Assembly (NCBI GenBank): GCA_018817595.1
Contig: JAHITU010000007.1
Location: 8,775 to 72,774 of the forward strand
Origin: Patescibacteria group bacterium
Lineage (GTDB): Bacteria; Patescibacteriota; Minisyncoccia; Phycocordibacterales; UBA12079
DNA: 64,000 nucleotides
Direction of reading: 5' to 3'
The notes beneath the pieces are model-generated. The model searched no databases and had not been told where the DNA came from. It worked only from the letters and a program-made list of their open reading frames with translations. Of this stretch, positions 1-64,000 are shown one piece after another; positions within the stretch are counted from its first letter, which is position 1; each line of letters opens with the position of its first letter. The position numbers and the translations under genes were made by a program.

Positions 1-164
1 CTGCATCAGTCATTTTCTTCCCCTAAAAAAAGATTTACATTATTTTTCTAAATAAAAGTATATCATTAAATATACAATATGTCAATAACAAGAGCTGAAT
101 CAATCTTTGAATTTTCCACTGACTTTATAGACTTTATGGACTTTTGACTTTATACTTATATCCA

Positions 165-2471
165 ATGTATCTAAAATCTTTAGAAATAGTCGGTTTTAAA
201 TCCTTTGGTAAAAAGGCAAATTTGGAATTCAATTCTGATGTCTCTGCTATTGTGGGACCTAATGGTTCAGGAAAATCAAATGTGGCTGAAGCTTTTCGTT
301 TTGTTTTAGGTGAGCAATCCATTAAATCCATGCGAGGAAAAAGAGGAGAAGACCTAATCTTTAACGGGTCTCAAACAATTCCTCGAGGTAACCGAGCCAG
401 TGTCAAAATAGTTTTTGATAATTCTAAGAGATTTTTGAATCTGGATTTTGATGAAGTAATTATAGAAAGACATGTTCATAGAGATGGAACTAATCAATAT
501 TTTATCAATCGCTCTTCTGTGCGATTAAAAGATGTTTCAGAATTATTGGCAGGGGCTAATATTGGTTCTTCAGGTCATCATATGATTTCACAAGGAGAAG
601 CCGACAGAATTTTGAATGTTAATCCTAAGGAAAGAAGAATGATGATTGAGGAAGCTTTGGGCTTGAAAATCTATCAATATAAAAGAATCGCCAGTGAAAA
701 GAAATTAGACAAGGTTAAAGAAAATATTGATTCTGTGCAGGCTCTGAGAAAAGAAAATGCCCCTCATTTGAAATTCCTGAAAAGACAAATTGGTAAAATG
801 GAAAAGACTTTGGAAATGAGAAAAGAGTTAGGCACCTTATATCGTGAATATTTTAAAAGAGAAAGTGCTTATTTAAAATATTGGAGTGATAAAATCACCA
901 ATGAAAAAAATCCATTAATCGAAAAATTAAAAGATTTAGAACATAGGTCTCAAGAAGCTAAAGCTATTTTGGAAAAATCCCGTGCTGAAGATAAAAGACC
1001 TTTTGAATTAACAGATTTAAAAAACCAGCTGAATTCTCTAAGGAGAGAAAAAGATCAATTTACTTTTAAATTAGGCAGGGTAGAGGGGGTAATTTATGCC
1101 TTAGAGAATAAACCTAAGAAAATAGAAGAGGTTGATAATACAAAGATTTCCTTAAATAAAATTAAAGAATTAGAGTCCGTCATAAACGACCAGATAGAAA
1201 TCGCTTCTAATTTAGAAGAAGTAAACCAAATTAAAGGTATTTTAAATAGAATCAAAGAATCTTTTACTCAATTTATAGTTAAACACTCAATGGCTCAACA
1301 TCCGCCAGCTGGCGGAGAGCTGTTGAATAACGAGATTGATGAAAACTCTAAAAAGATTGAAGAGTTGAAAAATGAAAAGAAGCAAATAGAAGATTCAATA
1401 AAAGAGATAGAAAATAAAGAAGACATTGTTTTAGGGAAATATAACACTCTTAAATCAGAAATAGAACAGGATAAAAACTCAAACCAAGAAGCAGAATTGG
1501 CTGTTTTAGAAATTATGGCTCACCAGACTGAAAGTCGTTCTCAACTAAACTCTCTAGAAATGAAAGAGATTCAAATTGTTTCAGCTCAAGAGAATTATAA
1601 AAAAGAAATGAACGAATCATATATTTTGGCGGGTAGAGATGCTGTGCAATTTAAGGATTTAGATTTACATAATTCTGCAGGAGTAGTTTTGAGCGAGGAA
1701 GAAATTCTGAAAGAAGATAGACAATATCAAAATGAGAGATTGAAAAAAATAGAAAGAATCAAAATTCTTATCGAGGACTCAGGAACTCTTTCTAGTGAAG
1801 ATGTGGTTAAAGAATATGAAGAAGCCTCAAAAAGAGATGAGCACTTATCTAATGAGATTGAAGATTTAGAGAAATCAGCCGAATCATTATTAACTTTGAT
1901 TGAAGAGTTAAAGAAAAAATTAGATATTGAATTCAGAAACGGTTTAGAAAAGATTAATGCTCAATTTAAAGAGTTCTTTATTTTAATGTTTGGAGGAGGA
2001 AGAGCTAATTTAGATTTAGTAAAGGAAAAAGTAACTAGAAAAAAGAAAGACGATTTGAATATGAGTGAGGAAGACTTGGTTAATGAAGTTGAAAACGCAG
2101 ATGGAGAAGACAATGAGATGGGGATTGAAGTAGATGTGTCCTTACCTAATAAAAAAGTAAAAGGTTTACAAATGTTATCAGGCGGGGAGAGGTCTTTGAC
2201 TTCAATTGCTTTGTTGTTTGCTATGTCTCAAGTCACTCCACCCCCCTTTATTATTCTTGATGAAACCGATGCTGCCTTAGATGAAGCCAACTCTAGAAAA
2301 TACGGAGATATGATTGAAAGACTTTCCTCTCATTCACAGTTAATTTTAATTACTCATAATCGAGAAACCATGGCGCGAGCTAATATACTATACGGAGTAA
2401 CCATGGGTTCTGACGGAATCTCAAAATTACTTTCTGTTGAATTTGCCGAAGCAGTAAAGGTAGCAAAATAA
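165..2471 (+). CDS. smc: SMC-like chromosome segregation ATPase (short form)
   Basis: N-terminal Walker A GPNGSGKSN, long coiled-coil middle, C-terminal ABC signature LSGGERSLTSIALLFA and Walker B ILDETDAALD. The ORF opens at 144 but the conserved MYLKSLEIxGFKSF start is at 165. Confidence 0.8.
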   Translation: MYLKSLEIVGFKSFGKKANLEFNSDVSAIVGPNGSGKSNVAEAFRFVLGEQSIKSMRGKRGEDLIFNGSQTIPRGNRASVKIVFDNSKRFLNLDFDEVIIERHVHRDGTNQYFINRSSVRLKDVSELLAGANIGSSGHHMISQGEADRILNVNPKERRMMIEEALGLKIYQYKRIASEKKLDKVKENIDSVQALRKENAPHLKFLKRQIGKMEKTLEMRKELGTLYREYFKRESAYLKYWSDKITNEKNPLIEKLKDLEHRSQEAKAILEKSRAEDKRPFELTDLKNQLNSLRREKDQFTFKLGRVEGVIYALENKPKKIEEVDNTKISLNKIKELESVINDQIEIASNLEEVNQIKGILNRIKESFTQFIVKHSMAQHPPAGGELLNNEIDENSKKIEELKNEKKQIEDSIKEIENKEDIVLGKYNTLKSEIEQDKNSNQEAELAVLEIMAHQTESRSQLNSLEMKEIQIVSAQENYKKEMNESYILAGRDAVQFKDLDLHNSAGVVLSEEEILKEDRQYQNERLKKIERIKILIEDSGTLSSEDVVKEYEEASKRDEHLSNEIEDLEKSAESLLTLIEELKKKLDIEFRNGLEKINAQFKEFFILMFGGGRANLDLVKEKVTRKKKDDLNMSEEDLVNEVENADGEDNEMGIEVDVSLPNKKVKGLQMLSGGERSLTSIALLFAMSQVTPPPFIILDETDAALDEANSRKYGDMIERLSSHSQLILITHNRETMARANILYGVTMGSDGISKLLSVEFAEAVKVAK

Positions 2472-2526
2472 TTTTCAAAAATTTATTTATTATTATTAAA
2501 TAATAATAAATAAAATAATCAATTAA

Positions 2527-2564
2527 ATTATATTATACGATTATATATAATCGTATAATATAAT
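2527..2564. promoter_or_regulatory. perfect palindrome ATTATATTATACGATTATATATAATCGTATAATATAAT upstream of the ArsR paralog; putative operator
   Basis: Dyad symmetry checked base by base. The 30-bp core recurs exactly at 2903-2932, downstream of the gene. Confidence 0.5.
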
Positions 2565-2598
2565 AAATAATAATTATTAAAATAATAAATAAATTAGT

Positions 2599-2892
2599 AT
2601 GAAATTTACAGGGAAACAAATAAAATTGCTAGAGCTTTTTTCAAAAGCTCTAGCAAACAAAAATAGAATTAAAATTTTAATTTTAATAAATGAAAAACCG
2701 AAACTAAATGTGGTGAGTATAGCTGATAATTTAAAAATGAATTATCAATCAGTAGCTGTTCACACTCAGAGATTAGAAAAGGTAGGTTTTATACATAAAA
2801 GATATAAAGGTTTGTTAATGGAACATATAATTACTGAAAGAGGAAAACATTTTTTGATTTCATTTCAAAAAGTTTTAAATCTAAAATCTTAA
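2599..2892 (+). CDS. ArsR/SmtB-family winged-HTH transcriptional regulator (paralog 1)
   Basis: 97 aa, HTH core like the second paralog at 28340-28633. Flanked by two copies of a perfect 30-bp palindrome. Confidence 0.7.
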   Translation: MKFTGKQIKLLELFSKALANKNRIKILILINEKPKLNVVSIADNLKMNYQSVAVHTQRLEKVGFIHKRYKGLLMEHIITERGKHFLISFQKVLNLKS

Positions 2893-2902
2893 CATAAGTA
2901 TT

Positions 2903-2932
2903 TATTATACGATTATATATAATCGTATAATA
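2903..2932. promoter_or_regulatory. second copy of the 30-bp palindrome TATTATACGATTATATATAATCGTATAATA
   Basis: Exact repeat of the core at 2531-2560. Confidence 0.5.
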
Positions 2933-3069
2933 GGTTTTTCAATAAATTTAAAAAACAAAGAAACAAATCTAATATTTTTTCAATTGTATTTATGGTTTTT
3001 TTATGATATTTTGAGGGTCAGGATGTTATTTAACTATTTTGAGTAAAAAACTTATAAAGGAGGTCAAGA

Positions 3070-3564
3070 ATGACCAATAACACATGTAGTGACGCAGGAA
3101 AAAAGGCAGGAGTGATTCGCGAGCTTTCAACTATAAATTCTCTGGATGAAAGAAGAACCAATATTCTTTTAGCTTTGATTAAGTATATCAAAGCCGGTTA
3201 TCCCATGGAAAATGGAAAAACATGGAAAAGGTTTTTTGGAAAGATCAGAGAGTGTTGGTTTTCTGAAAATCCTCTTAAAGTTTGGAAAAAACTTCTCACT
3301 AGCTCCAATTTCAAAAAATTGGATATCTGTGAAAGAAGACTTGTTCAGGAATCTTCACCTTTTGCTGATTGTTTCTTTATTTCTGTGGGGGATACTGTAG
3401 AGGGTTCAGCTCTAAGAGAAAATCTTCTCTGTTTTGCTGAACCTATTCTTGTTGAAGAAGTGAACGGTCACGGGAATAAACATTGCAATTTGAACGAATT
3501 GGTTTTTGTTGTTTCTGAAGATAATTTTGAAGGGAGTTTTTTAAATGTTACTCTTTTCATTTAA
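3070..3564 (+). CDS. hypothetical Cys-containing protein
   Basis: 164-aa ORF with strong RBS AAAGGAGGTCAAGAATG. No family recognised. Confidence 0.5.
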   Translation: MTNNTCSDAGKKAGVIRELSTINSLDERRTNILLALIKYIKAGYPMENGKTWKRFFGKIRECWFSENPLKVWKKLLTSSNFKKLDICERRLVQESSPFADCFFISVGDTVEGSALRENLLCFAEPILVEEVNGHGNKHCNLNELVFVVSEDNFEGSFLNVTLFI

Positions 3565-3575
3565 GTTTTTAGTCA

Positions 3576-3620
3576 AAAAGCACTGGTTACCGTTGTTACG
3601 GAACCAGTGCTTTTTATTTT
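3576..3620. terminator. bidirectional rho-independent terminator hairpin between the 3070 gene and rnr
   Basis: GCACTGGTTACCG...CGGAACCAGTGC stem followed by a T-run. Confidence 0.6.
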
Positions 3621-3626
3621 ATATTT

Positions 3627-5618
3627 TTATTCTGAAATCAATTCAAAATCGATTACTTGTTTGTCTAAATCAGTTTTGACTAATTTTACTCTAACCTTGT
3701 CTCCTAGGGTATGCTTTACCCTTGTTTTTTGTCCCACTAGGCGATAATGCTTAGTATCTAATTCATAGTAATCATCCTGAAGAGAACGAACACTAATCAT
3801 TCCTTCAGCTCCGTTTTCTGCTTGGACATACACACCCCATTTTGTAATTCCAGAAATAATTCCTTCGAATTCCTGACCAATTTTACTCGACATTAACTCT
3901 GTGAACTTATATTTCGTAGAAGCTCTTTCGGCTGTTACGGCTGCAATTTCTTGTTGAGTGGATTTGCTGGTTAATTCTTTGTATTTTTTAATAGAACGAG
4001 GAGAAAGATTTTTCCCTGCTAAATAATTTTTCATCAAACGATGCACCATCATATCAGGGTAACGACGAATAGGTGAAGTGAAGTGAGTATAATGTTTGAA
4101 TCCTAAACCAAAATGCCCAATATTTTGAGTCGAGTAAATTGCCTTTGCCATTGATTTAAGCATAGCCGTAGCAATCAAATCTTCTTCTGGCAAACCTTCA
4201 ATTTTCATTAATAAATCATTCAATTCTTTTGAAGAAACTTTATTATCTTTGATTTTTAAATTGAATCCAATAGTTTTTAGGAACTCTGACAATTCTTTCA
4301 ATTGTTCTGTTTTAGGTACATCGTGAATTCTATAAACAAAAGGTAATTGAATCTTCAGTTTTTCTTCTTGATGACTTATATATTGGGCTACTTCGCGATT
4401 AGCTAAAAGCATAAAGTCTTCAATTAACTCATTAGTATCCATCATTTGCTTTTCGTAAACATCAATAGCCTTTCCGGTTTTGTCCAAAATAAATTTGTAT
4501 TCGTTTGATCCAAAGGAAATAGAACCTTTTTCGGTTCTGTCAGCTCGGAGAATTAGAGCCAATTCATTCAAGGTATTTAATTCCTTATAGAATTCACCAG
4601 CTTTATTATCCAAGGTTTCTTGAGCATTTTTGTAGGTGAATCTTTTGTCAGAATGAATAATAGTTTCTCCAAACCATCTAGCTTTTACTTGTGCATTTTT
4701 ATCTATTATGAAAACAGCAGAATAAGTCAATTTGTCTTCATTAGGATTAAGAGAACATAGGTTATTAGAAAGCACTTCAGGAAGCATCGGAATCGTACGG
4801 TCTATTAGATAAACAGAGGTACATCTAACAGTAGCTTCACGGTCTATTGGGGAGTCAATAGGAACATAGTGGGTTACATCAGCGATATGAACTCCAATTT
4901 CATAATCCCCATTTTCTAATTCTTTGAACGATAAAGCATCATCAAAATCCTTGGCGTCATCAGGGTCGATAGTAAAAGTAATTCTGTCTCGCATATCCTT
5001 TCTCTTAGGAATTTCTTGAGCGAAGTCTTTTAGAGCTTGTTTGGATATAACTTCGGCTTCAGCTTCGACACCTTCTGGAAAATCAGGTTCAAAACCTTTT
5101 TCATAAAGAATAGCTTGCATTTCAGTTTCATTGTCACCCTTATGTCCGATTACTTTAATTATTTTTCCTTGAGGATTTTTCTTTGGGTCATTCCATTCAG
5201 ACATTTCAGCTACGATTTTTACATCATGGCTGGGGATTTCTCCATCACTAAGGTCTAGGTCTAAACGGGGGTAAAATTTAATATCATCGGCAACTAAAAA
5301 ATAACCTTCATTATCTTTTCCTAAGGTTCCTACAAATTTAGTTTTAACTCTGTTTAATATTTCAGTAACTTTGGCTATTTTAGTCCCTGCCTGCCGAGAG
5401 GCATGGTTTCCTCTTTTAGCTACTTTGATTTTTACTATATCTCCATTTAGAGCAGTATTCAAATCAAAGTCAGAAATTTCAAAATCTCCGTGTTCGGTTT
5501 TCAAGAAACCACGCTTTCTTGTGGTTACTATAATATTACCTTCATAAAATTCTTGCTCTTTATCTTGAGATTTTTTATGTTTCTTTTCATATGTCTTGTT
5601 TTTCTTCATACCCCACAT
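3627..5618 (-). CDS. rnr: ribonuclease R (RNB-domain 3'-5' exoribonuclease with C-terminal S1 domain)
   Basis: 663 aa. RNB catalytic core and a C-terminal S1-like segment GIISGITKWGVYVQ...GMISVRSL. Confidence 0.85.
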   Translation of the reverse strand: MWGMKKNKTYEKKHKKSQDKEQEFYEGNIIVTTRKRGFLKTEHGDFEISDFDLNTALNGDIVKIKVAKRGNHASRQAGTKIAKVTEILNRVKTKFVGTLGKDNEGYFLVADDIKFYPRLDLDLSDGEIPSHDVKIVAEMSEWNDPKKNPQGKIIKVIGHKGDNETEMQAILYEKGFEPDFPEGVEAEAEVISKQALKDFAQEIPKRKDMRDRITFTIDPDDAKDFDDALSFKELENGDYEIGVHIADVTHYVPIDSPIDREATVRCTSVYLIDRTIPMLPEVLSNNLCSLNPNEDKLTYSAVFIIDKNAQVKARWFGETIIHSDKRFTYKNAQETLDNKAGEFYKELNTLNELALILRADRTEKGSISFGSNEYKFILDKTGKAIDVYEKQMMDTNELIEDFMLLANREVAQYISHQEEKLKIQLPFVYRIHDVPKTEQLKELSEFLKTIGFNLKIKDNKVSSKELNDLLMKIEGLPEEDLIATAMLKSMAKAIYSTQNIGHFGLGFKHYTHFTSPIRRYPDMMVHRLMKNYLAGKNLSPRSIKKYKELTSKSTQQEIAAVTAERASTKYKFTELMSSKIGQEFEGIISGITKWGVYVQAENGAEGMISVRSLQDDYYELDTKHYRLVGQKTRVKHTLGDKVRVKLVKTDLDKQVIDFELISE

Positions 5619-5742
5619 TATATGATAAAACTTTAAAATTGTCGCCTCATCGGCGACCCGCCGATGAGGCGGGAAAGAAAATAAAAAATGATTATTACTT
5701 ACAAAGTTTTGTGGTAAAATATAAAAAAATTAAAAAATAGAT

Positions 5743-6174
5743 ATGAGTGATAATAAAAAAATTAAATTACAGGTTGGAGTAAAAATATTTTTAAAAAATA
5801 AAAATAATAAGTACTTAATTTTACATAGAAATATAGAAAAGTACCCTGATAACGATGGAAACTGGGATATAGTAGGAGGGAGGATTGATCGTGGTATTTC
5901 ACTTTTAGAAAATTTACAAAGAGAGGTAAAGGAAGAAACTCAATTAGATTTAGAAAATAATCCTCAACTTATAGGCGCTCAAGATATCTTACGAGTAAAA
6001 GGACTCCATGTAGTAAGACTAACTTATATTGCTAATATAGAAGGAGACCCCACTTTAAGTGATGAACATGATAGATTTAAATGGCTTTCCATTGAGGGTA
6101 TAAAAAAACTTATTGCTGAGAACAGAATGGATATTTATTCTAAAGAATTGATAGAAAAAGGGTTGTTAAAATAA
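5743..6174 (+). CDS. NUDIX hydrolase
   Basis: Nudix box GGRIDRGISLLENLQREVKEETQL. Confidence 0.75.
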   Translation: MSDNKKIKLQVGVKIFLKNKNNKYLILHRNIEKYPDNDGNWDIVGGRIDRGISLLENLQREVKEETQLDLENNPQLIGAQDILRVKGLHVVRLTYIANIEGDPTLSDEHDRFKWLSIEGIKKLIAENRMDIYSKELIEKGLLK

Positions 6175-6190
6175 TTTATATAATTTTATA

Positions 6191-6226
6191 AAAAACTATG
6201 GACGTACTACGTCCATAGTTTTTTAA
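6191..6226 (+). terminator. rho-independent terminator after the NUDIX gene
   Basis: AAAAAACTATGGACGTACTACGTCCATAGTTTTTT. Confidence 0.65.
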
Positions 6227-6299
6227 TTTAAAATCTAAAATTTAAAATTTATAATTCCGACTTTTTTAATAAAAAAAAGTCGGCTGTGGATAACTATGT

Positions 6300-6360
6300 T
6301 TGCTCAGTGGGACAGAGTGTTATAGAATATGCACCAGGTGGTAGAAAGTGGGAAGTTAGA
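6300..6360 (+). promoter_or_regulatory. putative MraZ operator (GTGGG-type direct repeats) upstream of mraZ
   Basis: GTGGGA ... GTGGTA -10 bp- GTGGGA direct repeats about 80-130 bp upstream of mraZ. Resembles known MraZ boxes. Confidence 0.35.
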
Positions 6361-6436
6361 AATAAAGAAAAACTTGCTTTAGCAAATTTTTACCTAAAAG
6401 CTAAGTTTACCTAACCTACTAACCCCCTAAAACATT

Positions 6437-6871
6437 ATGTTAATCGGAGAATATACACACACATTAGATCCAAAGAAGCGGGTATCATTACCGGCTAAAT
6501 TTCGAGCTGTTTTGGGAAAATCTATGGTGATTACTCGTGGTCTAGATCATTGTATTTATATTTATACTCAAAATGAATGGAAAAAAGTTTTAGAGCAACT
6601 TTCTAATCTATCAATGCTACAAGCGGATTCTCGTTCATTTAAAAGATTTATGATTTCAGGAGCTGAAGAAATTTCTGTTGATTCAGTAGGAAGAATATTA
6701 GTACCAGACTTTTTGAAAAATTATGCAAAATTGAAAACTAAAGTCGTTTTGGCAGGAGTGAATGATCACATTGAAGTTTGGGATGAAAAGACATGGAAGA
6801 TTTACAAAGAAAAGGTTGAAAATTCAGCAGATGTATTGGCAGAAAAATTAGGTGAGATAGGAATAATTTAA
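6437..6871 (+). CDS. mraZ: transcriptional regulator MraZ
   Basis: MLIGEYTHTLDPKKRVSLPAKFR start. Two MraZ domains. Confidence 0.85.
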   Translation: MLIGEYTHTLDPKKRVSLPAKFRAVLGKSMVITRGLDHCIYIYTQNEWKKVLEQLSNLSMLQADSRSFKRFMISGAEEISVDSVGRILVPDFLKNYAKLKTKVVLAGVNDHIEVWDEKTWKIYKEKVENSADVLAEKLGEIGII

Positions 6872-6874
6872 ATT

Positions 6875-7777
6875 ATGACTATTCACAAACCAGTTCTTTT
6901 AAAAGAAGTGATAGAAGGATTAGATATCCAAGTCGGTGATGTTGTTATAGATGGCACGGTTGGCGGCGGAGGATATCTTATAGGCATTTGTTCTCATTTA
7001 GGCAAAGGGGGAATTATGATTGGTTTGGACCAAGATAATTCAGCCCTAGAAAGAGTCAAAAAAAAACTTTCTTTTCAAAATATTGTTTGTAAAACACATT
7101 TAGTAAATGCAAACTTTAGGAATCTAGATTCTGTTTTAAAGGATTTAAATTTAGAGAAAGTAGATAAAGTTGTCTTTGATTTAGGAATTAGTTCAGATCA
7201 GTTAGATAACTCAGGTAGAGGTTTTTCCTTTCAAAAGGATGAACCATTGATAATGTCTTTGAAAAAAGATTTAACTGAAGACGATTTGACTGCCTCTGAG
7301 ATAGTAAATAATTGGGATGAAGATAATTTAGCTGACATTATTTTTGGCTACGGAGAAGAAAAGTTTTCTCGAAAAATTGCCAAAGAAATTTGTGAAGCTC
7401 GAAAAGAGAAAAAAATTGAGACTACTTTTGAGTTAGTTGAAATAATAGAGAGAGCAGTTCCCAAATGGTATTTATTTAAAAAAACCCATTTTGCTACCAA
7501 GACTTTTCAGGCATTAAGGATTACTGTAAACGACGAAATTGAATCTTTAAGAGAAGGTATGCAAAAAGCATATGACGCTTTAAATTCAGATGGAAGATTA
7601 GCAATAGTATCTTTTCATTCAAGAGAAGACCGAATTATTAAAAGGTTTTTTAGAGAAATGAAAAATGAGAAAAAAGGAATTTTAGTAAATAAAAAACCTA
7701 TCAGTCCAAGCCCAGAAGAGTTAAAGACAAATCCTCGTTCACGTTCTGCAAAATTAAGAATTATTCAAAAGATTTAA
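6875..7777 (+). CDS. rsmH: 16S rRNA (cytosine1402-N4)-methyltransferase RsmH
   Basis: HKPVLLKEV...DGTVGGGGY SAM motif, directly after mraZ. Confidence 0.9.
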   Translation: MTIHKPVLLKEVIEGLDIQVGDVVIDGTVGGGGYLIGICSHLGKGGIMIGLDQDNSALERVKKKLSFQNIVCKTHLVNANFRNLDSVLKDLNLEKVDKVVFDLGISSDQLDNSGRGFSFQKDEPLIMSLKKDLTEDDLTASEIVNNWDEDNLADIIFGYGEEKFSRKIAKEICEARKEKKIETTFELVEIIERAVPKWYLFKKTHFATKTFQALRITVNDEIESLREGMQKAYDALNSDGRLAIVSFHSREDRIIKRFFREMKNEKKGILVNKKPISPSPEELKTNPRSRSAKLRIIQKI

Positions 7778-7945
7778 GAATTAAGATTTAAGATTTAGGA
7801 ATTAAAAATAATGAAGAAAAATTTGCGACTAAAACATTTTAAAAAATGTTCGTCCAACCAAAACTGTGTTTTGGTTTAGGAAGCAAATTCTTCTTCAAAA
7901 AGCTAACACCTAATCCGCCAGCTGGCGGACTAAACAACTAATAAA

Positions 7946-8266
7946 ATGACAGAAGCAATAGTATTAAAAATAAATAATATAAATAAAAAGAAAATCTTTA
8001 TTTCTTTGATTTTTGCATTGGCTTTTTTCTCTTGTTCTTATATTTATTTGATTCTTCAAACAACAATGAACATAACTACATATCAAGACATTAAACAAGA
8101 AATAATAGAATTAGATTCACAAATCGGTGATCTTGAATTTGAATATATGTTCCTGAAAAAAAATATCAATTTAGAAATGGCTAAGACTTTGGGTTATGTC
8201 GAAGCTTCTAATATTAATTTCATAGATAAAGATATCGTAACTAATAAACTTTCTTTAAAAGACTAA
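7946..8266 (+). CDS. ftsL: FtsL-like small bitopic cell-division protein
   Basis: 106 aa, one TM then a coiled-coil. Sits between rsmH and ftsI. Confidence 0.5.
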   Translation: MTEAIVLKINNINKKKIFISLIFALAFFSCSYIYLILQTTMNITTYQDIKQEIIELDSQIGDLEFEYMFLKKNINLEMAKTLGYVEASNINFIDKDIVTNKLSLKD

Positions 8267-8278
8267 TATTGAATTTAA

Positions 8279-10012
8279 ATGAAAAAATCAAGTTTTTTAT
8301 TTAGAATAAAATTTTTGTATGCAGGTTTATTCCTGTTTTTCTTTATTTTAGTTGGTCAATTATATATGATTCAAATAGTTAAGGGTGATGAATATAGTGA
8401 AAAAGCCGACAATCAATATATTAAACCTCAGTATATTTTCAATCGAGGAAATATTTATTTTGAAGATAAAAATGGAAAAAGAATTTCTGCTGCTATGACT
8501 CGCTCAGGTTTCCAATTAACTATTAATCCTTCTTTGATTGAGGATGCAGAAGGCACCTTTAACAAATTATCTCAAATAATAGAAATAGACAAAGAAGACT
8601 TTATGTATCGAGCTGGGAAAAAAGATGATACTTATGAGGTAATAAAAAGACAAATTATAGACGATAAAATATCAAAACAAATAAAAGATTTAAAATTAAA
8701 AGGGGTTACTCTTGAATTAGATAAGTGGCGTTTCTACCCAGGAGATAAATTAGCTTCTCATGTTTTAGGTTTTGTTGGTTACAACGAAGATTCTCTTGAA
8801 GGAATTTATGGAGTGGAAAAATATTATAATTATATATTAAACAGAGAATCAAAAAATCTTTTTGTGAACTTTTTTGCAGAGATTTTTTTGAATGTGAATT
8901 CTGTTATTGATGGAGACGACTCAAAAAAAGAAGGAGATATTGTTTTAACTATAGAACCTACTGTGCAAGAATACTTAGAAACTACATTAGAAGACTTGGA
9001 AGAAAAATGGAGTACTGATTTGGCAGGTGGAATTATAATAGACCCCAATAACGGAGAAATAATCGCTATGGGTTTTTCTCCTTCTTTTGATCCAAATAAT
9101 TTTTCTAAAGCTAAAGATGGAGTGCTTTTTGGAAATCCTATGGTGGAATCTGTATATGAAATGGGTTCTATTATTAAAGCCTTGACCATGGCTATTGGTT
9201 TAGACACTGGTGTGGTTACTGCAGAGACCACCTACAATGACACTGGTTTTAAAACCTTGAATGGAAAGACTTTTTATAATTATGATGGAAAAGCCAGAGG
9301 GGTGGTTCCTATGCAAGAAGTTCTAAATCAGTCTTTGAATATTGGCGCAGCCTTTGTCGAAAACAAAATAGGAAATGAAAGATTTGCAAAATACCTTTTG
9401 GATTTAGGTATCGGGGAAGAAACGGGAATTGATTTACCTAATGAAACTTATGGTTTGGTTTCTAATTTAGAATCCACTCGAGATATTGAATATGCTACTG
9501 CGTCATTTGGACAAGGAATAGCTATGACTCCAATAGAGACAGTTAAAGCTTTATCAGCTTTGGCTAATGGAGGAGTCCTAATAACTCCGCATTTAGTTAA
9601 AGAAATAAAATATAGTGTTTTATCTTCTGATGAAATATCGTATGATGATAATGAAAGGATTTTTAAAGAAGAGACTTCTGATGAAATCAGTCGAATGTTA
9701 GTTCAGGTTGTGGATGAAGCATTGTTAGGAGGAACAGTAAAATCTGAAGATTATACTATCGCCGCTAAGACAGGAACCGCTCAGATGGCAAAGGAAGACG
9801 GAAGAGGGTATTATGATGATAAGTATCTACACAGTTTTTTCGGCTATTTCCCAGCTACTCGTCCTGAGTTTTTAACATTTTTATATGTTGTGGACCCAAA
9901 GAATGTAAATTATGCCTCTCATACTTTAACACAGCCCTTTATGGACATTTTTAAATTTTTAGTTAATTATTATGAAGTGGTACCCGACAGAGTCGGAGTC
10001 GAAAGTCTGTAA
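8279..10012 (+). CDS. ftsI: penicillin-binding protein 2/3 transpeptidase (FtsI-like)
   Basis: SXXK (SIIKAL), SFGQG and KTGTA motifs. N-terminal TM. Confidence 0.85.
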   Translation: MKKSSFLFRIKFLYAGLFLFFFILVGQLYMIQIVKGDEYSEKADNQYIKPQYIFNRGNIYFEDKNGKRISAAMTRSGFQLTINPSLIEDAEGTFNKLSQIIEIDKEDFMYRAGKKDDTYEVIKRQIIDDKISKQIKDLKLKGVTLELDKWRFYPGDKLASHVLGFVGYNEDSLEGIYGVEKYYNYILNRESKNLFVNFFAEIFLNVNSVIDGDDSKKEGDIVLTIEPTVQEYLETTLEDLEEKWSTDLAGGIIIDPNNGEIIAMGFSPSFDPNNFSKAKDGVLFGNPMVESVYEMGSIIKALTMAIGLDTGVVTAETTYNDTGFKTLNGKTFYNYDGKARGVVPMQEVLNQSLNIGAAFVENKIGNERFAKYLLDLGIGEETGIDLPNETYGLVSNLESTRDIEYATASFGQGIAMTPIETVKALSALANGGVLITPHLVKEIKYSVLSSDEISYDDNERIFKEETSDEISRMLVQVVDEALLGGTVKSEDYTIAAKTGTAQMAKEDGRGYYDDKYLHSFFGYFPATRPEFLTFLYVVDPKNVNYASHTLTQPFMDIFKFLVNYYEVVPDRVGVESL

Positions 10013-10040
10013 GGTCTATAAAGTCAAAAGTAACAAATTT

Positions 10041-10190
10041 TTACTTCGTAAAAATTCGTAGACGAAAAGCTAAAGCTTTTCGTCTTTGCGAGGAGTGTAG
10101 CGTAGCGAAATGACGAAGCAATCTCTTTACGTTCGTCTCTGCGAGGAGCGGAACGCAGTGGAGCGATGTGGCAGTCCAGAAATAATAAAT
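10041..10190. repeat. MITE-like repeat, tandem pair, with conserved termini CGTCTYTGCGAGGA ... GACGAAGCA(G/A)TC
   Basis: CGTCTTTGCGAGGA...GACGAAGCAATCTC, then CGTCTCTGCGAGGA...GGCAGTCCAGAAAT. Same termini as the copies at 13339, 26521, 41033 and 42575. Confidence 0.55.
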
Positions 10191-10388
10191 TTATTATAAA
10201 ATATGATAAAGTAATATATACAAAAAAATACAGCCCAGAATTCAATTGTTACATTGAATTCCGGACTGGTTGAAACTCAGGGTTCCTTCTAAAAATTCCT
10301 ATTTTGCAAAGAATTTCCGATCCATAAGATCTTTCAGAACACCCTAATCCTCTCGAGAACTAATATTATTTTAATATAAATAAACAAC

Positions 10389-11729
10389 TTGTCAAGTAAT
10401 ATCATGAAAAACATATTCAAAAAAATAATAGTTTCAATTCTTCAATTTGAAGCCAAATTAGTATTGAAGAAATATAAACCAAAGATTGTGGCTGTGACTG
10501 GTTCAGTAGGAAAGACCACTACCAAAGATGCAATTTACACAGTTTTAAATTCAGCTTTTTATGTTAGAAAATCTGAGAAATCTTTTAATAGTGAAATTGG
10601 TGTACCTCTAACTATTTTAGGTTGTGAAAATGCTTGGAGTAACCCTTTTCTTTGGGTTAAAAATATCTTTATAGGTTTAGGAGTTATTTTATTAAAAAAT
10701 CATTATCCAAAATGGTTAATTTTAGAAGTTGGTGCTGATGCTCCGGGAGACATAAAGAGGTCAGCTAAACTATTAAGACCAAACATTGTGGTTATGACTC
10801 AATTTGCTAAAGTCCCTGTTCATGTTGAATTTTTTAAATCCCCTCAAGATTTAATGGATGAAAAAAAGAAGTTAGCTAAATATATGAGAAGAAATGGAAT
10901 TTTAGTTTTTAATTATGATGATGAAGATATGGCTTCCATTAAAATTCCAACTGATGCCCAAAAAATATCTTTTGGTTACAAAGATGGAGCAGATATTCAA
11001 GGAATGAATGATGAAATATTATATAAGGATGGAGCTCCTGTAGGACAAATGTTTAGAGTCGAATATGCTGGAGCTTCAGCCCCTATGAAATTAAATGGTG
11101 TTATAGGAAAAGCTCATAGTTTTTCAGCCTTAGCAGCTATTGCTGTGGGAGCCTCACAAAATTTAAACGTCGCTCAGATTTCAGAAGCTTTAGCTAAAAA
11201 TTATAGAACTCAACCAGGAAGAATGAGAGTTCTAAAAGGAATAAAGAAAACTACATTAATCGATGATTCATATAATGCTTCTCCTATTGCTGTGCAAAAA
11301 GCTGTAGAAACTATGGGAATGCTAAGGGTTAAAGAAGAGGGGGTTGATCCTGAAGAACATCACGGTCGCAAAATAGTGGCTTTAGGTGATATGCTCGAGC
11401 TTGGAAAATTCTCAGCAGAAGAGCATAAAAAAATAGGGGAGTTAGTTGCTAAGAATGCAGATGTTTTAGTAGCTGTTGGTCTGCGAGCTCAACAACATAT
11501 TGTAGAAGGAGCTTTGATTGGTGGCATGAGTGAAAAAAATATTTTTTCATTTGAAAAATCAGATGAAGCTGGAAAATTTTTACAGAATGAAATTCACGAA
11601 AACGATATTGTTTTAATAAAAGGTTCTCAGTCAATTCGTATGGAAAAAATTACCGGAGAAATAATGGCAGAACCAGAAAAAAAGAGGGAATTGCTAGTGA
11701 GACAAGAAGCCGAATGGCTGCTGCGCTAA
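10389..11729 (+). CDS. murF: Mur ligase, UDP-MurNAc-pentapeptide synthetase (MurF-like, lacking the N-terminal domain)
   Basis: VAVTGSVGKTTTKD P-loop and C-terminal DDSYNASP motif. Confidence 0.75.
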   Translation: MSSNIMKNIFKKIIVSILQFEAKLVLKKYKPKIVAVTGSVGKTTTKDAIYTVLNSAFYVRKSEKSFNSEIGVPLTILGCENAWSNPFLWVKNIFIGLGVILLKNHYPKWLILEVGADAPGDIKRSAKLLRPNIVVMTQFAKVPVHVEFFKSPQDLMDEKKKLAKYMRRNGILVFNYDDEDMASIKIPTDAQKISFGYKDGADIQGMNDEILYKDGAPVGQMFRVEYAGASAPMKLNGVIGKAHSFSALAAIAVGASQNLNVAQISEALAKNYRTQPGRMRVLKGIKKTTLIDDSYNASPIAVQKAVETMGMLRVKEEGVDPEEHHGRKIVALGDMLELGKFSAEEHKKIGELVAKNADVLVAVGLRAQQHIVEGALIGGMSEKNIFSFEKSDEAGKFLQNEIHENDIVLIKGSQSIRMEKITGEIMAEPEKKRELLVRQEAEWLLR

Positions 11730-11961
11730 AAATGATTAGGGGTCGTTCCTCTTAATAAAGATAATTGTAATCTTTAGGCAAAAATTAAAAAGCTAAGATA
11801 ACCGAGGTGCGACCCCTAATTTAAATTTTAAATTATGAAGTCCGATTTCTGTCTGCCCCTGCGCGCCGGCAGGCGTGGGCATAGGCAGGGGTTGGGGTGT
11901 TCAAATGGCTAAAACCTTAATAATAAATAGCCCAACCGGTTGGGCTATTTAATTTACTTCA

Positions 11962-12001
11962 ATTTCTATTATAGTATTATGCATAATACTATAATAGAAA
12001 T
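11962..12001. repeat. perfect 40-bp AT-rich palindrome ...TTTCTATTATAGTATTATGCATAATACTATAATAGAAA...
   Basis: Dyad symmetry verified. Shares the TTATGCATAA core with the palindromes flanking the ArsR paralog at 28340. Confidence 0.5.
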
Positions 12002-12293
12002 AGAAATATAAAAACAAAAACCGCTCAAACAAAACTGAGCGGTTTTTGTTTGAGCGGGTTATCTTGTCACGATTATTTTTTTGCCGTGTATATGGTATAT
12101 TTCCTTATTTATTTTTCCACCACTTAGCCCTGTTCTGTGCTTTGTCTTTATAAATCCATCTTGTTGGGGTAAGTTTTCTTTCGGTACTTTATTTTTTTCT
12201 TCTTTTTTCGAATCCTTTTCCATTTTGAACCTCTTTTTTTATAGATTAACAACTATAATCAGTATATAATTTTTTATACTTTTGTAAAGTGAT

Positions 12294-13160
12294 TTAACCC
12301 CTAACCCTAATCTTTCCTAAAGATTGAGAAATTAATCCTTTGATTTCCATTGAGGATAGAAGAATATTTATTTGGCTAGTGGGTAAATTCAATTCTTGAA
12401 TTAACTCATCCCTCGTTTTAGGTTCACGGATATTTTCTAAGATAAGCTTTTCTTCTTTTGAGCAATCGTTAAACCTCATTTCTAATTGCTGAGAGGTGTC
12501 TAATAAATCAAAGCCCAAAACTTGGAGTAAGTCCTGACTAGAATTAATAGGAGTGGCTCCTTCGTTTAATAATCGATTAGAACCCTTGGAGTAAAGGGAA
12601 AAAACAGAATTAGGCACAGCGCAAAGTTCTCGATTATAATCCAATGCCAGACGAGCAGTAATTAAAGTGCCTGATTTTTCGGTGGCTTCAATAACCAAAG
12701 TGGCTTTAGCTAAGCCAGCCATAATTCTATTTCTTTGAGGAAAAGTCCACGGTGCCGCTCCTTGGTTTGGTTCGTATTCTGATAATAAAGTCCCTCCTGA
12801 TTTCAATATTTTTTCAGCCAAGGGTAGATTCGATTTTGGATAAAGAACTTTTCTATCCAACCCTGACCCAGGTACAGCCATAGTATTCAGTCTATTTTCT
12901 AGGGCCGAGTTATGAGCAATAGCATCAATGCCTAAAGCCAAACCAGAAACAATCGTAATATCGTAGCCTTTTAGCCCTGCAATTAATTTCTCACAAACTT
13001 CTTTTCCGTATTGAGAATATTTACGAGAACCCACCACAGTTAAAAAAACAGAATCCCAATTAGGTTTCATTCCAATATAATACAATTGCTCAGGAGCATC
13101 GTTCATTTCCAAAATATTCTCTGACCAATCTTCTTTTTTTAATTTTAATATTTCTTCCAC
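12294..13160 (-). CDS. dprA: DNA processing protein DprA (Smf)
   Basis: GSRKYSQYG...VSGLALGIDAIAH Rossmann-like DprA core. Confidence 0.85.
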   Translation of the reverse strand: MEEILKLKKEDWSENILEMNDAPEQLYYIGMKPNWDSVFLTVVGSRKYSQYGKEVCEKLIAGLKGYDITIVSGLALGIDAIAHNSALENRLNTMAVPGSGLDRKVLYPKSNLPLAEKILKSGGTLLSEYEPNQGAAPWTFPQRNRIMAGLAKATLVIEATEKSGTLITARLALDYNRELCAVPNSVFSLYSKGSNRLLNEGATPINSSQDLLQVLGFDLLDTSQQLEMRFNDCSKEEKLILENIREPKTRDELIQELNLPTSQINILLSSMEIKGLISQSLGKIRVRG

Positions 13161-13338
13161 TGAATATATTTTAACATATTATATCCCACCTCTTTTTATT
13201 TTATTTGTTGATAAATGCCATACTAGTCCAATCGATTGGAATATTCCAATCGATTGGACTATTTTTTTGTTTATTATTTTGTTTACTTTTTTAATTTTAA
13301 TATTTCTGCTAATATTATAGTAACGCACAACCTCATAA

Positions 13339-13417
13339 CGTCTCTGCGAGGAAGCCTGCACTATTTTTGAAAATTAGAATTTTCAAAAATAGTGCTGGGT
13401 GACGAAGCAGTCCAGAG
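13339..13417. repeat. MITE-like repeat CGTCTCTGCGAGGA-[hairpin]-GACGAAGCAGTCCAGAG
   Basis: Conserved termini. Internal 18-bp hairpin GCACTATTTTTGAAAATT/AATTTTCAAAAATAGTGC. Confidence 0.55.
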
Positions 13418-13633
13418 TTATAAGCAAGCGATTTTTAATGAAAATGTTTTTAAATTATAACAAAAGAATAAATTCAGCTTCAAAAAGCCCTAAACCTTTA
13501 AGCAAAAAGGTTTAGGGCTAATTCCAGACTCGGAAAATTGTTAATTAATAAGCCAACGGAAAAGAGTTTGAGAAATTTGCAAAGAAAATTTCTCCCTAAC
13601 AACCTAATTCCTAAAAGCTAACCTACTAAAAAA

Positions 13634-15223
13634 ATGTTAGATATAAAATTTATAAGAGATAATAAAGAAGCTGTGCAAATGGGTGCTAAGAAAAAGCACA
13701 TTGATTTTGATGTAGAAAGATTATTAAAAGTAGATGATGAAAGAAAAGGAGCAGTGGCTTCTGTGGAAAGACTTAGAACTGAACAAAATATAATTTCAGA
13801 CAGAGTAGCCAAAACAGAACAATTTGCTCAAAAGGAATTGTTGATTGAACAATCTCAAAAACTAAAAGCCGAATTACAAAAATCAGAAGAGGAATTGAAA
13901 GACATAATGAATCGTTGGAAATTATTGATGCTACAAGTGCCCAATATTCCAGATATGTCAGTGCCAGAAGGAGAGTCAGATGAAGAAAATCAAGAAATCA
14001 AAGCTTGGGGAGAAAAAACATCTTTTGATTTTGAAGCCAAAGACCATGTTCAAATTATGAATGATTTGGAAATGGTAGATTTTGAAAGAGGAACAAAGAT
14101 TCATGGATTCAGAGGTTATTATCTTATAGGAGACGGAGCCAGACTTTCTTGGGCTATTTGGAATTATGCCAATGACTTTTTTGGAGCCAAAGGTTTTGTT
14201 CCAATGATTCCTCCTGCTATTGTGCGAAAAGAAAATCTTTATGGAACAGGACATTTACCTAATGATGCTGATGATGTTTATCAAACTCAAGACGAAGACT
14301 ATTTAATTGGAACAGCTGAAATTCCAGTAACAGGTTTCCATTCAGGAGAAATTTTAAAGGATACAGATTTACCTAAAAAATATTTAGGATTTTCTCCTTG
14401 TTTTAGAAGAGAGGCTGGAAGCCACGGCAGAGACACCAAAGGACTTATCCGAGTAAATGAATTTTTTAAAGTAGAACAAGTTATTCTGTGTGAAGCCAGT
14501 CACGAAGAGTCAGTTAAATGGCATGAATGGATAAATAGAAATACAGAAGAATTTATTGAGTCTTTAGGGATTCCTTATCATACAGTGATTAACTGTGGAG
14601 GGGACCTAGGACAAGGTCAGGTTAAAAAATACGATGTTGAATTATGGGTTCCAGGAGAACAAAAATATCGAGAAATTTCTTCAGCTTCATATTTTCATGA
14701 TTTTCAAGCCAGAAGATTTAACATTCGCTATAAGAAAGGCGAGGAGAAGGCCAAGTATGTGCATACTCTGAATTGTACTGCTATACCAACTCCTAGAATT
14801 TTAGTTTCTTTAGTGGAAAACTTTCAACAAGCTGATGGCTCTGTAAAGATTCCAGAAGCTCTTCAAAAATATATGGGAGGAAGAGAAGTAATTAAAAAAG
14901 AAATTCTTGAAGATAAAAAAGAAAAAATCGAAGAAAAACCTGTGCTTGATAATGAAGATATTCAAACCACTCAGCCAAAAGTTGTCGAAGAAATAACTCA
15001 AGAACAAAAACCTTTTGTAGAAGAACCAATTCAAAGACAGAAACAAGTAGAAATTCAAGAAAATAATACTGAAGAAAAACCTGTGTTTGATAATGAAGAT
15101 ATTCAAACAACTGATTTTGTTCAACAAAATCCGTCTATTGAAGAAGTCGAACAAACTCCAAATATAGAATTACCAATTCAAGAGGAAAATAAACCAGAAG
15201 ACTCAGAACAACTAAGATATTAA
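13634..15223 (+). CDS. serS: seryl-tRNA synthetase with repetitive acidic C-terminal extension
   Basis: N-terminal coiled-coil arm and class II core. About 110 extra C-terminal residues carry the direct repeats EEKPVLDNEDIQTT / EEKPVFDNEDIQTT. Confidence 0.9.
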   Translation: MLDIKFIRDNKEAVQMGAKKKHIDFDVERLLKVDDERKGAVASVERLRTEQNIISDRVAKTEQFAQKELLIEQSQKLKAELQKSEEELKDIMNRWKLLMLQVPNIPDMSVPEGESDEENQEIKAWGEKTSFDFEAKDHVQIMNDLEMVDFERGTKIHGFRGYYLIGDGARLSWAIWNYANDFFGAKGFVPMIPPAIVRKENLYGTGHLPNDADDVYQTQDEDYLIGTAEIPVTGFHSGEILKDTDLPKKYLGFSPCFRREAGSHGRDTKGLIRVNEFFKVEQVILCEASHEESVKWHEWINRNTEEFIESLGIPYHTVINCGGDLGQGQVKKYDVELWVPGEQKYREISSASYFHDFQARRFNIRYKKGEEKAKYVHTLNCTAIPTPRILVSLVENFQQADGSVKIPEALQKYMGGREVIKKEILEDKKEKIEEKPVLDNEDIQTTQPKVVEEITQEQKPFVEEPIQRQKQVEIQENNTEEKPVFDNEDIQTTDFVQQNPSIEEVEQTPNIELPIQEENKPEDSEQLRY

Positions 15224-15310
15224 AATTAAAAACGGAGAGGTTGAACCTCTCCGTTTTTAATTTGGATTGAATCTAAACCTGAAGTCAGAATTTTTGTATA
15301 TGAGATCCGA

Positions 15311-15403
15311 CCCAGCACTTTGTTGCAATAGTATAAATATAGTTTATAAGAAATAAATATTATTTTTTAAATAAAAATAAGTAATTTAATTCAAAGTGCT
15401 GGG
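15311..15403. repeat. inverted-repeat element CCCAGCACTTTG-[AT-rich 69 bp]-CAAAGTGCTGGG
   Basis: 12-bp perfect inverted arms. Same arms at 18750-18950 and 41046-41139. Confidence 0.55.
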
Positions 15404-15520
15404 TCGTACCTCTAAATTATTGATAAGTTTAATCTAAATTTGAAATCTAACTCCGCTTAACGGTAGTCTTTACAGACTTTTGACTTTCGACTTTAGACTG
15501 GTTGATGCTATAATATTTTC

Positions 15521-16516
15521 ATGTTAAGAAAATTTAGATCAGAAGAAATTGCTAAAAAACATAAGAGAATTTTTTGGTTAAAATTCACCTTGTTTTGGAT
15601 TTTGTTGTTCGCTTTGGTTTATTCACTTTCCTATGCTTCTAAACAAGAAAAAATAAATATTCAGAATATAAATATAAACGGAAACAAAGTAATTCAAGAA
15701 GAAGAAATCCTAAAAATAGTAAACGAAAATTTAGAAGGTAATTATCTATGGTTGTTTCCTAAATCAAATATTTTTATCTACCCAAAATCTAAAATAAAAG
15801 AAGATTTATTAAATTCTTTTTTGAGGATAAAAGAATTAATGGTGACTTTTAATGATTTACAAAGCATAGATATAAATATAGAAGAAAGAACCCCCTTCGC
15901 CTTATATTGTGAAAAAAAAGACACTAACTTGGCAGTTGAACTGCCAAGTGAGGAATTAGAGCAAAATGATGAAATAAATAATGAAATTAATAATGAAATA
16001 GCTACTTCAACTAATTTCGCAACCAAGTTGCCAAATGATTCGGGTTTTGTCGATTTAGGAGAAATAAATGAAGAAGAATGTTATTTTATGGATAATGAAG
16101 CTTATATTTATGCAAAAGCAATGAGCTTTACCGATGATGTTTACTTTAAATATGAACAGGAATCATTAAAAACAAATAACTTGGGGGTAACACTCCCAAG
16201 TGATGGTAGAATATTAGGAAGAACTTATTTATCAGAATCTCCAGAAAGACATTTTGAAAAAATAAATTTATTTATTCGTTTTTTGAAGGATATTAATATC
16301 GATGTTTATAGATTGTTAGTAAAAGAAAACGGAGACTATGAACTAAGTTTTGATAATGGTTCGTTATTAATATTTGATGAAAAACAGGACTTTGATGTAT
16401 TATTAGAAAATCTCCAAGCCGTATTAATAGATCTTGGAGATTTAGAAGATAAAAAATTCGAATATATAGATTTAAGGTTTGATAATAAGGTACTCTATAA
16501 GTTTAAAGAGAAATGA
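15521..16516 (+). CDS. ftsQ: FtsQ/DivIB-like cell-division protein (POTRA)
   Basis: N-terminal TM, POTRA-like INIQNINIxGNKVIQEEEI segment, beta-rich C-terminus. Confidence 0.6.
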   Translation: MLRKFRSEEIAKKHKRIFWLKFTLFWILLFALVYSLSYASKQEKINIQNININGNKVIQEEEILKIVNENLEGNYLWLFPKSNIFIYPKSKIKEDLLNSFLRIKELMVTFNDLQSIDINIEERTPFALYCEKKDTNLAVELPSEELEQNDEINNEINNEIATSTNFATKLPNDSGFVDLGEINEEECYFMDNEAYIYAKAMSFTDDVYFKYEQESLKTNNLGVTLPSDGRILGRTYLSESPERHFEKINLFIRFLKDINIDVYRLLVKENGDYELSFDNGSLLIFDEKQDFDVLLENLQAVLIDLGDLEDKKFEYIDLRFDNKVLYKFKEK

Positions 16517-16606
16517 TTCTAAATTTAAAAACTTTGCCACCTCTTTATTTAAAAAGGTGACAAAGTTTTAACAAACGTTAGTGATATTTTATTCAATTTT
16601 TCGAGT

Positions 16607-16891
16607 TTAAAGTTTAAAATTCTCAAGACTTTTCGCGAACATAACTTCTTCTTGATTATTTTTACACCCCCAAATAACAATAGTTTCAGGATCTAGCCTT
16701 TTACAACAATGGCAAAATCCTTGTTGTTCACCTACAGGAGCTACCCCTAGAATTTTAAAATTTAATCCGTTTTTATGGGTTAAAATATCTCCACTTTTCA
16801 AACTAAATAATAGATTGGTTTCAAATTGTTTAAAGCACCCAGGAGAATTATCTATCTCAATTGATGTCCCAATTATTGTTGTTACATTCAT
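16607..16891 (-). CDS. small hypothetical protein (CxxC-containing)
   Basis: Start moved to the internal Met, which has an AAGGAG RBS. The longer ORF to 17065 overlaps dus and has no RBS. Confidence 0.45.
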   Translation of the reverse strand: MNVTTIIGTSIEIDNSPGCFKQFETNLLFSLKSGDILTHKNGLNFKILGVAPVGEQQGFCHCCKRLDPETIVIWGCKNNQEEVMFAKSLENFKL

Positions 16892-16941
16892 TTCACATCT
16901 CCTTATTATAAAAAGATTTTTATTGATACAAACTACTAAAA

Positions 16942-18102
16942 ATGATATTATCAAAAAATAATAAAATATGCAATATGTCAAATTTTTGGAAAAAAATAAA
17001 AGAAAACAAAAACTCCTCCTTCGCTGAAGCTTCGGCGAACAGGCCTTTTTTTGCATTGGCACCAATGTTGGATGTGACTGATTCGGCTTTTAGAGAAATA
17101 GTGGCTAAATATGGCAAACCAGATGTTTTGTGGACTGAGTTTGTTTCTTGTGATGGTATGTGTTCTGAGGGAAAAGAAAAATTAATGCACCTTTTGCATT
17201 ATACAGAAAAACAAAGACCGATTGTGGCTCAATTATTTGGGTCTAATCCAGAAAATTTTAAAAAAACTGCTCGCATTGTGGCTGAATTAGGATATGACGG
17301 AATTGATATAAATATGGGTTGTCCTCAAAAAACTATTCTTAAACAAGGAGCAGGGGCGTGTTTAATCTCCACTCCAGATTTAGCTCGAGAAATTATTAGA
17401 GCCACCAAGAAAGGAGCAGGGGATTTACCTGTGTCAGTCAAAACTAGAATTGGATATAAAGAAGACACATTAGAAGAATGGTTACCTGTAATTATAGAAG
17501 AAAAACCAGTGGCTATTACTGTTCATGGAAGGACTCAAAAAGAAATGTCTCAGGTGCCTGCTCGTTGGGATAGAATTAAAAAAGCAGTAGAAATGGCAAA
17601 AGGAACTGGGATTATAATGATTGGAAATGGAGATGTTAAATCTATTGAGGAGGGAATTGAGCGAGCCAAAGAATCAGGAGTGGACGGAGTAATGATTGGT
17701 CGCGGAATCTTCGGCAACCCATGGTTATTTAGTAGAAAATGCGGACAGGACGCTGATATATACAGAATTAACGCGGAAAAATTTGTAGGTACCGAGTACC
17801 TACAAATAGATAATGACTTGGACACCGGGTGTCCAAGTATTGAAGAAAAGTTAGGGGTTTTGATTGAACATATCGAATTGTATGAGAAATATTATGCTAA
17901 AGAATACAAAGAAGGGGATTGGGTCTTTAAGTCTTCTCGCTCTGATGGGCGAATAAAACCTTTTAATATGATGAAAAAACATATAGGAGCTTATGTAAAA
18001 GAATTCAAAGGAGCCAAAGAGCTAAGAATGGAATTAATGGAAACAGAAAGTGAAAAAGAAGCGGTAGATATTTTAAAAAAATATCTAAGATTTAAGATTT
18101 AA
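16942..18102 (+). CDS. dus: tRNA-dihydrouridine synthase
   Basis: ALAPMLDVTDSAFR FMN-binding TIM-barrel signature and catalytic Cys region. Confidence 0.85.
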   Translation: MILSKNNKICNMSNFWKKIKENKNSSFAEASANRPFFALAPMLDVTDSAFREIVAKYGKPDVLWTEFVSCDGMCSEGKEKLMHLLHYTEKQRPIVAQLFGSNPENFKKTARIVAELGYDGIDINMGCPQKTILKQGAGACLISTPDLAREIIRATKKGAGDLPVSVKTRIGYKEDTLEEWLPVIIEEKPVAITVHGRTQKEMSQVPARWDRIKKAVEMAKGTGIIMIGNGDVKSIEEGIERAKESGVDGVMIGRGIFGNPWLFSRKCGQDADIYRINAEKFVGTEYLQIDNDLDTGCPSIEEKLGVLIEHIELYEKYYAKEYKEGDWVFKSSRSDGRIKPFNMMKKHIGAYVKEFKGAKELRMELMETESEKEAVDILKKYLRFKI

Positions 18103-18345
18103 GAATTATGATTTAAGAACGAATTTTACTCTGCAAAATAAATGAAAAGCCTGCGGACAGCCTGCCCACTCCTGCCGGCGCGCAGGGGCGGACAGGCGAC
18201 TTGAGGTGTTGGATTTCAACAATTTGGGCTTGATTTTTGGAGTAATGTCAGATATTCTAATTTAAAGAATAGTTCTGTTTTTCAATGTAATTTTTTAATT
18301 ATGTTGAAAATGTAATTTAACCTAGTAAATTAGAGGAGAGTATTT

Positions 18346-18582
18346 ATGGTTGGTTTATGTTGCTCTGGTAAGAAAAGAGGTGATAAGGGTGAGGGTTTAG
18401 GTTCTCATCCAGTTAGGCTTGATAAAAGTGAGGGTCGTTTGGTTGTTCTAAAAAGTCCAAATGGAACTTACACAGAATTCTTCAACCCTGATATTGCAAA
18501 ACCTATAGCTCAAACAGAAAGAAGAAAGGGGCAAGTTGGTCCAAATAGAGGACGAAGGTCTTTAGACCATCTTCAGATTTAA
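18346..18582 (+). CDS. small hypothetical protein (78 aa, basic, CC motif)
   Basis: Strong RBS GAGGAGAGTATTTATGG. Followed by a terminator at 18593-18629. Confidence 0.45.
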   Translation: MVGLCCSGKKRGDKGEGLGSHPVRLDKSEGRLVVLKSPNGTYTEFFNPDIAKPIAQTERRKGQVGPNRGRRSLDHLQI

Positions 18583-18749
18583 GAATCAAACAAAAAGCCC
18601 GTCAGCTGTGGTTAAGCTGACGGGATTTTATTATGTTCTTTTATATCTATAAGCCGGATTCTGTTATCATCCGATCATTAAAAATGATTTAGGATAATAG
18701 ATAGTTATTTATCTGGATATATTGTCGCCAATATATCTCAAGCGGCACC

Positions 18750-18950
18750 CCCAGCACTTTGAGCATAAGCTCAAAAATTTTCAATTTACAATTTACAATT
18801 TTCAACCAATGAAATAATTTTCAATTTACAATGACGAATTTTGGCAGAGCCAAAATTCGTAAACATTGAACATTTAATCATTGAAAATTCATTGAGAATT
18901 GAAAATTGATTATTGGAAATTCTTTGTTTGCTTACAAACAAAGTGCTGGG
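18750..18950. repeat. inverted-repeat element CCCAGCACTTTG ... CAAAGTGCTGGG (201 bp) with internal TTTTCAATTTACAAT direct repeats
   Basis: Same 12-bp arms as at 15311 and 41046. Confidence 0.55.
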
Positions 18951-19058
18951 TACGGCCTTGCATTTGGGTAAGGATTTAGCCGTTTCAATCTTCAAGTTTC
19001 CATGAAGCTAATCCCGAAGGATTCTGATTTTCTTTCGATTGTCAGCGTCTCTGTTCGC

Positions 19059-19375
19059 ACCTCAGAAGCACCTCGCTATCGCTCGTTGCAGATTTAAGAA
19101 TATAGATTTAAGATTTAAGAGAAAAAATCACAAAGTGATTCTTCTGTTATCTTAATTCCTAATTCTTAAATCATAAATCTGTATCTCACGATAGTGAGAT
19201 GCTCCGACAGGTATTACCTGCTACCATTTTAACTAAGCACCTCGCTATCGCTCGTTGCAGATTTAAGAATATAGATTTAAGATTTAAGAGAAAAAATCAC
19301 AAAGTGATTTTTTATTTTCTTAATTCCTAATTCTTAAATCATAAATCTGTATCTCACGATAGTGAGATGCTTAAG
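19059..19375. repeat. tandem duplication (about 180-bp unit x2) in a 1-kb non-coding region
   Basis: AGCACCTCGCTATCGCTCGTTGCAGATTTAAGAATATAGATTTAAGATTTAAGAGAAAAAATCACAAAGTGATT...TCTCACGATAGTGAGATGCT occurs twice. Confidence 0.7.
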
Positions 19376-19546
19376 TAAATGTCCGGACTTTCCTCCAAAT
19401 TTTTATAAATAAAAACTCGGCAACTATCCGATATAAAAGAACATAATCACATTATACAATAAAATATAATATTTAGCAAAAGTTCATAAAAACTAAGTTG
19501 TGGATAATAAAATAACCATATATTCCAATATGTAGTATAATTGTTT

Positions 19547-19585
19547 AGGAAGTTAGGAAGTTAGGAAGTTAGGAAGTTAGGAATT
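19547..19585. repeat. microsatellite (AGGAAGTT)4
   Basis: Direct octamer repeats just upstream of ftsW. Confidence 0.8.
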
Positions 19586-19663
19586 AGTTAATTAGGAAAA
19601 AATTTACTTCGTAAATTTTTTAGCTAAAAACTAATAAGCTAACCCCTAATTAGCTAAACATTT

Positions 19664-20767
19664 ATGTCTAATAAAATAAAAACAGATAAAATATTCGCAT
19701 TTATAGTATTCCTACTGATTTCTTTTGGGTCTTTTTTATTCTTATCTGCTTCTATGGGTTTATTAGCAAAAGATAATGGAAATTTTCTTAATGTTTTTTT
19801 GAAACAAATTGGTTTTGGTCTAGGTGGGGGTTTAATTCTAATGTTTTTTTTGTCTAGATTAGATTATAGAAAATATAAAAAATATGCTTTTTATATTTTT
19901 CTCGGTTCTCTAATTATGTCCTGCCTAGTTTTTGTTCCAGGGATTGGTTTCGAACATGGAGGAGCGAAAAGATGGCTAGATATATTTGGTTTTTCTTTTC
20001 AACCTGCGGAATTATTAAAAATATCTTTTGTAGTATATTTTGCTGCTTTCTTATCTGCTTTTAAATCAAAATTGAATGATTGGAAGTATAGCATTTTACC
20101 TATTTTAATTTTATTATCTTTTGTTGCAGCTTTATCTTTTTTTCAACCAGATTACGGAACCTTAGTAATTATTATTATTACAGCCTTTGGAATGCTTTTG
20201 ACAGCTGAAGTTAATTTTAAACATCTAAGTATTATTATTGGTTCGGCAACATTGGCAGTTATCCCACTAGCTTTATATAAAACCTATATAATAGAAAGGT
20301 TATTAACTTTCCTAAGACCTGCTCAAGATGCTTTAGGGGCCTCTTATCAAATAAACCAATCATTAGTAGCTATTGGATCTGGAGGTTTTTGGGGAAAAGG
20401 TTTTGGTAAATCTGTTCAAAAGTTTGGGCTTTTACCAGAACCAATGGGTGATTCTATTTTCGCTGTGACTGCTGAGGAATGGGGTTTTGTAGGTTGTTTG
20501 TTTTTGATAACATTATTTTTATTGTTTGCAATAAGAGGTTTAAGGATTGCCACTCATTCAACAGATGTTTTTGGTAGACTATTAGCTATAGGTATTGTTA
20601 TACTAATAGTATCCCAGTCATTTATAAACATAGCCTCCATGTTAGGAATCTTCCCGATGATTGGAATGCCGTTAATTTTTGTTAGTCAGGGAGGAACGGC
20701 TTTGTTGTTTGCTTTGGCCGAGGTAGGTATTTTATTAAATATATCGAAATATAGTAAACAAAAATAA
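19664..20767 (+). CDS. ftsW: SEDS-family peptidoglycan polymerase FtsW/RodA
   Basis: 10-TM SEDS protein with conserved GGAKRWL and QPAELxK motifs. Confidence 0.85.
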   Translation: MSNKIKTDKIFAFIVFLLISFGSFLFLSASMGLLAKDNGNFLNVFLKQIGFGLGGGLILMFFLSRLDYRKYKKYAFYIFLGSLIMSCLVFVPGIGFEHGGAKRWLDIFGFSFQPAELLKISFVVYFAAFLSAFKSKLNDWKYSILPILILLSFVAALSFFQPDYGTLVIIIITAFGMLLTAEVNFKHLSIIIGSATLAVIPLALYKTYIIERLLTFLRPAQDALGASYQINQSLVAIGSGGFWGKGFGKSVQKFGLLPEPMGDSIFAVTAEEWGFVGCLFLITLFLLFAIRGLRIATHSTDVFGRLLAIGIVILIVSQSFINIASMLGIFPMIGMPLIFVSQGGTALLFALAEVGILLNISKYSKQK

Positions 20768-20875
20768 ACTTCGTTTATTTTTGAATTCGAAATTATAAAT
20801 TGTAGATTTTAAATTTTAAATTTTTCTAAACTTTAAACTTTAAAAACTTTACAAACTTTTAACTAATCTAATATT

Positions 20876-22012
20876 ATGAAAATTATATTAACAGGTGGAG
20901 ATAGCGGAGGACATTTTTATCCATTGATATCCGTTGCTCAAGAAATAAATAATATAGTAATTGAAAAGAAGTTACTAAAACCTAAAATGTATTTTCTTTC
21001 CAATAGTCCATACGATAAAAAAAAGCTTTTTGAAAACGGAATTGAATTCAGAAAAATTTCAGCAGGAAAGTTAAGAAGAAATTTTTCTATTTTAAATTTT
21101 TTTGGTTTGTTTAAAACAGCTTGGGGTTTTATTAAATCTCTTTTTATAGTTTTTAATATTTTTCCAGATATTATTTTTAGTAATGGAGGAAATGTGGCTT
21201 TTCCAGTATTACTCAGTGCTAAACTGTTAAAAATCCCAGTATTCATTCATATTTCTGATTCAGTCCCTGGAAGGACAAATAAATGGGCTTCCAGCTTCGC
21301 TAAAAGAATTTCTTTAGGTTTCCCTGACGCTATTGAATATTTAAAAGTAGATAAAAAGAAAGTGGCTTTATTAGGGAACCCTGTTCAAAAGGAATTAACC
21401 ATTCCTTTAAAAGAAGGAGCAGCTGAATTTTTACATTTAGAAAAAGATATACCAACTATTTTGGTTTTAGGTGGTTCAAGTGGGGCTATGACTATAAATG
21501 ATAATTTAATTGATATTCTCCCTAAATTAACTGAAAAATATCAAATTATTCATCAAACAGGTGTAAAACTATTTGAGGATGTTCAAGGACGAGCAAGAGT
21601 GGTCCTAGGTCAATCTGAAAATAAAGACCGTTACAGAGCTTTCCCGTATTTAGACACACTAGCTATGAGAATGTCAGCTGGTATTTCTGATTTGGTAATT
21701 TCTCGAGCAGGAGCCGGGTCTATTTCAGAGATATCTGTTTGGGGTAAACCAAGTATTATAATTCCTATTCCTAAAGAAGTTAGCGGTGATCAAAGAAAGA
21801 ATGCATTCGCTTATGCCCGAGCAGGAGCTTGTGTGGTTGTAGAACAAGAGAATTTAACTCCTCAATTATTTTTGGCAGAAATTAACCGTTTAATGGAAGA
21901 TAAAGAAAAAATGCAACAATTAAGTGAAAAAGCCAAAGCCTTTTCAGATACAGAAGCAGCAAATAAAATTGCCAATGAATTATTGGATGTAATAATTGAA
22001 CAAAATGAATAA
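20876..22012 (+). CDS. murG: undecaprenyldiphospho-MurNAc-pentapeptide beta-N-acetylglucosaminyltransferase MurG
   Basis: LTGGDSGGHFYPLISVAQE N-terminal signature. GT28 fold. Confidence 0.85.
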   Translation: MKIILTGGDSGGHFYPLISVAQEINNIVIEKKLLKPKMYFLSNSPYDKKKLFENGIEFRKISAGKLRRNFSILNFFGLFKTAWGFIKSLFIVFNIFPDIIFSNGGNVAFPVLLSAKLLKIPVFIHISDSVPGRTNKWASSFAKRISLGFPDAIEYLKVDKKKVALLGNPVQKELTIPLKEGAAEFLHLEKDIPTILVLGGSSGAMTINDNLIDILPKLTEKYQIIHQTGVKLFEDVQGRARVVLGQSENKDRYRAFPYLDTLAMRMSAGISDLVISRAGAGSISEISVWGKPSIIIPIPKEVSGDQRKNAFAYARAGACVVVEQENLTPQLFLAEINRLMEDKEKMQQLSEKAKAFSDTEAANKIANELLDVIIEQNE

Positions 22013-23363
22013 AGAAATAACAGAAAAAATAATAACACGATTACCTCCATCACCTACGGGTTTGTTTCATATCGGAACTGCTCGAACAGCTTTGTTTAAC
22101 TATCTTTTTGCTCGCCAGAACAATGGACAAATGCTTTTTCGTTTGGAAGATACAGATAAAGAAAGATCAAAAAAGGAATTTGAAGTAAATATTATTTCAG
22201 GATTAGAATGGTTGGGTCTAGATTATGATGGAGAAATCACAAAACAATCTGAAAGAACAGAAGTTTACAAAAAATATTTAGAAAAAATGATTGAAGGTGG
22301 GTTAGCGTATATTTCAGAAGAAGAAATAAAAAAAGAAGGTCAAAGAGGTTCTGTTATACGTTTTAAAAATCCAAATAAGGAGGTTATTTTTAAAGACTTA
22401 ATAAGAGGGGATGTAAAATTTGATACCACAGAATTAGGTGATTTTGTAATTGCTAAGTCTTTGGAAGAACCTCTTTACCATTTAACAGTGGTTGTGGATG
22501 ATTTTGAAGGTGAAATAACCCATGTTATTAGAGGAGAAGACCATATTTCAAACACTCCTCGACAAATTTTAATCCAAGAAGCTATCGGAGCAGAAAGACC
22601 TATCTATGCTCACCTGCCTTTGATATTGTCACCAGACAGATCAAAAATGTCTAAAAGACACGGAGCTACTTCCGTTGATGATTACAAGGAAAAGGGATAT
22701 TTGCCCGAGGCTATTATTAATTACTTGGCTTTAATGGGTTGGAATCCAGGAACAGAAGAAGAGATTTTTACTTTGAGTGAATTACTAGAAAAATTTGATA
22801 TCAAAAAAGTAAACAAAGGTGGAGCAATCTTTAACATCGAAAAATTGAATTGGATAAACAAAGAACATATCAAATTAATGCCAGAAGAGGACTTCAAAGA
22901 AAAAGTTTTGGAATTTTCTTCAGAAGAATTAAAAGAAAAATTTGTAAAATACCCTCGAGTTTTTGAAGAGATATTACCAATCATAAAAGAAAGAATTGAA
23001 AAATTTGAAGATGTCACAAAGATGTGTACTGATGGAGAATTTGATTATTATTTCTTTCAACCAGAATACGAGTTAGAAAAAATATTTTGGAAAGATGAAA
23101 ATGATCCATTCGTACTCCGACTACGAATGGAAAAAATTATAGAAATATTAAATTCCGTAGGAGAATTTACAGCTGAAAAAATTAAAGAAGCCCTTTGGGA
23201 TTATGCGACCGAAGAAGGAAGAGGTTCTGTATTATGGCCTTTGCGATACCTTTTGTCAGGCAGAGATAAATCTCCAGACCCTTTTACCTTGTCAGAAATT
23301 TTAGGAAAAGAAGAAACTATCAAAAGAATTAACTATGCTATTGAAAAAATTCAAAAATCTTAA
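21996..23363 (+). CDS. gltX: glutamyl-tRNA synthetase
   Basis: Class I HIGH-like PTGLFHIGTARTALFNY and KMSKRHG (KMSK) motifs. Confidence 0.9.
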   Translation: MNKMNKEITEKIITRLPPSPTGLFHIGTARTALFNYLFARQNNGQMLFRLEDTDKERSKKEFEVNIISGLEWLGLDYDGEITKQSERTEVYKKYLEKMIEGGLAYISEEEIKKEGQRGSVIRFKNPNKEVIFKDLIRGDVKFDTTELGDFVIAKSLEEPLYHLTVVVDDFEGEITHVIRGEDHISNTPRQILIQEAIGAERPIYAHLPLILSPDRSKMSKRHGATSVDDYKEKGYLPEAIINYLALMGWNPGTEEEIFTLSELLEKFDIKKVNKGGAIFNIEKLNWINKEHIKLMPEEDFKEKVLEFSSEELKEKFVKYPRVFEEILPIIKERIEKFEDVTKMCTDGEFDYYFFQPEYELEKIFWKDENDPFVLRLRMEKIIEILNSVGEFTAEKIKEALWDYATEEGRGSVLWPLRYLLSGRDKSPDPFTLSEILGKEETIKRINYAIEKIQKS

Positions 23364-24663
23364 AAAAACAACCTTTTGGAAATACTATGTCCAAATGGTT
23401 TGTGTGATTTTGTTTGTGGGATTAATTTTCCCTTATGGTTTTAGTAATGCTGCTGATATAGAAGAATTGAAATCTAAAATAACAGAAAAGTCTAACGAAA
23501 TGCAGAAACTAGAACAAGAAATTCAAAAATGGGAAGGTGAATTAGAAGTAGTCGGAAAAGAGAAAAAATCATTAAATAACGAAATCTATTATCTTGATAC
23601 CACTGAAAAAAAATTAAAAACAAATATTAATTTAACTAATAATCAAATTTATAGTACTAGTCTAAAGATTGAAAAGTTAGGTATAGAAATTGATGAAAAA
23701 GAAGATGGGATTGAAAAAAATTCCAAAGCCTTAGCCGAAGCAGTTCGTTCTATTCACGAACAGGAATCCTATACTATTTTAGAAACAGTTTTAAAAAATA
23801 AAACAATGTCAGATTTTTGGAATGACTTAGAAGGTTTGCAGAAAGTTCAGTCAGAAATTCAAATAAAAACCAACGAACTTAAAAAATTAAAAGAAGGATT
23901 AGAAACTGATAAAAAAAGTTCAGAAATTCAAAAAAATAATCTATCAAATTACAAAGTTGAGTTAGATGACAGAAAAGTGATAGTAGAAAACACAAAAGAA
24001 GTTAAAAATGAATTATTAGAAGATACTAAAAACAAGGAATCAAATTACCAAAAGATTTTAGCTGAAAAGTTAGCTTTGAAAAAAGCTTTCGAAGCCGAAT
24101 TGGCTCAGTACGAAGAGGCTTTAAGAATAGCTGTTGATCCTCAAAGTATTCCAAATGCCAATAATACTATTTTGGCTTGGCCTCTGGATTCTATCCGAAT
24201 TACTCAATATTTTGGGAATACTCCCTTTGCCACACAGAATCCACAGGTTTATGGTTCAGGAAGTCACAATGGAATTGATTTTGGAGCAAGTACAGGAACA
24301 AAATTAAAAACAGCTTTAAGTGGAATCGTTACAGCTACAGGAAACACCGATGCAGATTGCCCCGGAGCTTCATACGGTAAATGGGTTTTGATTAAACATA
24401 ATAATGGACTTTCAACTCTGTATGCTCATATGTCATTAATTAAAGTAAGTTCTGGGCAAACTGTAGTAACGGGGGATACTATTGGTTATACGGGAAATAC
24501 AGGCTATTCAACAGGACCTCATTTACATTTTACTGTTTATGCAACTCAAGGGGTGAGAGTTCAAAATTATAATTTTAGATCCTGTTCCGGAAAGTCTACA
24601 ACAATGCCTTTAGCTCCTAAAGAAGCTTATTTAAATCCACTTTCTTATCTACCTGAATACTAG
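23335..24663 (+). CDS. M23-family peptidase with N-terminal coiled-coil (EnvC-like murein hydrolase activator/endopeptidase)
   Basis: Signal anchor, long coiled-coil, C-terminal M23 motifs HNGIDFGA and GNTGYSTGPHLHF. Confidence 0.8.
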   Translation: MLLKKFKNLKKTTFWKYYVQMVCVILFVGLIFPYGFSNAADIEELKSKITEKSNEMQKLEQEIQKWEGELEVVGKEKKSLNNEIYYLDTTEKKLKTNINLTNNQIYSTSLKIEKLGIEIDEKEDGIEKNSKALAEAVRSIHEQESYTILETVLKNKTMSDFWNDLEGLQKVQSEIQIKTNELKKLKEGLETDKKSSEIQKNNLSNYKVELDDRKVIVENTKEVKNELLEDTKNKESNYQKILAEKLALKKAFEAELAQYEEALRIAVDPQSIPNANNTILAWPLDSIRITQYFGNTPFATQNPQVYGSGSHNGIDFGASTGTKLKTALSGIVTATGNTDADCPGASYGKWVLIKHNNGLSTLYAHMSLIKVSSGQTVVTGDTIGYTGNTGYSTGPHLHFTVYATQGVRVQNYNFRSCSGKSTTMPLAPKEAYLNPLSYLPEY

Positions 24664-24902
24664 TCTTTTGACTTTAAGGACTTTCGACCTTATACTTGTG
24701 CATATGTTCGATCAAAAAAATCAAAAAAGAATAAAAATCGTTTGGGCAATTTTAGGAATACTAGTAGCAGTCAGTATGGTTCTCGTTTATATACCATTCT
24801 AAATTTTAGATTTTAAATTTAAAAATTTACTTTGTAAATTTTTCCTAACACCTAAACCTGCCTGCTGGCAGGCAGGTAGCTAACACCTAACAACCTAATA
24901 AA

Positions 24903-25298
24903 GTGTCTTATCTAAATAATAAAAAGAAAAAAACTTACACAAAGCTTTATTCTTGGCTTATTATTTTTGTTTTGTTTGTAATCGTTTTATTTTTAACTAA
25001 AAATGTTTACGGAGTTTTGCAAGGGGAAAGAAAATCTCAGTTAAACAGAGAACAATCAGAAGCTATTCTTAGAGAATTGGAAGAAAAAAGAGATTCCATT
25101 TCTTCAGAGATAGAATATTTAAAAACTGAAAAAGGAGTGGAGACAGAATTAAGAGATAAATTTAGAATAGTAAAACAAGGTGAAGAAATGGCTGTTATTA
25201 TAAATCCTGAAAATGAAGATAAAGATTTATATATTAACGAAAAACAAGGTTTTTTTATCAAAATTAAAGATTTTTTTGGAGATTTAATCAAAAAGTAG
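24903..25298 (+). CDS. septum formation initiator family protein (FtsB/DivIC-like)
   Basis: N-terminal TM then a coiled-coil (LRELEEKRDSISSEIEYLKTEKG). Confidence 0.6.
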   Translation: MSYLNNKKKKTYTKLYSWLIIFVLFVIVLFLTKNVYGVLQGERKSQLNREQSEAILRELEEKRDSISSEIEYLKTEKGVETELRDKFRIVKQGEEMAVIINPENEDKDLYINEKQGFFIKIKDFFGDLIKK

Positions 25299-25463
25299 TA
25301 GAATAGTACAATGAGTCGAAAGTCTATAAAGCCTGCCTGCCGGCAGGCAGGTCCGTAAAGTCAAAAGTTATGAATTTTACTTTGTAAAATTCATTTTTGT
25401 CTGACGGCAAGTAATGGTTATAAAAAATTTTTTATATTAATAATTTAATAAAATATAAATAGT

Positions 25464-25697
25464 ATGACAAAAGTAAAAATGTATTCAACTCCAACTTGTG
25501 GTTATTGTAATATGGCCAAAGATTTTCTTGAAGAAAAAGGAGTAGAAGTAGAAGTTTTTGATGTCTCAGTTGATGAAGACAAAAGAAAAGAATTAGTTGA
25601 TAAAAGTGGTCAAATGGGAGTTCCTGTTTTGGAAATAGGAGATGAAATAGTTATCGGTTTTGATCAATCAAGAATTTCTCAACTTTTAAATCTTTAA
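25464..25697 (+). CDS. glutaredoxin-like protein (NrdH/Grx family)
   Basis: CGYC active site near the N-terminus, about 77 aa. Confidence 0.7.
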   Translation: MTKVKMYSTPTCGYCNMAKDFLEEKGVEVEVFDVSVDEDKRKELVDKSGQMGVPVLEIGDEIVIGFDQSRISQLLNL

Positions 25698-25701
25698 AAT
25701 A

Positions 25702-25733
25702 AAAAATACAGACACCCGGTGTCTGTATTTTTT
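25702..25733 (+). terminator. terminator hairpin ATACAGACACCCGGTGTCTGTAT + T-run
   Basis: Palindrome whose core GACACCCGGTGTC also occurs in the 59-61 kb leaders and inside dus. Confidence 0.6.
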
Positions 25734-25736
25734 AAT

Positions 25737-25840
25737 GCCCTTGTAGTTCAATGGATAGTCGCCTCATCGGCGACCCGCCGAAGAGGCGGGAACAAGACTT
25801 CTTTGAATTCATAATTTAAAGTATCTTCTTACTAAAATTT
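25737..25840 (+). repeat. partial 5' copy of tRNA-Arg (nt 1-22) fused to a GC-rich hairpin and a copy of nt 23-31, immediately upstream of the intact tRNA
   Basis: GCCCTTGTAGTTCAATGGATAG equals the first 22 nt of the tRNA at 25841. The hairpin CGCCTCATCGGCG ACC CGCCGAAGAGGCG also occurs at 5641-5675. Confidence 0.6.
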
Positions 25841-25912
25841 GCCCTTGTAGTTCAATGGATAGAACAAGACACTCCTAACGTCTAGATCTAGGTTCGATTC
25901 CTGGCAAGGGCA
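25841..25912 (+). tRNA. tRNA-Arg (anticodon CCT)
   Basis: Cloverleaf folded by hand: acceptor GCCCTTG/CAAGGGC, D-stem GTTC/GAAC, anticodon loop CTCCTAA, T-loop TTCGATT, no encoded CCA. Confidence 0.85.
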
Positions 25913-26116
25913 CAAAAGGAGAAATCAGTAGCGATCTAGCTACTGATTTTTCTTTTCTTTTGTAGGTCTTGCCAGGAATCGAAAGACGGAGGCGCGAAGC
26001 CAATTTGTGAGCTTGCGAACAAATTGAAGCCGAGTTCGGGTCGAAGGTTCTTATTAAAATTTGAGCTTACGAAAAATTTTAATTAGAAACCTGTGACCGA
26101 TTCCTGGCAAGGGCAC
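25913..26116 (+). ncRNA. conserved structured element trailing tRNA-Arg; ends in a direct copy of the tRNA 3' end and holds an inverted copy internally
   Basis: Terminator hairpin, inverted CTTGCCAGGAATCG, conserved CGAAAGACGGAGGCGCGAAGCC...GCCGAGTTCGGGTCGAAG...TTTGAGC...GAAAAA...AATTAG core, then GACCGATTCCTGGCAAGGGCAC. The same architecture follows the Phe, Glu and Gln tRNAs. Confidence 0.6.
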
Positions 26117-26189
26117 TGTAAACAATTATTAAATCAAGATATACACAAATTTTATACTATCAAATGTTCTAATATGCTAAAATTTAAGT

Positions 26190-26504
26190 ATGGATTTAGA
26201 AGACAAAAAAATAATAAGAGAAAATCTTGAGATAGCTAAAGAAAATCAACAGATGATTAAAAAGATGCGTCGTAGCATGTTTTTAAGCAGTCTAACTCGA
26301 GTAATTTATTGGGTTATTATTATAGGGGCCTCTTTTGGAGCTTATTATTTTTTCCAACCTTATTTAGATATGGCAAAAGATACTTATGGACAAATTCAAA
26401 GTGGAGCCGAAGTGGTTACTGGTGGAGTGACAACTACTACTCAAAACACCACTCAAGCCGTTACATCTTTTTTAGATTTTTTTAAAGATTTAGCTGATTT
26501 TTAA
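26190..26504 (+). CDS. hypothetical small membrane protein
   Basis: 104 aa with a central TM segment. No family recognised. Confidence 0.5.
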   Translation: MDLEDKKIIRENLEIAKENQQMIKKMRRSMFLSSLTRVIYWVIIIGASFGAYYFFQPYLDMAKDTYGQIQSGAEVVTGGVTTTTQNTTQAVTSFLDFFKDLADF

Positions 26505-26520
26505 GAATTAATTCTATTTC

Positions 26521-26640
26521 CGTCTCTGCGACTCAGCACTTTGAATTTTATTACTTACCTTCTTATTATAAATAAATGTTTATTTACATAAACTTTGTTT
26601 ACATTGTTTTAACAAAGTGATGGGGAAGCAGTCCAGAGAA
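26521..26640. repeat. MITE-like repeat CGTCTCTGCGAC-TCAGCACTTTG ... CAAAGTGATGGGG-AAGCAGTCCAGAG
   Basis: Same termini as 13339 and 41033. Abuts the tRNA-Phe trailing element. Confidence 0.55.
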
Positions 26641-26645
26641 TTTAA

Positions 26646-26936
26646 AAAACAGCTAAAAAGCTGTTTTTTATTTTGTGCTGAGGGGCGGGCTCGGTCACGA
26701 ATCACTAAGTCTTTTATTTCGCCCTGCCTACCCCTGCGCGCCGGCAGGCGTGGACAGGCGTGGGCAGGCAGGTTCGCTCATAAAAAACAAAGTGTTCTCA
26801 ACCCCGTCTCGGCTTTTTCTTTTGCTTCGCTCCAGAAAATAGACCTGTGACTTTCGAGCCCGCACGAAAGCAAAGAAGTTTGCTTTCTCCTTCATCCCAA
26901 AATAAAAAAACAGCTAAAAAGCTGTTTTTTATTTTG
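26646..26936 (-). ncRNA. tRNA-Phe trailing structured element (minus strand) carrying an extra GC-rich repeat insert
   Basis: On the minus strand it reads tRNA, terminator, conserved core (GCCGAGACGGGGTTGAGAACACTTTG...ACTTAGTGATTCGTGACCGAGCCCGCCCCTCAGCACA), then a second copy of the terminator hairpin. It contains the GCCCCTGCGCGCCGGCAGG-type GC-rich block. Confidence 0.6.
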
Positions 26937-27009
26937 TGCTGAGGGGCGGGCTCGAACCGCCGACCCTTCGCTCTTCAGGCGAATGCTCTACCAACTGAGC
27001 TACCTCAGC
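26937..27009 (-). tRNA. tRNA-Phe (anticodon GAA)
   Basis: The reverse complement folds as GCTGAGG TA GCTC AGTTGGTA GAGC A TTCGC CTGAAGA GCGAA ... TTCGAGC ... CCTCAGC A. Confidence 0.9.
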
Positions 27010-27232
27010 ATATTTTATTTTTCTACCTACTGAGCCTGTCTGCCGGTGAGACAGGCAACCTCAGCATATTGATATTTATATATCATACCTTATTTATAGA
27101 TTTTTTCAATAATATTTACAAAAATTACATTTGCAAAAAATTTGAAAAAGTTATATTCTAAAAACTAGAAAATAACTTGTAAATTTACATAGACCAAATA
27201 ATCAGATTCTTAGAATTTGAGAGGAGGTTGTT

Positions 27233-27784
27233 ATGTCTAAAAATAATAGGAATGGATTCTATGGATTATGTCCAGCCTGTATGTCTCGTGGCATTTTTAC
27301 TATCAATAAATTAGTTAAGCAACCTATTTTTCCTCCAAAATTTTACGGAAAAAATAAACCTTTTTTGTTTGTTTGCACAAGGTGTGCTAAAGAATTAAAT
27401 TTAATTTTAAACGAAAAGAAAAATAATGTTAAACATACTTATGATTTAACTAAAAAATTTGTTCGGGGAGGACTTTTTAATATTCCTTGGCTAAAGGGTA
27501 AAAATAGCAAGGGGAGAATAGGAAATATTTGTTCTCGATGTTTTAACGCAGGAATAATTCAAAAACACCATGTTCTTCCAATGGAACATTTTGGAAACAA
27601 TCAGTTTGTTTTATATATAGACAAAGATTGTCACGAATTAATTACTAGGGTAATAAATTCAATAGGAAAAATATCAGAAGAACAATATTTTGAACTGCAT
27701 AGAATATTTTTAATTGAAAAATCAGAAAAAGTTCTTTTTGAAACTGCTTCTAGAATGGAAAGAGAGAATTCTATTGCTGCTTAA
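27233..27784 (+). CDS. zinc-ribbon + HNH-like nuclease domain protein
   Basis: CPAC...CTRC zinc ribbon at the N-terminus. C-terminal CSRCFNAGIIQKHHVLPMEHFGNNQFVLYIDKDCH resembles the HNH CxxC...HH...N...CH motif. Strong RBS GAGAGGAGG. Confidence 0.5.
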   Translation: MSKNNRNGFYGLCPACMSRGIFTINKLVKQPIFPPKFYGKNKPFLFVCTRCAKELNLILNEKKNNVKHTYDLTKKFVRGGLFNIPWLKGKNSKGRIGNICSRCFNAGIIQKHHVLPMEHFGNNQFVLYIDKDCHELITRVINSIGKISEEQYFELHRIFLIEKSEKVLFETASRMERENSIAA

Positions 27785-28263
27785 ATTAACTCTTCAACAA
27801 CCTTTTTAACCAAAGCGCCGTCGACGTCTTCGCCGGTGCTTTTTATTTGTCCTAGTATTGCCCCGATTAAAATTCCCGCTCCTGCCTTGCCGGCAGGCAG
27901 GTTAGTTGCATCTTCTATACCTAATTCTGCTTTTTTAGCAATAGCTATTTCTCTTATTTTTTCTTCACTCATCATTTCAGGTAGGTATTTTTCTAGAATT
28001 TCTAGTTCTGCTTTTTCACTCGCCACTAAATCTTCTCGACCACCTTTTCCATATTGTTCAATAGAATCTTTTCTTTGCTTAACAGCCTTTTTAATTACAT
28101 TTAAAGCGTCTTTATCTTCAATAGGTTCTTGAGGTTTCTTACCTAAAGATATTAATTCATTAGTAAAACCAGCGATAAGACTTTTTAAAACCATTAATCT
28201 AACCTCTTCACGATTTTTCATGGCTTCTTTTAACTCCTCTCTTATTTTTTCTTGTATTTTCAT
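27781..28263 (-). CDS. yqeY: GatB/YqeY domain protein
   Basis: 160 aa with the YqeY-like helical fold (MKNREEVRLMVLKSL...). Confidence 0.75.
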   Translation of the reverse strand: MKIQEKIREELKEAMKNREEVRLMVLKSLIAGFTNELISLGKKPQEPIEDKDALNVIKKAVKQRKDSIEQYGKGGREDLVASEKAELEILEKYLPEMMSEEKIREIAIAKKAELGIEDATNLPAGKAGAGILIGAILGQIKSTGEDVDGALVKKVVEELI

Positions 28264-28294
28264 TTTTATTTAATAATTAATTTTAATAATATCA

Positions 28295-28322
28295 ATTATG
28301 TTATTATGCATAATAACATAAT
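28295..28322. promoter_or_regulatory. perfect 28-bp palindrome ATTATGTTATTATGCATAATAACATAAT (downstream side of ArsR paralog 2)
   Basis: Exact second copy at 28672-28699, inside the 48-bp near-perfect palindrome 28662-28709. Confidence 0.5.
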
Positions 28323-28339
28323 ACTTTTATTCTTATAAT

Positions 28340-28633
28340 TTATTCTTTTAAATTTAAAATTTTTTCAAAAGAAAGTAAAAAGTGTATACCTTTTTTTGTA
28401 ATTATATGCTCCACAGCAAGTCCATTATATCTTTTATATATAAGACCAACTTTTTCTAATCTTTGAATATGAACAGCTCCTGTTGAGTAATTTATTTTTA
28501 AAATATTTAGAATTTCTTCGACATTTAATTTAGGTTTTTGATTAATAAGAATTAAAATTCTTATTCTTGTTTTGTTGGCAGTAGCTTTTGAAAATAACTC
28601 CAATAATTTTATTTGTTTCCCTGTGAAATTCAT
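28340..28633 (-). CDS. ArsR/SmtB-family winged-HTH transcriptional regulator (paralog 2)
   Basis: 97 aa, paralog of the 2599-2892 product. Divergent from the P-type ATPase gene. Confidence 0.7.
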   Translation of the reverse strand: MNFTGKQIKLLELFSKATANKTRIRILILINQKPKLNVEEILNILKINYSTGAVHIQRLEKVGLIYKRYNGLAVEHIITKKGIHFLLSFEKILNLKE

Positions 28634-28661
28634 ATTTTATTGTAAATTAATTTGTAATAAA

Positions 28662-28709
28662 AATATTAACAATTATGTTATTATGCATAATAACATAATA
28701 GTTAATATT
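28662..28709. promoter_or_regulatory. 48-bp near-perfect palindrome in the divergent ArsR/P-type ATPase intergenic region; putative operator
   Basis: AATATTAAC-A-ATTATGTTATTATGCATAATAACATAAT-A-GTTAATATT with one central-arm mismatch. Confidence 0.5.
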
Positions 28710-28797
28710 ATAAAAACTTTTAAACAACTTCCACAGAAACATTTTGAGATATATGTTAAAATTATATTAATTTAACAAATCAACTATTATTTGAAGT

Positions 28798-31416
28798 ATG
28801 ATAAATTCACAACAAATTTGGTATGGTCTTAATCAAAAGGATTTAGAAGAAAAACTAGATTCTGATATGGATAATGGATTATCAAATGAGCAGGTTTTTG
28901 AAAACCGCAGGAAATACGGTAAGAATGTTTTGTCCAAAAAAACTGAAATAGGTATTTTAAGAAAAATATTTAACAGTTTAAAAAGTCCTCTTAATCTTAT
29001 TTTAATAATTGCGGGGGCCACAGCTTTCTTTTTAGGTTCTACTGTGGATGCCTCTGTTGTATTTTTTGCTGTAATTATAAATGTGGTTGTAGGAATAATA
29101 CAGGAAGACAAGGCGGATAAAGCTTTTGAAAAATTAAATGTAGCTCAACATAAAAGTGCTACTGTAATCAGAGAAGGAAAACAAAAAGTTATTTCTGCCA
29201 AAGATTTAGTTCTTGGAGATTTAGTTATTCTCAGGGCTGGAATGTATATTCCCGCTGATATCCGTTTAATAGAAGATAAAGATCTCTTAGCTAACGAATC
29301 AGTTTTGACTGGAGAATGGATGGGTGTTATCAAAAAATCAGATATTTTAGAAGACAAGGATTTACCTTTAACTAGTCAAACTAATATGTTGTGGATGGGA
29401 ACTGTAGTTTCTGCTGGTTACGGAAAAGGTTTGGTTGTTAAAATTGGTAAAGATACTGAATTGGGGAAAATTTCAAAATCACTTTCTGATTATGAAAGGA
29501 TTACGCCGATGAAAAGAAAAATGGATAGACTGGTTCGCTTTTTGATGATAACTGTTTTGTCTGCTACGGCTGTGATTTTTATCCTAGGGGTTGCTAAAGG
29601 GGAGTCTTATGTTGATATGCTTCTTATTGCTATCGCTGTTGCAATTGCAGTTATACCTGAAGGTTTACCTATTGCTACCACTTCTGTTTTAGCAGTAGGA
29701 ATGAAAGAAATATTAAAAAAAGGAGGTTTGGTGAAAAATCTTTTAGCTTCAGAGACACTAGGAAATGTTTCTGTTATTTTAACTGATAAGACTGGAACTA
29801 TTACAGAAGCCAAGATGAAATTAGCTGAGGTTATAACCTTAACAAACTCTAAAGAAGATAATCACGAAGCCTTAAAAAAAGGGGTATTGAGTTCAGATGC
29901 TTTTGTTGAAGTAGGAAGAAAATCAGAAGTCATTGTACAAGGACGCCCCTTAGAGAAAGCCATAGTTTCAGCAGGTTTAGAAGCAGGAATTTCTCAAAGT
30001 GAACTAGAAACAGAAAATAAAAGACTAGATTTATTATTATTTTCTTCAAAAAATGGATATGCAATTTCCTTAAATAAACTTGAGGGAGATAAACGCAGGG
30101 AATACATTGGGGGACGTCCAGAAAGGATTTTAGAAAAGTCTAAATATATTTTTGAAAATGGAAATAAAAGAGAAATCACTGAAAAAGATAAAAAGTATTT
30201 TTTACAAATTTTAACTGAAAAAACTGATTTAGGTATGAGATTAACAGCTCAAGCTTATAGAGATGTCAAAAAAGATAAAATACTTGATGAATCTCTAGAA
30301 AATTTAGTCTTTGTGGCTTTATTTGCTTTTGATGATCCTGTTAGAAAAGGGGTAAAGGAATCTATTGAAACTACTAAAAAGTTAGGAGTGAGAACTATTA
30401 TGTTAACAGGGGATTATGCAGGAACTGCTAGAAATATTGCTGAGGAAGTTGGTATTATAGAAAAGGGAGGAAGGGTATTAAGAGGAGAGGATATTGATAA
30501 AATGAATGATGAAGAATTAGAAGAAGTATTAAAAGAAGTAAATGCTTTTGCTCGAATGGATCCTAGTCAAAAATTGCGAATTTCTAAGAAATTAAAAGCT
30601 ATGGGAGAAATCATTGCTATGACTGGGGACGGAATAAATGATGCTCCTGCTCTAAGAAATGCTGATGTGGGTATGGCCGTGGAATCAGGCACAGAAGTAG
30701 CTAAGGAATCGGCTGATTTGATTCTCTTAGATAATTCTTTTTCGGTTATAGTCTTTGCAGTAGAGGAAGGTAGAAGAATTATTGATAATTTGAAAAAAAT
30801 TACTGCTTATCTTTTATCCACTTCTTTTTCAGAAGTTTTCATTGTAGCCGGTTCTTTGTTTTTTGGTTTACCTTTACCTATTTTAGCTTCTCAAATTTTG
30901 TGGATAAATATTATTGAAGAAGGTTTTATGAATTTTGCCTTTGTCTTTGAACCAAAAGAGGTTTATTTAAAAAGTAAAAAAGACAGAACTCATAATGTTG
31001 AAATCTTAACCCCTCGTTTGAGAAATATGATAACAATGATTGCAGTGATTACAGGTTCATTTTTGATAGTTTTCTATTATATTTTGATAAAATTAGAATT
31101 ACCTATGGATGAAATTCGCACTATTATGTTTGTAGCTCTTTCTATTGATTCTTTGTTTTTTGCCCTTTCTCTTAAATCATTACATAAGCCTATTTGGAAG
31201 ATAAATATTTTTTCAAATAAATATTTGATAATTTCTTGGGTTTTGAGCTTGTCTCTTATTTTAGCAGGTATCTATGTGCCTTTCTTGCAATTTATTTTGC
31301 ATACAGTCCCATTAAATATTTTTGACTTTTGGATTATGATTTTACTCGGAATTTTCAACCTAGCATTAATTGAAGGAGCTAAATATATATTTTTTGAGAA
31401 AGGAAATAACTCATAA
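28798..31416 (+). CDS. P-type cation-transporting ATPase (P2-type, Ca2+/Mg2+-like)
   Basis: Phosphorylation site DKTGTITE, hinge MTGDGINDAPAL, N-terminal cation-ATPase domain, 10 TM helices. Confidence 0.85.
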   Translation: MINSQQIWYGLNQKDLEEKLDSDMDNGLSNEQVFENRRKYGKNVLSKKTEIGILRKIFNSLKSPLNLILIIAGATAFFLGSTVDASVVFFAVIINVVVGIIQEDKADKAFEKLNVAQHKSATVIREGKQKVISAKDLVLGDLVILRAGMYIPADIRLIEDKDLLANESVLTGEWMGVIKKSDILEDKDLPLTSQTNMLWMGTVVSAGYGKGLVVKIGKDTELGKISKSLSDYERITPMKRKMDRLVRFLMITVLSATAVIFILGVAKGESYVDMLLIAIAVAIAVIPEGLPIATTSVLAVGMKEILKKGGLVKNLLASETLGNVSVILTDKTGTITEAKMKLAEVITLTNSKEDNHEALKKGVLSSDAFVEVGRKSEVIVQGRPLEKAIVSAGLEAGISQSELETENKRLDLLLFSSKNGYAISLNKLEGDKRREYIGGRPERILEKSKYIFENGNKREITEKDKKYFLQILTEKTDLGMRLTAQAYRDVKKDKILDESLENLVFVALFAFDDPVRKGVKESIETTKKLGVRTIMLTGDYAGTARNIAEEVGIIEKGGRVLRGEDIDKMNDEELEEVLKEVNAFARMDPSQKLRISKKLKAMGEIIAMTGDGINDAPALRNADVGMAVESGTEVAKESADLILLDNSFSVIVFAVEEGRRIIDNLKKITAYLLSTSFSEVFIVAGSLFFGLPLPILASQILWINIIEEGFMNFAFVFEPKEVYLKSKKDRTHNVEILTPRLRNMITMIAVITGSFLIVFYYILIKLELPMDEIRTIMFVALSIDSLFFALSLKSLHKPIWKINIFSNKYLIISWVLSLSLILAGIYVPFLQFILHTVPLNIFDFWIMILLGIFNLALIEGAKYIFFEKGNNS

Positions 31417-31497
31417 AAATTTAAAAGAGCATTTAACCTATTGGTTAAATGCTCTTTTGCAAATATATTTTTTTCAACATCAGCTCAGCTCCGCAAT

Positions 31498-32478
31498 TTA
31501 GTCTTTATCTTCAGGTTTCCAACCGTCCATTTCTTGGATCCTTTCGGTTTGTGCCTTTAAGGATTTCAAAGCTTCTTCCATCGTAGTCATCAATTCTGTG
31601 AATGTCGTTTTTTGGCTATGAAGAGATTCAGCTGTTTCGTTCTCAATAAATTTGATTTCAGTACCAAGACTTTTACAGATACGAATGACAGCTCTCATGG
31701 TTTGTTCTGTCGATGAAAGTTGTCTTTTCTGACCGCCTCTTCTAGAACGTCTTTTAATTCCGTGTTTTTCAGCAGCGGCTGTGAAAATTCTATTTAGAAA
31801 ATTTGGATGAAGCTTAATTGTTTCAGCCTTTTTTCCTAATTCCTCGGCTTTATCTTTACGGACTTCTAACCACAGATCATACATCATATCTTGATGATTT
31901 TCTTTAAAAGCAGCAATCATTAGAGCGATTCCATTATCAAGTTCCTCTGTTATAACCTTTTTTCTTAGAGATTCTTTTAGACGTAAAAGTTTAAGAGTAT
32001 TGCTTACAAACCCTTGGCTAAAACCAGAAACTTCTGCTACTTCGGATTGGTTTAAATTATAATCTTTCATTAATTGTTCAAAACCAATTGCAATTTCCAT
32101 TAAGGACATATCTGTCCTTTGTGTATTTGCTATAAAGCTTCTTTTATATACTTCTTTGTCTTCCATTTGGGGTTTGATAAGGCAAGAAATTTTAGTAAAG
32201 TTGTTTATCTTTGCTCCTCTAAAACGACATTCTCCATCAATAATCAGAACAAAACCATCACGTACGGTTACATTAATAGGAATTTCAACATCCCCTGCAT
32301 CCTTCATAGAATTTGCTTTCTTTTGCAGTTCACTTAACTTGAATTCTTTTCGGGGTTGCTCAGAGTTCCTTTTAATTAACCGAATTGGTATTTCAACAAC
32401 CATCCCTGGTTTGAGAGAATCTAAAAATTTCTGATCTTCTCTTCTCTGTTTTTCTGTATTTATTGCCACGACATTCAT
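31498..32478 (-). CDS. ParB/Spo0J-like nuclease-domain + HTH protein (no adjacent ParA)
   Basis: ParB N-domain (IRLIKRNSEQPRK ... DGECRFRGA) and HTH (SQSEVAEVSGFSQGFVSN). Start set at the internal Met with a GGAG RBS. Confidence 0.7.
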   Translation of the reverse strand: MNVVAINTEKQRREDQKFLDSLKPGMVVEIPIRLIKRNSEQPRKEFKLSELQKKANSMKDAGDVEIPINVTVRDGFVLIIDGECRFRGAKINNFTKISCLIKPQMEDKEVYKRSFIANTQRTDMSLMEIAIGFEQLMKDYNLNQSEVAEVSGFSQGFVSNTLKLLRLKESLRKKVITEELDNGIALMIAAFKENHQDMMYDLWLEVRKDKAEELGKKAETIKLHPNFLNRIFTAAAEKHGIKRRSRRGGQKRQLSSTEQTMRAVIRICKSLGTEIKFIENETAESLHSQKTTFTELMTTMEEALKSLKAQTERIQEMDGWKPEDKD

Positions 32479-32611
32479 TTTTATCTCCTTTAAATTCGTT
32501 AAAAATATATTTATCAAAATTACTTCCAAAAGTAATTATTACTCACTTTCTACCTTAGATAATAGTTTAAATATTTTTATTGTCAATTAATTTTTATGGT
32601 ATAATGGTTTT

Positions 32612-33721
32612 ATGAATACAACACTTATATATGTTTTTATTATTGTCTTTTTAGTTTTAGTAAACGGAGTTTTCCTGTGGTTTATTTATAATCTTGTAAA
32701 AAAAGGACAGGAAGATAAAAATGAAGGGCAAAACGAAAATGCTTTTTCGCTTTTACAAAACCAAATGAACGAATTGAATAAAACTCTTGATTCAAAGATA
32801 GGGGAGTCTTCAAAATTGATGAGCGAATCAGTTAAAACTCAGTTTGGGGAATCTCAAAGATTGATGAATGACATAGCAAATAATTCACAAAAAATTATCA
32901 AAGATGTAACCGAGAAAATGACAGAAATTAAAGAAACCAATAAACAAGTTTTTGGAATGACTGAACAGCTTCAGAATTTGGAAAAAGTTTTAAAAAATCA
33001 AAAACAAAGAGGAAGTTTAGGGGAAGCTGGTTTAGATTTAATTTTAAGTAATATTCTTCCTCCTACTGCTTATCAAATGCAATATTCTTTTGCAGATGGA
33101 GATATCGTAGACGCCGTAATACACACAAAGGACGGCATTATTCCTGTAGATGCAAAATTTTCTTTAGATAATTATAATCGAGTAGTTAATGAGGATGATG
33201 AAAATAGAAAATTAATTTTAGAAAAAGAATTTACCAATGATTTAAAAAAGAGGATTGATGAGACTTCAAAATATATAAAAATAAAAGAAGGAACTTTGCC
33301 TTTTGCTATTATGTATATTCCAGCCGAAGCTATTTACTATGACTTATTAGTGAATGAGGTAGGTTCTATAAAAATAAATACAAAGTCTCTTATTGAATAC
33401 GCCTATAGAGATAGAAAAGTAATTATCGTTTCCCCTACAACTTTTGTGGCTTATTTAAATACAATTTTGCAAGGGTTCAAGGCTTTTAAAGTTGAAGAAT
33501 CAGCTAAAGAAATAATTAAAAATGTAGAAAAATTACAGGCTCATATTAAAGCTTACGATTCTTACCATACAAAATTAGGAGCTTCCTTGGCGACTACAGT
33601 AAATCACTTTAATACTTCTCGTAAAGAATTAGGAAAGATAGATAAAGATGTTTATAGAATTACAGGGGATTCTGCTGAAATTGAGCCTTTATTGATAGAA
33701 AAGCCTGATAAGGAAGAGTAA
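32612..33721 (+). CDS. rmuC: DNA recombination protein RmuC
   Basis: N-terminal TM, coiled-coil, C-terminal RmuC nuclease-like domain. Confidence 0.8.
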   Translation: MNTTLIYVFIIVFLVLVNGVFLWFIYNLVKKGQEDKNEGQNENAFSLLQNQMNELNKTLDSKIGESSKLMSESVKTQFGESQRLMNDIANNSQKIIKDVTEKMTEIKETNKQVFGMTEQLQNLEKVLKNQKQRGSLGEAGLDLILSNILPPTAYQMQYSFADGDIVDAVIHTKDGIIPVDAKFSLDNYNRVVNEDDENRKLILEKEFTNDLKKRIDETSKYIKIKEGTLPFAIMYIPAEAIYYDLLVNEVGSIKINTKSLIEYAYRDRKVIIVSPTTFVAYLNTILQGFKAFKVEESAKEIIKNVEKLQAHIKAYDSYHTKLGASLATTVNHFNTSRKELGKIDKDVYRITGDSAEIEPLLIEKPDKEE

Positions 33722-33825
33722 AACGCGGACTAAATGCGGATTAAACGCAAAATTAATACAGAAAAGATTTAAATAAAAACCACCCCTTGTCATTGTAAGT
33801 AATACAACGACAAGGGGTTTTTGGT

Positions 33826-34185
33826 TTAGGCAGCTACGGGAACTTTCACTTTTTCATTTTCTTTGGCTGGTTTCCCACAGCCCAGAAGATAGGAAAAAGA
33901 AGAGTAGTTTTCCCAAAGGATTGATTTTCCTTCTCTGGCCTCTTCAATCAAGTTTGAAATAACAAACTCAACTGTTTCCAGAGAGATTTTGGAAAAGTTT
34001 GCTTCTGTGATTCTTACCAGATCGGCAGTTCCACCAAATTGAACTAATACTAATTCAGAAGCTCTTTTGTTGGAATAGACTCCCAACAAAAACGGTAATT
34101 TCGTCAATCCGATCTTGACGAAATCTGTCTTTGCTTTTTTCCAGAAGTCTTTCTCTTCCTTTACTGTCATTTTTGTGAATTTCAT
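33826..34185 (-). CDS. hypothetical protein
   Basis: 119-aa ORF with an RBS. No family recognised. Confidence 0.45.
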   Translation of the reverse strand: MKFTKMTVKEEKDFWKKAKTDFVKIGLTKLPFLLGVYSNKRASELVLVQFGGTADLVRITEANFSKISLETVEFVISNLIEEAREGKSILWENYSSFSYLLGCGKPAKENEKVKVPVAA

Positions 34186-34422
34186 CTTTCACCTCCTAGT
34201 TTAAGTTACAATTTTTTACTGTTAAAATTATACAATAGCAATTATAAATATGCAAGTTTTTTAAATTTGACTAAATCTACCATAAGAATATAATTAAACA
34301 AAGGTTTTATTATTAATAATAAATAGAATATAAAGTATGGAAAGTGAAAAAAATATAAAAATTGAAAAATAATTTTTATCTTTATGGACTTTCGACTTTA
34401 TAGACTTTTGACTAATATACAT

Positions 34423-34743
34423 ATGGATAAAAAAATAAAAGAAAATAAAATAATTCCTTTAGCTGATAGAGTTTTAATTCGTCCTCTTACAGAAAAGGAA
34501 ATGGAGAAAAAAAGTAATTTTGGTATTATAATCCCAGATACTATTGATAAAGAAAAAACTCGTGATCAAGGAGTAGTCGTAGCCGTAGGAGAAGGTAAAT
34601 ATAGTGATGGAAAATTAATCAAAATGAATGTAAAAATAGGAGACAAGGTTCTATTTTCAAAATATGCCTATGATGAAGTAAAAATAAACGAAGAAGATTT
34701 TTTTATATTAAAAGAAGAAAACATCTTAGCGATTATAAATTAG
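34423..34743 (+). CDS. groES: co-chaperonin GroES
   Basis: IPLADRVLIRPL...GEGKYSDGKL motif. Start set at MDKKIKE. Confidence 0.9.
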   Translation: MDKKIKENKIIPLADRVLIRPLTEKEMEKKSNFGIIIPDTIDKEKTRDQGVVVAVGEGKYSDGKLIKMNVKIGDKVLFSKYAYDEVKINEEDFFILKEENILAIIN

Positions 34744-34898
34744 AAAGTTGAAATTTGAGGTCCGATCTCTGAATTAAAATAATAATGATCTTTAGTAATT
34801 TGCTTGGTTTTACCAGTGCTGAGATCGTACCTCTAAATTATTTTAATGAAGCAACCCAGAAAAAATTATAAGCTAAAAAATAACTAAACTATAACTAT

Positions 34899-36542
34899 AT
34901 GAGTAAAATAATTAAATTTAATTCAGAAGCTCGTGAGGCTTTAAAAGCGGGAATTGACAAAGTAGCTGATGCCGTAAAAACTACTATTGGACCAAGAGGT
35001 AAAAATGTTGTTTTAGAAAGAAGTTATGGCGCTCCTACAATTACTAATGACGGAGTAACCATTGCTAAAGACATTGTTTTAAAAGACAAGTTCGAAAACA
35101 TGGGGGCTGATATTCTTAAAGAAGTAGCTTCAAAGACTAACGATTTGGCAGGTGACGGAACAACTACTTCTATGGTTATTGCTCAAGCCATAATTGAAGA
35201 AGGAATGAAAAAAACAACCATGGGTGTAAATGCTATGGGTATTAAAGCTGGAATTGAAAAAGCAACAGAGGAAGTTGTTAAGGAATTAAAGTTAATGGCA
35301 AAGCCTATAAATAATAAAAAAGAAATTCAACAAGTAGCAACTATTTCGGCTGAGTCAGAAGAAATTGGAAAAATTATTGCAGATACTATTGAGAAAGTAG
35401 GAAAAGACGGAGTGGTAACAGTAGAAGAATCTCAATCATTTGGAGTTGAATCAGAAGTGGTTAAAGGGATGGAATTCAATAATGGATACATTTCTCCATA
35501 TATGATTACTAACACAGAAAGAATGGAATCAGAATTTAATGATACTCCTATTTTGCTAGTAGACAAAAAGATTTCAACTATTAAAGAAATTTTACCAGTT
35601 TTAGAAAAATTAGCAGAGACAGGAAAAAAAGATTTAGTGATTATTGCAGAGGATGTGGACGGAGAAGCTTTAGCTACTTTTGTAGTGAATAAAATAAGAG
35701 GTGCATTTAATATTTTAGCTATTAAAGCCCCAGGCTTCGGAAATAATAAGAGTGAAATAATGGAGGACATCGCTGTTATGGTTGGTGCCAAAGTTGTTTC
35801 AGAAAAGACTGGAATGAAATTAGAGAATACAGAATTAGATGTTTTAGGTAAAGCTAATAAAGTATTATCTACCAAAGACCGAACAATTATTGTTGATGGA
35901 AAAGGTAAAAAGTCTCAAATAGAAAACAGGGTAGCTTCTTTGAAAGGACAATTTAATTCAACTAAATCAAAATTTGATAAAGAAAAATTACAAGAAAGAA
36001 TTGCAAAATTAACTGGAGGAATTGCTGTTATCAAAGTAGGTGCATCAACCGAAACAGAAATGAAGTATCTAAAATTAAAAATAGAAGATGCCGTTAATGC
36101 TACAAAAGCTGCTATTGAAGAAGGGATTATAATCGGTGGGGGATCAGCTTTGGTAAAGATTGCTCAAAAACTAGAAGGAAAAGTAATCAAATCAACTTTG
36201 AAGAACTTTGAATCAGAATTTAAAGTAGGTTTTGATATTTTAATCAAAGCATTAGAGGCTCCTTTGCGACAAATCGCCATTAATTCAGGAAAAGATGATG
36301 GATCAGTAATTGTGGATAAAGTTAAAAATATAAAAGGGAATGGTGGTTATGATGCATCTAGTGATATGATAATTGATGATATGTTTAAGGCTGGAATTTT
36401 GGACCCTGTAAAAGTAGCACGAAGTGGAATCCAGAATGCAGCTTCCTCAGCTGGAATTCTTTTAACTACAGAAGTGGCTATTGCCGATGAACCAAAAGAC
36501 GAATCAGAATTACAGCATGGACACGGAGGAGGAATGAATTAA
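34899..36542 (+). CDS. groEL: chaperonin GroEL
   Basis: Full-length Hsp60 with the AAVEEGIVPGGG-like motif and a C-terminal GGM tail. Confidence 0.95.
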
Positions 36543-36764
36543 ATGAGTCAAAAGTCCATAAAGTCTGTAAAGTCAAAAGTCACGAATTTTTACTTTGTAA
36601 AAATTTGTCTTTACGAGAAGATAAAATTTAATATTTAAAAAAAAGCTCAATAGAGCCAAAATAAATAGCCCATCCTGTTGGGCTATTTATTTCTTGCCTT
36701 TAAATAATTTTCGGCTATACTCAAAATAGCTGTTTAAATTTTATTTTAAAAAAAGGAGAGAATC

Positions 36765-37181
36765 ATGAAAAGTCTAATGTGGGAGATTTTAACTGAAGGT
36801 AAAGTAGATCTTTTTAAAGATGACTTTTACATTGGCCATGTTCTTCTTGGTGAAATGTTGTTGAAGGACATCTTGGCTTTAGACAAAGAATTAAAGGTGG
36901 ACGCCAGGTGCCATTTAATTGGCTGGCTAAATGAGATGTATTTTCGTGCCCAGCAGGTTTGTGCCAAAGAAGCTCTTGTTGGGAAGTGGATTTCACTTGA
37001 TAAAGCTTTTAAAAAGGAAGAATTAGGTTTTTCACATTCTAACTCGATGCGATTTTTCCCCGTTGCAACCCTCAAGGTTATTCATTCTGATAACCCAGAA
37101 GGTTTTTTGTTAAAAATTATCGATATGGATGGTAAATTTTTATCCATCGATACAAACACAACAATAAAAATCGCTCCATAA
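36765..37181 (+). CDS. hypothetical protein
   Basis: 138-aa ORF, RBS AAAGGAGAG, followed by a terminator hairpin at 37193-37232. Confidence 0.5.
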   Translation: MKSLMWEILTEGKVDLFKDDFYIGHVLLGEMLLKDILALDKELKVDARCHLIGWLNEMYFRAQQVCAKEALVGKWISLDKAFKKEELGFSHSNSMRFFPVATLKVIHSDNPEGFLLKIIDMDGKFLSIDTNTTIKIAP

Positions 37182-37288
37182 GGTTAAGGTCAAACAGGTT
37201 GGTGTATCTATAAGCACCAATCTGTTTTTTATTTTGTTTTACACAGTTTTTAATATATAAAAATCAGATAATAATGTATAATTGGTAA

Positions 37289-38044
37289 ATGTCGGGTAAA
37301 GAAAACTACAATGTAGTCACCGAGGTTTTTTCAGGACCTCTGGATTTACTTTTGCACTTGATTGAAAGCAAAAAAATGCACATTAGTGATATTTCATTGT
37401 CTAAAATAGCCGATGATTATATAAACTATTTGGACAAATTAGAGAAATTTTCTTTAAAATCTTCGGCCGATTTTATTTTAACAGCTTCAGTTTTAATGTT
37501 GATAAAATCAAAATCATTACTTCCAGAGTTAGATTTAACCTCTGAAGAAGAACAATCCATAGAGGAGTTAGAAGACCGATTAAAAGAGTATCAAAAAATA
37601 AAGAAATTAAGTGGAAATATTGAAAATATTTTTGGCAAAAGAATTGTTTTTTCTCGTCAGATAAATAGAAGAAAAGAAATTATATTTTCTCCTGACGAAA
37701 ATATAAAAAAAGAGAATTTGCTGTTTTTAATAAAAGATGTTATAAAACAAGTTCCTAAAAAAATTATATCTCCTAAAGCTGTTGTTGATAAGATAATTTC
37801 TTTAGAAGAAGTAATAGAAAACTTAAGTCAAAGGATACAGACTTCTTTGAAAATGAGTTTCAAAGAATACTCTGGATTAAATTCAAACACAAGTTTTTCT
37901 AGAGAAAAAAAAGTAAATATTGTTGTTAGTTTTCTCGCTATGCTTGAATTAGTTAAACAAGGAGTAATTAATGTTAAACAGGATAGTCAATTTGGGGATA
38001 TTGATATGGATACTCAAAAATTAAATACACCGAATTATATATAA
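37289..38044 (+). CDS. scpA: segregation and condensation protein A
   Basis: FSGPLDLLLHLIESKKMHISDISLSKI kleisin N-terminal signature. Confidence 0.8.
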   Translation: MSGKENYNVVTEVFSGPLDLLLHLIESKKMHISDISLSKIADDYINYLDKLEKFSLKSSADFILTASVLMLIKSKSLLPELDLTSEEEQSIEELEDRLKEYQKIKKLSGNIENIFGKRIVFSRQINRRKEIIFSPDENIKKENLLFLIKDVIKQVPKKIISPKAVVDKIISLEEVIENLSQRIQTSLKMSFKEYSGLNSNTSFSREKKVNIVVSFLAMLELVKQGVINVKQDSQFGDIDMDTQKLNTPNYI

Positions 38045-38188
38045 ACAAGTCAAAAGTCCATAAAGTCAAGAAAGTCCATAAAGTCAAAAAATTTGCAAAT
38101 GAATTTTTCACTTTCGATTTTCGACTTCTGCTGACAAGCAGATCTGACTTTTGAATTTAAGGACTTTACAGACTTTCAACTAATCGTA

Positions 38189-38743
38189 ATGTTAACACTT
38201 GAAGCAAAAATAGAAGCAATTTTATTCTATACAGGGGAACCTGTCTTAAAAACAAAATTGTCTAAAATACTTGAAAAAGATTTGGATGAAATTGAAGAAT
38301 CTTTAAATAGACTAAGAATCCTGTTAGAAGAAAGAGGGGTTGTTTTAATTATGAACGATGATTCAGCTTCCTTAGGGACCTCGCCAGAAGTTTCTGATAT
38401 AATAGAATCAATTAGTAAAGAAGAAATAAACAAAGATTTAGGAAAGGCTTCTCTTGAAACATTATCTATAGTACTATATAAGGGGCCTATTACTAGGGCA
38501 AAAATTGATTATATAAGAGGTGTTAACTCTAATTTTATTTTAAGAAATTTACATATTCGAGGTTTGATAGAAAAAGTTGAAAACCCTAATGATTCAAGAA
38601 GTTATCTTTATAAAGCTTCAATAGACTTACTATCATTTTTAGGACTATCTAGAATTGAAGACTTGCCTGAATATGGTGAAGTTAAAAAAGAAATAGAAAT
38701 TATTAATAACAAAGAGGAAGATGTTTTTCCTGAAAATAATTAA
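38189..38743 (+). CDS. scpB: segregation and condensation protein B
   Basis: EAILFYTGEPV tandem winged-helix ScpB signature. Confidence 0.8.
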   Translation: MLTLEAKIEAILFYTGEPVLKTKLSKILEKDLDEIEESLNRLRILLEERGVVLIMNDDSASLGTSPEVSDIIESISKEEINKDLGKASLETLSIVLYKGPITRAKIDYIRGVNSNFILRNLHIRGLIEKVENPNDSRSYLYKASIDLLSFLGLSRIEDLPEYGEVKKEIEIINNKEEDVFPENN

Positions 38744-38856
38744 TAAATAGCAAGTAGATAGTAGATAATAGTGGGTGGTAAAGTTTTTGCTCTGCAAAAA
38801 ATTATAAAAATCACATTCTACCTTTCACCTTCTATATACTAAATAACTAAATAATC

Positions 38857-39834
38857 ATGGATGAAGAAAAAGAATTTAAATTTACAAAAAAACAATTAAT
38901 TTTAGCTTTAGGGGTAGCTTTGGTTGCTGGTTGTTTTTTCCTGGCTGTCCAAGCTGTTTTGTATTTTAACTTGCAATATGAAAAATCTCTTATAGAGAAA
39001 AGGGATTTAACTGAAATGAGAGGAGCTATCAAGGAGGATGTTTTTAAAAATTTATCTTTGTCAGCTAGAGCTTACTTAGTTTGGGATACAAAAAGCCAAA
39101 AGATAATTACCTCAAAAAATGAAGAAATGCAATTACCTTTAGCTTCCTTAACTAAATTAATGACTGCATATATTGTTTTTAATGACATAAAAAACAATTC
39201 AACCTTAACCATTCAAAATAATAATTTAGAAAAAGAAGGGGATAATGGCCTTCTTTTAGGAGAACAGTGGAATTTATTAGATATGATTGATTTTGTTTTG
39301 ATGTCTTCGTCTAACGATGGAGCGAGTGCCTTAGCCTCAATGGTATCTTCTATCAAAGGAAAAGCCCCTGAAGACTTTATTCAAGAAATGAATAACAAAG
39401 CAAGAGAATTGGGGATGACCCAGTCTTTTTTTCTAAATGAATCTGGTTTGGATTTAAATGAAACTATGAGTGGAGCCTATGGTTCAGTTAAGGATACTGT
39501 AATTTTAATGGAAAATATTTTAAAAGATAATAAAAATTTATTAGAAGCCAGCACTCAAAAAGAACAAGAAATGACTTCAGATACCTTAACTCATAAAGCG
39601 GTAAACACAAATATAATAATTGATAAGTTACCAGGAGTGATTGCTTCAAAAACAGGCTACACAGATTTAGCAGGAGGAAATTTAATTATGGCCTTTGATA
39701 TAGGAATTGGGCATAATATAATTATCTCTGTTTTAGGGTCAACAAAAGAGGAGAGATTCAGTGATTTGGAAAAATTATTTTGGGCAAGTGTAGAAGATCA
39801 ATATCAAAATTATGAATTAGGTATTAAAAATTAA
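38857..39834 (+). CDS. dacA: D-alanyl-D-alanine carboxypeptidase (S11, PBP5/6-like)
   Basis: SLTK (SXXK), SSND (SXN) and KTGYT (KTG) motifs. N-terminal TM anchor. Confidence 0.8.
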   Translation: MDEEKEFKFTKKQLILALGVALVAGCFFLAVQAVLYFNLQYEKSLIEKRDLTEMRGAIKEDVFKNLSLSARAYLVWDTKSQKIITSKNEEMQLPLASLTKLMTAYIVFNDIKNNSTLTIQNNNLEKEGDNGLLLGEQWNLLDMIDFVLMSSSNDGASALASMVSSIKGKAPEDFIQEMNNKARELGMTQSFFLNESGLDLNETMSGAYGSVKDTVILMENILKDNKNLLEASTQKEQEMTSDTLTHKAVNTNIIIDKLPGVIASKTGYTDLAGGNLIMAFDIGIGHNIIISVLGSTKEERFSDLEKLFWASVEDQYQNYELGIKN

Positions 39835-39905
39835 ACAAGTCTGTTAATCATCAAAATCAAAAAACTTTTGACTTTCGACTTTAAAGACTTTAGACTAGTT
39901 ACATT

Positions 39906-40961
39906 ATGTTATTAGATGTAGTAAAAATATTTGTGCCATGGACAGTTTCTTTCTTTATTGGCTTAGCTATTGCTCCTGCCTTAACCCACTACTTATACAA
40001 GCACAAAATGTGGAAAAAGACTTCTGGTAAACAAAAAGGCTTAGGTGGTGGAGGAACTCCTATTTTCAACAAATTACATAAAGAAAAAGACACAGGAACT
40101 CCTAGAATGGGGGGTATTGTTATTTGGATGAGTGTTTTGATTACTATCTTTATATTTTGGTTAATTTCTTGGCTTTACCCAACAGATTTTACTCAAAAAA
40201 TGGACTTTATGAGTCGAGGTCAAACTTGGTTGCCGTTATTTACTTTGATAGCTGGCTCTCTTGTCGGTTTATTTGATGACATTTTAGTTGTTTCAGGAAA
40301 GGGTAAATATATAGCAGGAGGATTATCTCTAAAAGCAAGAATTTTAATTGTCCTATGGATAGGATTAATCGGAGCTTTTTGGTTTTATTTTAAATTAGAT
40401 GTAACCAGTGTACTTATTCCTTTTATTGGGGAATGGTACTTAGGATTATTCTTTATCCCATTTTTTATGTTGGTTATGTTAGCACTTTTTGCTAGTGGGG
40501 TAATAGATGGGATTGATGGTTTATCGGGAGGGGTAATGGGAACTATTTTTTCAGCTTATGCAGGGATAGCTTTTTTTCAAAATCAAATCGACTTGGCCGC
40601 TTTCTGTGCCGTTATAGTAGGAGGAATTTTGGCTTTCCTTTGGTTTAATATTCCACCTGCTCGGTTTTATATGTCAGAAACAGGTATCTTGGGATTAACT
40701 GTAACCTTAACAGTGGTGGCTTTCCTAACAGGACAGGTTTTAGTTTTGCCTATTATTGCATTCCCACTTTTTGCTACAGTTTTAGGAAACATTATCCAAG
40801 TTGCCTCTAAAAAAATCAGAGGTAAAAAAGTATTTTTAGTAGCCCCGATTCATCATCATTTTGAGGCTTTGGGATGGCCTAGTTATAAAGTAGTAATGCG
40901 TTATTGGGTAATCAGTATCATTTTCGCCATTATGGGAATGGTCATTGCTTTGATAGGTTAG
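39906..40961 (+). CDS. mraY: phospho-N-acetylmuramoyl-pentapeptide transferase MraY
   Basis: Polytopic membrane protein with the DD(x)(x)D-type and HHHFE-like (PIHHHFE) MraY motifs. Confidence 0.8.
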   Translation: MLLDVVKIFVPWTVSFFIGLAIAPALTHYLYKHKMWKKTSGKQKGLGGGGTPIFNKLHKEKDTGTPRMGGIVIWMSVLITIFIFWLISWLYPTDFTQKMDFMSRGQTWLPLFTLIAGSLVGLFDDILVVSGKGKYIAGGLSLKARILIVLWIGLIGAFWFYFKLDVTSVLIPFIGEWYLGLFFIPFFMLVMLALFASGVIDGIDGLSGGVMGTIFSAYAGIAFFQNQIDLAAFCAVIVGGILAFLWFNIPPARFYMSETGILGLTVTLTVVAFLTGQVLVLPIIAFPLFATVLGNIIQVASKKIRGKKVFLVAPIHHHFEALGWPSYKVVMRYWVISIIFAIMGMVIALIG

Positions 40962-41032
40962 CGAGTCGAAAGTCAAAAGTCCATAACCTGCCTGCCGGCA
41001 GGCAGGAGTCGAAAGTTAAAAAATTTTAATTT

Positions 41033-41153
41033 TTCGTCTTTGCGACCCAGCACTTTGTTATAATCATATAAATAAAATTTATTAAAAATAAATAATAATT
41101 GTAAGATAAAAAATAAGTAATTTTATTCAAAGTGCTGGGGAAGCAATCTAGAA
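41033..41153. repeat. MITE-like repeat CGTCTTTGCGAC-CCAGCACTTTG ... CAAAGTGCTGGGG-AAGCAATCTAGAAA
   Basis: Conserved termini and 12-bp inverted arms. Lies immediately upstream of the Bro-N gene. Confidence 0.55.
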
Positions 41154-41176
41154 AAAGTTTTGATAAAATTTCTATA

Positions 41177-42001
41177 ATGAAAACTAATAAAAAAAATTTA
41201 AAAAAAATAAAGCCAATAATTTTTCAAGAAAAAGAGGTTCGAAGAATTTGGGATGAGAAAAAAGAGGAGTGGTATTTTTCTGTTATTGATATTGTTTCAA
41301 TTCTTACTGAACAAATTGATTTTAAAAAAGCTAAAAGTTATTGGACAACTCTTAAAAAACGATTAAAAGATGAAGGAAGTCAGTTGGTCACAGATTGTGA
41401 CCAACTGAAATTAAAATCTGCCGATGGGAAATTTTATTTAACAGATGTAGCAGACACAAGAACTATTTTTAGATTAGTTCAATCAATTCCTAGTAAAAAA
41501 GCAGAACCTTTTAAGTTATGGTTGGCTAAAGTTGGAAATGAAAGAATAAATGAAATTTATGATCCTGAAATAGCTATTAATCGAGCAATTAAAACATATC
41601 AAAGAAAAGGTTATGACGAAAAATGGATAAACCAAAGATTAAAATCAATTGAAATTAGAAAAGAATTAACTGATGAATGGAATAAACGAGGAGTAACCAA
41701 AGATGTGGAATACGCTATTTTAACTAATGAGATTTTAAAATCTTGGAGTGAGATGAATACTCAAGAATATAAGAAATTTAAGGGTTTAAAGAAAGATTCT
41801 TTGAAAGATAATATGACTAATTTAGAATTAGTTTTAAATATGTTAGCAGAAACTTCTACTACAGAAATTAGTAAGACAGAAAAACCACAAAATTTTAATG
41901 AAAATAAAAAAGTAGCTAAAAAAGGAGGAACTATAGCAAAAAAAGCAAAAATTGAGCTAGAAAAGAAGTTAAAAAGAAAGATATTAAAAGGTAAAAATTA
42001 A
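41177..42001 (+). CDS. Bro-N/KilA-N domain protein (DinD-like, phage antirepressor-type)
   Basis: N-terminal F..KEVRRIWDEKKEEWYFSVIDIVSIL Bro-N signature and a lysine-rich C-terminus. ORF start trimmed out of the upstream repeat. Confidence 0.65.
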   Translation: MKTNKKNLKKIKPIIFQEKEVRRIWDEKKEEWYFSVIDIVSILTEQIDFKKAKSYWTTLKKRLKDEGSQLVTDCDQLKLKSADGKFYLTDVADTRTIFRLVQSIPSKKAEPFKLWLAKVGNERINEIYDPEIAINRAIKTYQRKGYDEKWINQRLKSIEIRKELTDEWNKRGVTKDVEYAILTNEILKSWSEMNTQEYKKFKGLKKDSLKDNMTNLELVLNMLAETSTTEISKTEKPQNFNENKKVAKKGGTIAKKAKIELEKKLKRKILKGKN

Positions 42002-42116
42002 TAAGTGAACAACCTGTGGAAAAAAGAAGATGTTATTGATTTGTTAGCTTGATATCTTTAAAAAAGATTTAAGAAAAAGAGATACAAAAATAAAAAACTT
42101 TGATATAATATTTATT

Positions 42117-42569
42117 ATGGATAAAGAAACAAAAATAAGAAAAGAAGAAAGAGATAATTTCACTATTGTTTTGGAGGGTCTTCGTTCTGATTTCAAAATG
42201 TTTGGAGAGGGTCTTAGTGGTGTTAATGAGAGTCTAGGTAATAAAATAAATGAAGTTAATGAAAATCTAAGTAATAAAATAAATGTAGTTAATGAAAACC
42301 TAAGTAATAGATTAGATCATGTTGCGAAAAAAGTAGACATGAATTTTGAAGAGATTGGAAATATTAAAACAGAATTAAATGAAATAAATAATCATTTAGA
42401 TACTATAGATGGTCGTCTTGATAATATTGAAAAAGAAGTAGTATCTATAAGAAAAGATTTTGATTTTGTGAAAAATGAATTAAATTTAAAAGTTGATATT
42501 GATTATATAAAAGGTATTGAAAAACGATTAGAAAAAGTTGAAAAGCATTTAGAATTAAAAACAGCATAA
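42117..42569 (+). CDS. hypothetical coiled-coil protein
   Basis: 150 aa. Heptad-like repeats NEVNENLSNKINVVNENLSN. Confidence 0.5.
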   Translation: MDKETKIRKEERDNFTIVLEGLRSDFKMFGEGLSGVNESLGNKINEVNENLSNKINVVNENLSNRLDHVAKKVDMNFEEIGNIKTELNEINNHLDTIDGRLDNIEKEVVSIRKDFDFVKNELNLKVDIDYIKGIEKRLEKVEKHLELKTA

Positions 42570-42574
42570 CCTTA

Positions 42575-42649
42575 CTGTCTTCGCGAGGAATAAGTATTTT
42601 TTTTAATTTTTTAAAAAATAAAAAATACTTCTGACGAAGCGAACTATAG
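42575..42649. repeat. MITE-like repeat variant GTCTTCGCGAGGAA ... GACGAAGCGAAC
   Basis: Same terminal motifs. Lies immediately downstream of the coiled-coil gene. Confidence 0.45.
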
Positions 42650-42821
42650 TTATAAGTTTCAAAAAATAGGAAAAACCCATCGGGTCACTAGTGAGCTGAT
42701 AGGTTTTTTAATCTTTATTGCAGTTTAAAGGTTTTTTGAACAAGTTATTCACATTTTATGCATTGGTAAAGACAGTCTAAAAAGTTTATAATATAAGCAT
42801 TATAAGTAACAAAAACAAAAA

Positions 42822-45212
42822 ATGGATACAACAATAAGTTTAAATAAAACTTCTTCTTTAAAGAAGATACCTTTTTTGATAGGGGTGGTTCTATCATTTC
42901 TTTTGCCAATTTTTATTATTCCAGCGAATACATATTCTTTTGTTTTAGGAAAAAATGTGATTTTATTTTCATCTGTAGCCTTGCTATTTTTGCTTTGGGT
43001 TATTGAAAGAATTAAAAGCAAGGATTTCTTTTTATCAAAAAATCTTTTGGTAATATCCGCTTACTTGGTGCCTATTTCTTATTTACTATCAGCACTTTTC
43101 TCTGGTTCAATAATGGCTGGGTTGATTGGTTATGGATTTGAAACTAGCACTTTTGTATTTATAGGTTCTCTATTTGTGCTTATGTTTCTTACAGCTAGAG
43201 CCTTCAACAATAAACAGAAAGTGTTATATTTATATACTGGATTAATTTTGTCTTCAGTGATAATGGCGATTGTTCATATCCTAAGATTATTCTTTGGTGC
43301 TGATTTTCTTTCTCTAGGTTTGTTTAATACAACTACCTCAAACTTAATTGGGTCATGGAATGAGTTTAGTTTATTCTTTGGTTTGATTGCCTTGATTTCA
43401 CTTATCGCTAATGAATACTTGGGTAGAGATAAAATGACCAAAATATTAAGTTCAATATTGTTGGTAATTTCATTATTATTTGTTTGGTTAGTTAATTTCA
43501 ATTTAGTTTGGATGTTTTTGATGTTAGCTTCTCTATTCTTGGTTATTTACAGTCTTTTCTTAAATAAAAGACAAGAGGACTCAGTGGATTACAGCAAACT
43601 GTATAAAACACCTGCACCATATGTTTTTGTTATAACTCTACTATTTGTATTCTTACAAGGAACAATAGGAGGAATCTTACCCTCTATGTTCGGAATTTCA
43701 AACTACGAGGTAAGACCTACTATTTCTAGTACATTTTCTATCGCTATATCTAGCTTAAAAACTGATCCTCTATTGGGGGTAGGCCCAACAAAATTTATTA
43801 ATCAGTGGGTAGCTTATAAACCTCAAGGAGTAAATAATACAGAATTCTGGAATACTGATTTTAATACAGGAGCTGGATTTATTTTAACTTCATTAACTAC
43901 AGTTGGTTTACTAGGATTTATCTCTTGGATGTTATTTATTATTTCTTTTATCTATTTAGGTTTCAGATTGTTGAAAAAATCTAGAAATAATCAGTTAGAC
44001 CATTTTGTGGCTTTATCTCTGTTCCTATCAGCTGTATATTTAATCATGTTCTTAGTTTTCTATATTCCAGGGATAGTAATTTTAGGTTTAACTTTCTTGA
44101 TTCTTGGGGTTCTATTATCTTTCTTGAAACAAGATAATTTAGTAAAAGTGAATAAAATTTCTTTACTACATTCAAAATCAAAGTCTATAGGGCTTGTTAC
44201 TACAATGATAATATTCATAGGAGTAAATGGTTTTGGAGGATATTTGTTCACTCAAAAAGTATTGGCTTCTGTTCAATTTAACGAGGGAGTTCTAGCTATC
44301 AATGTTGATAACGATTTTAACAAAGGTTATGAAAAGATAGTTGGAGCAGTAAATAAATACCCTACTGATTTTTATTACAGAAATTTGACCGATTTGAACT
44401 TGATGCAATTACAAAATGTGTTCAATCAAAAAGATGTTTCAGAAGAAGATTTACAAAAACAATTCCAAGATGTATTTTCTGCTACTGTAGGGTCAGCTCA
44501 AAGAGCATTGCAGTTGGATATGAATAATTACCAAAACTGGGTGAACATAGCTAAAGTTTACGGAGCTGTTGTTCCGTTGAAATTAGAAAATTCATACGAG
44601 AGTGCCTTGCAGGCTTATTCAGAAGCCATTAGATTAAATCCTTCTAACCCTTTGTTAGTTTTGAATTTAGCTAATCTAGAAATTGCTAATGAAGACCTAG
44701 AAAAAGCTCGAGAATACATTGGAATTTCAATTCAAATGAAAAATAATTATTCAGATGCTTATTATTTGTTGTCTCAAATAGAATTAAACGCAGGAGATAA
44801 AGAAAAGGCAATTCAAGTGATTGAAGCTTTGGCAAATGTTTCTCCTAATGACCCACAGGTATTCCTACAATTAGGAGCTTTCAATTATGAAGAAAAGGAT
44901 TATGAAAGAGCTCAAGCCTTTCTAGAAAGAGCTGTTATTTTGAATCCTTATTACTCAGATGCTAAATATTTACTAGCCTTAACATACGATGTTATGGGTG
45001 AAAAAGAAAAAGCCCTTGGTCAATTTAGTGACCTAAAAATCTTAAATCCTAATGATGAAAACATAGATGCTATTTTGAAAAATGTAGAAGAGGGAAGAGA
45101 CCCATTCTATGGTTTTGAACAACAGGCATCTGCACCAGCGCCTGCACCTGCTGAGGATGTAACAACAGAAGAAGACAACACAGAAGTACCCGAAGAAGTA
45201 GTTGAAGAATAA
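42822..45212 (+). CDS. polytopic membrane protein (O-antigen ligase/Wzy-like) with C-terminal TPR repeats
   Basis: About 12 TM helices, then TPR-like repeats (AYSEAIRLNPSN, ALANVSPNDPQ, LERAVILNPYYSDA) and an acidic tail. Confidence 0.65.
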   Translation: MDTTISLNKTSSLKKIPFLIGVVLSFLLPIFIIPANTYSFVLGKNVILFSSVALLFLLWVIERIKSKDFFLSKNLLVISAYLVPISYLLSALFSGSIMAGLIGYGFETSTFVFIGSLFVLMFLTARAFNNKQKVLYLYTGLILSSVIMAIVHILRLFFGADFLSLGLFNTTTSNLIGSWNEFSLFFGLIALISLIANEYLGRDKMTKILSSILLVISLLFVWLVNFNLVWMFLMLASLFLVIYSLFLNKRQEDSVDYSKLYKTPAPYVFVITLLFVFLQGTIGGILPSMFGISNYEVRPTISSTFSIAISSLKTDPLLGVGPTKFINQWVAYKPQGVNNTEFWNTDFNTGAGFILTSLTTVGLLGFISWMLFIISFIYLGFRLLKKSRNNQLDHFVALSLFLSAVYLIMFLVFYIPGIVILGLTFLILGVLLSFLKQDNLVKVNKISLLHSKSKSIGLVTTMIIFIGVNGFGGYLFTQKVLASVQFNEGVLAINVDNDFNKGYEKIVGAVNKYPTDFYYRNLTDLNLMQLQNVFNQKDVSEEDLQKQFQDVFSATVGSAQRALQLDMNNYQNWVNIAKVYGAVVPLKLENSYESALQAYSEAIRLNPSNPLLVLNLANLEIANEDLEKAREYIGISIQMKNNYSDAYYLLSQIELNAGDKEKAIQVIEALANVSPNDPQVFLQLGAFNYEEKDYERAQAFLERAVILNPYYSDAKYLLALTYDVMGEKEKALGQFSDLKILNPNDENIDAILKNVEEGRDPFYGFEQQASAPAPAPAEDVTTEEDNTEVPEEVVEE

Positions 45213-45232
45213 TCATTTTAATTTAAGAAAAG

Positions 45233-46867
45233 ATGATAAAAAGAGTTTTCAATTTTTTAGATAAAGATATAAGCGGTCTGCATAGGGCCGCTTATGTTTT
45301 GGGTTTTTCAGCCCTTTTATCTCAATTATTAGCTCTGTTAAGGGACAGGATATTAGCCCATACATTTGGAGCTGGGGAAGTTCTCGATATCTATTATTCA
45401 GCTTTTAGAATTCCTGATTTTATTTTTATCACAGTAGCTTCGATTGTTTCTGTTTCTGTTCTAATTCCATTTCTATCACAGGAGAAGAGTGAAGAAAAAG
45501 CCAAGAACTTTATGAATGAAGTTTTTTCGGTTTTCTTTTTTCTGGTTTTAATAATATCTGCTATTACTTTTCTTTTAGTTCCTAAAATAATCCCTTTTGT
45601 TTTCCGAGGTTTTTCTGCTGATGTTTTAGAGCAAGTTATTCTCTTAACCAAGATAATGTTAATGTCTCCAATTCTCTTAGGTTTATCAAATTTCTTTACT
45701 TCTGTTATTCAAACTCAAAAAAAATTCTTTGTTTATGCTCTTAGTCCTTTGCTTTATAACATAGGTATAATTATCGGAATCTTGTGGTTTTACCCTTTGT
45801 GGGGTATTTCTGGGCTTGCCTTTGGGGTTGTAACAGGAGCTTTTCTGCATTTAGTTATTCAATTACCCTCTATTTACAAACTTGGTTTTATTCCTAAATT
45901 CACTTTCAAGATTCACATTAATAAAATAAAGGATTTAATGGCTTTATCTTTGCCTCGAACTCTCGCTGTTTCTGCTAGTTCTTTGGCTATCTTGGTTTTG
46001 ATTTCTATTGCTACTTATATGCGACAAGGTTCCATTGCTATCTTTAACTTTTCTTATGCCTTGCAATCCGTTCCCTTAACTATTATTGGGGTTTCATATA
46101 CTACTGCTGCTTTTCCTATGTTGTCTAAAATATCTAAGGAAAAGAGGGTTGAATTTATGGATCAAATTAGTATAACGGCTCGACATATTTTGTTCTGGAC
46201 TATTCCAGCTCTAGTTTTATTTTTTATATTAAGAGCCCAAATAGTGCGAACTGTTTTAGGCTCAGGAGAATTCACTTGGGTAGATACTCGTTTAACCGCG
46301 GCTTGTTTAGCGATTTTTGCTTTGTCTATTCCGGCTCAATCCTTGATTTTGTTTTTTGTCAGGAGTTATTATGCCGCAGGAATAACCAAGAGACCTGTTT
46401 TGATAAATGTAATTTCTTCAGTTTTTATTATAATTTCAGTTTTTTTGTTCAAATGGATTTTCACAAGCTTACCCATTCTTTTAAATTTGTTTGGCTATCT
46501 ATTAAAGATTCAAGACATTTCAGATATTCAAGTGATTATTTTACCTTTAAGCTTTACTATTGCTACTATTATAAATTTATTTTTGTTATTCTTTTTTATT
46601 CAAAAAGATTTTCAGTATTCATTAAAAGACTTATCACAAACTATTATTCAAATTTCTATTGCTTCAATTTTAATGGGAATAATCGCTTATTTCTCTTTGA
46701 AGATTTGGGATAATGTTTTTGATATCCAAACCCTAATCGGAGTTTTCCTACAAGGACTATTCTCTGGACTAACAGGCATAATTGTTTGGTTGATTACTCT
46801 AAAGTTTTTAGATAACGAAGAAATCAACACTATTATCTATGCAGTAAAAGACAGGGTAGGGAAATAA
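45233..46867 (+). CDS. murJ: lipid II flippase MurJ (MviN)
   Basis: 14-TM MOP-family protein. N-terminal LRDRILAHTFGAGEVLDIYYSAFRIPDF signature. Confidence 0.8.
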   Translation: MIKRVFNFLDKDISGLHRAAYVLGFSALLSQLLALLRDRILAHTFGAGEVLDIYYSAFRIPDFIFITVASIVSVSVLIPFLSQEKSEEKAKNFMNEVFSVFFFLVLIISAITFLLVPKIIPFVFRGFSADVLEQVILLTKIMLMSPILLGLSNFFTSVIQTQKKFFVYALSPLLYNIGIIIGILWFYPLWGISGLAFGVVTGAFLHLVIQLPSIYKLGFIPKFTFKIHINKIKDLMALSLPRTLAVSASSLAILVLISIATYMRQGSIAIFNFSYALQSVPLTIIGVSYTTAAFPMLSKISKEKRVEFMDQISITARHILFWTIPALVLFFILRAQIVRTVLGSGEFTWVDTRLTAACLAIFALSIPAQSLILFFVRSYYAAGITKRPVLINVISSVFIIISVFLFKWIFTSLPILLNLFGYLLKIQDISDIQVIILPLSFTIATIINLFLLFFFIQKDFQYSLKDLSQTIIQISIASILMGIIAYFSLKIWDNVFDIQTLIGVFLQGLFSGLTGIIVWLITLKFLDNEEINTIIYAVKDRVGK

Positions 46868-46906
46868 ATTTTGCTTTTTTATTTCAAATTGATATAATCC
46901 GAGCTA

Positions 46907-47263
46907 ATTGGCTCTATCGTCTAACGGTTATTGGAATTAAAAGCAAATTTCTTTGCTTTTAATCCGGTTCTGAGCGATAGCGAAGAAATGACCGATGTTT
47001 ACGAGGTCATAGGATAAGCCTTCGTTGAAGGCGATGTCTTTGAAATATAGCAGACAATGTTAATTTAAAATATAATATATAGTAATGGCCTTATCGTCTA
47101 ATGGTTATTGGAATTAAAAGCAAATTTCTTTGCTTTTAATCCGGTTCTGAGCGATAGCGAAGAAATGACCGATGTTTACGAGGTCATAGGATAAGCCTTC
47201 GTTGAAGGCGATGTCTTTGAAATATAGTAGACAATGTTAATTTAAAATATAATATATAGTAAT
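46907..47263 (+). repeat. two tandem 181-bp units, each starting with a copy of tRNA-Glu nt 1-22, directly upstream of the intact tRNA-Glu
   Basis: Units at 46907-47087 and 47088-47263 are about 98% identical. Each holds GGC(T/C)(C/T)TATCGTCTAA(C/T)GGTTA plus inverted copies of tRNA segments (GAAGGCGATGTC is the reverse complement of tRNA GACATCGCCTTC). Confidence 0.7.
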
Positions 47264-47335
47264 GGCCTTATCGTCTAATGGTTAGGACATCGCCTTCTCA
47301 AGGCGGCAATCCGGGTTCGATTCCCGGTAAGGTCA
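47264..47335 (+). tRNA. tRNA-Glu (anticodon CTC)
   Basis: Acceptor GGCCTTA/TAAGGTC, D-stem GTCT/GGAC, anticodon loop TTCTCAA, T-loop TTCGATT. Confidence 0.85.
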
Positions 47336-47518
47336 CAAATCAAAAATAACAGTCTTTCTGACTGTTATTTTTTGATTCTAGTGAATCTCCTGTGGAGATA
47401 ATCGAAGGTCGGAAGAAAATCCGAGATTTTCTGAGACGGGGTCGAGAACACTTTGTAAAATTTGAGCAAAGCGAAAAATTTTACTTAGTGATTCGTGATC
47501 GATTCCCGGTAAGGTCAC
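47336..47518 (+). ncRNA. conserved structured element trailing tRNA-Glu; ends in a direct copy of the tRNA 3' end
   Basis: Terminator, CGAAGGTCGGAAGAAAATCC...GAGACGGGGTCGAGAACACTTTG...TTTGAGCAAAGCGAAAAA...ACTTAGTGATTCGTGATCGATTCCCGGTAAGGTCAC. Confidence 0.6.
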
Positions 47519-47811
47519 AAAAAACAAAAACCTACACTTTATCGACCGTCAATAAAGTGTAGGTTTTTGTTTTGTTTTGCAAAAAGTAGGGGTAGCACCC
47601 CTACTTTTTAAATTATAAGATATTGTTGAAAAACTTCATAATTTCTTTATTTTTTCTTTACTGAAACTTCATAATAAATATGTATAAATTTGTAATTAGT
47701 GTGTTCTTACAGAAATGAAAGGAGGTGATATACTATTCTTTTGAGAGTTATCTTAGTAAATATTTTTTCACTAAATTTAAACCTAAATTAAAAAAGACCT
47801 AGGAGGTCAAA

Positions 47812-48246
47812 ATGAAAACTAGAATTAGTTTGATAGTTGGAATTATCTTTTCACTATTGATGTTTGTTGGTGTGAGTTTTTTGCAAGCTGATGTTATTGC
47901 GGCTTATGATACCAATGTAGCCGTTCCTGGTTTAAGTTGGTTGGATCATACTTATGTATGTGTAGATAATTCTTCTAATTGTCGATCTTTTCCAAGTGGA
48001 AGTGCTACAACAGGTGGTTCTGTTGTGACAAGCGGATCTGCTACAGATTCCCAAGTATTAAATTCTTTATGTTATGCTGCGGGTAGTATGACTTATCTTG
48101 TTCAAGGAGTTTGTCATCAACACTCAAACCGTATGTTGTATCCTATTAATAAAGAGTTGGATTCTTCAGTTAATGGATACAGTACTAGTCGTTGGTTATA
48201 TGGTACTTACGGGACAAATTTTTGGTCAATTTACTGTAATTATTGA
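47812..48246 (+). CDS. secreted Cys-rich small protein (signal peptide)
   Basis: Strong RBS AGGAGGTCAAAATG, N-terminal signal peptide, 6 Cys, Gly/Ser/Thr-rich, higher GC than its neighbours. Confidence 0.6.
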   Translation: MKTRISLIVGIIFSLLMFVGVSFLQADVIAAYDTNVAVPGLSWLDHTYVCVDNSSNCRSFPSGSATTGGSVVTSGSATDSQVLNSLCYAAGSMTYLVQGVCHQHSNRMLYPINKELDSSVNGYSTSRWLYGTYGTNFWSIYCNY

Positions 48247-48281
48247 TATCTTCTAACTTATAATTTATAGGAAAAGAGAAA

Positions 48282-48851
48282 ATGTTTAAAATAAATCAAA
48301 TAGTATTTTTTTCAACAATGTTGTTTGTTATTCTTTTTGGTGGTGTTGCATTTGCTCAAAATCAACAATTAGAAATAAGAGATGGTGAGCTTTATCTTTT
48401 AGAAGGTTTAAAAGAAGATTCCAATATTGTTTTCAGAAGACAATATTACAGAGAACAAACAAGAAGTATTTATGAAAATAAAGAGTTGTTTGAGGATAAA
48501 GAACTTCTTCTTGTTAAAGATTTTAGTTTTGCTATAGATGAAGCTCTGGGAGTTGATTTTCCTACAAAAAAGAAAGAGCTTCTTCAGAAATATCAATACA
48601 ATATGTTAAAACAGAAAACTTCCTTTGATAAACTTTACGAAAACGGTTTATTAGATGAAAAGTTATATTTAAGATTTGTTTCTGATATTTTTGAACAAAG
48701 TTTACATGAATCAGCTTATGTTTTAAATGATGAGGAATTTTTCTTGTTATTTTGTATTAACAAAAATCAAATAGACGGACTTTTTTATGGAATTGCGAAT
48801 ATAGGGCGTCTTGATCATGAAAAGCTTGTTAATGATGAAAGAAAAAAATAA
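48282..48851 (+). CDS. secreted hypothetical protein
   Basis: Signal peptide and an RBS. Followed by a terminator at 48888-48910. Confidence 0.55.
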   Translation: MFKINQIVFFSTMLFVILFGGVAFAQNQQLEIRDGELYLLEGLKEDSNIVFRRQYYREQTRSIYENKELFEDKELLLVKDFSFAIDEALGVDFPTKKKELLQKYQYNMLKQKTSFDKLYENGLLDEKLYLRFVSDIFEQSLHESAYVLNDEEFFLLFCINKNQIDGLFYGIANIGRLDHEKLVNDERKK

Positions 48852-48907
48852 AATAAACATTTAATAAATTATTTTTTAACCTCTAGTGTTTGTAACACTA
48901 GAGGTTT

Positions 48908-49273
48908 TTAATCATTTGTAGAAAAACTTAATATAAAGCTCCCAATTATTATGAAAATTAAAGGTATTGTAATCATGACTATACCTATAGGAGATTTTGT
49001 AAATAAAAATAATATATTTTCTATACGAACATTCATAACAATTAAAGCGGATAATCCTGAAAAGATAAATATTTTACCGGCGAGACGAGGACTGTTTTTG
49101 ATAAAAAATAGTGCAATTATTGAAAAAAGTGAAATTATTAAAAATAATATTCCTGTGATAAATTCCTTTGTTTGAACACCCCCAGAAAAAGCATAATAAA
49201 ATAAGCTTTGGAGTGAGAAAATTAAAACACTAAGAATCCCAAATATATATATTAAAAATTTTTTATTTTTCAT
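48908..49273 (-). CDS. small 4-TM membrane protein
   Basis: 121 aa. Four hydrophobic helices. Confidence 0.55.
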   Translation of the reverse strand: MKNKKFLIYIFGILSVLIFSLQSLFYYAFSGGVQTKEFITGILFLIISLFSIIALFFIKNSPRLAGKIFIFSGLSALIVMNVRIENILFLFTKSPIGIVMITIPLIFIIIGSFILSFSTND

Positions 49274-49334
49274 CTAAATAAATTATAACACACATATAAA
49301 ATAGTTAAATATAATTATGGTATAATAAAATTTA

Positions 49335-50690
49335 ATGAAAAAGAGAATAATCATTTTAATATTTGCTATTATAATCCTATTTATTTCTTGGAATATGATA
49401 AGCAGAAATAGTGGTGTTAATTATATTGTTCAAAGTGAACAAATAAAATCATTAAATTGGAATAATGTCGTTCCAGATATAACAGAACCAGTATTTGAAG
49501 AAAGAGAGTTTTTAATAAAACCAGAAGAATATATTGAAATAACACTTTGTGGTAAAAAAGTAGAAGCTGAAAACGTTGTTTTTGGTGGTTTTAGTTTTAC
49601 TAAAGCTTTTGAGAGAATTGTTAAAGAAAATGTTGAGGCCAGTTTTTGTGGAAATGAAGGTAATTTGAATCTTGATTTTTATGATAGAGTTCTTGGTGTT
49701 ATAGTCAAAGAACAGAGATGGAATCAAATAGAAAATAATATTGATTATATTCCTGAAAAATACGGACCAACTAATATGTATGTTATGTCTTTATATTCTA
49801 AGTCTGACAAAAATCAATTGAGTGATTCTTTTAGTCGAACTAGTTTTGTTTATAAATTTGATTTTAATAAAAAAGAGGTTTTATTACAAATGGCTATTGA
49901 TGGAAGTTTCCGCAAAGTAGGTTTGATTAAAGAAAGTGATTTTAATGATTCATTAAAATCACTTTCAGTAGTTGATGAATTAAAAATTCGTTTCAAAAAT
50001 ATTGATAAAACATCAGATATTCAATCAGACCAATCAATTATTTGGTGGAATGATGAGAATGGTTATAATCTTAATTTTCCAGCCAATGAATCATTTTTTG
50101 TAGCAAAAGAAGAAAAGAATCATATTGACCAATCGCTTATTGCCTATGAATATTTTTATAAGGAATTGGCTTTAGTTAAACAAGTATTTACAAACAGAGG
50201 TTTTATTTTAAATAAAAACAATTCTTCTGATGATTTTACAGATAATCGTTTTTATGATTACATTCAAGCCTATGAAAGAGGAAATGAATTATGTGTTGTG
50301 TTGGTTAATTTAGATTGTACTTCATATAGAAGTGGTAATTATGACAAAGCTTGTCATTTAGTTTTGTCTTGTGGAAATTCTTTAGAGGAAGCCCAAATAG
50401 AACAAATCCCTCTTTTAAACGCCTTAGATTATAAAAATAGAAATAATATTGCTATGATTAGAAACCAATTAGGTGATTTTTATGAAGTAATTGTAAGTGG
50501 ACGGCGAGGGGGTTCAACAGCTATTATGAAAAAAGAAGGTGAGAATTACAGAGTTTTATATATAAGCCAAGAAGATCCATTTTGTAGTCTAATAGAAGAA
50601 GAAAATATACCCAATGAAGTTTTAAAAGCATTTGAAATAAATGGTTGTTTTGGTGATAATGGAAGTAATTATAAAAGATTTAATGAGTAG
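49335..50690 (+). CDS. large secreted/membrane-anchored hypothetical protein
   Basis: 451 aa, N-terminal signal anchor, several Cys. Confidence 0.55.
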   Translation: MKKRIIILIFAIIILFISWNMISRNSGVNYIVQSEQIKSLNWNNVVPDITEPVFEEREFLIKPEEYIEITLCGKKVEAENVVFGGFSFTKAFERIVKENVEASFCGNEGNLNLDFYDRVLGVIVKEQRWNQIENNIDYIPEKYGPTNMYVMSLYSKSDKNQLSDSFSRTSFVYKFDFNKKEVLLQMAIDGSFRKVGLIKESDFNDSLKSLSVVDELKIRFKNIDKTSDIQSDQSIIWWNDENGYNLNFPANESFFVAKEEKNHIDQSLIAYEYFYKELALVKQVFTNRGFILNKNNSSDDFTDNRFYDYIQAYERGNELCVVLVNLDCTSYRSGNYDKACHLVLSCGNSLEEAQIEQIPLLNALDYKNRNNIAMIRNQLGDFYEVIVSGRRGGSTAIMKKEGENYRVLYISQEDPFCSLIEEENIPNEVLKAFEINGCFGDNGSNYKRFNE

Positions 50691-50698
50691 AGAATAAA

Positions 50699-51025
50699 AT
50701 GAATTATTTAACTTTAATTGTCGTTGGAATAGCAGGGGTTATTGTAGGGTCTTATTTTGGAATGCAGAAAGGGAATGGTGGAAAGAAAAATATACTTTCA
50801 AAACAAGCTGAAGCTAAGATCGAGAACAAACAAAAAATTTTAGAATTTTTAAAAAATAACGAAAACCTGCCTGCCGGTGAGGCAGGAATCACTAACAATA
50901 ATGTTGAGGAATTATGTTCTGTTTCCAATGCCACAGCAGAAAGATATTTAGATGAGTTGGAAAGGGAAGAAAAATTAGTTCAACATGGTAAAATAGGGAC
51001 AGGTGTATTTTATACGTTAAAATAA
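50699..51025 (+). CDS. TM-anchored winged-helix DNA-binding protein
   Basis: N-terminal TM. C-terminal wHTH (ATAERYLDELEREEKLVQHGKIGTGVFYTL). Contains the in-frame GC-rich palindrome CCTGCCTGCCGGTGAGGCAGG. Confidence 0.5.
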   Translation: MNYLTLIVVGIAGVIVGSYFGMQKGNGGKKNILSKQAEAKIENKQKILEFLKNNENLPAGEAGITNNNVEELCSVSNATAERYLDELEREEKLVQHGKIGTGVFYTLK

Positions 51026-51112
51026 GAACACTTTAATCAATTAACTCAACGAGTTGAGTTAATTAAAAAGGGAAGGATAACTTAAAATATATTAAAAATG
51101 TTAAAATAAAAT

Positions 51113-51748
51113 ATGTTAGTTTTTATTGATGAATCCGGAGATCCAGGATTAAAAATGAATAGCGGTTCAAGTCGGTTTTTTACTATTGCTTTGGTAGTAT
51201 TTGAAGATTATGATGAGGCTACTAATTGTGATAGAAGAATTGAATTATTAAAGAAAGAATTAAGTTGGAGTGATAATTCAGAATTTCATTTTAAGAAAAA
51301 CTCTTTAAGAGTTAGGGATTCGTTTTTTAAAGCTGTTATGCCTTATAATTTTTTCTATTATGGTATTGTCATAAACAAAGATCCTAACAAACTTTATGGA
51401 GAAGGTTTCAAGAATAAATCTTCTTTTTATAAATATGCATGTAGTCTTGTTTTTGAGAATGCAAAAGATAAATTAAGTAAATCAATTGTTGTTATAGATA
51501 AAAATGGAAATAATGAATTTCGTAATCAATTAGCTAAATATTTAAGAAGAAAGATGAACATTGATAAAAAGAAGATTAGAAAAGTTAAGATGCAGAAATC
51601 TGAATCCAACAATTTGTTACAGTTGGTTGATTATGTTGCTGGGGCAATAAATAGATCTATTGTTAACTCAAGAAAAGATTCTCAGGTTTTTAGAAAAATG
51701 CTTAGTCGTAAAGAAATGTATGTTCAAGTGTGGCCAAAAAAAGAATAA
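51113..51748 (+). CDS. DUF3800 family protein
   Basis: N-terminal MLVFIDESGD and C-terminal LQLVDYVAGAI motifs, both characteristic of DUF3800. Confidence 0.65.
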   Translation: MLVFIDESGDPGLKMNSGSSRFFTIALVVFEDYDEATNCDRRIELLKKELSWSDNSEFHFKKNSLRVRDSFFKAVMPYNFFYYGIVINKDPNKLYGEGFKNKSSFYKYACSLVFENAKDKLSKSIVVIDKNGNNEFRNQLAKYLRRKMNIDKKKIRKVKMQKSESNNLLQLVDYVAGAINRSIVNSRKDSQVFRKMLSRKEMYVQVWPKKE

Positions 51749-51954
51749 AAGAAAACCACCGAACCTATCCTTGCGGAACGCAGTGATAAACACTACAGTT
51801 TGGTTCGGTGGCACTTCCTTAATTGAAACTATAACATTTTATATCAAAAAATCAAGTAAACTGTGGATAACTAAAACATTGTAAATAAAATTTAAATTAG
51901 CTCTAAAAGAGCAGAACGGCTCAACGACTTGAGCTATTTAAAATAAATGAAAAT

Positions 51955-52632
51955 ATGAAAAAAATATACTTAAAAATAATATTATGTTTGTTTATTTTTA
52001 TACCTTCTTTTTCTTTAATATCCGCTTCAAGCTTGAATGATTTTGACTTATTTTTAAGTAAAAAAATATATAATGACTGTAAAGACCAAAAAATCAATTT
52101 AAGATCTAATTCTACTTTAGGTATTTTATTAGTGGAATATTTTAATATAGAAAAGATAACACCTGATTTAGAATTTATTTCTATAGAACCTAAACAAACA
52201 AATATAAACACAGTAATAGAATGGATATCTAGATATAAACCTTATGCAACTTATATTAATTACCCCGAAAATCCACAATTATATGAAGGTCTTAATAAAT
52301 TAGGGTATAAATCAACACAGGGTAAAGAGTTTTCTTTTTATTCTGATGGGCTTAATATTTTTAATTGTGGAGGTAAAAATATGGATATTAATGGAACTCA
52401 ATATTTTTGGGATAAAGAACTTATTGAATTACCTAAGATAGAAAATTATTACGATAATAACTATACATTATTTGGTTTAAATATTATTCAAAATGGTGGA
52501 ATTACAATATTTGGAATTACTATTTTATCTTTTAGTATTGTGGGAGGTCTAACCTTTTTATCTATCGGATCACTACTTATTCCTTTTATTAGAAAAAAAT
52601 TTATAGTGATAATAAAACGAAAGGTAAATTAA
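51955..52632 (+). CDS. secreted protein with C-terminal TM anchor
   Basis: Signal peptide and a C-terminal hydrophobic anchor plus KKFIVIIKRK stop-transfer. Confidence 0.5.
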   Translation: MKKIYLKIILCLFIFIPSFSLISASSLNDFDLFLSKKIYNDCKDQKINLRSNSTLGILLVEYFNIEKITPDLEFISIEPKQTNINTVIEWISRYKPYATYINYPENPQLYEGLNKLGYKSTQGKEFSFYSDGLNIFNCGGKNMDINGTQYFWDKELIELPKIENYYDNNYTLFGLNIIQNGGITIFGITILSFSIVGGLTFLSIGSLLIPFIRKKFIVIIKRKVN

Positions 52633-52662
52633 AATAAAAATATAACACCTCAACGACTTGAG

Positions 52663-52875
52663 GTGTTAAAAATAACACAAATAACCCCAAAATCAGATGA
52701 AATTCGAGGAAGTGAGGGAAAATATTTTGAGTTTTTAAAAAGAGGTACGACTTCGGAATTGGTAAAACTAAACAAATTACTAAAGATTGCTGGTATACAC
52801 GTTAAGAAGTCGGACCTCGAAAACTTAAATATTTTCCAGAGGGCTGACGAAGAAGTTCGTTGGTTTTTAGATTAG
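52663..52875 (+). CDS. small hypothetical protein; a degenerate paralogous fragment follows at 52881-52960
   Basis: 70 aa. Downstream fragment ...SKLSEVRGGKKKYLE resembles ...KSDEIRGSEGKYFE. Confidence 0.4.
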   Translation: MLKITQITPKSDEIRGSEGKYFEFLKRGTTSELVKLNKLLKIAGIHVKKSDLENLNIFQRADEEVRWFLD

Positions 52876-53000
52876 GTTGTAAATAACTCAAAATTAAGTG
52901 AAGTTCGAGGAGGTAAGAAAAAATACCTTGAGTCGTATCGGGCATACGACGAAAGGTATTTTTTTGAAACCGACAATGAAATTCCTTAATTTTGGGTTAT

Positions 53001-56000
53001 TTACTTAAGTTCTTTTATTTTTTCGGCTAATAAAGATGTCTCATCATTCCTCTTCGAAATCTTCCCCTTAATCATCACACATTTTTCTTGTTCTAATAGT
53101 TCGGCGAATTCTTCATAGACTTTAGGGAAAACTACCACTTCTAATGACCCACTGAAATCAGACAGTCTCACAAAAGCCATTTTATCTTGTTTTTTCTTGG
53201 TTAAAATTACTTTGCATTCCTCAACTATACCTGCCACCACTGTGGTTACACCCTCTAGCATTTCCTTTTTAACTTTAGATAAATTACTTCGGCTCTTAGA
53301 AAGTTGTTGAGAGAATTTGTCTAAGGGGTGTCCTGAAATATACAAACCTAATAATTCTTTTTCCCAATTTAATTTTTCTTCCATAGTGGCTGATTCTGTT
53401 TTTTCAAGAGTGATTTCTGTCACACTGGTATCTGCTCCGAATAAGGAATCCTGTCCTTGAGGTTTAGAAGCAAAGTCTTTGGAGTATTGTAATAATTCAT
53501 ACATATTGTGAATTATTTGTTTTCTTTCACCCAGTTTATCCATCGCTCCGCACATAGTTAAGGCTTCAAGAGATCTTTTGTTCATATTTTTACCTTGCAC
53601 CCTCTCTAACAAATCTACCAAGGATTTGAATTTTCCGTTTTCTTTTCTTTCGGCAATTATTTCGTTAGCAATTCCTTCACCAAAGTTCTTTATTGTTTGC
53701 AGTCCAAAACGAATGGCTTCATTTCCAGATTCTCCTTTTACAATAGTAAAGTCAGTAAAGGACTCATTGATATCAGGCGGAAGCACCTCGATTTTCAAGC
53801 GTTTACATTCTGTAATTATTTCAGAAACTTTATCCACATCACCCGAATCCGCCATCAATAAGGCAGTCATATATTCAATAGGGAAGTTAGCCTTCATATA
53901 TGAAGTTTCGTAAGCTACTCGTCCATAGCTGGCTGAATGAGCTTTGTTGAATCCGTAGGCAGCGAAAGTTTCAATAGTCTCCCATAGCTTTTGTACAGTT
54001 TTTTGTTCGATACCATGATTAAGACAACCTTTAAAGAATTTTTCTTTTTCCTGTTGCATCATCTCTGGGATTTTCTTTCCCATCGCTTTTCGAAATTTGT
54101 CGGCTTCAGCCCAAGTATAACCAGCAAGGTTCACAGCAATAAGCATGACATCGTCTTGATAGATAATAATTCCATAGGTTGGTTTTAAAATAGCTTCAAG
54201 TTCAGGATGCAGATAGGTTACTTTAGAAGGGTTTTCCTTTCTCTCAATATAGTCAGGAATAAAAGCCATAGGTCCTGGGCGATATAAAGCTACCATCGCC
54301 ATGATGTCCCAAATATCTTTGGGTTTTAATTCCTTTAGATACTGAGTCATTCCTTGTCCGTTCAATTGGAAGGTCCCCAATGTTTCACCTCTGGCTAGCA
54401 TTTCGTAGGTTTTCTTATCTTGTAAATCAATATTATCAAAATCTACATCTATATTATGTATTTTTTTAACTAGCTTAGCTGCATTGGCTAAAATAGAAAG
54501 ATTCTTAATTCCCAAGATATCGAATTTAGGTAGATTAACCACCCCGTCACGATTACCTGTGTACATATCGTACTGAGTAATAATTTTTCCGTCTTTATCG
54601 ACTTGAATAGGGGTGTAATCATCAACTCGAGAAGGGGAGATAAGTACCCCTGCGGCATGGGTAGAAATATGACGGGCACAACCTTCAATTTTTTGAGCAT
54701 ACTTAATTATCTCTTGAACATCTTTATCTGATTTATGTAATTCTTGCAGGTCTTTTTCCATTTCTAAAGCCCGAGCGATTGTCATAGGAAAACCTTGGGA
54801 ACCCATCGGAATTAATTTGGCGATTTTATCTCCAAGGTCATAAGGGAAACCTAAAGCCCGAGTTACATCTCGCACAGAACCTCGAGCCGCCATAGTTCCA
54901 AAAGTCCCGATTTGAGCGACTGCTTTTTTACCGTATTTTTGTCGCATATAATCAATCACATCATCCCGACGAATATCGGCGATATCAACATCGATATCAG
55001 GGATTCCGGGGCGCCCAGGGTTCATAAATCGTTCAAAAGGAAGTTTTAATTCAAGAGGGTTAACCTTAGTAATAAAGTTTAAATAGGAAACTAGAGAACC
55101 AGCAGCTGAACCCCTAGTATTGGTAAAAATACCCACAGAACGAGAGTGATTAATTAAATCAGAAACAATTAAGAAATATGAAGAATACCCCTTGTCTTTA
55201 ATAATTTTTAATTCATATTCAATTCTATCCAAAACCTCTTTTGATTCTGGTAATCCTCTTTTAGAAATTCCTTCAAAAGTCTTTTTTCTTAAGTAGGAAT
55301 TGTAATTTTCTCCATCAGGAATATTTATATCAGGGAAATACCAAGAATCAATATCTAGTTCGACATTACATTTATCTACTATTTTAGAAATATTCTCTAA
55401 GGCTTCGGGAGTGTCTTTAAAATATTTATTAGCAGTTTCTTGATCAATAAAAGAAAAATCTTCTTCGTCATTTCTGTATTTTGAGTTAGAGGACTGGATA
55501 GACATTAAAATGTCTCGAGCTTTTTTATCGTCAGCATGCATATAGTAAACATCTTGGCAGGCTACCAATTCTAAATTCTCGTCCTTGGAAAAATCAATGA
55601 CTTTCTTTTTTAATTCTGTTTGACCTTCAATTTCTGGATGATGCACAATTTCCATATAGAAATTAGGGAAGGTTTTTCTGTACCAGTCTGTGCTTTCTTT
55701 GGCTTTTTCAACATCACCGTATTGCAGGGCTTTGAGGGCCTCTCCTCCAAATTGAGGCATTATACAAATTAGACCTTCTTTAAATTTTTCCATTAATTCT
55801 CGGTCTATTCTCGGTCGGTAATAAAAACCGTCAAGATATGACTTACTGACTAATTTAATTAGATTTTTGTAACCTTGCTCATTTTTGGCCAAAAGGATTA
55901 AACGGTTGGAACGATTGTCGATTCCAGGTCTTTTGTCATGTCGGGTTTTTAAAGCTACATAAAAGTCTACTCCTAAAATAGGTTTGATTTCTTGTTTGTG

Positions 56001-56165
56001 GCATTCTTGGTAAAACTCAATAGTCCCATACATATTCCCATTATCAGTAATGGCTAAAGCAGGCATATTATATTTTTTTGCTTGGGAAACCAATTCCTTT
56101 ATTTTGGGTAGTGCATTTAAAAGACTATAGTGACTGTGAGTGTGTAAATGAGAAAATTGTTTCAT
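53001..56165 (-). CDS. dnaE: DNA polymerase III alpha subunit
   Basis: PHP domain start MKQFSHLHTHSHYSLL, polymerase core, C-terminal OB fold. Start set at the second Met. Confidence 0.9.
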   Translation of the reverse strand: MKQFSHLHTHSHYSLLNALPKIKELVSQAKKYNMPALAITDNGNMYGTIEFYQECHKQEIKPILGVDFYVALKTRHDKRPGIDNRSNRLILLAKNEQGYKNLIKLVSKSYLDGFYYRPRIDRELMEKFKEGLICIMPQFGGEALKALQYGDVEKAKESTDWYRKTFPNFYMEIVHHPEIEGQTELKKKVIDFSKDENLELVACQDVYYMHADDKKARDILMSIQSSNSKYRNDEEDFSFIDQETANKYFKDTPEALENISKIVDKCNVELDIDSWYFPDINIPDGENYNSYLRKKTFEGISKRGLPESKEVLDRIEYELKIIKDKGYSSYFLIVSDLINHSRSVGIFTNTRGSAAGSLVSYLNFITKVNPLELKLPFERFMNPGRPGIPDIDVDIADIRRDDVIDYMRQKYGKKAVAQIGTFGTMAARGSVRDVTRALGFPYDLGDKIAKLIPMGSQGFPMTIARALEMEKDLQELHKSDKDVQEIIKYAQKIEGCARHISTHAAGVLISPSRVDDYTPIQVDKDGKIITQYDMYTGNRDGVVNLPKFDILGIKNLSILANAAKLVKKIHNIDVDFDNIDLQDKKTYEMLARGETLGTFQLNGQGMTQYLKELKPKDIWDIMAMVALYRPGPMAFIPDYIERKENPSKVTYLHPELEAILKPTYGIIIYQDDVMLIAVNLAGYTWAEADKFRKAMGKKIPEMMQQEKEKFFKGCLNHGIEQKTVQKLWETIETFAAYGFNKAHSASYGRVAYETSYMKANFPIEYMTALLMADSGDVDKVSEIITECKRLKIEVLPPDINESFTDFTIVKGESGNEAIRFGLQTIKNFGEGIANEIIAERKENGKFKSLVDLLERVQGKNMNKRSLEALTMCGAMDKLGERKQIIHNMYELLQYSKDFASKPQGQDSLFGADTSVTEITLEKTESATMEEKLNWEKELLGLYISGHPLDKFSQQLSKSRSNLSKVKKEMLEGVTTVVAGIVEECKVILTKKKQDKMAFVRLSDFSGSLEVVVFPKVYEEFAELLEQEKCVMIKGKISKRNDETSLLAEKIKELK

Positions 56166-56310
56166 ATCACTATTATATATCATTGATACAAAAAGTAGAA
56201 ATTTGATAAATGTTTATAAGATTAAAGAATAATAAGGCTCAAAAAACTTCATAATTTCTTTATCTTTTCTTTATTAAAAATTTATATGTAATTTATTAAA
56301 ATATAAGCAT

Positions 56311-56871
56311 ATGAAAAAACCTTTATTAATAATTCTTTTAGGTCCTGTCAGTGTAGGGAAAACTACTATTGGAGAAAAGGTATCTAAGGAATTAAATTTA
56401 CCCTTTATTAACAAGGATTCATTAAAGGAAGTGATTTTTGATACTAATGGGTGGAGGGATAAAGAATATTCTAGAGAAATTGGAAATACTGCTTATTCTA
56501 TTTTATATCATTTTACTAATTGTCTTTTGGGAAACTCCTCTGCTGTTATAGTAGAGGCTAATTTCTTACCTAAATATGCCAACAACAAATTAAACAATTT
56601 AATAAAAAAATATAATGCACATGCTATTCAATTAAATTGTTGGGCTCAAGAAGGTGTTTTAATAAAAAGATTTAAAGAGAGAAATAAATTAGGTTATAGA
56701 CATCCGGGACATTGTGAAGATTTTATTTTTAATGATATAAAAGATTCCTTGAATAGAGGAAGGGTTGAGAGTTTAGATATCGAGGGAGAGGTCTTAAATA
56801 TAGAAACAACTGATTTAAATAAAATTAATTATACAGATTTGATAAATCATATAAGTTCAAGAATTTATTAG
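56311..56871 (+). CDS. P-loop NTPase/kinase-like protein
   Basis: Walker A LLGPVSVGKTTIG. Small nucleotide-kinase fold. Confidence 0.55.
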   Translation: MKKPLLIILLGPVSVGKTTIGEKVSKELNLPFINKDSLKEVIFDTNGWRDKEYSREIGNTAYSILYHFTNCLLGNSSAVIVEANFLPKYANNKLNNLIKKYNAHAIQLNCWAQEGVLIKRFKERNKLGYRHPGHCEDFIFNDIKDSLNRGRVESLDIEGEVLNIETTDLNKINYTDLINHISSRIY

Positions 56872-56926
56872 AATCTTCACTAAAAACATTGCATTTTTTT
56901 TGAAATAGTCTATAATTCTAACCTAT

Positions 56927-57226
56927 ATGTCATCAAGAATGAGAATAACAAGTGGTAAAGCACGAACTCGTCGCTCTCACCACGGAATAGACGCTCCTAG
57001 ATTATCCACATGTGTAAAATGTGGTTCATTTCATTTGCGTCATAGAATGTGTGATACTTGTGGAACTTATAAAGATCGACAAGTTATCGATATTAATGCT
57101 AAAATAGAGAAGAAGAATGAAAGAAGAGTTGCTAAAATGAAATCTTTAGGTATTGACCCTAATGCTAAAGATAAAAAAGAAGCACCTCTAGATGTTAAGA
57201 AATTGTCTGAAAAGAAGAAAAAATAG
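56927..57226 (+). CDS. rpmF: ribosomal protein bL32 with Lys-rich C-terminal extension
   Basis: RRSHHG...C..CG..H..H..C..CG.Y zinc-ribbon L32 signature. Confidence 0.7.
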   Translation: MSSRMRITSGKARTRRSHHGIDAPRLSTCVKCGSFHLRHRMCDTCGTYKDRQVIDINAKIEKKNERRVAKMKSLGIDPNAKDKKEAPLDVKKLSEKKKK

Positions 57227-57317
57227 ACTTATTTATTAAAATATTAATAGGACACCTCCCGCATAGCTTTTTATGGATGAATGACTGCTATTTTGGAGGT
57301 GTTTTTAATTTTAAATT

Positions 57318-58235
57318 ATGTTAGATAGACATTTATTGAGATCAATAGCTTTACAGTCCCTTTTCGAATGGGATATTAGAAAGGATGAAAAAGAAAAAGA
57401 GGATATACAGGACATCCTTAGGAAAAATCTAAAAGATTTTGCTCAAACTGAAAATATTCCTCCTTTTATTGAAAAAATTATATCTTGTGTTTTTGAGAAA
57501 TTACAAGACGTAGATAATATTATTCAACAAGCTGCTCCTCAGTGGCCTATTGATAAAATTCCGGTAGTGGATAGAAATATTTTAAGAATTGGAATCTGTG
57601 AACTTTTGTTTTCTGATAGAGGAGAAGTTCCGCCCAAGGTCGCAATTAATGAAGCTATCGAATTAGCCAAAGCTTTTGGTGGGGAAAATAGTAGCAAATT
57701 TATTAGTGGAGTGATGGGGACTATTTATAAAGAATTAGGAGAACCTCAAAAACACGAGACTAGTGAATCCAGAAAGAAACAAATTGATACTGAAAATTTA
57801 CCATCCCATTATCTAGCTGGAGTAATGATTTATGCTAAGAATGAAGACCATTATGAAGTAATGATGGCTCACAATATTTTTGGTTACTGGACTTTATTAA
57901 AAGGGAAGGACGAAGAAGGGATGACTGCCAAAGAGAACATTATTACAAAAACAAAAAGAAAAACTGGTTTAGATATTAAACTTCAAGATAAAATTGGTGG
58001 AAATGAATATATTGCCTTTCATACAGAAAACGGACATATCAAGAAAAAATTAGATTATTATTTAGCTGAAACGGAATATCAAGAATTACATTTAGAGGAG
58101 GATTCAAAAGAAAAGAAAGGAATAGATGAGATTAAATGGTTTAAATTAGATGAAGTAGAAAAGCTAGAATTATATGATGATATGAAAGAAGTTATAAAAG
58201 AAGGGATTAAGGTCTTGAAAGTTAAAAAAGATTAA
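57318..58235 (+). CDS. nusB: NusB-like antitermination factor fused to a C-terminal domain of about 170 aa
   Basis: The N-terminal 135 aa match NusB (LRSIALQSLFEWD...DRNILRIGICELLF). The C-terminal half is an extra domain, possibly Nudix-like. Confidence 0.65.
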   Translation: MLDRHLLRSIALQSLFEWDIRKDEKEKEDIQDILRKNLKDFAQTENIPPFIEKIISCVFEKLQDVDNIIQQAAPQWPIDKIPVVDRNILRIGICELLFSDRGEVPPKVAINEAIELAKAFGGENSSKFISGVMGTIYKELGEPQKHETSESRKKQIDTENLPSHYLAGVMIYAKNEDHYEVMMAHNIFGYWTLLKGKDEEGMTAKENIITKTKRKTGLDIKLQDKIGGNEYIAFHTENGHIKKKLDYYLAETEYQELHLEEDSKEKKGIDEIKWFKLDEVEKLELYDDMKEVIKEGIKVLKVKKD

Positions 58236-58273
58236 GGCTTTACTTTTCCAAACTTAAACTATAAACTAACAAA

Positions 58274-58966
58274 ATGCCTGATTACGAAAAATTTGCCGAA
58301 AAAATAAATATCAAATTTAATAATATTAAATTACTACAAACTGCCTTTACTCACAGGTCTTATTTAAATGAGCATAAAGGAAAAGACTTAGAACATAACG
58401 AGAGATTTGAATTCTTAGGAGATGCAGTTTTAGAATTAGTTACAACTTATCATTTATTTGAAAAGTTTCCAGATGAAAAAGAAGGAGTCTTAACTTCTTA
58501 TCGTTCAGCTATAGTGAACACCACTTCTTTATTGAGAGTAGCCGAGGAATTAGGAGTAAATGATTATTTGTTATTATCAAAAGGGGAAGCAAAAGATACA
58601 GGAAGAGCTAGAAATTTTATTGTGGCAAATGTTATCGAAGCAATTATAGGAGCTATTTATATAGACCAAGGTTACGATTCCGCAGCTAAATTTATTGATA
58701 CATATTTCTTGTCTATTACTGATGATGTAGTAGAGAATTCATTATGGCAAGATGCCAAGAGTCATTTCCAAGAAAAAGCCCAAGAATTTGAAAAAGCGAC
58801 ACCAAGTTACGAAACAATAGAAGAAGTTGGACCTGATCATGATAAAAAATTCAAAGTAGGGGTATTCATTAGAAATAAACTTATCGCAGAGGGAAGTGGA
58901 GTTTCTAAACAAGAAGCCGAACAAATCGCAGCTAAGAATGCTTTAGAAGCGAAACAATGGCAGTAA
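58274..58966 (+). CDS. rnc: ribonuclease III
   Basis: RNase III signature ERFEFLGDAVLEL and a C-terminal dsRBD. Confidence 0.9.
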   Translation: MPDYEKFAEKINIKFNNIKLLQTAFTHRSYLNEHKGKDLEHNERFEFLGDAVLELVTTYHLFEKFPDEKEGVLTSYRSAIVNTTSLLRVAEELGVNDYLLLSKGEAKDTGRARNFIVANVIEAIIGAIYIDQGYDSAAKFIDTYFLSITDDVVENSLWQDAKSHFQEKAQEFEKATPSYETIEEVGPDHDKKFKVGVFIRNKLIAEGSGVSKQEAEQIAAKNALEAKQWQ

Positions 58967-58980
58967 AATAATTAAATAAA

Positions 58981-59010
58981 AAACTACAAGCAAAAAGCTT
59001 GTAGTTTTTT
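58981..59010 (+). terminator. rho-independent terminator after rnc
   Basis: AAACTACAAGCAAAAAGCTTGTAGTTTTTT. Confidence 0.7.
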
Positions 59011-59220
59011 ATTTAATTATTTTAGTATTAAGTATTATGTAGTAAGTATTATGGAGGCCCGACTCCTGCTTATGGCAGGTTCAGGAAAATATTTTTCATC
59101 GTATGCTCGATACGACTCAAAATATTTTCCTGCTCTTCCTCGAACTGTATTCAATTTTGGGATTATTTAAAAAATTAAGCAATTAACTTTAAGGTCGGCA
59201 TTACCGACCTTTTTAAATTA

Positions 59221-59638
59221 TTCATTACAGCGCTCCAAGCGCTGTAATCATGTCGCAAAATTACTTGGACACCCGGTGTCCAAGTGGTTTTAATTTCTAG
59301 AAATTCTGATTGCGTCAAAATTAATCACAGTTCGCTAAAGGTGAACCATCTCTTTGAGCCTGTCCGTCTCAGATGTGGTGATAGCGAAACTATAACTATA
59401 GATGGTTACAAAATCAATCCAGAATCCATTCAACGAAGCAAGTCAGAAAATAATTTAAACTATTCCAATTGATTGGAATAGTTAAAAAATATCGCAAAAT
59501 TACTTGGACACCCGGTGTCCAATGATTCTAATTTTTAGAAATATTGATTTTTCTTGCTAATTCCTTAAATTTAATGTATAAAATCAACAGAAGTTTGGAT
59601 GAAAATTGAATAAATATTAAATAAAAAGGGGAGTAAAG
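59221..59638 (+). promoter_or_regulatory. conserved ~420-bp leader module, copy 1 (structured, with two palindromic operator-like sites overlapping promoter-like hexamers)
   Basis: Hairpin TTACAGCGCTCCAAGCGCTGTAA. ACTTGGACACCCGGTGTCCAAGT at 59263-59285 and 59502-59522. TTGGAC-17-TTTAAT geometry. Nearly identical to 60645-61106. Confidence 0.6.
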
Positions 59639-60592
59639 ATGAAAGCTTTAAAACCGAAAAGTTCAGAATTGTTTGTAGATTCTGTTAAAAGTAAAAAGGA
59701 ATGGATTATGAAAATAATTCTCTTTATTTTGGGAATTTTTATTTTGTTCTGTCTTTGGTGTGTCGGAACTGAGGCTGTGGCTGGAATAACCCAGCAAGAA
59801 ATAACCAATGACGGGGTAAACTCAGGAATGGGCGAAATCCCACAGATTTATAAAAAGGATGGAAAATTCTTTATTCATAAATCTCCAGCGGATATGGTTG
59901 TTGATGAGGCTCCAAAAGAATGGGGGATTTCGTCAGAAGATCAAGAGTCATTGGCTCTTGGTAAAAAGAGTTTTGTCTCTGTTTCTTCAAAGAAAATTGA
60001 ATTTATTTTTTGGGGAAAGTGGATCCCTGAAACCTTGACCGTTATTTACAAAAAAATAGTTAGAATTGAGGATGGAAAATTTTTTCTTTATCATCTTGAT
60101 CCTGTTATGGAACCTAAAATCCAATTTGTACTTCTAACCCTATCCTTCTTTGTCTTTAGTTGTGGTCTGGTTAATGGAAGATTTGCAGGTGTAAATAATG
60201 GTGGATTCTTATGGATTCCTCTTTTTTTATTAGGTCCTATAATTGTGTTGTTAATTATTTTCCTAATTCCATTAATTAATAAAATAATTTTAGAATTCGA
60301 AATTATTTTATTAGCAATTATTTTTTGTTTTATTTTATTATATTACTTATTCCATAAAAACAAAAAAAAAATAGTAACAACTAATGTAATTTCAATTTCA
60401 ATAATCATAATAATAATTGCAGTTTCATTTTTTTCTTGCAATTATTTACAGAATTTTTACTATTTTTTCCTTTTATATTTTCTTTCATATTTTATTTCTT
60501 TTTTCTTTACTCGAAGAAAAGAAGTAAAAGAAAAGAGGAAAGACATGAATTTTTCAAGAATAAGTGGAGTAGGGGGTTCTAAAAAAAATTAA
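59639..60592 (+). CDS. hypothetical polytopic membrane protein (paralog A)
   Basis: N-terminal signal anchor, soluble domain of about 110 aa, several TM helices. Paralog of the 61107-61877 product. Confidence 0.6.
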   Translation: MKALKPKSSELFVDSVKSKKEWIMKIILFILGIFILFCLWCVGTEAVAGITQQEITNDGVNSGMGEIPQIYKKDGKFFIHKSPADMVVDEAPKEWGISSEDQESLALGKKSFVSVSSKKIEFIFWGKWIPETLTVIYKKIVRIEDGKFFLYHLDPVMEPKIQFVLLTLSFFVFSCGLVNGRFAGVNNGGFLWIPLFLLGPIIVLLIIFLIPLINKIILEFEIILLAIIFCFILLYYLFHKNKKKIVTTNVISISIIIIIIAVSFFSCNYLQNFYYFFLLYFLSYFISFFFTRRKEVKEKRKDMNFSRISGVGGSKKN

Positions 60593-60644
60593 TCAGTGAA
60601 TACAACCCCAACCGGTGAGCCTTGTGCCCACCGGTTGTTTTATT

Positions 60645-61106
60645 TATTACAGCACTCCGAGCGCTGTAATCATGTCGCAAAATTACTTGGACACCCGGTG
60701 TCCAAGTGGTTTTAATTTATAGAAATTCTGATTTCGTCAAAATTAATCACAGTTCGCTAAAGGTGAACCATCTCTTTGAGCCTGTCCGTCTCAGATGTGG
60801 TGATAGCGAAACTATAACTATAGATGGTTACAAAATCAATCCAGAATCTATTCGTCTTTGAGAGGTGAATGGATTTTTGGTTTTTGTAAAAACCAAAAAT
60901 CCATTCAACGAGGCAAGTCAGAAAATAATTTAAACTATTCCAATTGATTGGAATAGTTAAAAAATGTCACAAAATTACTTGGACACCCGGTGTCCAATGA
61001 TTCTAATTTTTAGAAATTTAATATTTCTTGCTAATTCCATAAATTTAATGTATAAAATCAACAGAAGTTTGGATGAAAATTGAATAAATAATTTATAAAA
61101 AGGGGA
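60645..61106 (+). promoter_or_regulatory. conserved leader module, copy 2 (with a 52-bp hairpin insertion at about 60849-60906)
   Basis: >95% identical to 59221-59638. Palindromes at 60685-60707 and 60977-60997. Extra perfect inverted repeat GAATGGATTTTTGGTTTTTGTAAAAACCAAAAATCCATTC. Confidence 0.6.
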
Positions 61107-61877
61107 TTGAAGATGAAAACTTTAAAGTTTAAGGGCTCGGATTTGTTCGTGGATTCCATGAGAAACAACAAAAAAGTTTTGATAAAAACCTTTTTGATCA
61201 TACTGGGCTTGTTTATTTTATTTTGTATTTGTTGTGCTATTTGTGAAGCAAATGAGCAAGTATCGAATTTAAATCAGCAGGGGATTTTCTCTTCTGAAAT
61301 CTCTGAGGTTAAAAATGTTTTTAAAACAAGGACGGGGTGGGTAGTGTATAATGATTACCCTGACCAGGTTTTCATAGACCCTTTGGCCGATTGGGATTAT
61401 ATGAGAATTGATCCTAATTATCATAAAGAATTAAAAAAGGTAATCTTAGGCCAAGAAAGTTGTTATTCTGCCACTAAATTAAAAAGATATGTTGTTTTCT
61501 GGGGAAAATTAGTTCCGGAAGTGAGGAGTAAAACCATTTATCGAAAAATTTTTGTAAGGGATGGACAATGGGGTATTGTTGAATCTAATCCTTTTCACAG
61601 TAATGAAACCAATGCTTTCTTTTTATTGGTTCCTTTATTTGTGATTTTATTGGGAATTGTAACATGGATTTTTTTTAAGGATGACAGTCGAATAGGATTA
61701 TCGTTTTTTATATTGATAATTTCAGCTATGTCATATATTTTTAGTTTAGATTATTGGATGAACAGTTTATATTTTTTAATTTTTATTTCTTTGGGATTTT
61801 TCTTAGGCCTTCTGAACGAAAAGAAAAATAAAAAACCTTATTCAAAAACAGGCTCAACTCAAAGTGCTGAGTTGTAG
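61107..61877 (+). CDS. hypothetical polytopic membrane protein (paralog B)
   Basis: Same architecture as paralog A. The sequences are strongly diverged, unlike their leaders. Confidence 0.6.
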   Translation: MKMKTLKFKGSDLFVDSMRNNKKVLIKTFLIILGLFILFCICCAICEANEQVSNLNQQGIFSSEISEVKNVFKTRTGWVVYNDYPDQVFIDPLADWDYMRIDPNYHKELKKVILGQESCYSATKLKRYVVFWGKLVPEVRSKTIYRKIFVRDGQWGIVESNPFHSNETNAFFLLVPLFVILLGIVTWIFFKDDSRIGLSFFILIISAMSYIFSLDYWMNSLYFLIFISLGFFLGLLNEKKNKKPYSKTGSTQSAEL

Positions 61878-61920
61878 TTGAAAACACAAACCCCAACCGG
61901 TGAGCCTTGTGCCCACCGGT

Positions 61921-61990
61921 TGTTTTATTTATTACAGCACTCCGAGCGCTGTAATCATGTCGCAAAATCACTTGGGAATCCAATTTCCAA
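61921..61990 (+). promoter_or_regulatory. partial third copy of the leader 5' module upstream of dnaX
   Basis: ATTACAGCACTCCGAGCGCTGTAATCATGTCGCAAAAT + CACTTGGGAATCCAATTTCCAAGTG, a variant palindrome with the same arms. Followed by a TATAAT-like -10. Confidence 0.5.
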
Positions 61991-62046
61991 GTGGATTTAT
62001 TTTTGTAAAAATTACCTAATCTATTATTTTTTGATATAATATTTCC

Positions 62047-63084
62047 ATGGATAAAAATAACTTAGTTTTATATAGAAAATACCGTCCTTCAAAATTCTCT
62101 GAGGTTTTAGGACAAGATCATATTGTGGATACATTACAAAAAGCTATTTCCTTAGGGAATATTGCCCACGCTTATTTGTTTTCTGGTACTCGAGGAACTG
62201 GCAAAACTTCTATTGCTAGACTTTTGGCTCAAGAAATAAAATGCTCAGCCAACGATTTAAATGAAATTGATGCTGCTTCCAATCGTGGAATTGATGATAT
62301 TCGGGAACTGCGAGAAGCTGTGACAGTTTTGCCTTTTGAATCTCCCTACAAAGTTTATATTATCGACGAAGTTCATATGCTTACCAAAGAGGCTTTCAAT
62401 GCTCTTTTGAAAACATTAGAAGAACCACCTAAACATGTTGTTTTTGTTTTGGCGACAACTGAGTTAGAGAAAATCCCTGATACAATTATGTCCCGTTGCC
62501 AGACCTTTAATTTTAAAAAACCTTCTCTAGAAATTCTTAAAAAAGCCATCCTAGATATTTGTAAAAAGGAAAAACTTGAATTAGAAAATGGAGCCGAGGA
62601 TTTGATTGCTTTACTAGGTGATGGTTCTTTTAGAGATACTTTAGGAATTTTACAAAAAGTAATTTCAGCTTCTAAGGATTCAAAAATATCTACCAAAGAA
62701 GTAGAAAAAATTACAGGAGCTCCAAAAGGGGAGTTGGTAAATGATTTTATTTCAGCTATTTCAGAAAAGGATTTAGATAGGGGATTAAAGGCTGTGCAAC
62801 AAGCCAGTGAAGACTCTATTGATGCCCAATTGTTCTTAAAATTGATTTTACACAAGCTTAGAGCGATTCTGTTGGTAAGATTTGCCAAAGATATGTTAAA
62901 GACTGTAAGGGATGATTTTTCAGAAATAGATTTTGAATTTATACAGGAATTAGCCAATCGTAATGATTCAAACCTAAACTCTAAAACACTGGTTTCACTA
63001 ATTGAATCCTCTTCTTTAATTAAACAATCTTATATTTCTCAATTACCATTAGAATTGGCATTGATGGAATTGATTGAAAATTAA
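62047..63084 (+). CDS. dnaX: DNA polymerase III gamma/tau subunit (short form)
   Basis: YRPSKFSEVLGQDHIV...AYLFSGTRGTGKTSIARLLA clamp-loader AAA+ signature. Confidence 0.85.
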   Translation: MDKNNLVLYRKYRPSKFSEVLGQDHIVDTLQKAISLGNIAHAYLFSGTRGTGKTSIARLLAQEIKCSANDLNEIDAASNRGIDDIRELREAVTVLPFESPYKVYIIDEVHMLTKEAFNALLKTLEEPPKHVVFVLATTELEKIPDTIMSRCQTFNFKKPSLEILKKAILDICKKEKLELENGAEDLIALLGDGSFRDTLGILQKVISASKDSKISTKEVEKITGAPKGELVNDFISAISEKDLDRGLKAVQQASEDSIDAQLFLKLILHKLRAILLVRFAKDMLKTVRDDFSEIDFEFIQELANRNDSNLNSKTLVSLIESSSLIKQSYISQLPLELALMELIEN

Positions 63085-63136
63085 TTTAGTTGAAAAAAAA
63101 CTAAAAAAAGGTAGAATGTATGTCAACGCATTAATT

Positions 63137-63207
63137 TGCCGGATCGTCTAATGGTAGGACACTGGTTTTTGGTACCAGCGATCGGGGTTCGAGTCCCTGT
63201 CCGGCAA
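63137..63207 (+). tRNA. tRNA-Gln (anticodon TTG)
   Basis: Acceptor TGCCGGA/TCCGGCA, D-stem GTCT/GGAC, anticodon stem CTGGT/ACCAG with loop TTTTGGT, T-loop TTCGAGT. Confidence 0.8.
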
Positions 63208-63612
63208 CTATAAAAATAAAGACACTAGAATGAATATTCTAGTGTCTTTATTTTTATTTGTCCGGCAGGGGCTCGAAAGACGAAGGCTGCGAAGCCAGTT
63301 TTTCGAAGAAAAACTGTAGCCGAGTCGGGGTCGCGAGTACTTATTATTTTTGAGTGCGAAGCACGAAAAAAATAATTAGTAACTCGTGACCGAGTCCCTG
63401 TCCGGCAACATATAAAATATAGACCCTAAAGCACTAGCTTTAGGGTCTATATTTTATTTGTCGGACAGGGACTTGAAACGAGCGAAATATATTTTTCTGA
63501 AGCGTTAGCGGAAGAAAAATTTGAGTGAGCAGGGTCGCGAGTTCTTAATAGAATTGAGTCCGTAGGACGAAAATTATATTTAGAACTGGAGACCGAGTCC
63601 CTGTAAAACAAC
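63208..63612 (+). ncRNA. two tandem copies of the tRNA-trailing structured element, each ending in a copy of the tRNA-Gln 3' end
   Basis: Copy 1 runs to about 63409 (…AATTAGTAACTCGTGACCGAGTCCCTGTCCGGCAAC). Copy 2 runs to about 63612 (…GAGACCGAGTCCCTGTAAAACAAC). Each has a terminator hairpin and an inverted TGTCCGGCAGGGGCTCG / TGTCGGACAGGGACTTG. Confidence 0.6.
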
Positions 63613-63846
63613 ATGATTAAATAACCCTAAAGCACTAGCTTTAGGGTCTATATTTAATATCCATCTACTATCACAGGTTCGAACCTGTGTGATGTTTAAT
63701 ATGGTTGGGTAGGGAATAGGTTTTGAAAACTAGTTAGTTAAAGAGAAATTATTGCATTAAATTTTAAAATGCGTTGCTATTTTTTTAGTAAGAGTGTATT
63801 TTATTAATAGATAGTTCGTTCAAATAAATCACTTAAGAGGTGTCCT

Positions 63847-64000
63847 ATGTTAAAAAATAAAGTTTTGTGTCGTTGGGAACCTTCTTTGAAAAAAATTCTT
63901 TTTTCATTTAATGGTTCTCTTAGAGCAATAGAAATGAGCGATATTATAGAATCTGGTTTAGAAAACTTTTTTTTAGTTAATAAAGATAAGCGTTTTGATA
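63847..64000 (+). CDS. partial ORF running off the window end (hypothetical)
   Basis: RBS AAGAGGTG 6 nt upstream of the ATG. Only 51 codons visible. Confidence 0.3.
   Translation, partial: MLKNKVLCRWEPSLKKILFSFNGSLRAIEMSDIIESGLENFFLVNKDKRFD

Follow-up and report, generated by a model that had tools for sequence, protein, structure and literature searches.

Structured non-coding units trailing tRNA and tmRNA genes in Patescibacteria, and a GC-rich palindrome inserted into the tRNA-Phe copy

Introduction

tRNA and tmRNA genes are classical targets of integration, and a block of identity running from the T-loop to the 3' end of the gene is typical of such sites. The elements described here share with tRNA- and tmRNA-integrating elements and prophages the targets, the repeat from T-loop to 3' end and the intact upstream gene. 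They differ in having neither recombinase nor cargo, in the small size of the insert (~135-200 nt) and in the variable length of the repeat (7-80 nt); furthermore, their conserved part is a covarying single-strand fold, and they carry an arm antisense to the target. Class C group II introns, which are terminator-targeting retroelements, are also located right behind an intrinsic-terminator hairpin and carry target-complementary sequence. Compared with these introns, the present elements are far smaller and lack domain V/VI, a reading frame and any Rfam match, and their arm of 12-19 nt pairs with the tRNA beyond the hairpin, unlike in class C group II introns.

MITEs and REP/BIME repeats are likewise small, non-coding, multi-copy and hairpin-rich, with ends that are mutually inverted repeats. 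In contrast to MITEs, the present elements carry end repeats that are specific for the target (the local tRNA 3' end) and differ from locus to locus, have no fixed short target duplication, are 60-72% identical and not near-identical within one genome, and are located solely behind tRNA-like genes. The retron msr-msd RNA is of similar size, and its paired ends close a junction from which short hairpins and a single long, variable-tipped hairpin project; the present elements differ from retrons in their many copies per genome and in an end pairing that is derived from the neighbouring tRNA.

The locus studied here is located in a 64,000-nt stretch (hereafter the window) of a Patescibacteria group bacterium genome (contig JAHITU010000007.1). 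The window represents an ordinary cellular genome of 31% GC, encoding SMC, PBP2, FtsW, MurG, GltX, MurJ, DnaE and DprA. Pfam search of 40 window ORFs detected no transposase, integrase or reverse transcriptase; no reverse transcriptase lies next to the element, the neighbours of which are housekeeping or Pfam-less genes. Since a defining feature of each known system is lacking, and since the Rfam and literature searches described below were negative, we treat the family as an undescribed kind of element.

Results

Elements behind tRNA and tmRNA genes

All four tRNA genes of the window (Arg, Phe, Glu and Gln) are trailed by the element, that of Gln by two, giving five copies in total (Table 1), and no copy was found away from tRNAs in the 64 kb. 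The second Gln element shares GAAACGA..., GAGTGAGCRGGTC and TTTAGAACTGGAGAC with locus L051 (4480-4634); because these distinctive features recur there, we regard it as a separate subfamily and not as a product of random decay. After the last terminator of the Gln locus, an isolated perfect T-arm-like hairpin, CACAGGTTCGAACCTGTG, was noted at 63672-63689, possibly left over from a tRNA.

An exact-pattern scan of one representative genome per species yielded at least 117 loci (numbered with the prefix L). Among the matches listed, all belong to Patescibacteria, mainly Paceibacteria/Parcubacteria, and the loci listed include Kaiser-, Yonath-, Taylor- and Lloydbacteria. A same-strand tRNA, of about 20 amino-acid specificities overall, is located within 400 nt upstream in 91 of the 123 matches listed, and the tail after GWGAY is the 3' end of the own upstream tRNA in most of them. 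Profile search of the loci listed detected 165 copies, of which 102 immediately follow a tRNA, 18 stand in tandem, 12 lie at a locus edge and 33 elsewhere; several of these last follow tmRNA genes, with arms matched to the tmRNA. On the tRNA strand, the unit is composed of the tRNA or tmRNA gene, a terminator-type hairpin, the antisense arm, a three-way-junction core and a direct copy of the 3' end that begins exactly at T-loop C56 of the own gene. The unit is ~160-270 nt long from tRNA C56 to copy C56, with an insert of ~135-200 nt. It is this direct 3'-end copy that characterises the family as a whole.

Many of the tRNAs that had been counted as unoccupied actually bear divergent relatives with the same layout, having split arms or different cores. 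Different cores, set between the usual hairpin and antisense arm on one side and the tRNA 3' copy on the other, were noted for L033 Thr, L057 Ile, L038, L083 Arg and L081 Gly, and one such core terminates in GTACTG...CTGTAAG. Near the low-coordinate end of L043, the heptamer with which P3 ends at its 3' side, ACTCGTG, forms a short tandem run on the minus strand, a few hundred nt downstream of a trailing element.

Rfam searches, both at gathering thresholds and permissively at E <= 10, gave no match to the elements. In the window, Rfam matched only the tRNAs and one DUF3800-IX RNA (RF02968, 47 bits; 51751-51812, minus strand), which directly follows a DUF3800-domain gene (ORF 51113-51748), as is expected of this RNA. 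The same search is able to detect introns: at L005, a group I intron (386-698, 60 bits) occupies the expected tRNA site upstream of the trailing element, indicating that an intron-containing tRNA can also carry the element. LOOT RNA (RF03000) was observed in related Patescibacteria loci (L102 1534-1651, L007 3852-3985 and L080 850-971). A published description of a tRNA-trailing element family was not found in the literature searched, the coverage of which is incomplete. Accordingly, the trailing elements are a family of previously uncatalogued non-coding units.

Neither an autonomous relative of the element nor an associated protein gene was found in these searches, and none of the copies searched contains a large gene-sized insertion. 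Apparent split copies were considered as gene-carrying elements and rejected, the associated tRNA simply having a variant T-loop. The 12 kb around the Phe locus showed no similarity to phage DNA. The layout as such is the product expected from a small circle recombining within nt 56-73, and simple partial tRNA duplications are also present in related genomes (L055, L117). Together with the tRNA/tmRNA targets and the T-loop-to-3'-end identity block of classical sites, these features would fit scars of integrase-mediated integration, that is, leftover attL/attR-type duplications, or attP-only remnants of phages or integrative elements directed to tRNA/tmRNA 3' ends. Against this origin, no recombinase gene was detected within the window, two specific element patterns gave no match in 2.9 million viral contigs, the antisense arm is given no role, and an insert of ~135-200 nt with an RNA-type fold, compensatory changes and an invariant G-U is unlike duplex protein-binding sites. 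We consider integration scars a quite unlikely explanation and a minor rival.

Table 1. Coordinates of the tRNA-Phe locus, its sister elements and the GC-rich repeats within the window
Feature	Position	Strand	Basis or remark
tRNA-Phe (GAA)	26936..27009	-	ARAGORN; Rfam tRNA 72 bits
Proximal 55-nt direct repeat: tRNA-Phe nt 56-73 and terminator hairpin T1	26900..26954	-	repeat search
Terminator hairpin T1, A/T runs on flanks	26905-26930	-	terminator-like by prediction
5' arm, distal part: degenerate complement of tRNA-Phe acceptor 3' strand	26889..26899	-	sequence reading
Small conserved hairpin AGAAAGCAAACTTCTTTGCTTTC inside arm	26866..26888	-	sequence
5' arm, proximal part GTGCGGGCTCG (5' strand of P1)	26855..26865	-	
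Junction AAAG, then P2	26806..26854	-	RNAalifold, pair counts, cmsearch alignment
Junction GGGG, then long hairpin P3 (GUUGAGAACACUUUG ... CUUAGUGAUUCGUGAC), lengthened by GC block	26694..26805	-	
GC-rich nested-palindrome insert, P3 apical loop	26722..26772	-	cmsearch: 55 inserted nt, 26718-26772
Distal 55-nt direct repeat	26639..26693	-	repeat search; terminator prediction
77-codon ORF, antisense to Phe element	26617..26850	+	judged non-gene
Arg (CCT) sister element	25963..26116	+	114 bits; tRNA 25841-25913, T1 hairpin 25915-25956
Glu (CTC) sister element	47386..47518	+	101 bits; tRNA 47264-47336
Gln (TTG) sister element	63257..63409	+	118 bits; tRNA 63137-63208
Second Gln element, tandem, divergent	63457..63612	+	58 bits; subfamily also in L051
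Intergenic GC-rich nested palindrome	11846..11890	+	16-mer search, alignment
Intergenic GC-rich nested palindrome, opposite orientation	18150..18195	-	16-mer search, alignment

Anatomy of the tRNA-Phe locus

The tRNA-Phe gene has no encoded CCA; its T-loop C56 is at 26954 and its discriminator A73 at 26937. A sequence-only reading of this DNA had placed a conserved core behind the gene. This was borne out by covariance model R1, built from related copies of the element, which matched 26675-26873 (minus strand) over the full model length with 99.5 bits (E 2e-26). In the Phe copy, the arm is split by a hairpin that separates the complements of tRNA nt 66 and nt 65. The same hairpin, as GCAAGCAAACTnCTTTGCTTGC, is present in L047, L083 and L024, which together with L093 are the split-arm subfamily members beside the Phe copy. 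The proximal arm complements tRNA-Phe nt 56-64 and also the distal copy. P2 consists of a GNC/GN'C helix, a GA-type internal loop and a variable hairpin, followed by the conserved GCCGAGAC.

The two direct repeats at the ends of the Phe element are 96% identical. The distal one consists of a copy of tRNA-Phe nt 56-73 (26676-26693), which forms the 3' strand of P1, and a second terminator hairpin (26645-26670). The duplication of the terminator at both ends, as claimed beforehand, is real, but its extent had been drawn too short: since the 55-nt repeat begins at tRNA-Phe C56, the second terminator is the tail of a tRNA-internal repeat. Terminator-like sites were predicted at 26930-26905 (minus strand), 26643-26670 and 25915-25956, and the duplicated hairpin has the GC-containing stem and T run of an intrinsic terminator, as judged by consensus match only. 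Across 84 elements, the length of the repeat from C56 is bimodal, being 7-9 nt or 15-21 nt and rarely up to 80 nt; the repeat extends beyond 35 nt in three, the Phe copy among them. The Phe element is a normal member of the family, to which a GC palindrome in the P3 tip, an arm hairpin and a long terminator-spanning repeat have been added.

Just upstream of tRNA-Phe, a partial 5' copy of the gene was observed at 27025-27070 (minus strand), comprising nt 1 to ~22 and the 5 nt preceding them. The D-arm position of this partial copy holds an inserted GC-rich hairpin, CTGTCTCACCGGCAGACAGG, and a promoter-like site lies upstream of the copy (27109-27082). The relative L119 also has, ~180 nt upstream of its tRNA, a partial duplicate of the tRNA-Phe 5' part, and the promoter is duplicated with it.

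GC-rich palindromic insert

The presence of a ~55-nt GC-rich insert, another point of the sequence-only reading, was confirmed by cmsearch alignment to the family model, by which the insert was assigned to the P3 tip: 55 nt (~26718-26772) replace five model positions of the apical loop, the GC block proper covering about 51 nt (~26722-26772). The surrounding GAGC...GCGAAA motif is unbroken and the overall fold is kept; the fold predicted for the Phe element is that of the family, the GC block extending P3 coaxially (z = -5.3).

The block had also been assigned to a repeat family with copies near 11861-11900 and 18141-18190, and the assignment holds. The exact 16-mer CCTGCGCGCCGGCAGG is found at 11858 (plus), 18171 (minus) and 26733 (plus), and together with its relatives at up to three mismatches it gave 16 matches against 0.02 expected by chance. 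The three long copies can be aligned with a mean column identity of 76% and an invariant stretch of ~18 nt. As a short GC-rich palindrome in several extragenic copies, the block fits a repeat of the REP/GC-cluster type; no partner transposase was found within the window. Yeast mitochondrial GC clusters and the palindromic elements of Rickettsia are, like the GC block, short GC-rich palindromes scattered in an AT-rich genome, and all three are found in loops of structured RNA genes without destroying the gene. The sequence of the GC block is unrelated to either, and its mobility is only putative. The hairpin tip of P3 thus tolerates a second class of insert, the GC-rich palindromes.

In this 31% GC genome, the perfect 20-nt palindrome CCTGCCTGCCGGCAGGCAGG or its near variants were noted in intergenic regions at 24857, 25332 and 40987 and within a YqeY-like ORF at 27886. 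In line with a repeat of the REP/GC-cluster type, the perfect 20-mer is also present in other Patescibacteria genomes, L108 (1650 and 4889) and L088 (3582), and near variants, namely CCTGCCTACCGGCAGG, in L086. One L108 copy lies within the D-arm of a 5' pseudo-tRNA, and in L088, L086 and L014 the palindrome or a near variant lies within the copied tRNA 3' end that belongs to a trailing element.

The 77-codon open reading frame

The ORF antisense to the structured Phe element exists, and it had been called spurious. In agreement with this, it has no match by Pfam search, the public annotation of the ENA contig identical to this one does not call it as a gene, and the paralogous elements are without a counterpart. 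As to the other two GC blocks, one is outside any ORF of at least 30 aa and the other is only within a 38-aa ORF. No coding evidence for the GC block as a genuine, conserved small gene was obtained from the Pfam, annotation and ORF checks, and the interpretation as a GC-rich insert therefore stands. Trailing elements generate spurious ORFs and partial tRNA copies, both able to mislead annotation.

Fold and covariation

Alignment of 46 copies gave a three-way junction, composed of P1 (arm and copy), AAAG, P2, GGGG and P3. One position pair of P2 switches between C-G (17 sequences), A-U (15), G-C (11) and U-A (2). P3 contains many compensatory pairs, one never-varying G-U pair, a conserved U-U mismatch in CUUAG/CUUAG and a tandem G-A motif beneath the variable tip. 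Paired cells amounted to 93.3%, against 73.4% in shuffled and 30-39% in slid controls, and double-change cells numbered 329 against 104 in shuffled alignments, with double changes at 24 of the 34 pairs. The scan pattern fixes GGGTYG, CTT, TTAG and GWGAYCGA in P3, and the invariance of these bases is therefore partly ascertainment; the invariant junction bases GAAAG and GAG were free of this constraint. The fold together with the invariant G-U indicates that it is the tRNA-sense strand, single-stranded as RNA or as DNA, that folds. No promoter belonging to the element was found; the element sits behind a predicted terminator and usually has another terminator after it.

With its aptamer-like three-way junction, covarying helices and invariant junction bases, the element resembles a riboswitch, in resemblance only, and differs in being located 3' of tRNA and tmRNA genes and not in the 5' leader of a regulated gene. 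None of the covariance models of known ribozyme families (hammerhead, twister, pistol, hatchet, HDV-like and others) matched, and the catalytic core by which Rfam recognises group I and group II introns is lacking at both thresholds. Readings of the motifs as hammerhead, k-turn, hairpin ribozyme or T-arm mimic were rejected by eye for misfit of topology or covariation, and on sequence reading the hammerhead CUGANGA...GAAA topology is absent.

A new self-processing RNA, either a ribozyme or an intron-like T-loop insert, was also considered, in which the stretch from C56 to C56 would act as an intervening sequence or cleavage would take place between GUGAC and C56. Group I introns in tRNA-like T-loops are known, the compact junction has invariant nucleotides beside the P3/P1 boundary, and in a predicted fold the tRNA 5' acceptor strand pairs with the distal copy, the insertion being placed between nt 55 and 56. 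Still, the upstream tRNA is already whole without splicing, in about one-third of copies the distal copy is too short for completing a tRNA, hammerhead core motifs are missing, and no Rfam ribozyme or intron matched even at E <= 10. We regard self-processing as a very unlikely and minor rival.

Antisense arm and tRNA copy

The antisense arm was absent from the sequence-only reading. It is antisense to nt 54-73 of its own gene, including T54 and T55. In 69 elements, its complementarity to the real tRNA was 80-100% at nt 56-62, 90% at nt 63 and 78% at nt 64, falling off toward nt 73. Over 18 nt, copy and tRNA are identical in 32 of these elements, and in about one-third the copy is shortened to 7-11 nt.

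In being complementary to ~18 nt of a specific tRNA 3' end, the element is like the primer-binding site of retroviruses and LTR elements, and its copy begins in the T-loop as tRF-3 fragments do. Differing from a primer-binding site, the complement excludes CCA and extends into the trailer hairpin, and no reverse transcriptase is known here. Because the complement runs into the trailer hairpin, the arm matches the gene or the precursor, not mature tRNA.

Two origins of the arm were rejected. A decayed copy of the 5' strands of the tRNA itself does not agree with the tRNA-Gln arm, which follows the complement of the 3' strand (CAGGG) and not the 5' T-stem strand (CGGGG); this is the single informative case. 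Quasi-palindrome correction as the source of the arm-tRNA match predicts the opposite of what was observed, complementarity being weakest beside the hairpin.

These properties bear on the main rival reading, in which the element is a host cis-acting RNA module on tRNA and tmRNA units that gates tRNA maturation. Upon read-through, the arm would pair with the T-arm and acceptor 3' strand of the tRNA, giving a misfolded tRNA or a mark for decay; by pairing instead with the downstream copy, it would form P1, close the three-way junction and leave the tRNA free. Which of the two pairings prevails would be determined by a factor or ligand bound to the conserved junction. In a variant of this reading, the module yields a stable trailer RNA. 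The fixed strand and spacing, the conserved junction nucleotides and the covarying helices agree with such a module. The arm fits the real tRNA better than the copy: among the sites at which tRNA and copy differ, 105 pair with the tRNA alone and 39 with the copy alone. Arm-tRNA complementarity also lasts, and even rises, when the copy is cut to 7-9 nt: the match was 0.80 in truncated-copy elements against 0.70 in others at nt 63-66, and 0.57 against 0.40 at nt 67-72. For the orthologous pair L027/L045, with flanks ~80% identical, a core roughly 90% identical as estimated from the alignment, and a diverged hairpin, the arm has changed together with the tRNA T-stem. Arm-to-tRNA pairing was also used in the predicted minimum-energy precursor folds of three of the four window loci. 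On the other hand, past nt 62 the arm and the copy pair no better than would follow from each decaying independently, and the element is placed after a terminator-like hairpin, both of which argue against the module.

Occupancy, arrays and turnover

In a relative with an identical tRNA-Phe, no element is present, and the neighbours are shared on one side: a 183-aa protein (58% identical), then YqeY, MarR and a P-type ATPase. A metagenome scan for the predicted empty tRNA-Phe allele gave no match. Syntenic tRNA clusters vary in which tRNAs bear elements. In arrays starting from a tRNA, the proximal copy scored higher than the distal copy in nine cases, lower in one and about equal in two. Six 5'-truncated fragments, retaining approximately the last 15 nt of P3 and the copy, were found across five genomes, and no 3'-truncated fragment was found; this asymmetry is drawn from six cases counted by junction spacing.

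Core identity was 0.72 within a genome and 0.63 between genomes. Copies of the same genome share only ~60-72% of the core, and all still keep the fold. In the window, Arg-Gln core identity was 0.71, and no other window copy was among the six nearest neighbours of any window copy. The nearest core relative in another genome shares the tRNA type in 15 of 86 cases against 6.5 expected. Since the nearest cores share the tRNA type in so few cases while the arms always match the local tRNA, the cores have switched tRNA partners over time. Patchy occupancy, polarity of arrays, truncations and location behind tRNA-like genes are thus shown for this family.

For the host module, the patchy occupancy, including the identical tRNA-Phe without an element, is unfavourable, and tandem arrays, truncated fragments and several unrelated cores in the same layout are unusual for regulatory modules. 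Turnover is not wholly against it: only the tRNA-proximal copy of an array remains intact, low identity within a genome goes with a kept fold and conserved orthologues, and no mobilising enzyme was found in the window. The old but folded copies of the same genome and the conserved orthologues look like the outcome of purifying selection over long periods, which would be expected if the element served the host. On balance, the host module is a doubtful explanation, though the foremost among the rivals.

Discussion

The reading that we prefer, to which we give a probability of roughly 45%, is that of a protein-less, non-autonomous insertion element that needs an RNA or single-stranded fold and settles behind tRNA-like genes. 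It is supported by the empty tRNA-Phe site, the patchy clusters, the array polarity and the 5' truncations, and also by the variable, bimodal repeat length, the cores that do not cluster by tRNA type and the other cores sharing the layout. It is weakened by the lack of an enzyme in the window and of an autonomous relative.

For such an insertion element, new copies would enter beside the tRNA, and older copies would be pushed outward and decay. The direct copy from C56 would represent a target duplication, and the antisense arm, either carried or acquired, would match the element to its target. Both variable parts are bounded by the T-loop (TTCGA), which is universally conserved, and because it forms both of these boundaries, we propose that retargeting may occur by joining within the T-loop, the sole sequence common to all targets. 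The asymmetry of truncation hints at synthesis starting from the 3' end. Since the element is promoterless and located behind a predicted terminator, an RNA intermediate would depend on read-through.

More tentatively, and at lower probability than the insertion element, the family might be viewed as an element or module free of protein genes and programmed by base pairing, with the arm as a guide that is re-templated from whichever tRNA-like gene adjoins. One form of this would be a homing element, RNA-templated and 3'-anchored, with the T-loop as the join point. The other would be a 3'-trailer RNA switch deciding whether the read-through precursor folds into tRNA. If true, either the homing element or the trailer switch would be a mechanism without a described bacterial counterpart.

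The ultra-small CPR/Patescibacteria account for much of bacterial diversity, and to our knowledge their RNA biology is almost unexplored. The family described here is abundant (at least 117 loci), strongly structured and attached to essential translation genes, the tRNAs and tmRNA. As a host module, it would represent the first 3'-trailer RNA device for tRNA maturation; if it is mobile, it would show how a non-coding element that carries no enzyme can target tRNA-like genes by a target-matched arm.

Follow-up and report, generated by a model that had tools for sequence, protein, structure and literature searches.

A tandem array of gene-less, cassette-like units upstream of a tRNA-Glu gene in a Patescibacteria genome

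Background

The closest described counterparts of the elements reported here are temperate phages, ICEs and genomic islands whose integration into tRNA genes proceeds by Campbell-type crossover. Their inserts are bounded by direct repeats of a tRNA segment while an intact tRNA is kept, the functional tRNA is rebuilt from element-borne sequence, and the displaced fragment comes to lie beside the old flank. Serial insertion of such elements gives rise to tandem arrays. Known integrases use the anticodon loop, the T-loop or the 3' end of the tRNA. The partial tRNA genes that integration leaves behind have been described (PMC9897764).

The elements considered here, referred to as cassettes, resemble these systems in their direct repeats, rebuilt tRNA and displaced fragment, and in the occurrence of empty sites in relatives (loci L147, L151 and L154). 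However, they are only 100–180 bp long and encode neither an integrase nor any other protein. One cassette type replaces the 5' end and the promoter of the tRNA gene, with a variable junction, and the insert itself is a conserved structured module. Cassettes also differ in lying on both ends of the same gene, in accompanying most of the tRNAs examined, and in being absent from viral contig collections.

MITEs and other cis-mobilisable elements carried between att sites share with the cassettes a small, non-coding, repeated and structured nature, and both are presumably mobilised in trans. In contrast to MITEs, cassettes have neither terminal inverted repeats of fixed sequence nor a target duplication of fixed length. 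Their repeats are the neighbouring tRNA's own end, differing from one tRNA to the next, and their copies within a genome are old and diverged. REP/RAYT and IS200/IS605 systems likewise involve hairpin DNA that folds on one strand, GC-rich hairpins inserted into loops are a shared trait, and a Y1 transposase lies beside one related cassette (L144). Cassettes, however, carry target duplications, their hairpins are unrelated to those flanking that transposase, and the DNA analysed here is transposase-free. Lastly, tandem promoters and duplications formed by unequal crossover fit the step from one unit to two or more and the observed polymorphism, but leave unexplained how the unit originated and why it has a foreign promoter region and a conserved module.

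The cassettes were found in a stretch of 64,000 nucleotides (the window) from a Patescibacteria group bacterium (assembly GCA_018817595.1, contig JAHITU010000007.1, positions 8,775 to 72,774 of the forward strand). Coordinates below are counted from its first letter, and loci compared with it carry L numbers. A search of the published literature found no description of such cassettes.

Structure of the tRNA-Glu array

The tRNA-Glu(CTC) gene of the window (47264–47336, + strand) is intact, does not encode its CCA, and is preceded by two head-to-tail units. The first-pass annotation had described this array as two units of 181 bp that are about 98% identical. The array and its identity are real, but the period is shorter: TRF returns a single array at 46915–47284 with a period of 177, 2.1 copies and 98% matches. 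In register, unit 1 spans 46910–47086 and unit 2 spans 47087–47263, each of 177 nt, so the intact tRNA does begin one period downstream, immediately after unit 2. The units differ at four places only (unit positions 4, 5, 16 and 142).

Each unit consists, in order, of a copy of the tRNA 5' end, a three-hairpin module of about 83 nt (module A), a hairpin tail, and an AT-rich, promoter-like stretch that stops just short of the next tRNA-like start. Direct repeats of the tRNA-Glu 5' end begin at 46910, 47087 and 47264. The prefix had been given as 22 nt; it is present but 21 nt long, since the units have T at position 22 where the tRNA has G. The displaced 5' end in unit 1, GGCTCTATCGTCTAACGGTTA (46910–46930, +), is the allele of relatives' tRNA-Glu genes, while the copy of nt 1–21 in unit 2 (47087–47107, +) is identical to the window's own tRNA-Glu.

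Module A follows at 46934–47016 and 47111–47193 (both +, each with a cmsearch score of 86.3 bits). The tail hairpin, GCCTTC-GTT-GAAGGC followed by GATGTC, lies at 47018–47038, with a second copy at 47195–47215 (both +). Its final 12 nt are antisense to tRNA nt 23–34: as first reported, GAAGGCGATGTC (47027–47038 and 47204–47215) is the exact reverse complement of that segment (47286–47297). The predicted duplex between tail copy 2 and the 5' half of the tRNA has an energy of −36.4 kcal/mol (z = −7.8). A second proposed inverted copy of the tRNA 5' end, GGATAAGCC, is ruled out as tRNA-derived, as its AGGAUAAG/AGGAGG is the conserved 3' end of module A, which is also found after rpsI. The notion that the units are essentially self-derived from the tRNA does not hold. 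Only the first 21 nt and the tail of about 20 nt are tRNA-related, and the core of about 83 nt is an independent module.

The 177-bp units contain no ORF, and neither ARAGORN nor Infernal calls a tRNA in them. Beyond nt 1–21 and a degenerate, anticodon-arm-like tail, the remaining parts of a tRNA (T arm and 3' acceptor strand, in order) are absent from the units, which are not pseudo-tRNAs, split tRNAs or intron-containing tRNAs. A tRNA-like fold in which GAGGTCA mimics the 3' acceptor strand was rejected because comparative data place GAGGTCA in the covarying 3' arm of the third module hairpin. Small ORFs downstream of AGGAGG, read by eye, were likewise discarded, none being conserved. The tRNA introns of the same phylum (RF00028) are, like the cassettes, a lineage-specific oddity of tRNA genes with a self-folding RNA. 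They lie in the anticodon loop (position 35/36) and match RF00028, however, whereas here intron models match nothing and the tRNAs are uninterrupted.

Examination for −35 and −10 elements, suggested in the first-pass annotation, revealed promoter-like hexamers at the close of each unit. These are CAGACA, 16 nt and TAATAT in unit 1 (47051–47078, +; TATAAT at 47071–47076), and TAGACA, 16 nt and TAATAT in unit 2 (47228–47255, +; TATAAT at 47248–47253), the latter ending 8–10 nt before the tRNA. The only difference between the bodies of the two units falls in the −35-like hexamer. A promoter scan gave 7 sites against 4.2 expected, a non-significant excess in such AT-rich DNA. The native, or old, tRNA-Glu promoter is an extended −10 element, TGATATAAT (46890–46898, +), situated 11 nt upstream of unit 1. 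The promoter region of the cassette differs from this native region and is no copy of it.

Module A is a conserved structured family

Module A comprises a first hairpin (hp1), a GGU linker, a second hairpin with tandem G-A and a GAUA loop (hp2), and a third with the loop CCGAUGUUUACGAGG (hp3), followed by AGGAUAAG. The exact 15-mer CCGATGTTTACGAGG plus AGGA occurs at 23 metagenome loci, of which about 20 are real. Some of these place it ahead of tRNA-Glu(CTC/TTC), Ser(TGA/GCT) or Ile(GAT) genes; in others it comes immediately behind the stop codon of rpsI, or behind another protein gene, and no tRNA is close by. A covariance model adds diverged copies that precede further tRNAs for Ser and Gln. 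These occurrences outside the window lie in other Paceibacteria.

Comparative data support the proposed fold. Across the alignment, 95.9% of cells are paired (69% in shuffles), and 19 of 23 pairs show compensatory changes. Between the window and L128, too, hp2 has changed in a compensatory manner. With the alignment fitted to the covariance model, the covariation score is 0.66 compared with 0.18 for shuffled alignments; none of 500 shuffles reaches 0.66, and slid controls give at most 0.11. The ratio of G-U to A-C is 10 to 1, which indicates that folding takes place on the tRNA-sense strand. Module A is an independent, covarying and conserved structured family. Against Rfam 15 (including tRNA, T-box, hammerhead and group I intron), the units give nothing at E ≤ 10 except hairpin noise, and only tRNAs and DUF3800-IX reach threshold.

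Between the window and L144, identity is 65% at the third codon positions of MurJ, 94.5% in the module core and 95% in the tail, and the tail is 100% identical between the window and L128. Core and tail therefore diverge more slowly than synonymous sites, which indicates that the encoded RNA, or the folded strand, is under selection. Features that bear on a putative transcription of module A are the promoter-like hexamers and the strand-specific G-U pairs. Copies of the modules within one genome are diverged and give no sign of recent transposition.

By eye only, hp2, hp3 and the apex of stem P3 in the 3' module described below resemble the tandem sheared G-A arrangement of K-turns and K-loops, known from box C'/D' RNAs and some riboswitches. 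They can be read as ...UGAG[hairpin]CGAA... or CC-GA-U-G[UUUA]C-GA-GG, compatible with tandem G-A pairs. Unlike a canonical K-turn, however, the module hairpins lack a 3-nt bulge.

Orthologous loci and copy number

The array lies between MurJ and DnaE, and the orthologous MurJ–tRNA-Glu loci of relatives contain 0, 1, 2 or at least 3 units, which bears out the earlier suggestion to look for copy-number polymorphism. L147 is empty, with TGATATAAT, 12 nt, the tRNA itself and the old terminator in succession. L144 has one unit, with TGATATAAT 11–13 nt upstream of the unit's tRNA-like start. L128 has two diverged units, the first of them about 42 nt downstream of TGATATAAT. Arrays of a shorter type, without module A, occur in L145 (2 units) and L149, and L149/L150 have at least 3 units. 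The empty sites are compatible with change in either direction, insertion or precise deletion.

The displaced 21-mer of unit 1 is identical to nt 1–21 of tRNA-Glu in L128, L144, L145 and L147, agreeing with the relatives' allele at each of the three variable positions. Of the four differences between the units, three fall within these 21 of 177 nt (binomial p ~0.006). The distal 3' copy in L145 borders on a terminator that is the ortholog of the one at the empty site. In the window, L144, L145 and L153, the distal copies lie next to the native promoter or the old terminator.

The junctions of 5' cassettes vary across loci, falling at tRNA nt 10, 11, 12, 18, 21 or 22. The tail is 95–100% conserved across orthologous loci, and L141 has an exact 19-nt inverted copy of tRNA nt 22–40 in the same place as the window's tail. 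Some loci have the tRNA-related tail inverted and others have it in direct orientation (L125, L131, L139 and L142), which points to additional rearrangements. Dual-strand guides of the TIGR-Tas or bridge-RNA type, brought to mind by the direct and inverted tRNA segments, were rejected because the inverted segment is not universal. TIGR units are 36-nt arrays beside Tas genes (PMC12045711), unlike the cassettes.

Partial copies of this kind are not chance matches. Copies of an 18-mer, with at most 2 mismatches and within 700 nt upstream, were found for 12 of the 174 tRNAs examined, the window included. Removal of one locus-edge artefact and one neighbouring paralogous tRNA-Leu leaves 10 real partial copies, compared with an estimated chance expectation of about 0.003.

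Cassettes at other tRNA genes of the window

A partial 5' copy had also been reported upstream of tRNA-Arg(CCT) (25841–25913, +), and each of its parts is confirmed. At 25737–25840 (+), tRNA nt 1–22 (25737–25758) are joined to a GC hairpin (25759–25790) that is 97% identical to 5641–5675, then to a copy of nt 23–30 (25791–25798) and a 42-nt spacer. A glutaredoxin gene lies upstream, its terminator immediately adjacent to the copy. Orthologous tRNA-Arg loci are empty in L151 and L154 and filled in L153, where the same GC hairpin is present; in filled loci the 5' copy occupies the place that the tRNA holds in empty ones.

All four tRNAs of the window carry mirror-image cassettes on their 3' side, so that partial tRNA copies do occur on both flanks of tRNA genes, and the 5' units mirror the 3' trailing elements as originally claimed. 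On the 5' side, the distal direct copy comes first, then the structured module, the proximal inverted copy, a spacer and the tRNA; on the 3' side this order is reversed. Downstream of tRNA-Glu, a cassette-borne terminator hairpin (47342–47372, +) is followed by a 3' cassette (47378–47519, +) with a weak inverted copy of the 3' end, module B (GGGTCG...TTAGTGATTCGTGATCGA) and a distal copy of nt 56 to the end (47500–47519), which repeats 47318–47337. This distal copy has the new tRNA allele, not the old. The 3' cassette of tRNA-Arg (25960–26116, +) consists of an inverted copy, module B and a distal 3' copy. That of tRNA-Phe (26675–26898, − strand) has a GC-rich insert in module B, and tRNA-Gln has two in tandem (63257–63409 and 63457–63611; 63257–63611 overall, +).

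Module B has more than 117 genome matches at about 20 tRNA identities. Pairs of its stem P3 are split among alternatives (UA 40/CG 30, GC 50/AU 18 and similar). The 3' cassettes start at the T-loop CGA in every matched locus, which holds partly by construction because CGA is in the search pattern. Two interpretations of the 3' module were discarded. Stem P1, formed by the inverted copy and the distal copy, is not its selected helix, since the inverted copy fits the real tRNA end better than the distal one. A hammerhead or other small ribozyme, suggested by a GAAA junction, GUC, UGA..GA and a three-way junction, is excluded by a core that misfits CUGANGA/GAAA/UH and by ribozyme models that score nothing. 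Similar, so far undescribed cassettes flank many tRNA genes in these tiny bacteria.

Proposed origin

With moderate confidence, the array is interpreted as a non-autonomous cassette that integrated through a tRNA-identical segment and was then doubled by unequal crossover. Each 177-bp unit would be one gene-less cassette copy inside a formerly simple promoter–tRNA junction. The native promoter now sits in front of the outermost displaced 21-mer, and cassette sequence precedes the real tRNA. Entry and exit may each involve a single crossover of Campbell type through the tRNA-identical segment, with homologous recombination or a recombinase acting in trans as candidate agents. The tRNA position of the junction varies, however, which speaks against a single site-specific point of crossover. 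No recombinase was found in or beside the cassettes of the window.

In its new arrangement, the native tRNA promoter would drive a module RNA, and the cassette's promoter-like stretch would restart transcription at the next tRNA-like 5' end, and so drive the tRNA. The array, with its equal-length head-to-tail copies, high identity and polymorphic count, is of the kind that unequal crossover or slippage produces. In the window, the second copy would have arisen in this way between the 21-nt repeats, with the exchange after position 16. On the 3' side, the corresponding product would be a new 3' end with its terminator, followed by an inverted copy, module B and, next to the old terminator, the displaced former 3' end.

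A further-reaching reading is conceivable, though doubtful. Here, the cassettes would be genes for a new class of structured RNAs that mimic tRNA ends, spread between tRNA genes by recombination through the mimic, and swap in their own promoter or terminator. The 5' type would yield an RNA that opens with the tRNA's own first 21 nt, made from the captured tRNA promoter. The 3' type would yield a three-way-junction RNA with a tRNA-like end, its closing helix corresponding to stacked acceptor and T stems (a minihelix). Such RNAs might engage the tRNA-handling machinery (RNase P or Z, the CCA-adding enzyme or synthetases) or a K-loop-binding protein.

Alternative explanations

The rival that survives best, although unlikely, is a non-mobile, cis-regulatory pre-tRNA leader, in which the antisense tail, the SD-like AGGAGG and the K-loop-like hairpin control precursor folding, RNase P processing or stability, and duplication only adds copies. 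Conservation of the tail between orthologs and folding on the tRNA-sense strand both agree with this, as do predicted tail–tRNA duplexes far above shuffles in the window, L128, L127, L138 and L010 (z −4 to −8). In addition, the modules of L041 and L138 lie 27–39 nt from the tRNA, a spacing probably too short for a separate promoter, which would place the module within the precursor. However, antisense pairing is missing wherever the tail is a direct copy (L125, L131, L139 and L142), and the module also follows rpsI and another protein gene in tRNA-free surroundings. A leader would also have to be dispensed with in L147, a close relative with zero units, and it leaves the displaced 21-mer on the old promoter unexplained.

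It is very unlikely that the units arose by plain local tandem duplication of a promoter and tRNA nt 1–21, through slippage or unequal crossover followed by drift, with no element and no function. The head-to-tail array at 98% identity, its variable copy number and the shorter-unit arrays without module A (L145 and L149) are what such a process would produce, and it accounts for the step from one unit to two. As the origin of the unit itself, it is already contradicted: the cassette's promoter region is no copy of the native one, the core of about 83 nt belongs to a covarying family found at other tRNAs and rpsI in other genomes, and core and tail evolve more slowly than synonymous sites.

Mobilisation of the hairpins as single-stranded DNA by a Y1 (HUH) transposase of IS200/IS605 or RAYT type, the modules being REP-like or miniature derivatives, appears quite improbable. 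The closest relative, L144, does encode a 215-aa Y1_Tnp protein (29.5 bits, cut-off 23) between MurJ and the tRNA-Glu cassette; it weakly matches the model for REP-associated tyrosine transposases, and GC hairpins flank its gene. The units are rich in hairpins that fold on one strand, and small hairpins (AAAGCAAA....TTTGCTTT and GC-rich ones) are nested in other hairpins and in partial tRNA copies. Yet Y1 transposases are known to insert without target duplication, whereas 10–30 nt of tRNA are duplicated here, at junctions without a common motif. Moreover, modules A and B bear no relation to the hairpins beside the L144 transposase, and no Y1 gene is present in the window or, L144 aside, in about 150 related loci. 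What this mechanism probably accounts for is the GC-rich hairpins rather than the cassettes.

Highly improbable, too, is an origin as scars (attL/attR) left behind when integrase-bearing prophages or genomic islands were deleted from the tRNA genes they formerly occupied. Displaced copies do keep their old flanks, and partial tRNA copies beside tRNA genes are a classic signature of integration (PMC9897764). The cassettes are small, however, and one finds the same modules at about 20 tRNA identities and more than 117 genome loci; in about 150 loci examined, the repeats enclose no integrase. Targeting of the 5' end with replacement of the promoter is also atypical of known integrases. An origin from phage attP sites was rejected in turn: in 2.9 million viral contigs, the patterns of modules A and B had no real match, and the 3' pattern had a single chance match in a high-GC phage.

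An assembly artefact, that is, an expanded or collapsed repeat, is scarcely credible: although short-read contigs of the window's and related populations stop inside arrays (L002, L146 and L150) and L149 has an N gap, the copies differ at four sites in an evolutionarily sensible pattern, L127 and L133 are identical yet come from different projects, and L128, L141 and L144 have arrays too. The array is not an assembly loop, since its copies differ and relatives' independent assemblies, in which both orthologous and paralogous arrays occur, show the same architecture.

Implications

If the cassette interpretation is correct, Patescibacteria with tiny genomes tolerate or exploit gene-less elements of less than 200 bp, which insert at the two ends of tRNA genes that are essential and single-copy, and supply them with other promoters and terminators in place of their own. 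The cassettes would then be the smallest known elements that dock at tRNA genes, and a rare case of 5'-end targeting. Mobility aside, the analysis reveals two structured, RNA-like families that are conserved in many Paceibacteria but missing from Rfam; module A has a 15-nt loop that is invariant. Evolving more slowly than synonymous sites in streamlined genomes, the modules are good candidates for new functional RNAs tied to tRNA expression or processing.

In practical terms, the arrays can confuse tRNA annotation, and they break short-read assemblies, so the two units of the window are a minimum copy number.

A tandem array in front of tRNA-Glu

The repeats beside tRNA genes in the window point to two families of structured cassettes flanking tRNA genes in Paceibacteria, previously undescribed. 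These cassettes are inserts between a tRNA gene and its original promoter (5') or terminator (3'). In the window, which has a G+C content of 31% and belongs to a 74-kb Patescibacteria contig (ENA ERZ27247128 k141_50138), TRF finds a single long-period array (46915-47284; period 177, 2.1 copies, 98% matches). In register with the tRNA, this comprises an outermost unit 1 (46910-47086) and a unit 2 (47087-47263), which differ at four positions (4, 5, 16, and 142). The first-pass annotation had described tandem units about 98% identical, with an intact tRNA-Glu one period on, and both statements hold: tRNA-Glu(CTC) occupies 47264-47336 (ARAGORN and Infernal). An inverted tRNA-Glu segment was also correctly reported, being an exact 12-nt match (GAAGGCGATGTC / GACATCGCCTTC). 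The period is 177 bp instead of 181, and identity to the tRNA extends over 21 nt instead of 22.

Each unit consists of the 21-mer, three hairpins, a GC hairpin, and an AT-rich stretch, in that order. The three-hairpin core (module A, about 83 nt) comprises hp1 (GGAAUUAAAAGCAAA-UUUC-UUUGCUUUUAAUCC), hp2 behind a GGU linker (UUCU-GA-GC-GAUA-GC-GA-AGAA), and hp3 (AUGA-CCGAUGUUUACGAGG-UCAU), followed by AGGAUAAG. The tail, related to tRNA-Glu nt 23-34, is the GC hairpin GCCUUC-GUU-GAAGGC, then GAUGUC. The AT-rich end reads TAGACA, 16 nt, TAATAT (or TATAAT), and stops 8-10 nt short of the next tRNA-like start. Folding of the unit is better than that of shuffled controls (z = -3.6 to -3.9). Upstream of unit 1, at a distance of 11 nt, is an extended -10 element (TGATATAAT, 46890-46898).

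Module A as a structured family

The hp3 loop is also present upstream of tRNA-Ser in a GTDB genome (L041), and of the 23 loci retrieved from metagenomes with CCGATGTTTACGAGGNNNNAGGA, about 20 are genuine. There, module A lies upstream of tRNA-Glu(CTC or TTC), tRNA-Ser(TGA or GCT), and tRNA-Ile(GAT), each time preceded by a copy of that tRNA's own first 11-21 nt. It is also found behind a dockerin-domain protein gene and, in three genomes, right behind the stop codon of rpsI (Ribosomal_S9): L121 1319-1400, L135 1738-1818, and two tandem copies in L123 (7216-7296 and 7335-7415). At rpsI, the final 14 nt of the coding sequence and their complement form hp1, which encloses the stop codon; where a codon has changed synonymously, the opposite arm carries the compensating change. 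With a covariance model derived from 15 members, diverged copies are recovered upstream of further tRNA-Ser and tRNA-Gln genes, with 10-22 nt of the tRNA duplicated.

Across 25 distinct sequences, 95.9% of module A's cells are paired, compared with 69% in shuffles, and both sides have changed in 19 of 23 pairs. The covariation score is 0.66 versus 0.18, a value reached by none of 500 shuffles, and slid controls do not exceed 0.11. Since G-U pairs outnumber A-C pairs 10 to 1, it is the tRNA-sense strand that folds. Between orthologs, the core and tail are 94.5-100% identical, compared with 65% at MurJ third codon positions, and in hp2 the window and L128, a relative's tRNA-Glu locus, differ by compensatory changes; the folded strand is therefore under selection. 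The cassette looks to encode an RNA under selection. Rfam 15 holds no family matching the units, in the window or in six other loci, and literature searches brought up no description of these cassettes, the closest publications being on group I introns within tRNA genes of Patescibacteria (PMC13011429) and on the tRNA gene fragments that integrated elements leave behind (PMC9897764).

Filled and empty sites at orthologous loci

Orthologous tRNA-Glu loci were found by tracing the upstream MurJ protein into relatives. The order MurJ, tRNA-Glu(CTC), ..., DnaE is conserved and the tRNA region variable, with the copy-number polymorphism that the first-pass annotation had proposed looking for. L147 (MurJ 77% amino acid identity) has no unit, only TGATATAAT, 12 nt, the tRNA, and a terminator directly behind. 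L144 (88%) has one window-type unit, the whole block being inverted, and L128 (81%) has two diverged units. L145 (79%) carries two shorter units of about 93 nt without module A (tRNA nt 1-17, AATTAGAATATAG, a GGAC...GTCC hairpin, and an AT-rich stretch). L149/L150 (77%) have at least three of this shorter type, preceded by what remains of the tail of the long unit, and with an N gap or contig end within the array.

The distance from TGATATAAT to the outermost 21-mer downstream of it is 11-13 nt in the window and L144; in L147, the tRNA itself follows at an equal distance, and in L128, the first unit starts about 42 nt downstream. The outermost copy therefore stands where the tRNA 5' end originally was. 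In agreement with this, the 21-mer of unit 1, GGCTCTATCGTCTAACGGTTA, is the tRNA-Glu 5' end of L128, L144, L145, and L147; GGCCTTATCGTCTAATGGTTA occurs in unit 2 and the window's tRNA-Glu, whose 3' acceptor strand carries compensating changes. Were the units purely a cis-regulatory leader, the conserved antisense tail would be explained, but the non-tRNA contexts, the empty sites, and the displaced 21-mer would not, making this reading rather doubtful.

Three of the four unit differences fall within the 21 nt (binomial p about 0.006, our own arithmetic). This allele pattern implies that a block of module, tail, promoter region, and new 21-mer doubled after the tRNA had gained its present allele, as expected for unequal crossover between two 21-nt repeats with the exchange past position 16. 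The doubling in the window is ordinary recombination, and the cassette is the object of interest; plain duplication accounts for the second copy and for nothing beyond it, and is improbable as an explanation of the array.

The tRNA-Glu locus is a recombination hot spot. Relative to MurJ, L144, L145, and L147 have the block of promoter, tRNA-Glu, cassettes, and original terminator in inverted orientation; in L128 and L149, its orientation is that of the window (47264-47336 region). Five kb upstream of the locus, at 41132-42001(+), lies a 289-aa ORF with a Bro-N domain (Pfam), a domain common in phage and mobile-element proteins.

tRNA-Arg shows the same pattern of empty and filled sites. The reported 5' duplication was borne out: 25737-25758 corresponds to tRNA nt 1-22, the GC hairpin at 25759-25790 is a 97% match to 5641-5675, and 25791-25798 repeats nt 23-30. 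Among orthologs, located downstream of a glutaredoxin gene, L151 and L154 have no cassette on either side, with a terminator and AAT directly against the tRNA. L153 resembles the window: the 5' copy lies directly against the terminator and T or AAT, with the window's GC hairpin at nt 22|23 and another at 11|12, and about 40 nt of new sequence precede the tRNA. The acceptor allele is GCCCTTG in this copy versus GCTCTCG in the tRNA. The 5' copy of L152, which contains a GC hairpin at 11|12, lies directly against the tRNA.

Such GC-rich hairpins form two families (25759-25790, 5641-5675, about 26715-26775(-), 11856-11878, and 18160-18188), sit within loops of other hairpins and in the D-loop of partial tRNA copies, and are possibly REP-like elements. 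In the closest relative (L144, GCA_018902735.1), a 215-aa IS200-like Y1 transposase is encoded at 4185-4832, between MurJ and the inverted tRNA-Glu block, with GGGCACTCGGTGCCC GC hairpins on either side (29.5 bits for Pfam Y1_Tnp; the model of the REP-associated tyrosine transposase matches weakly). The window has no homolog. Y1-transposase hairpin elements probably account for the GC-rich hairpins nested in cassette regions, but not for the target duplications, and are quite improbable as the source of the cassettes.

Cassettes behind tRNA 3' ends

All four tRNAs of the window have an identical series on their 3' side: a terminator hairpin, an inverted copy of the tRNA 3' end, CGAAAG, a structured core (module B), and GTGAYCGA, which continues into a direct tRNA copy (T-loop CGA to end) with another terminator behind. 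These cassettes of about 130-150 nt lie at 25960-26116(+), 26675-26898(-), 47378-47519(+), 63257-63409(+), and 63457-63611(+), tRNA-Gln having two in tandem. The inverted copy pairs with the real tRNA end at a mean of -24.6 kcal/mol, versus -18.9 with the distal copy and -10.3 for shuffled sequence; the distal copy is often decayed. In L145, this copy adjoins a terminator orthologous to that behind the tRNA in empty L147, and the 3' signature is therefore that of the 5' side. The mirroring of 5' and 3' elements asserted by the first-pass annotation is thus real.

More than 117 stretches of GTDB genomes, Patescibacteria throughout, match the module B pattern, and for 94 of 120 matches, a tRNA on the same strand lies no more than 600 nt upstream. 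About 20 tRNA identities are represented, and each element's tail matches its tRNA. Stem P3 covaries (for example UA 40/CG 30) and has an invariant G-U, on the tRNA-sense strand. Rfam has no match to the element, and viral contigs gave no real match to the pattern. That the cassettes are scars of large integrase-bearing elements is unlikely, because they are uniformly small and absent from viral collections.

Entry, exit, and array growth

Cassettes separate tRNA genes from their original flanks and have copies of the tRNA's own end at their borders. At orthologous sites they are present, absent, or in differing numbers, and their cores are conserved structured families. The favoured reading is that entry and exit occur by a single crossover via the tRNA-identical segment, with arrays growing by unequal crossover. 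The module RNA would be expressed from the native promoter, and the tRNA driven by the cassette's promoter-like stretch. A simple site-specific mechanism is disfavoured by 5' junctions that vary (nt 10-22), by tails whose orientation (inverted or direct) differs between loci, and by the absence of a recombinase gene near cassettes and of dispersed near-identical copies. The cassette works like a miniature tRNA-integrating element, but without the integrase of one. Assembly artefact is excluded for the array's existence, although the exact copy number may be affected. Short-read contigs and scaffolds from several populations break within tRNA-flanking arrays (ends in L002, L146, and L150; N gap in L149), so that such assemblies give minimum copy numbers.

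Other features

A direct repeat of about 500 bp (59218-59714 and 60640-61188; 78-97% by segment) lies upstream of ORFs 59639-60592 and 61107-61877, and is rich in hairpins such as TTGGACACCCGGTGTCCAA, resembling the terminator at 25711-25729. A DUF3800-IX RNA motif (Rfam RF02968) is located at 51751-51812(-), scoring 47.2 bits (gathering score 36.8). At tRNA-Gln genes in L003 (about 2350-2640), L113 (-) (about 2500-2760), and L128 (-) (about 830-920), the 5' unit is shorter (tRNA nt 1-22, hp1, AATTTCCGTT). Perfect 12-nt inverted repeats lie close on both sides of the L113 gene. Downstream, partial internal tRNA copies come after a recurrent AGGAAATAGG motif.

Follow-up and report, generated by a model that had tools for sequence, protein, structure and literature searches.

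In a Patescibacteria (Campbellbacteria-like) MAG, tRNA-Glu and dnaE are separated by 5.6 kb of sequence, which raises the question of whether the genes in it form one acquired system. The sequence-only reading of this locus had described a block of eight ORFs and interpreted it as a horizontally acquired toxin/immunity or anti-phage module; its observations were partly confirmed and its interpretation is partly supported. In the 64-kb stretch of DNA that was analysed (the window), tRNA-Glu(CTC) [47264-47336, plus strand; identified by ARAGORN and by the Rfam tRNA model with 62.6 bits] marks the left side of the variable region, and dnaE (53001-56183, minus strand) lies at the other end. Seven credible ORFs (O1-O7), annotated by NCBI as KKH36_01535..01565, are found where they had been placed, but the eighth (O8) is probably non-coding.

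Five related genomes (L001-L005), with DnaE proteins that are 71-82% identical, were compared at the syntenic dnaE–tRNA-Glu–murJ junction. These genomes share murJ, an O-antigen-ligase-like gene, dnaE and L32 with the window, and tRNA-Glu adjoins dnaE in all five, in an orientation that varies among them. No counterpart of any of O1-O8 was found in their syntenic region by tblastn, and the block is accessory, as had been proposed. The cargo of the junction differs from relative to relative: an unrelated 297-aa membrane protein in L001, a large serine recombinase element abutting tRNA-Glu in L003, a peptidase-like gene, an ABC transporter and an RlpA-like gene in L004, and an entire dnaE-to-murJ gap of only ~880 bp in L005. 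Comparison of GC and codon usage, which had been suggested as a check on foreign origin, did not set the block apart. Its GC was 0.279 against 0.309 (sd 0.037), its synonymous-codon fit showed no difference (p = 0.45), and GC3, which was slightly lower (p = 0.02), was the sole composition measure to differ. Since GC and codon usage are within the host range, the case for acquisition comes solely from the absence of the block in relatives that are fairly distant, and an ancient vertical origin with loss elsewhere could also explain the distribution.

The left edge of the block carries a repeat of the tRNA-Glu 3' end, an att-like scar (47491-47528, plus strand; 84% over 38 nt) with an exact 19-nt core (47501-47519; 19 of 19 positions matching, 0 expected). 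A 26-bp perfect-stem hairpin with T-runs (47521-47573) probably represents either the tRNA's original terminator, now displaced, or a terminator that works in both directions. Like tRNA-linked genomic islands, the block lies directly 3' of a tRNA gene next to a direct repeat of the tRNA 3' end and is absent from relatives, one of which has the serine-recombinase element at the same tRNA. Unlike such islands, it has no compositional signature, no integrase or transposase was found in the window, and no att repeats bracket the block. The tRNA-derived direct repeat spans only 182 nt rather than the block, which argues against the suggested insertion of the block at the tRNA.

The right edge is a structured non-coding region (52663-53004) that had been misread as O8 plus a degenerate copy of it. 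Folding of positions 52640-53010 gave z = -11.1. BLAST and alignment to the L005 dnaE 3' flank identified inverted copies of the ancestral dnaE 3' flank at 52679-52715 and 52876-52915, the second of which had been taken for the degenerate copy, and a long hairpin (52877-53004) nests the dnaE terminator (52918-52964). The right end is probably non-coding debris of an inversion that also flipped tRNA-Glu. O8 (52663-52875, plus strand) is very probably not a gene: its GTG start lies inside the third of the hairpins described below, it has no RBS, it was not called by NCBI and its region is strongly folded.

O1 (47812-48246, plus strand) encodes a Sec-type secreted protein of 144 aa, preceded by the strong RBS noted before (AGGAGG) and with the elevated GC also noted (0.352 vs 0.263 and 0.238 for its neighbours); the protein has five Cys residues, not six. 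N-terminal leaders on O1, O2, O4 and O7 were backed by a hydrophobicity scan. O1 had no match in Pfam, NCBIfam, PHROG, PADLOC or PDB, nothing of known function could be related to its domain, and its AF2 model was of low confidence (pLDDT 41). A profile of O1 matched 486 representative clusters (E <= 1e-3). D-H-T-Y, C-H-Q and N-R are invariant in the family (motifs DHTY and GVCHQxxNR); YGTYG is a further motif of the domain. O2 (48282-48851, plus strand) encodes a secreted, helical protein of 189 aa. Of the 95 proteins that carry the O1 domain and exceed 200 aa, 41 were matched in their C-terminal half by an HMM made from O2 and three homologues. O1 represents the N-terminal domain and O2 the C-terminal domain of one two-domain family, and the two therefore form a split pair. 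Many members of the family are single-chain, and some carry a fused B-lectin (putidacin-like), ricin/beta-trefoil or PPC domain. Pairs of O1-like and O2-like genes are also present in L010 (twice), L012, L025, L027, L028 and L030, and O1/O2 cassettes are found elsewhere without O4-O8. The family is widespread and uncharacterised, and neither Pfam nor PDB holds a match to it. It is not specific to CPR bacteria, as members occur in phages, Actinobacteria and high-GC prophages, and its neighbours include integrase, resolvase, transposase, restriction-modification and toxin-antitoxin genes and a STAND NTPase beside CRISPR genes. In one member (P0078), an N-terminal B-lectin region gave a match to the lectin-like bacteriocins (putidacin L1/LlpA, NCBIfam NF033557) with E = 3.9e-29, below the curated cut-off; the window proteins lack a lectin domain, and LlpA-type bacteriocins lack O1/O2-like domains.

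O3 (48908-49273, minus strand; 121 aa) is convergent on O2, and the hydrophobicity scan found the four TM segments expected from its earlier description as a 4-TM protein. The sequence between the two genes reads as a bidirectional intrinsic-terminator hairpin (48872-48909; T-run, AACCTCTAGTGT-TTGT-AACACTAGAGGTT, T-run). The convergent four-TM gene in L012 encodes a protein with 31% identity to O3 (E = 1e-15). Loci L010 (twice), L013-16 and L030 have multi-TM neighbours as well, and a multi-TM neighbour accompanies six of the eight secreted-type O1/O2 loci. O3 is a recurrent partner of secreted O1/O2 cassettes, and the O1-O2-O3 layout singled out earlier recurs elsewhere in mobile or defence contexts. 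Since CPR genomes commonly encode membrane proteins, some adjacency of O1/O2 and membrane genes is expected by chance.

Operons of pore-forming colicins place after the toxin gene a convergent gene for immunity, which encodes a small inner-membrane protein with 3-4 TM segments. The order of O2 and the convergent, ~120-aa four-TM O3 with a shared bidirectional terminator is similar, and the O1/O2 family shares with colicins carriage by mobile elements and, in some members, fusion to receptor-binding-type lectin domains. The differences are that no sequence or fold relation to any colicin domain was found, that the effector would consist of two Sec-secreted chains and that there is no lysis gene. 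Within the block, the toxin/immunity reading is plausible for O1-O3 only. In this first unit, the catalytic-looking O1 (invariant His, Cys-His-Gln and Asn-Arg) and the helical O2 are halves of a protein that is a single chain elsewhere, each with its own Sec leader. Outside the cell the two may come together again into an effector that depends on Cys and His residues and acts on an envelope or membrane target. O3 would be the membrane partner of this effector, with self-protection (immunity) as its most likely role. We infer this role of O3, as we do every biochemical activity proposed here. Since a signal peptide and a membrane neighbour are both missing from phage-borne members and from most single-chain members of the family, the immunity reading may hold only for the secreted subfamily, or may be wrong.

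The next two genes and O7 point towards the cell envelope. O4 (49335-50690, plus strand; 451 aa) is N-terminally anchored and has a conserved, extracytoplasmic C-terminal domain of ~240 aa with four Cys residues that are invariant in the alignment. The AF2 model reached pLDDT 85-95 for residues 210-445, and Foldseek searches of PDB and BFVD gave no match to this fold at E <= 1e-3. Only 14 homologues were found among 5.8e9 sequences, all limited to Patescibacteria, beside murein ligase, PBP and LysM/RlpA genes or in other contexts. O5 (50699-51025, plus strand; 108 aa) starts 9 nt past the O4 stop. It had been described as a TM-anchored winged-helix protein; the hydrophobicity scan located the TM segment at residues 4-22, and the winged-helix domain is probable, judged from sub-threshold matches to Pfam HTH_24 (E = 0.0048; 16.9 bits vs a cut-off of 21.9), the SoFic C-terminus (PADLOC; 5e-4) and a DNA-binding PHROG (4e-4). 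O7 (51955-52632, plus strand; 225 aa) is an orphan, a cluster of one without family or viral match; its leader and C-terminal TM anchor agree with the secreted, C-terminally anchored protein reported before. O4/O5 and O7 are probably orphan CPR envelope proteins carried as passenger cargo.

Such genes invite the broader explanation that O1-O5 and O7 are ordinary, fast-evolving CPR surface, attachment or cell-wall-remodelling proteins, inherited vertically in this lineage at a junction of low constraint, with O3 unrelated to O1 and O2. CPR genomes encode many orphan secreted and membrane proteins, the composition and codon usage of the block are host-like, mobility genes are absent from the window, the O4 family has its cell-wall neighbours and the junctions of relatives also hold orphan membrane or secreted and RlpA-like genes. 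We nevertheless consider this explanation rather unlikely, given the O1/O2 family in phages, Actinobacteria and high-GC prophages beside integrase, transposase, RM and TA genes, its multiple copies in L010, and a DUF3800 gene with RNA that clearly has no envelope function.

The three related hairpins described earlier are present and specific to the block, but their loops are CGAG/CGAC tetraloops on CTCAA/TTGAG stems. The hairpins, CTCAACGA[G/C]TTGAG at 51045, 51920 and 52649, are the only matches in 64 kb with one mismatch allowed, and the motif did not occur in 100 shuffles. Copy 1 (51040-51071; core CTCAACGAGTTGAG at 51045-51058) lies 55 nt upstream of the DUF3800 start, copy 2 (51915-51946; core 51920-51933) lies 22 nt upstream of O7, and copy 3 (52644-52675; core 52649-52662) is 84% identical to copy 2, with which it forms a 32-nt direct repeat bracketing O7. 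Their position at gene boundaries in this block only, the shared flanks of the copies that bracket O7 exactly and a GTTAAAA after copy 3 could suggest attC-like recombination sites, with DUF3800 plus RNA and O7 as integron-type cassettes. This is extremely improbable: the stems are perfect (5-8 bp) with a 4-nt loop and no extrahelical bases, far shorter than known attC sites, an integron integrase is absent, and the motif is missing from all 20 loci L001-L020, including the other DUF3800 plus RNA cassettes. The palindromes are a local repeat that may serve as either operator or junction.

O6 (51113-51748, plus strand) is a DUF3800 protein (Pfam, 66.2 bits vs a cut-off of 21; E = 6.9e-18), as had been recognised, and the association of this family with defence is upheld; published work assigns the family an RNase H fold. 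Further matches were to PADLOC PDC-M04A (8.5e-10), PHROG 9243 (1.5e-9) and, weakly, PADLOC DUF3800_VII (3.3e-4). O6 carries the residues that are invariant in the alignment, D6-E7, D129 and Q170xxD173. Convergent on the gene is a DUF3800-IX small RNA (51751-51812, minus strand; Rfam RF02968, 47.2 bits vs a gathering threshold of 36.8), whose outer 11-bp stem and U-tract are predicted to act as a terminator. The sequence-only reading had overlooked this RNA. A sigma-70-like promoter is predicted on the minus strand at 51828-51855 (TTGATT, 16-nt spacer with TG, TATAGT), and TTGACA boxes occur at the equivalent site in L018 and L020. Position and strand of the RNA are identical in L018, L019 and L020, and compensatory changes are seen at 14 of 21 pairs among the four sequences, with G-U pairs that fit the minus strand only. 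The structure begins 3 nt past the DUF3800 stop and its outer stem could end plus-strand transcription, so it might be taken for a mere intrinsic terminator or 3' UTR of the DUF3800 mRNA. That it is not an independent RNA is highly improbable, however, as only the minus strand gives a match to the Rfam model, several of the conserved G-U pairs turn into A-C mismatches when the plus strand is read, a U-tract after the stem is present in the minus-strand direction alone, the minus-strand promoter (TTGACA/TTGATT) is correctly spaced in three loci, and L020 has a separate hairpin between gene and RNA.

Gene and RNA form a conserved two-part cassette of 0.8 kb; three further loci have it, as probably does a fourth, which is cut by its contig end. 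The cassette stands alone in L018 (between glycosyltransferase genes) and in L020 (between housekeeping genes). DUF3800 plus RNA, O4 and O1/O2 thus each occur independently elsewhere, which contradicts one coherent eight-gene module. Integration of all eight ORFs as a unit at tRNA-Glu is very unlikely, even though the ORFs are closely spaced on one strand except O3, are missing from relatives, share a block-specific palindromic repeat and have a tRNA-fragment repeat nearby, and even though the L010 island holds both O1/O2-like cassettes and a DUF3800 gene. That DUF3800 protein is not significantly similar to O6 (26% over 107 aa, E = 0.16) and is encoded 7 kb from the cassette, the components lie apart in every other locus examined, terminators separate the units in the block, the att-like repeat does not bracket it, and the window has no integrase. 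We favour, with a probability of roughly 0.6, a lineage-specific variable region (47.5-53.0 kb) at a dnaE/tRNA-Glu/murJ recombination hot spot, built up bit by bit out of three or more units that move independently, and not one operon.

To our knowledge, no DUF3800 protein or RNA has an experimentally established function. Within the block, a defence reading is plausible for DUF3800 plus RNA only. This self-contained 0.8-kb protein-RNA cassette would act through binding of the RNase-H-fold DUF3800 protein to its cognate ~75-nt RNA, and the RNA would gate or guide the nuclease activity of the protein in conflict or defence. Type VII retrons combine a reverse transcriptase with DUF3800 (Mestre et al., 2020, PMC7736814), and TPR-DUF3800 accessory proteins with an RNase H fold are found in Cas12a2/Cas12a3 and type VI-F loci (PMC10910872, PMC12669027). 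In these systems, too, a DUF3800/RNase-H-fold protein and a non-coding RNA go together in the context of a conflict system, but the window has no reverse transcriptase, msr/msd, Cas genes or TPR domain, and O6 retains QxxD, a motif said to be missing from the retron-linked DUF3800 clade. The RNA motifs DUF3800-I to -XI, of which motif IX is RF02968, were described by Weinberg et al. (2017, PMC5737381), who noted that the RNA can lie on the strand opposite the DUF3800 gene. The pair in the window shares with this class an adjacent structured RNA above the RF02968 gathering threshold, a terminator-like stem with U-tract and the opposite strand; it differs in nothing essential and is a CPR member of the class. 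To the DUF3800-IX class it adds a minimal cassette of 0.8 kb, a predicted promoter of the sRNA's own and unrelated genomic contexts.

The eight open reading frames between tRNA-Glu(CTC) (47264-47336) and dnaE (53001-56183, minus strand) form a mosaic of independent units and not the one coherent module proposed in the sequence-only reading. All eight are present in this interval: O1 (47812-48246), O2 (48282-48851), O4 (49335-50690), O5 (50699-51025), O6 (51113-51748), O7 (51955-52632) and O8 (52663-52875) on the plus strand, and O3 (48908-49273) on the minus strand. O1 to O7 correspond to KKH36_01535-01565 (MBU1046445-51) in the NCBI annotation, and O8 is not called there. The leaders and membrane anchors proposed earlier were recovered by a hydrophobicity scan, which gave N-terminal hydrophobic segments in O1, O2, O4 and O7, four transmembrane (TM) segments in O3, one N-terminal TM segment in O5 and a C-terminal TM segment in O7. 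O1 was described as secreted and Cys-rich; its leader is present and its cysteines number five, not six. The mean GC content of the window is ~31%, and the nearest relatives of its DnaE come from Campbellbacteria/Paceibacterota-type genomes (71-82% identity). Two block proteins have near-identical copies (P0006 and P0011) on another contig, of 18 kb, from the same population, and no paralogues of block proteins were found within the window. The earlier observation is largely right; it missed the key RNA partner of the DUF3800 gene.

A DnaE scan of species-representative genomes identified five relatives (loci L001-L005), in which the order L32-dnaE-tRNA-Glu-...-murJ-O-antigen-ligase-like is kept. 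In tblastn searches with the eight block proteins against the junction of these five relatives, none matched at E ≤ 1e-3 and nothing convincing appeared at E ≤ 1. The block is thus absent from the syntenic junction of all five, and it is because of this comparison that its description as accessory is supported. The distance from dnaE to murJ is only ~880 bp in L005, L001 carries one unrelated 297-aa membrane protein, L004 a peptidase-like protein, an ABC transporter and an RlpA-like protein, and L002 several small ORFs and an RlpA-like protein. L003 encodes a 571-aa large serine recombinase (L003:13541-15256, minus strand), the 3' end of which overlaps tRNA-Glu antisense. Every genome carries different cargo at the dnaE/tRNA-Glu/murJ junction, which is therefore a hot spot for cargo in this lineage. 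With the small element-like genes that follow it, the L003 recombinase constitutes an element integrated at this tRNA of a related genome.

The block shares with genomic islands its location at a tRNA and its absence from related genomes. No integrase or recombinase domain was detected in the block ORFs, and tblastn with the recombinases of L003 and of L010, a Patescibacteria island carrying O1-like genes, found no remnant in the window. Att repeats bracketing the block were likewise not found, as no copy of the tRNA 3' end occurs near 52.6-53.0 kb with up to 3 mismatches. The sole extra copy of the tRNA-Glu 3' end is an exact 19-nt match at 47501-47519 (within a repeat at 47491-47528), 182 nt downstream of the tRNA, which does not bracket the block. 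A compositional signature of acquisition did not emerge either: block GC is 0.279 versus 0.309 (sd 0.037; p = 0.10), the likelihood of the synonymous codons is host-like (p = 0.45), and only GC3 is slightly low (p = 0.02). The lack of a recombinase or its remnant, the non-bracketing tRNA repeat and the host-like composition together count against a simple integration story.

The surroundings of the tRNA contain further features. The repeat at 47491-47528 is followed by a 26-bp hairpin and resembles an att-type scar left by an integrative element, either lost or miniature. Between this att-like scar and O1, at 47581-47609 and 47706-47734, lie an extra GC-rich hairpin, GTAGGGGTAGCACCCCTAC, and a promoter-like site; the latter precedes a strong AGGAGG that has no ORF after it. 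Upstream of tRNA-Glu are two 177-nt tandem units (46909-47262), each of which begins with a copy of tRNA-Glu nucleotides 1-22. Some 140 nt of this unit are conserved in three of the relatives, where one copy immediately precedes tRNA-Glu (L004:13373-13512, L003:13353-13482 and L002:16310-16450). The fold of the unit combines a tRNA-like acceptor/D-arm with a long hairpin, with 44 predicted pairs, 7 of which show compensatory changes, and the unit gave neither an Rfam nor an ARAGORN match. We consider it a candidate for a conserved tRNA-like ncRNA or leader, duplicated in this genome.

Word-indexed searches with O1 and O2 returned only three relatives and one relative, respectively. When 1.84 billion representatives were scanned in full by HMMER with an O1 profile, 486 clusters matched at E ≤ 1e-3, and 42 of these reached E ≤ 1e-10. 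Among the best 152 of the 486, 57 are short, at least 27 of these 57 having an N-terminal hydrophobic leader like O1; 80 are proteins of 201-330 aa that carry the domain at their very N-terminus, and 77 of the 80 lack a leader; the other 15 are multidomain proteins of greater length. O2 and three close homologues were used to build an HMM, which matched the C-terminal half in 41 of the 95 longer O1-family proteins, and these matches identify O1 and O2 as the two halves of a protein that is usually made as a single chain. The split arrangement is also found on two high-GC viral contigs (L025 and L027) and at loci L010, L012, L028 and L030. Residues invariant in the O1 family are D-H-T-Y, GG, G-V-C-H-Q-x-x-N-R-x-L-Y, G-Y-x-x-S and Y-G-x-Y-G, a Cys/His pattern that looks catalytic. 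Among the larger members, P0078 carries a B-lectin region resembling putidacin L1, the Rhodococcus opacus protein WP_182624588 a ricin/beta-trefoil array, and others PPC or propeller-like repeats. O1 and O2 gave no match in profile searches against Pfam, NCBIfam, PHROGs, PADLOC and PDB. As candidates for released proteins with a known cytotoxic domain they have Sec leaders and no library match, and the AF2 model of O1 was unusable. A faint Tox-GHH2 hit of one L010 paralogue (E = 0.074) and kinesin matches in PDB were judged spurious, and the folds considered for the CHQ motif (permuted NlpC/P60-LRAT, HNH and PLA2) were supported by no search.

The genomic contexts of the O1/O2 family are mobile or conflict-related. 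In the L010 island, a serine recombinase, DUF3800, GmrSD, AAA/SMC, an EcoRI-type methylase and Phage_rep_O are surrounded by three O1-like paralogues. Loci L013-16 adjoin a DDE transposase, L028/29 lie between a phage integrase and a resolvase plus PIN, and L030 adjoins IS1595 fragments. RM, HigB and conflict-system domains surround the P0048 locus, and the gene for P0056 stands behind a STAND NTPase and beside WYL and type I-C cas genes. In IMG/VR, four contigs carry O1/O2-family members, one of them beside terminase genes. Three details of these loci were also recorded. A LOOT RNA (RF03000, 85 bits) is located inside the L010 island (L010:8931-9058, minus strand). At L022/L023:1300-6809, the gene for a 1203-aa STAND (AAA_16/NACHT-like) NTPase is immediately followed by that for a 602-aa family member bearing propeller-like repeats, with a WYL regulator and type I-C cas3/cas5 alongside. 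The L028 genes at 1694-3095 (contig of GCA_964456745.1) contain in-frame stops under table 11, which suggests that the host of this O1/O2 cassette belongs to a lineage with an alternative genetic code of the code 25 or 4 type.

A small multi-TM gene was found within 1 kb in 6 of the 8 secreted-type O1/O2 loci, and was absent from the non-secreted and phage-borne members examined. The convergent four-TM gene at L012 encodes a homologue of O3 (31% identity, E = 1e-15), and in the window a shared bidirectional terminator (48872-48909) separates the putative secreted effector gene from the convergent O3. Pore-forming colicin/immunity operons offer a comparison for this layout; the resemblance of O1-O3 to them is confined to the arrangement of an effector gene, a convergent four-TM gene and a shared terminator. 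The block as a whole had been proposed to be a toxin/immunity or defence locus. A toxin/immunity function is a reasonable but unproven interpretation for O1-O3 only, and a defence function has the same standing for the DUF3800 gene and its RNA only. Among effector-plus-partner modules, the split and doubly Sec-secreted O1/O2 with a membrane partner appears to be new, in a family without a characterised relative.

The assignment of O6 to DUF3800 was borne out by Pfam (PF12686, 66.2 bits with the cut-off at 21, E = 6.9e-18, spanning positions 1-148 of the 149-position profile). The motifs FIDESGD (D6, E7), D129 and LLQLVD (Q170, D173) are invariant in five homologues, and an N-terminal DE and a C-terminal QxxD motif have been described for DUF3800 (PMC7736814). 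DUF3800 has been reported as an RNase-H-fold nuclease in type VII retrons (PMC7736814), as an accessory of some Cas12a2 systems (PMC10910872) and in some V-A2 and VI-F loci (PMC12669027); an RNase H-like fold is predicted for O6 from the literature (PMC10910872; PMC12669027). In PADLOC-DB 2.0, O6 matches only the candidate defence family PDC-M04A (8.5e-10), O1-O4 and O7 have no match, and the literature searched contained nothing on PDC-M04. Starting 3 nt past the stop codon of the DUF3800 gene is a DUF3800-IX RNA (RF02968; 51751-51812, minus strand), which covers the full model (1-67) at 47.2 bits against a gathering threshold of 36.8.

A metagenome scan identified four loci (L017-L020) with DUF3800 proteins 57-72% identical to O6. 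L018, L019 and L020 carry the RNA in the equivalent position and on the same strand (44.5-50.3 bits), and in L017 it is interrupted by the contig end, yet still aligns. None of the other block genes is present in these four loci, where the neighbours are housekeeping genes (glycosyltransferases, HtpX- and MiaB-like genes) and the cassette spans only ~0.8 kb. RNAalifold predicted an 11-bp outer stem enclosing two hairpins, with compensatory double changes in 14 of the 21 pairs (four sequences). Read on the opposite strand, several of the conserved G-U pairs would no longer match, a U-tract follows the outer stem on the minus strand only, and a sigma-70-like promoter lies 7-10 nt upstream of the RNA on the minus strand (TTGATT-16-TATAGT in the window; TTGACA in L018 and L020). 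Two known systems were compared with this arrangement. For a type VII retron, no RT domain was found in any block ORF and the Rfam match is to DUF3800-IX and not to a retron ncRNA. In type III toxin-antitoxin systems (ToxIN-like), the antitoxin RNA consists of tandem repeats upstream of and on the same strand as the toxin, whereas the RNA here is single-copy, downstream and convergent. The window is without RT, Cas genes and tandem RNA repeats, so the two elements are a DUF3800/DUF3800-IX pair rather than a type VII retron or a type III toxin-antitoxin system. DUF3800 genes are associated with eleven unrelated RNA motifs, the role of which has been open since 2017 (PMC5737381), and the pair described here is a new member of this known, unexplained protein/RNA association.

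The remaining proteins have few relatives. Only 14 relatives of O4 were found, all from Patescibacteria or metagenomes, and the family shares a ~240-aa C-terminal domain with four invariant cysteines. The model of this domain is confident (pLDDT 85-95) and a fold search with it gave no match. One O4 homologue (L008) is located beside LysM/DPBB, Mur ligase and PBP genes and another (L009) beside TetR and patatin genes. O5 starts 9 nt past O4 and is not conserved with it; the winged helix attributed to O5 is a tentative assignment, as wHTH matches stayed below threshold in every library searched. O7 is an orphan, and viral-contig scans with O4, O5, O6 and O7 found no relatives. We regard O4, O5 and O7 as lineage-specific envelope proteins.

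Related hairpins had been said to punctuate the block. Three copies of CTCAACGA[G/C]TTGAG are indeed the only matches in 64 kb (0 in 100 shuffles). Copy 1 lies 55 nt upstream of the DUF3800 gene; copies 2 and 3 flank O7, 22 nt before its start and 11 nt past its end, and are in fact parts of a 32-nt direct repeat bracketing O7. Unlike the canonical terminators elsewhere in the region, these palindromes are not followed by plus-strand U-tracts, and the motif is absent from the 20 loci L001-L020. They could be operators, for example for the wHTH protein that O5 was proposed to be, or junction repeats. An integron cassette array was considered and rejected: attC sites are defined as ~57 nt or more with R''/L''-L'/R' boxes and extrahelical bases, together with an IntI integrase or at least two attC in a CALIN, and the hairpins are perfect palindromes of 14-26 nt with no integrase and no copy in L001-L020, so that size and shape speak against it.

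At the right end, the segment 52640-53010 folds at -124.7 versus -70.7 kcal/mol for shuffled sequence (z = -11.1). The plus strand carries two copies (52679-52715 and 52876-52915) of the sequence directly 3' of dnaE in L005 (L005:13163-13199), both inverted relative to the window's own dnaE, and a 20-nt inverted repeat (52879-52898/52985-53004) encloses the dnaE terminator hairpin. The orientation of tRNA-Glu relative to dnaE in L003, L004 and L005 is opposite to that in the window and L001. The duplicated inverted dnaE flank and the flipped tRNA-Glu together indicate an inversion with duplicated breakpoints at the junction. O8, interpreted earlier as a gene followed by a degenerate copy of itself, has a GTG start inside the third hairpin, no ribosome binding site and no NCBI call, and shares the strong folding (z = -11) and the origin from the duplicated dnaE flank; the 'copy' is the second copy of that flank. 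O8 is probably non-coding and not a gene.

We give a chance of roughly one in four to the joint reading that O1/O2 represent a new, widespread class of released effectors or toxins and that, in the same islet, the DUF3800 protein and its small RNA form an RNA-gated RNase-H-like defence nuclease. The effector would consist of a Cys-His core domain (DHTY...GVCHQxxNR) working with a helical partner domain, and would exist in single-chain, lectin-fused and split forms, the split form having both halves Sec-secreted and a dedicated membrane immunity protein. Phages and integrative elements would carry such effectors, and episymbiotic CPR bacteria would use them against hosts or competitors. If no functional interpretation holds, the region is a typical CPR variable region with orphan envelope genes. 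If O1-O3 are truly a toxin/immunity unit, they would rank with the earliest candidate antagonism modules to be described in Patescibacteria. The literature searched contained nothing on bacteriocins of Patescibacteria. The analysis exposes a protein family of ~500 clusters that has no Pfam or PDB relative and the halves of which are tied by gene fission/fusion. It also provides a minimal promoter-to-terminator example of a DUF3800 protein/RNA pair in a reduced CPR genome that is directly testable and, if the RNA-gated nuclease interpretation is true, would be a compact model for the unexplained DUF3800 RNA motifs.
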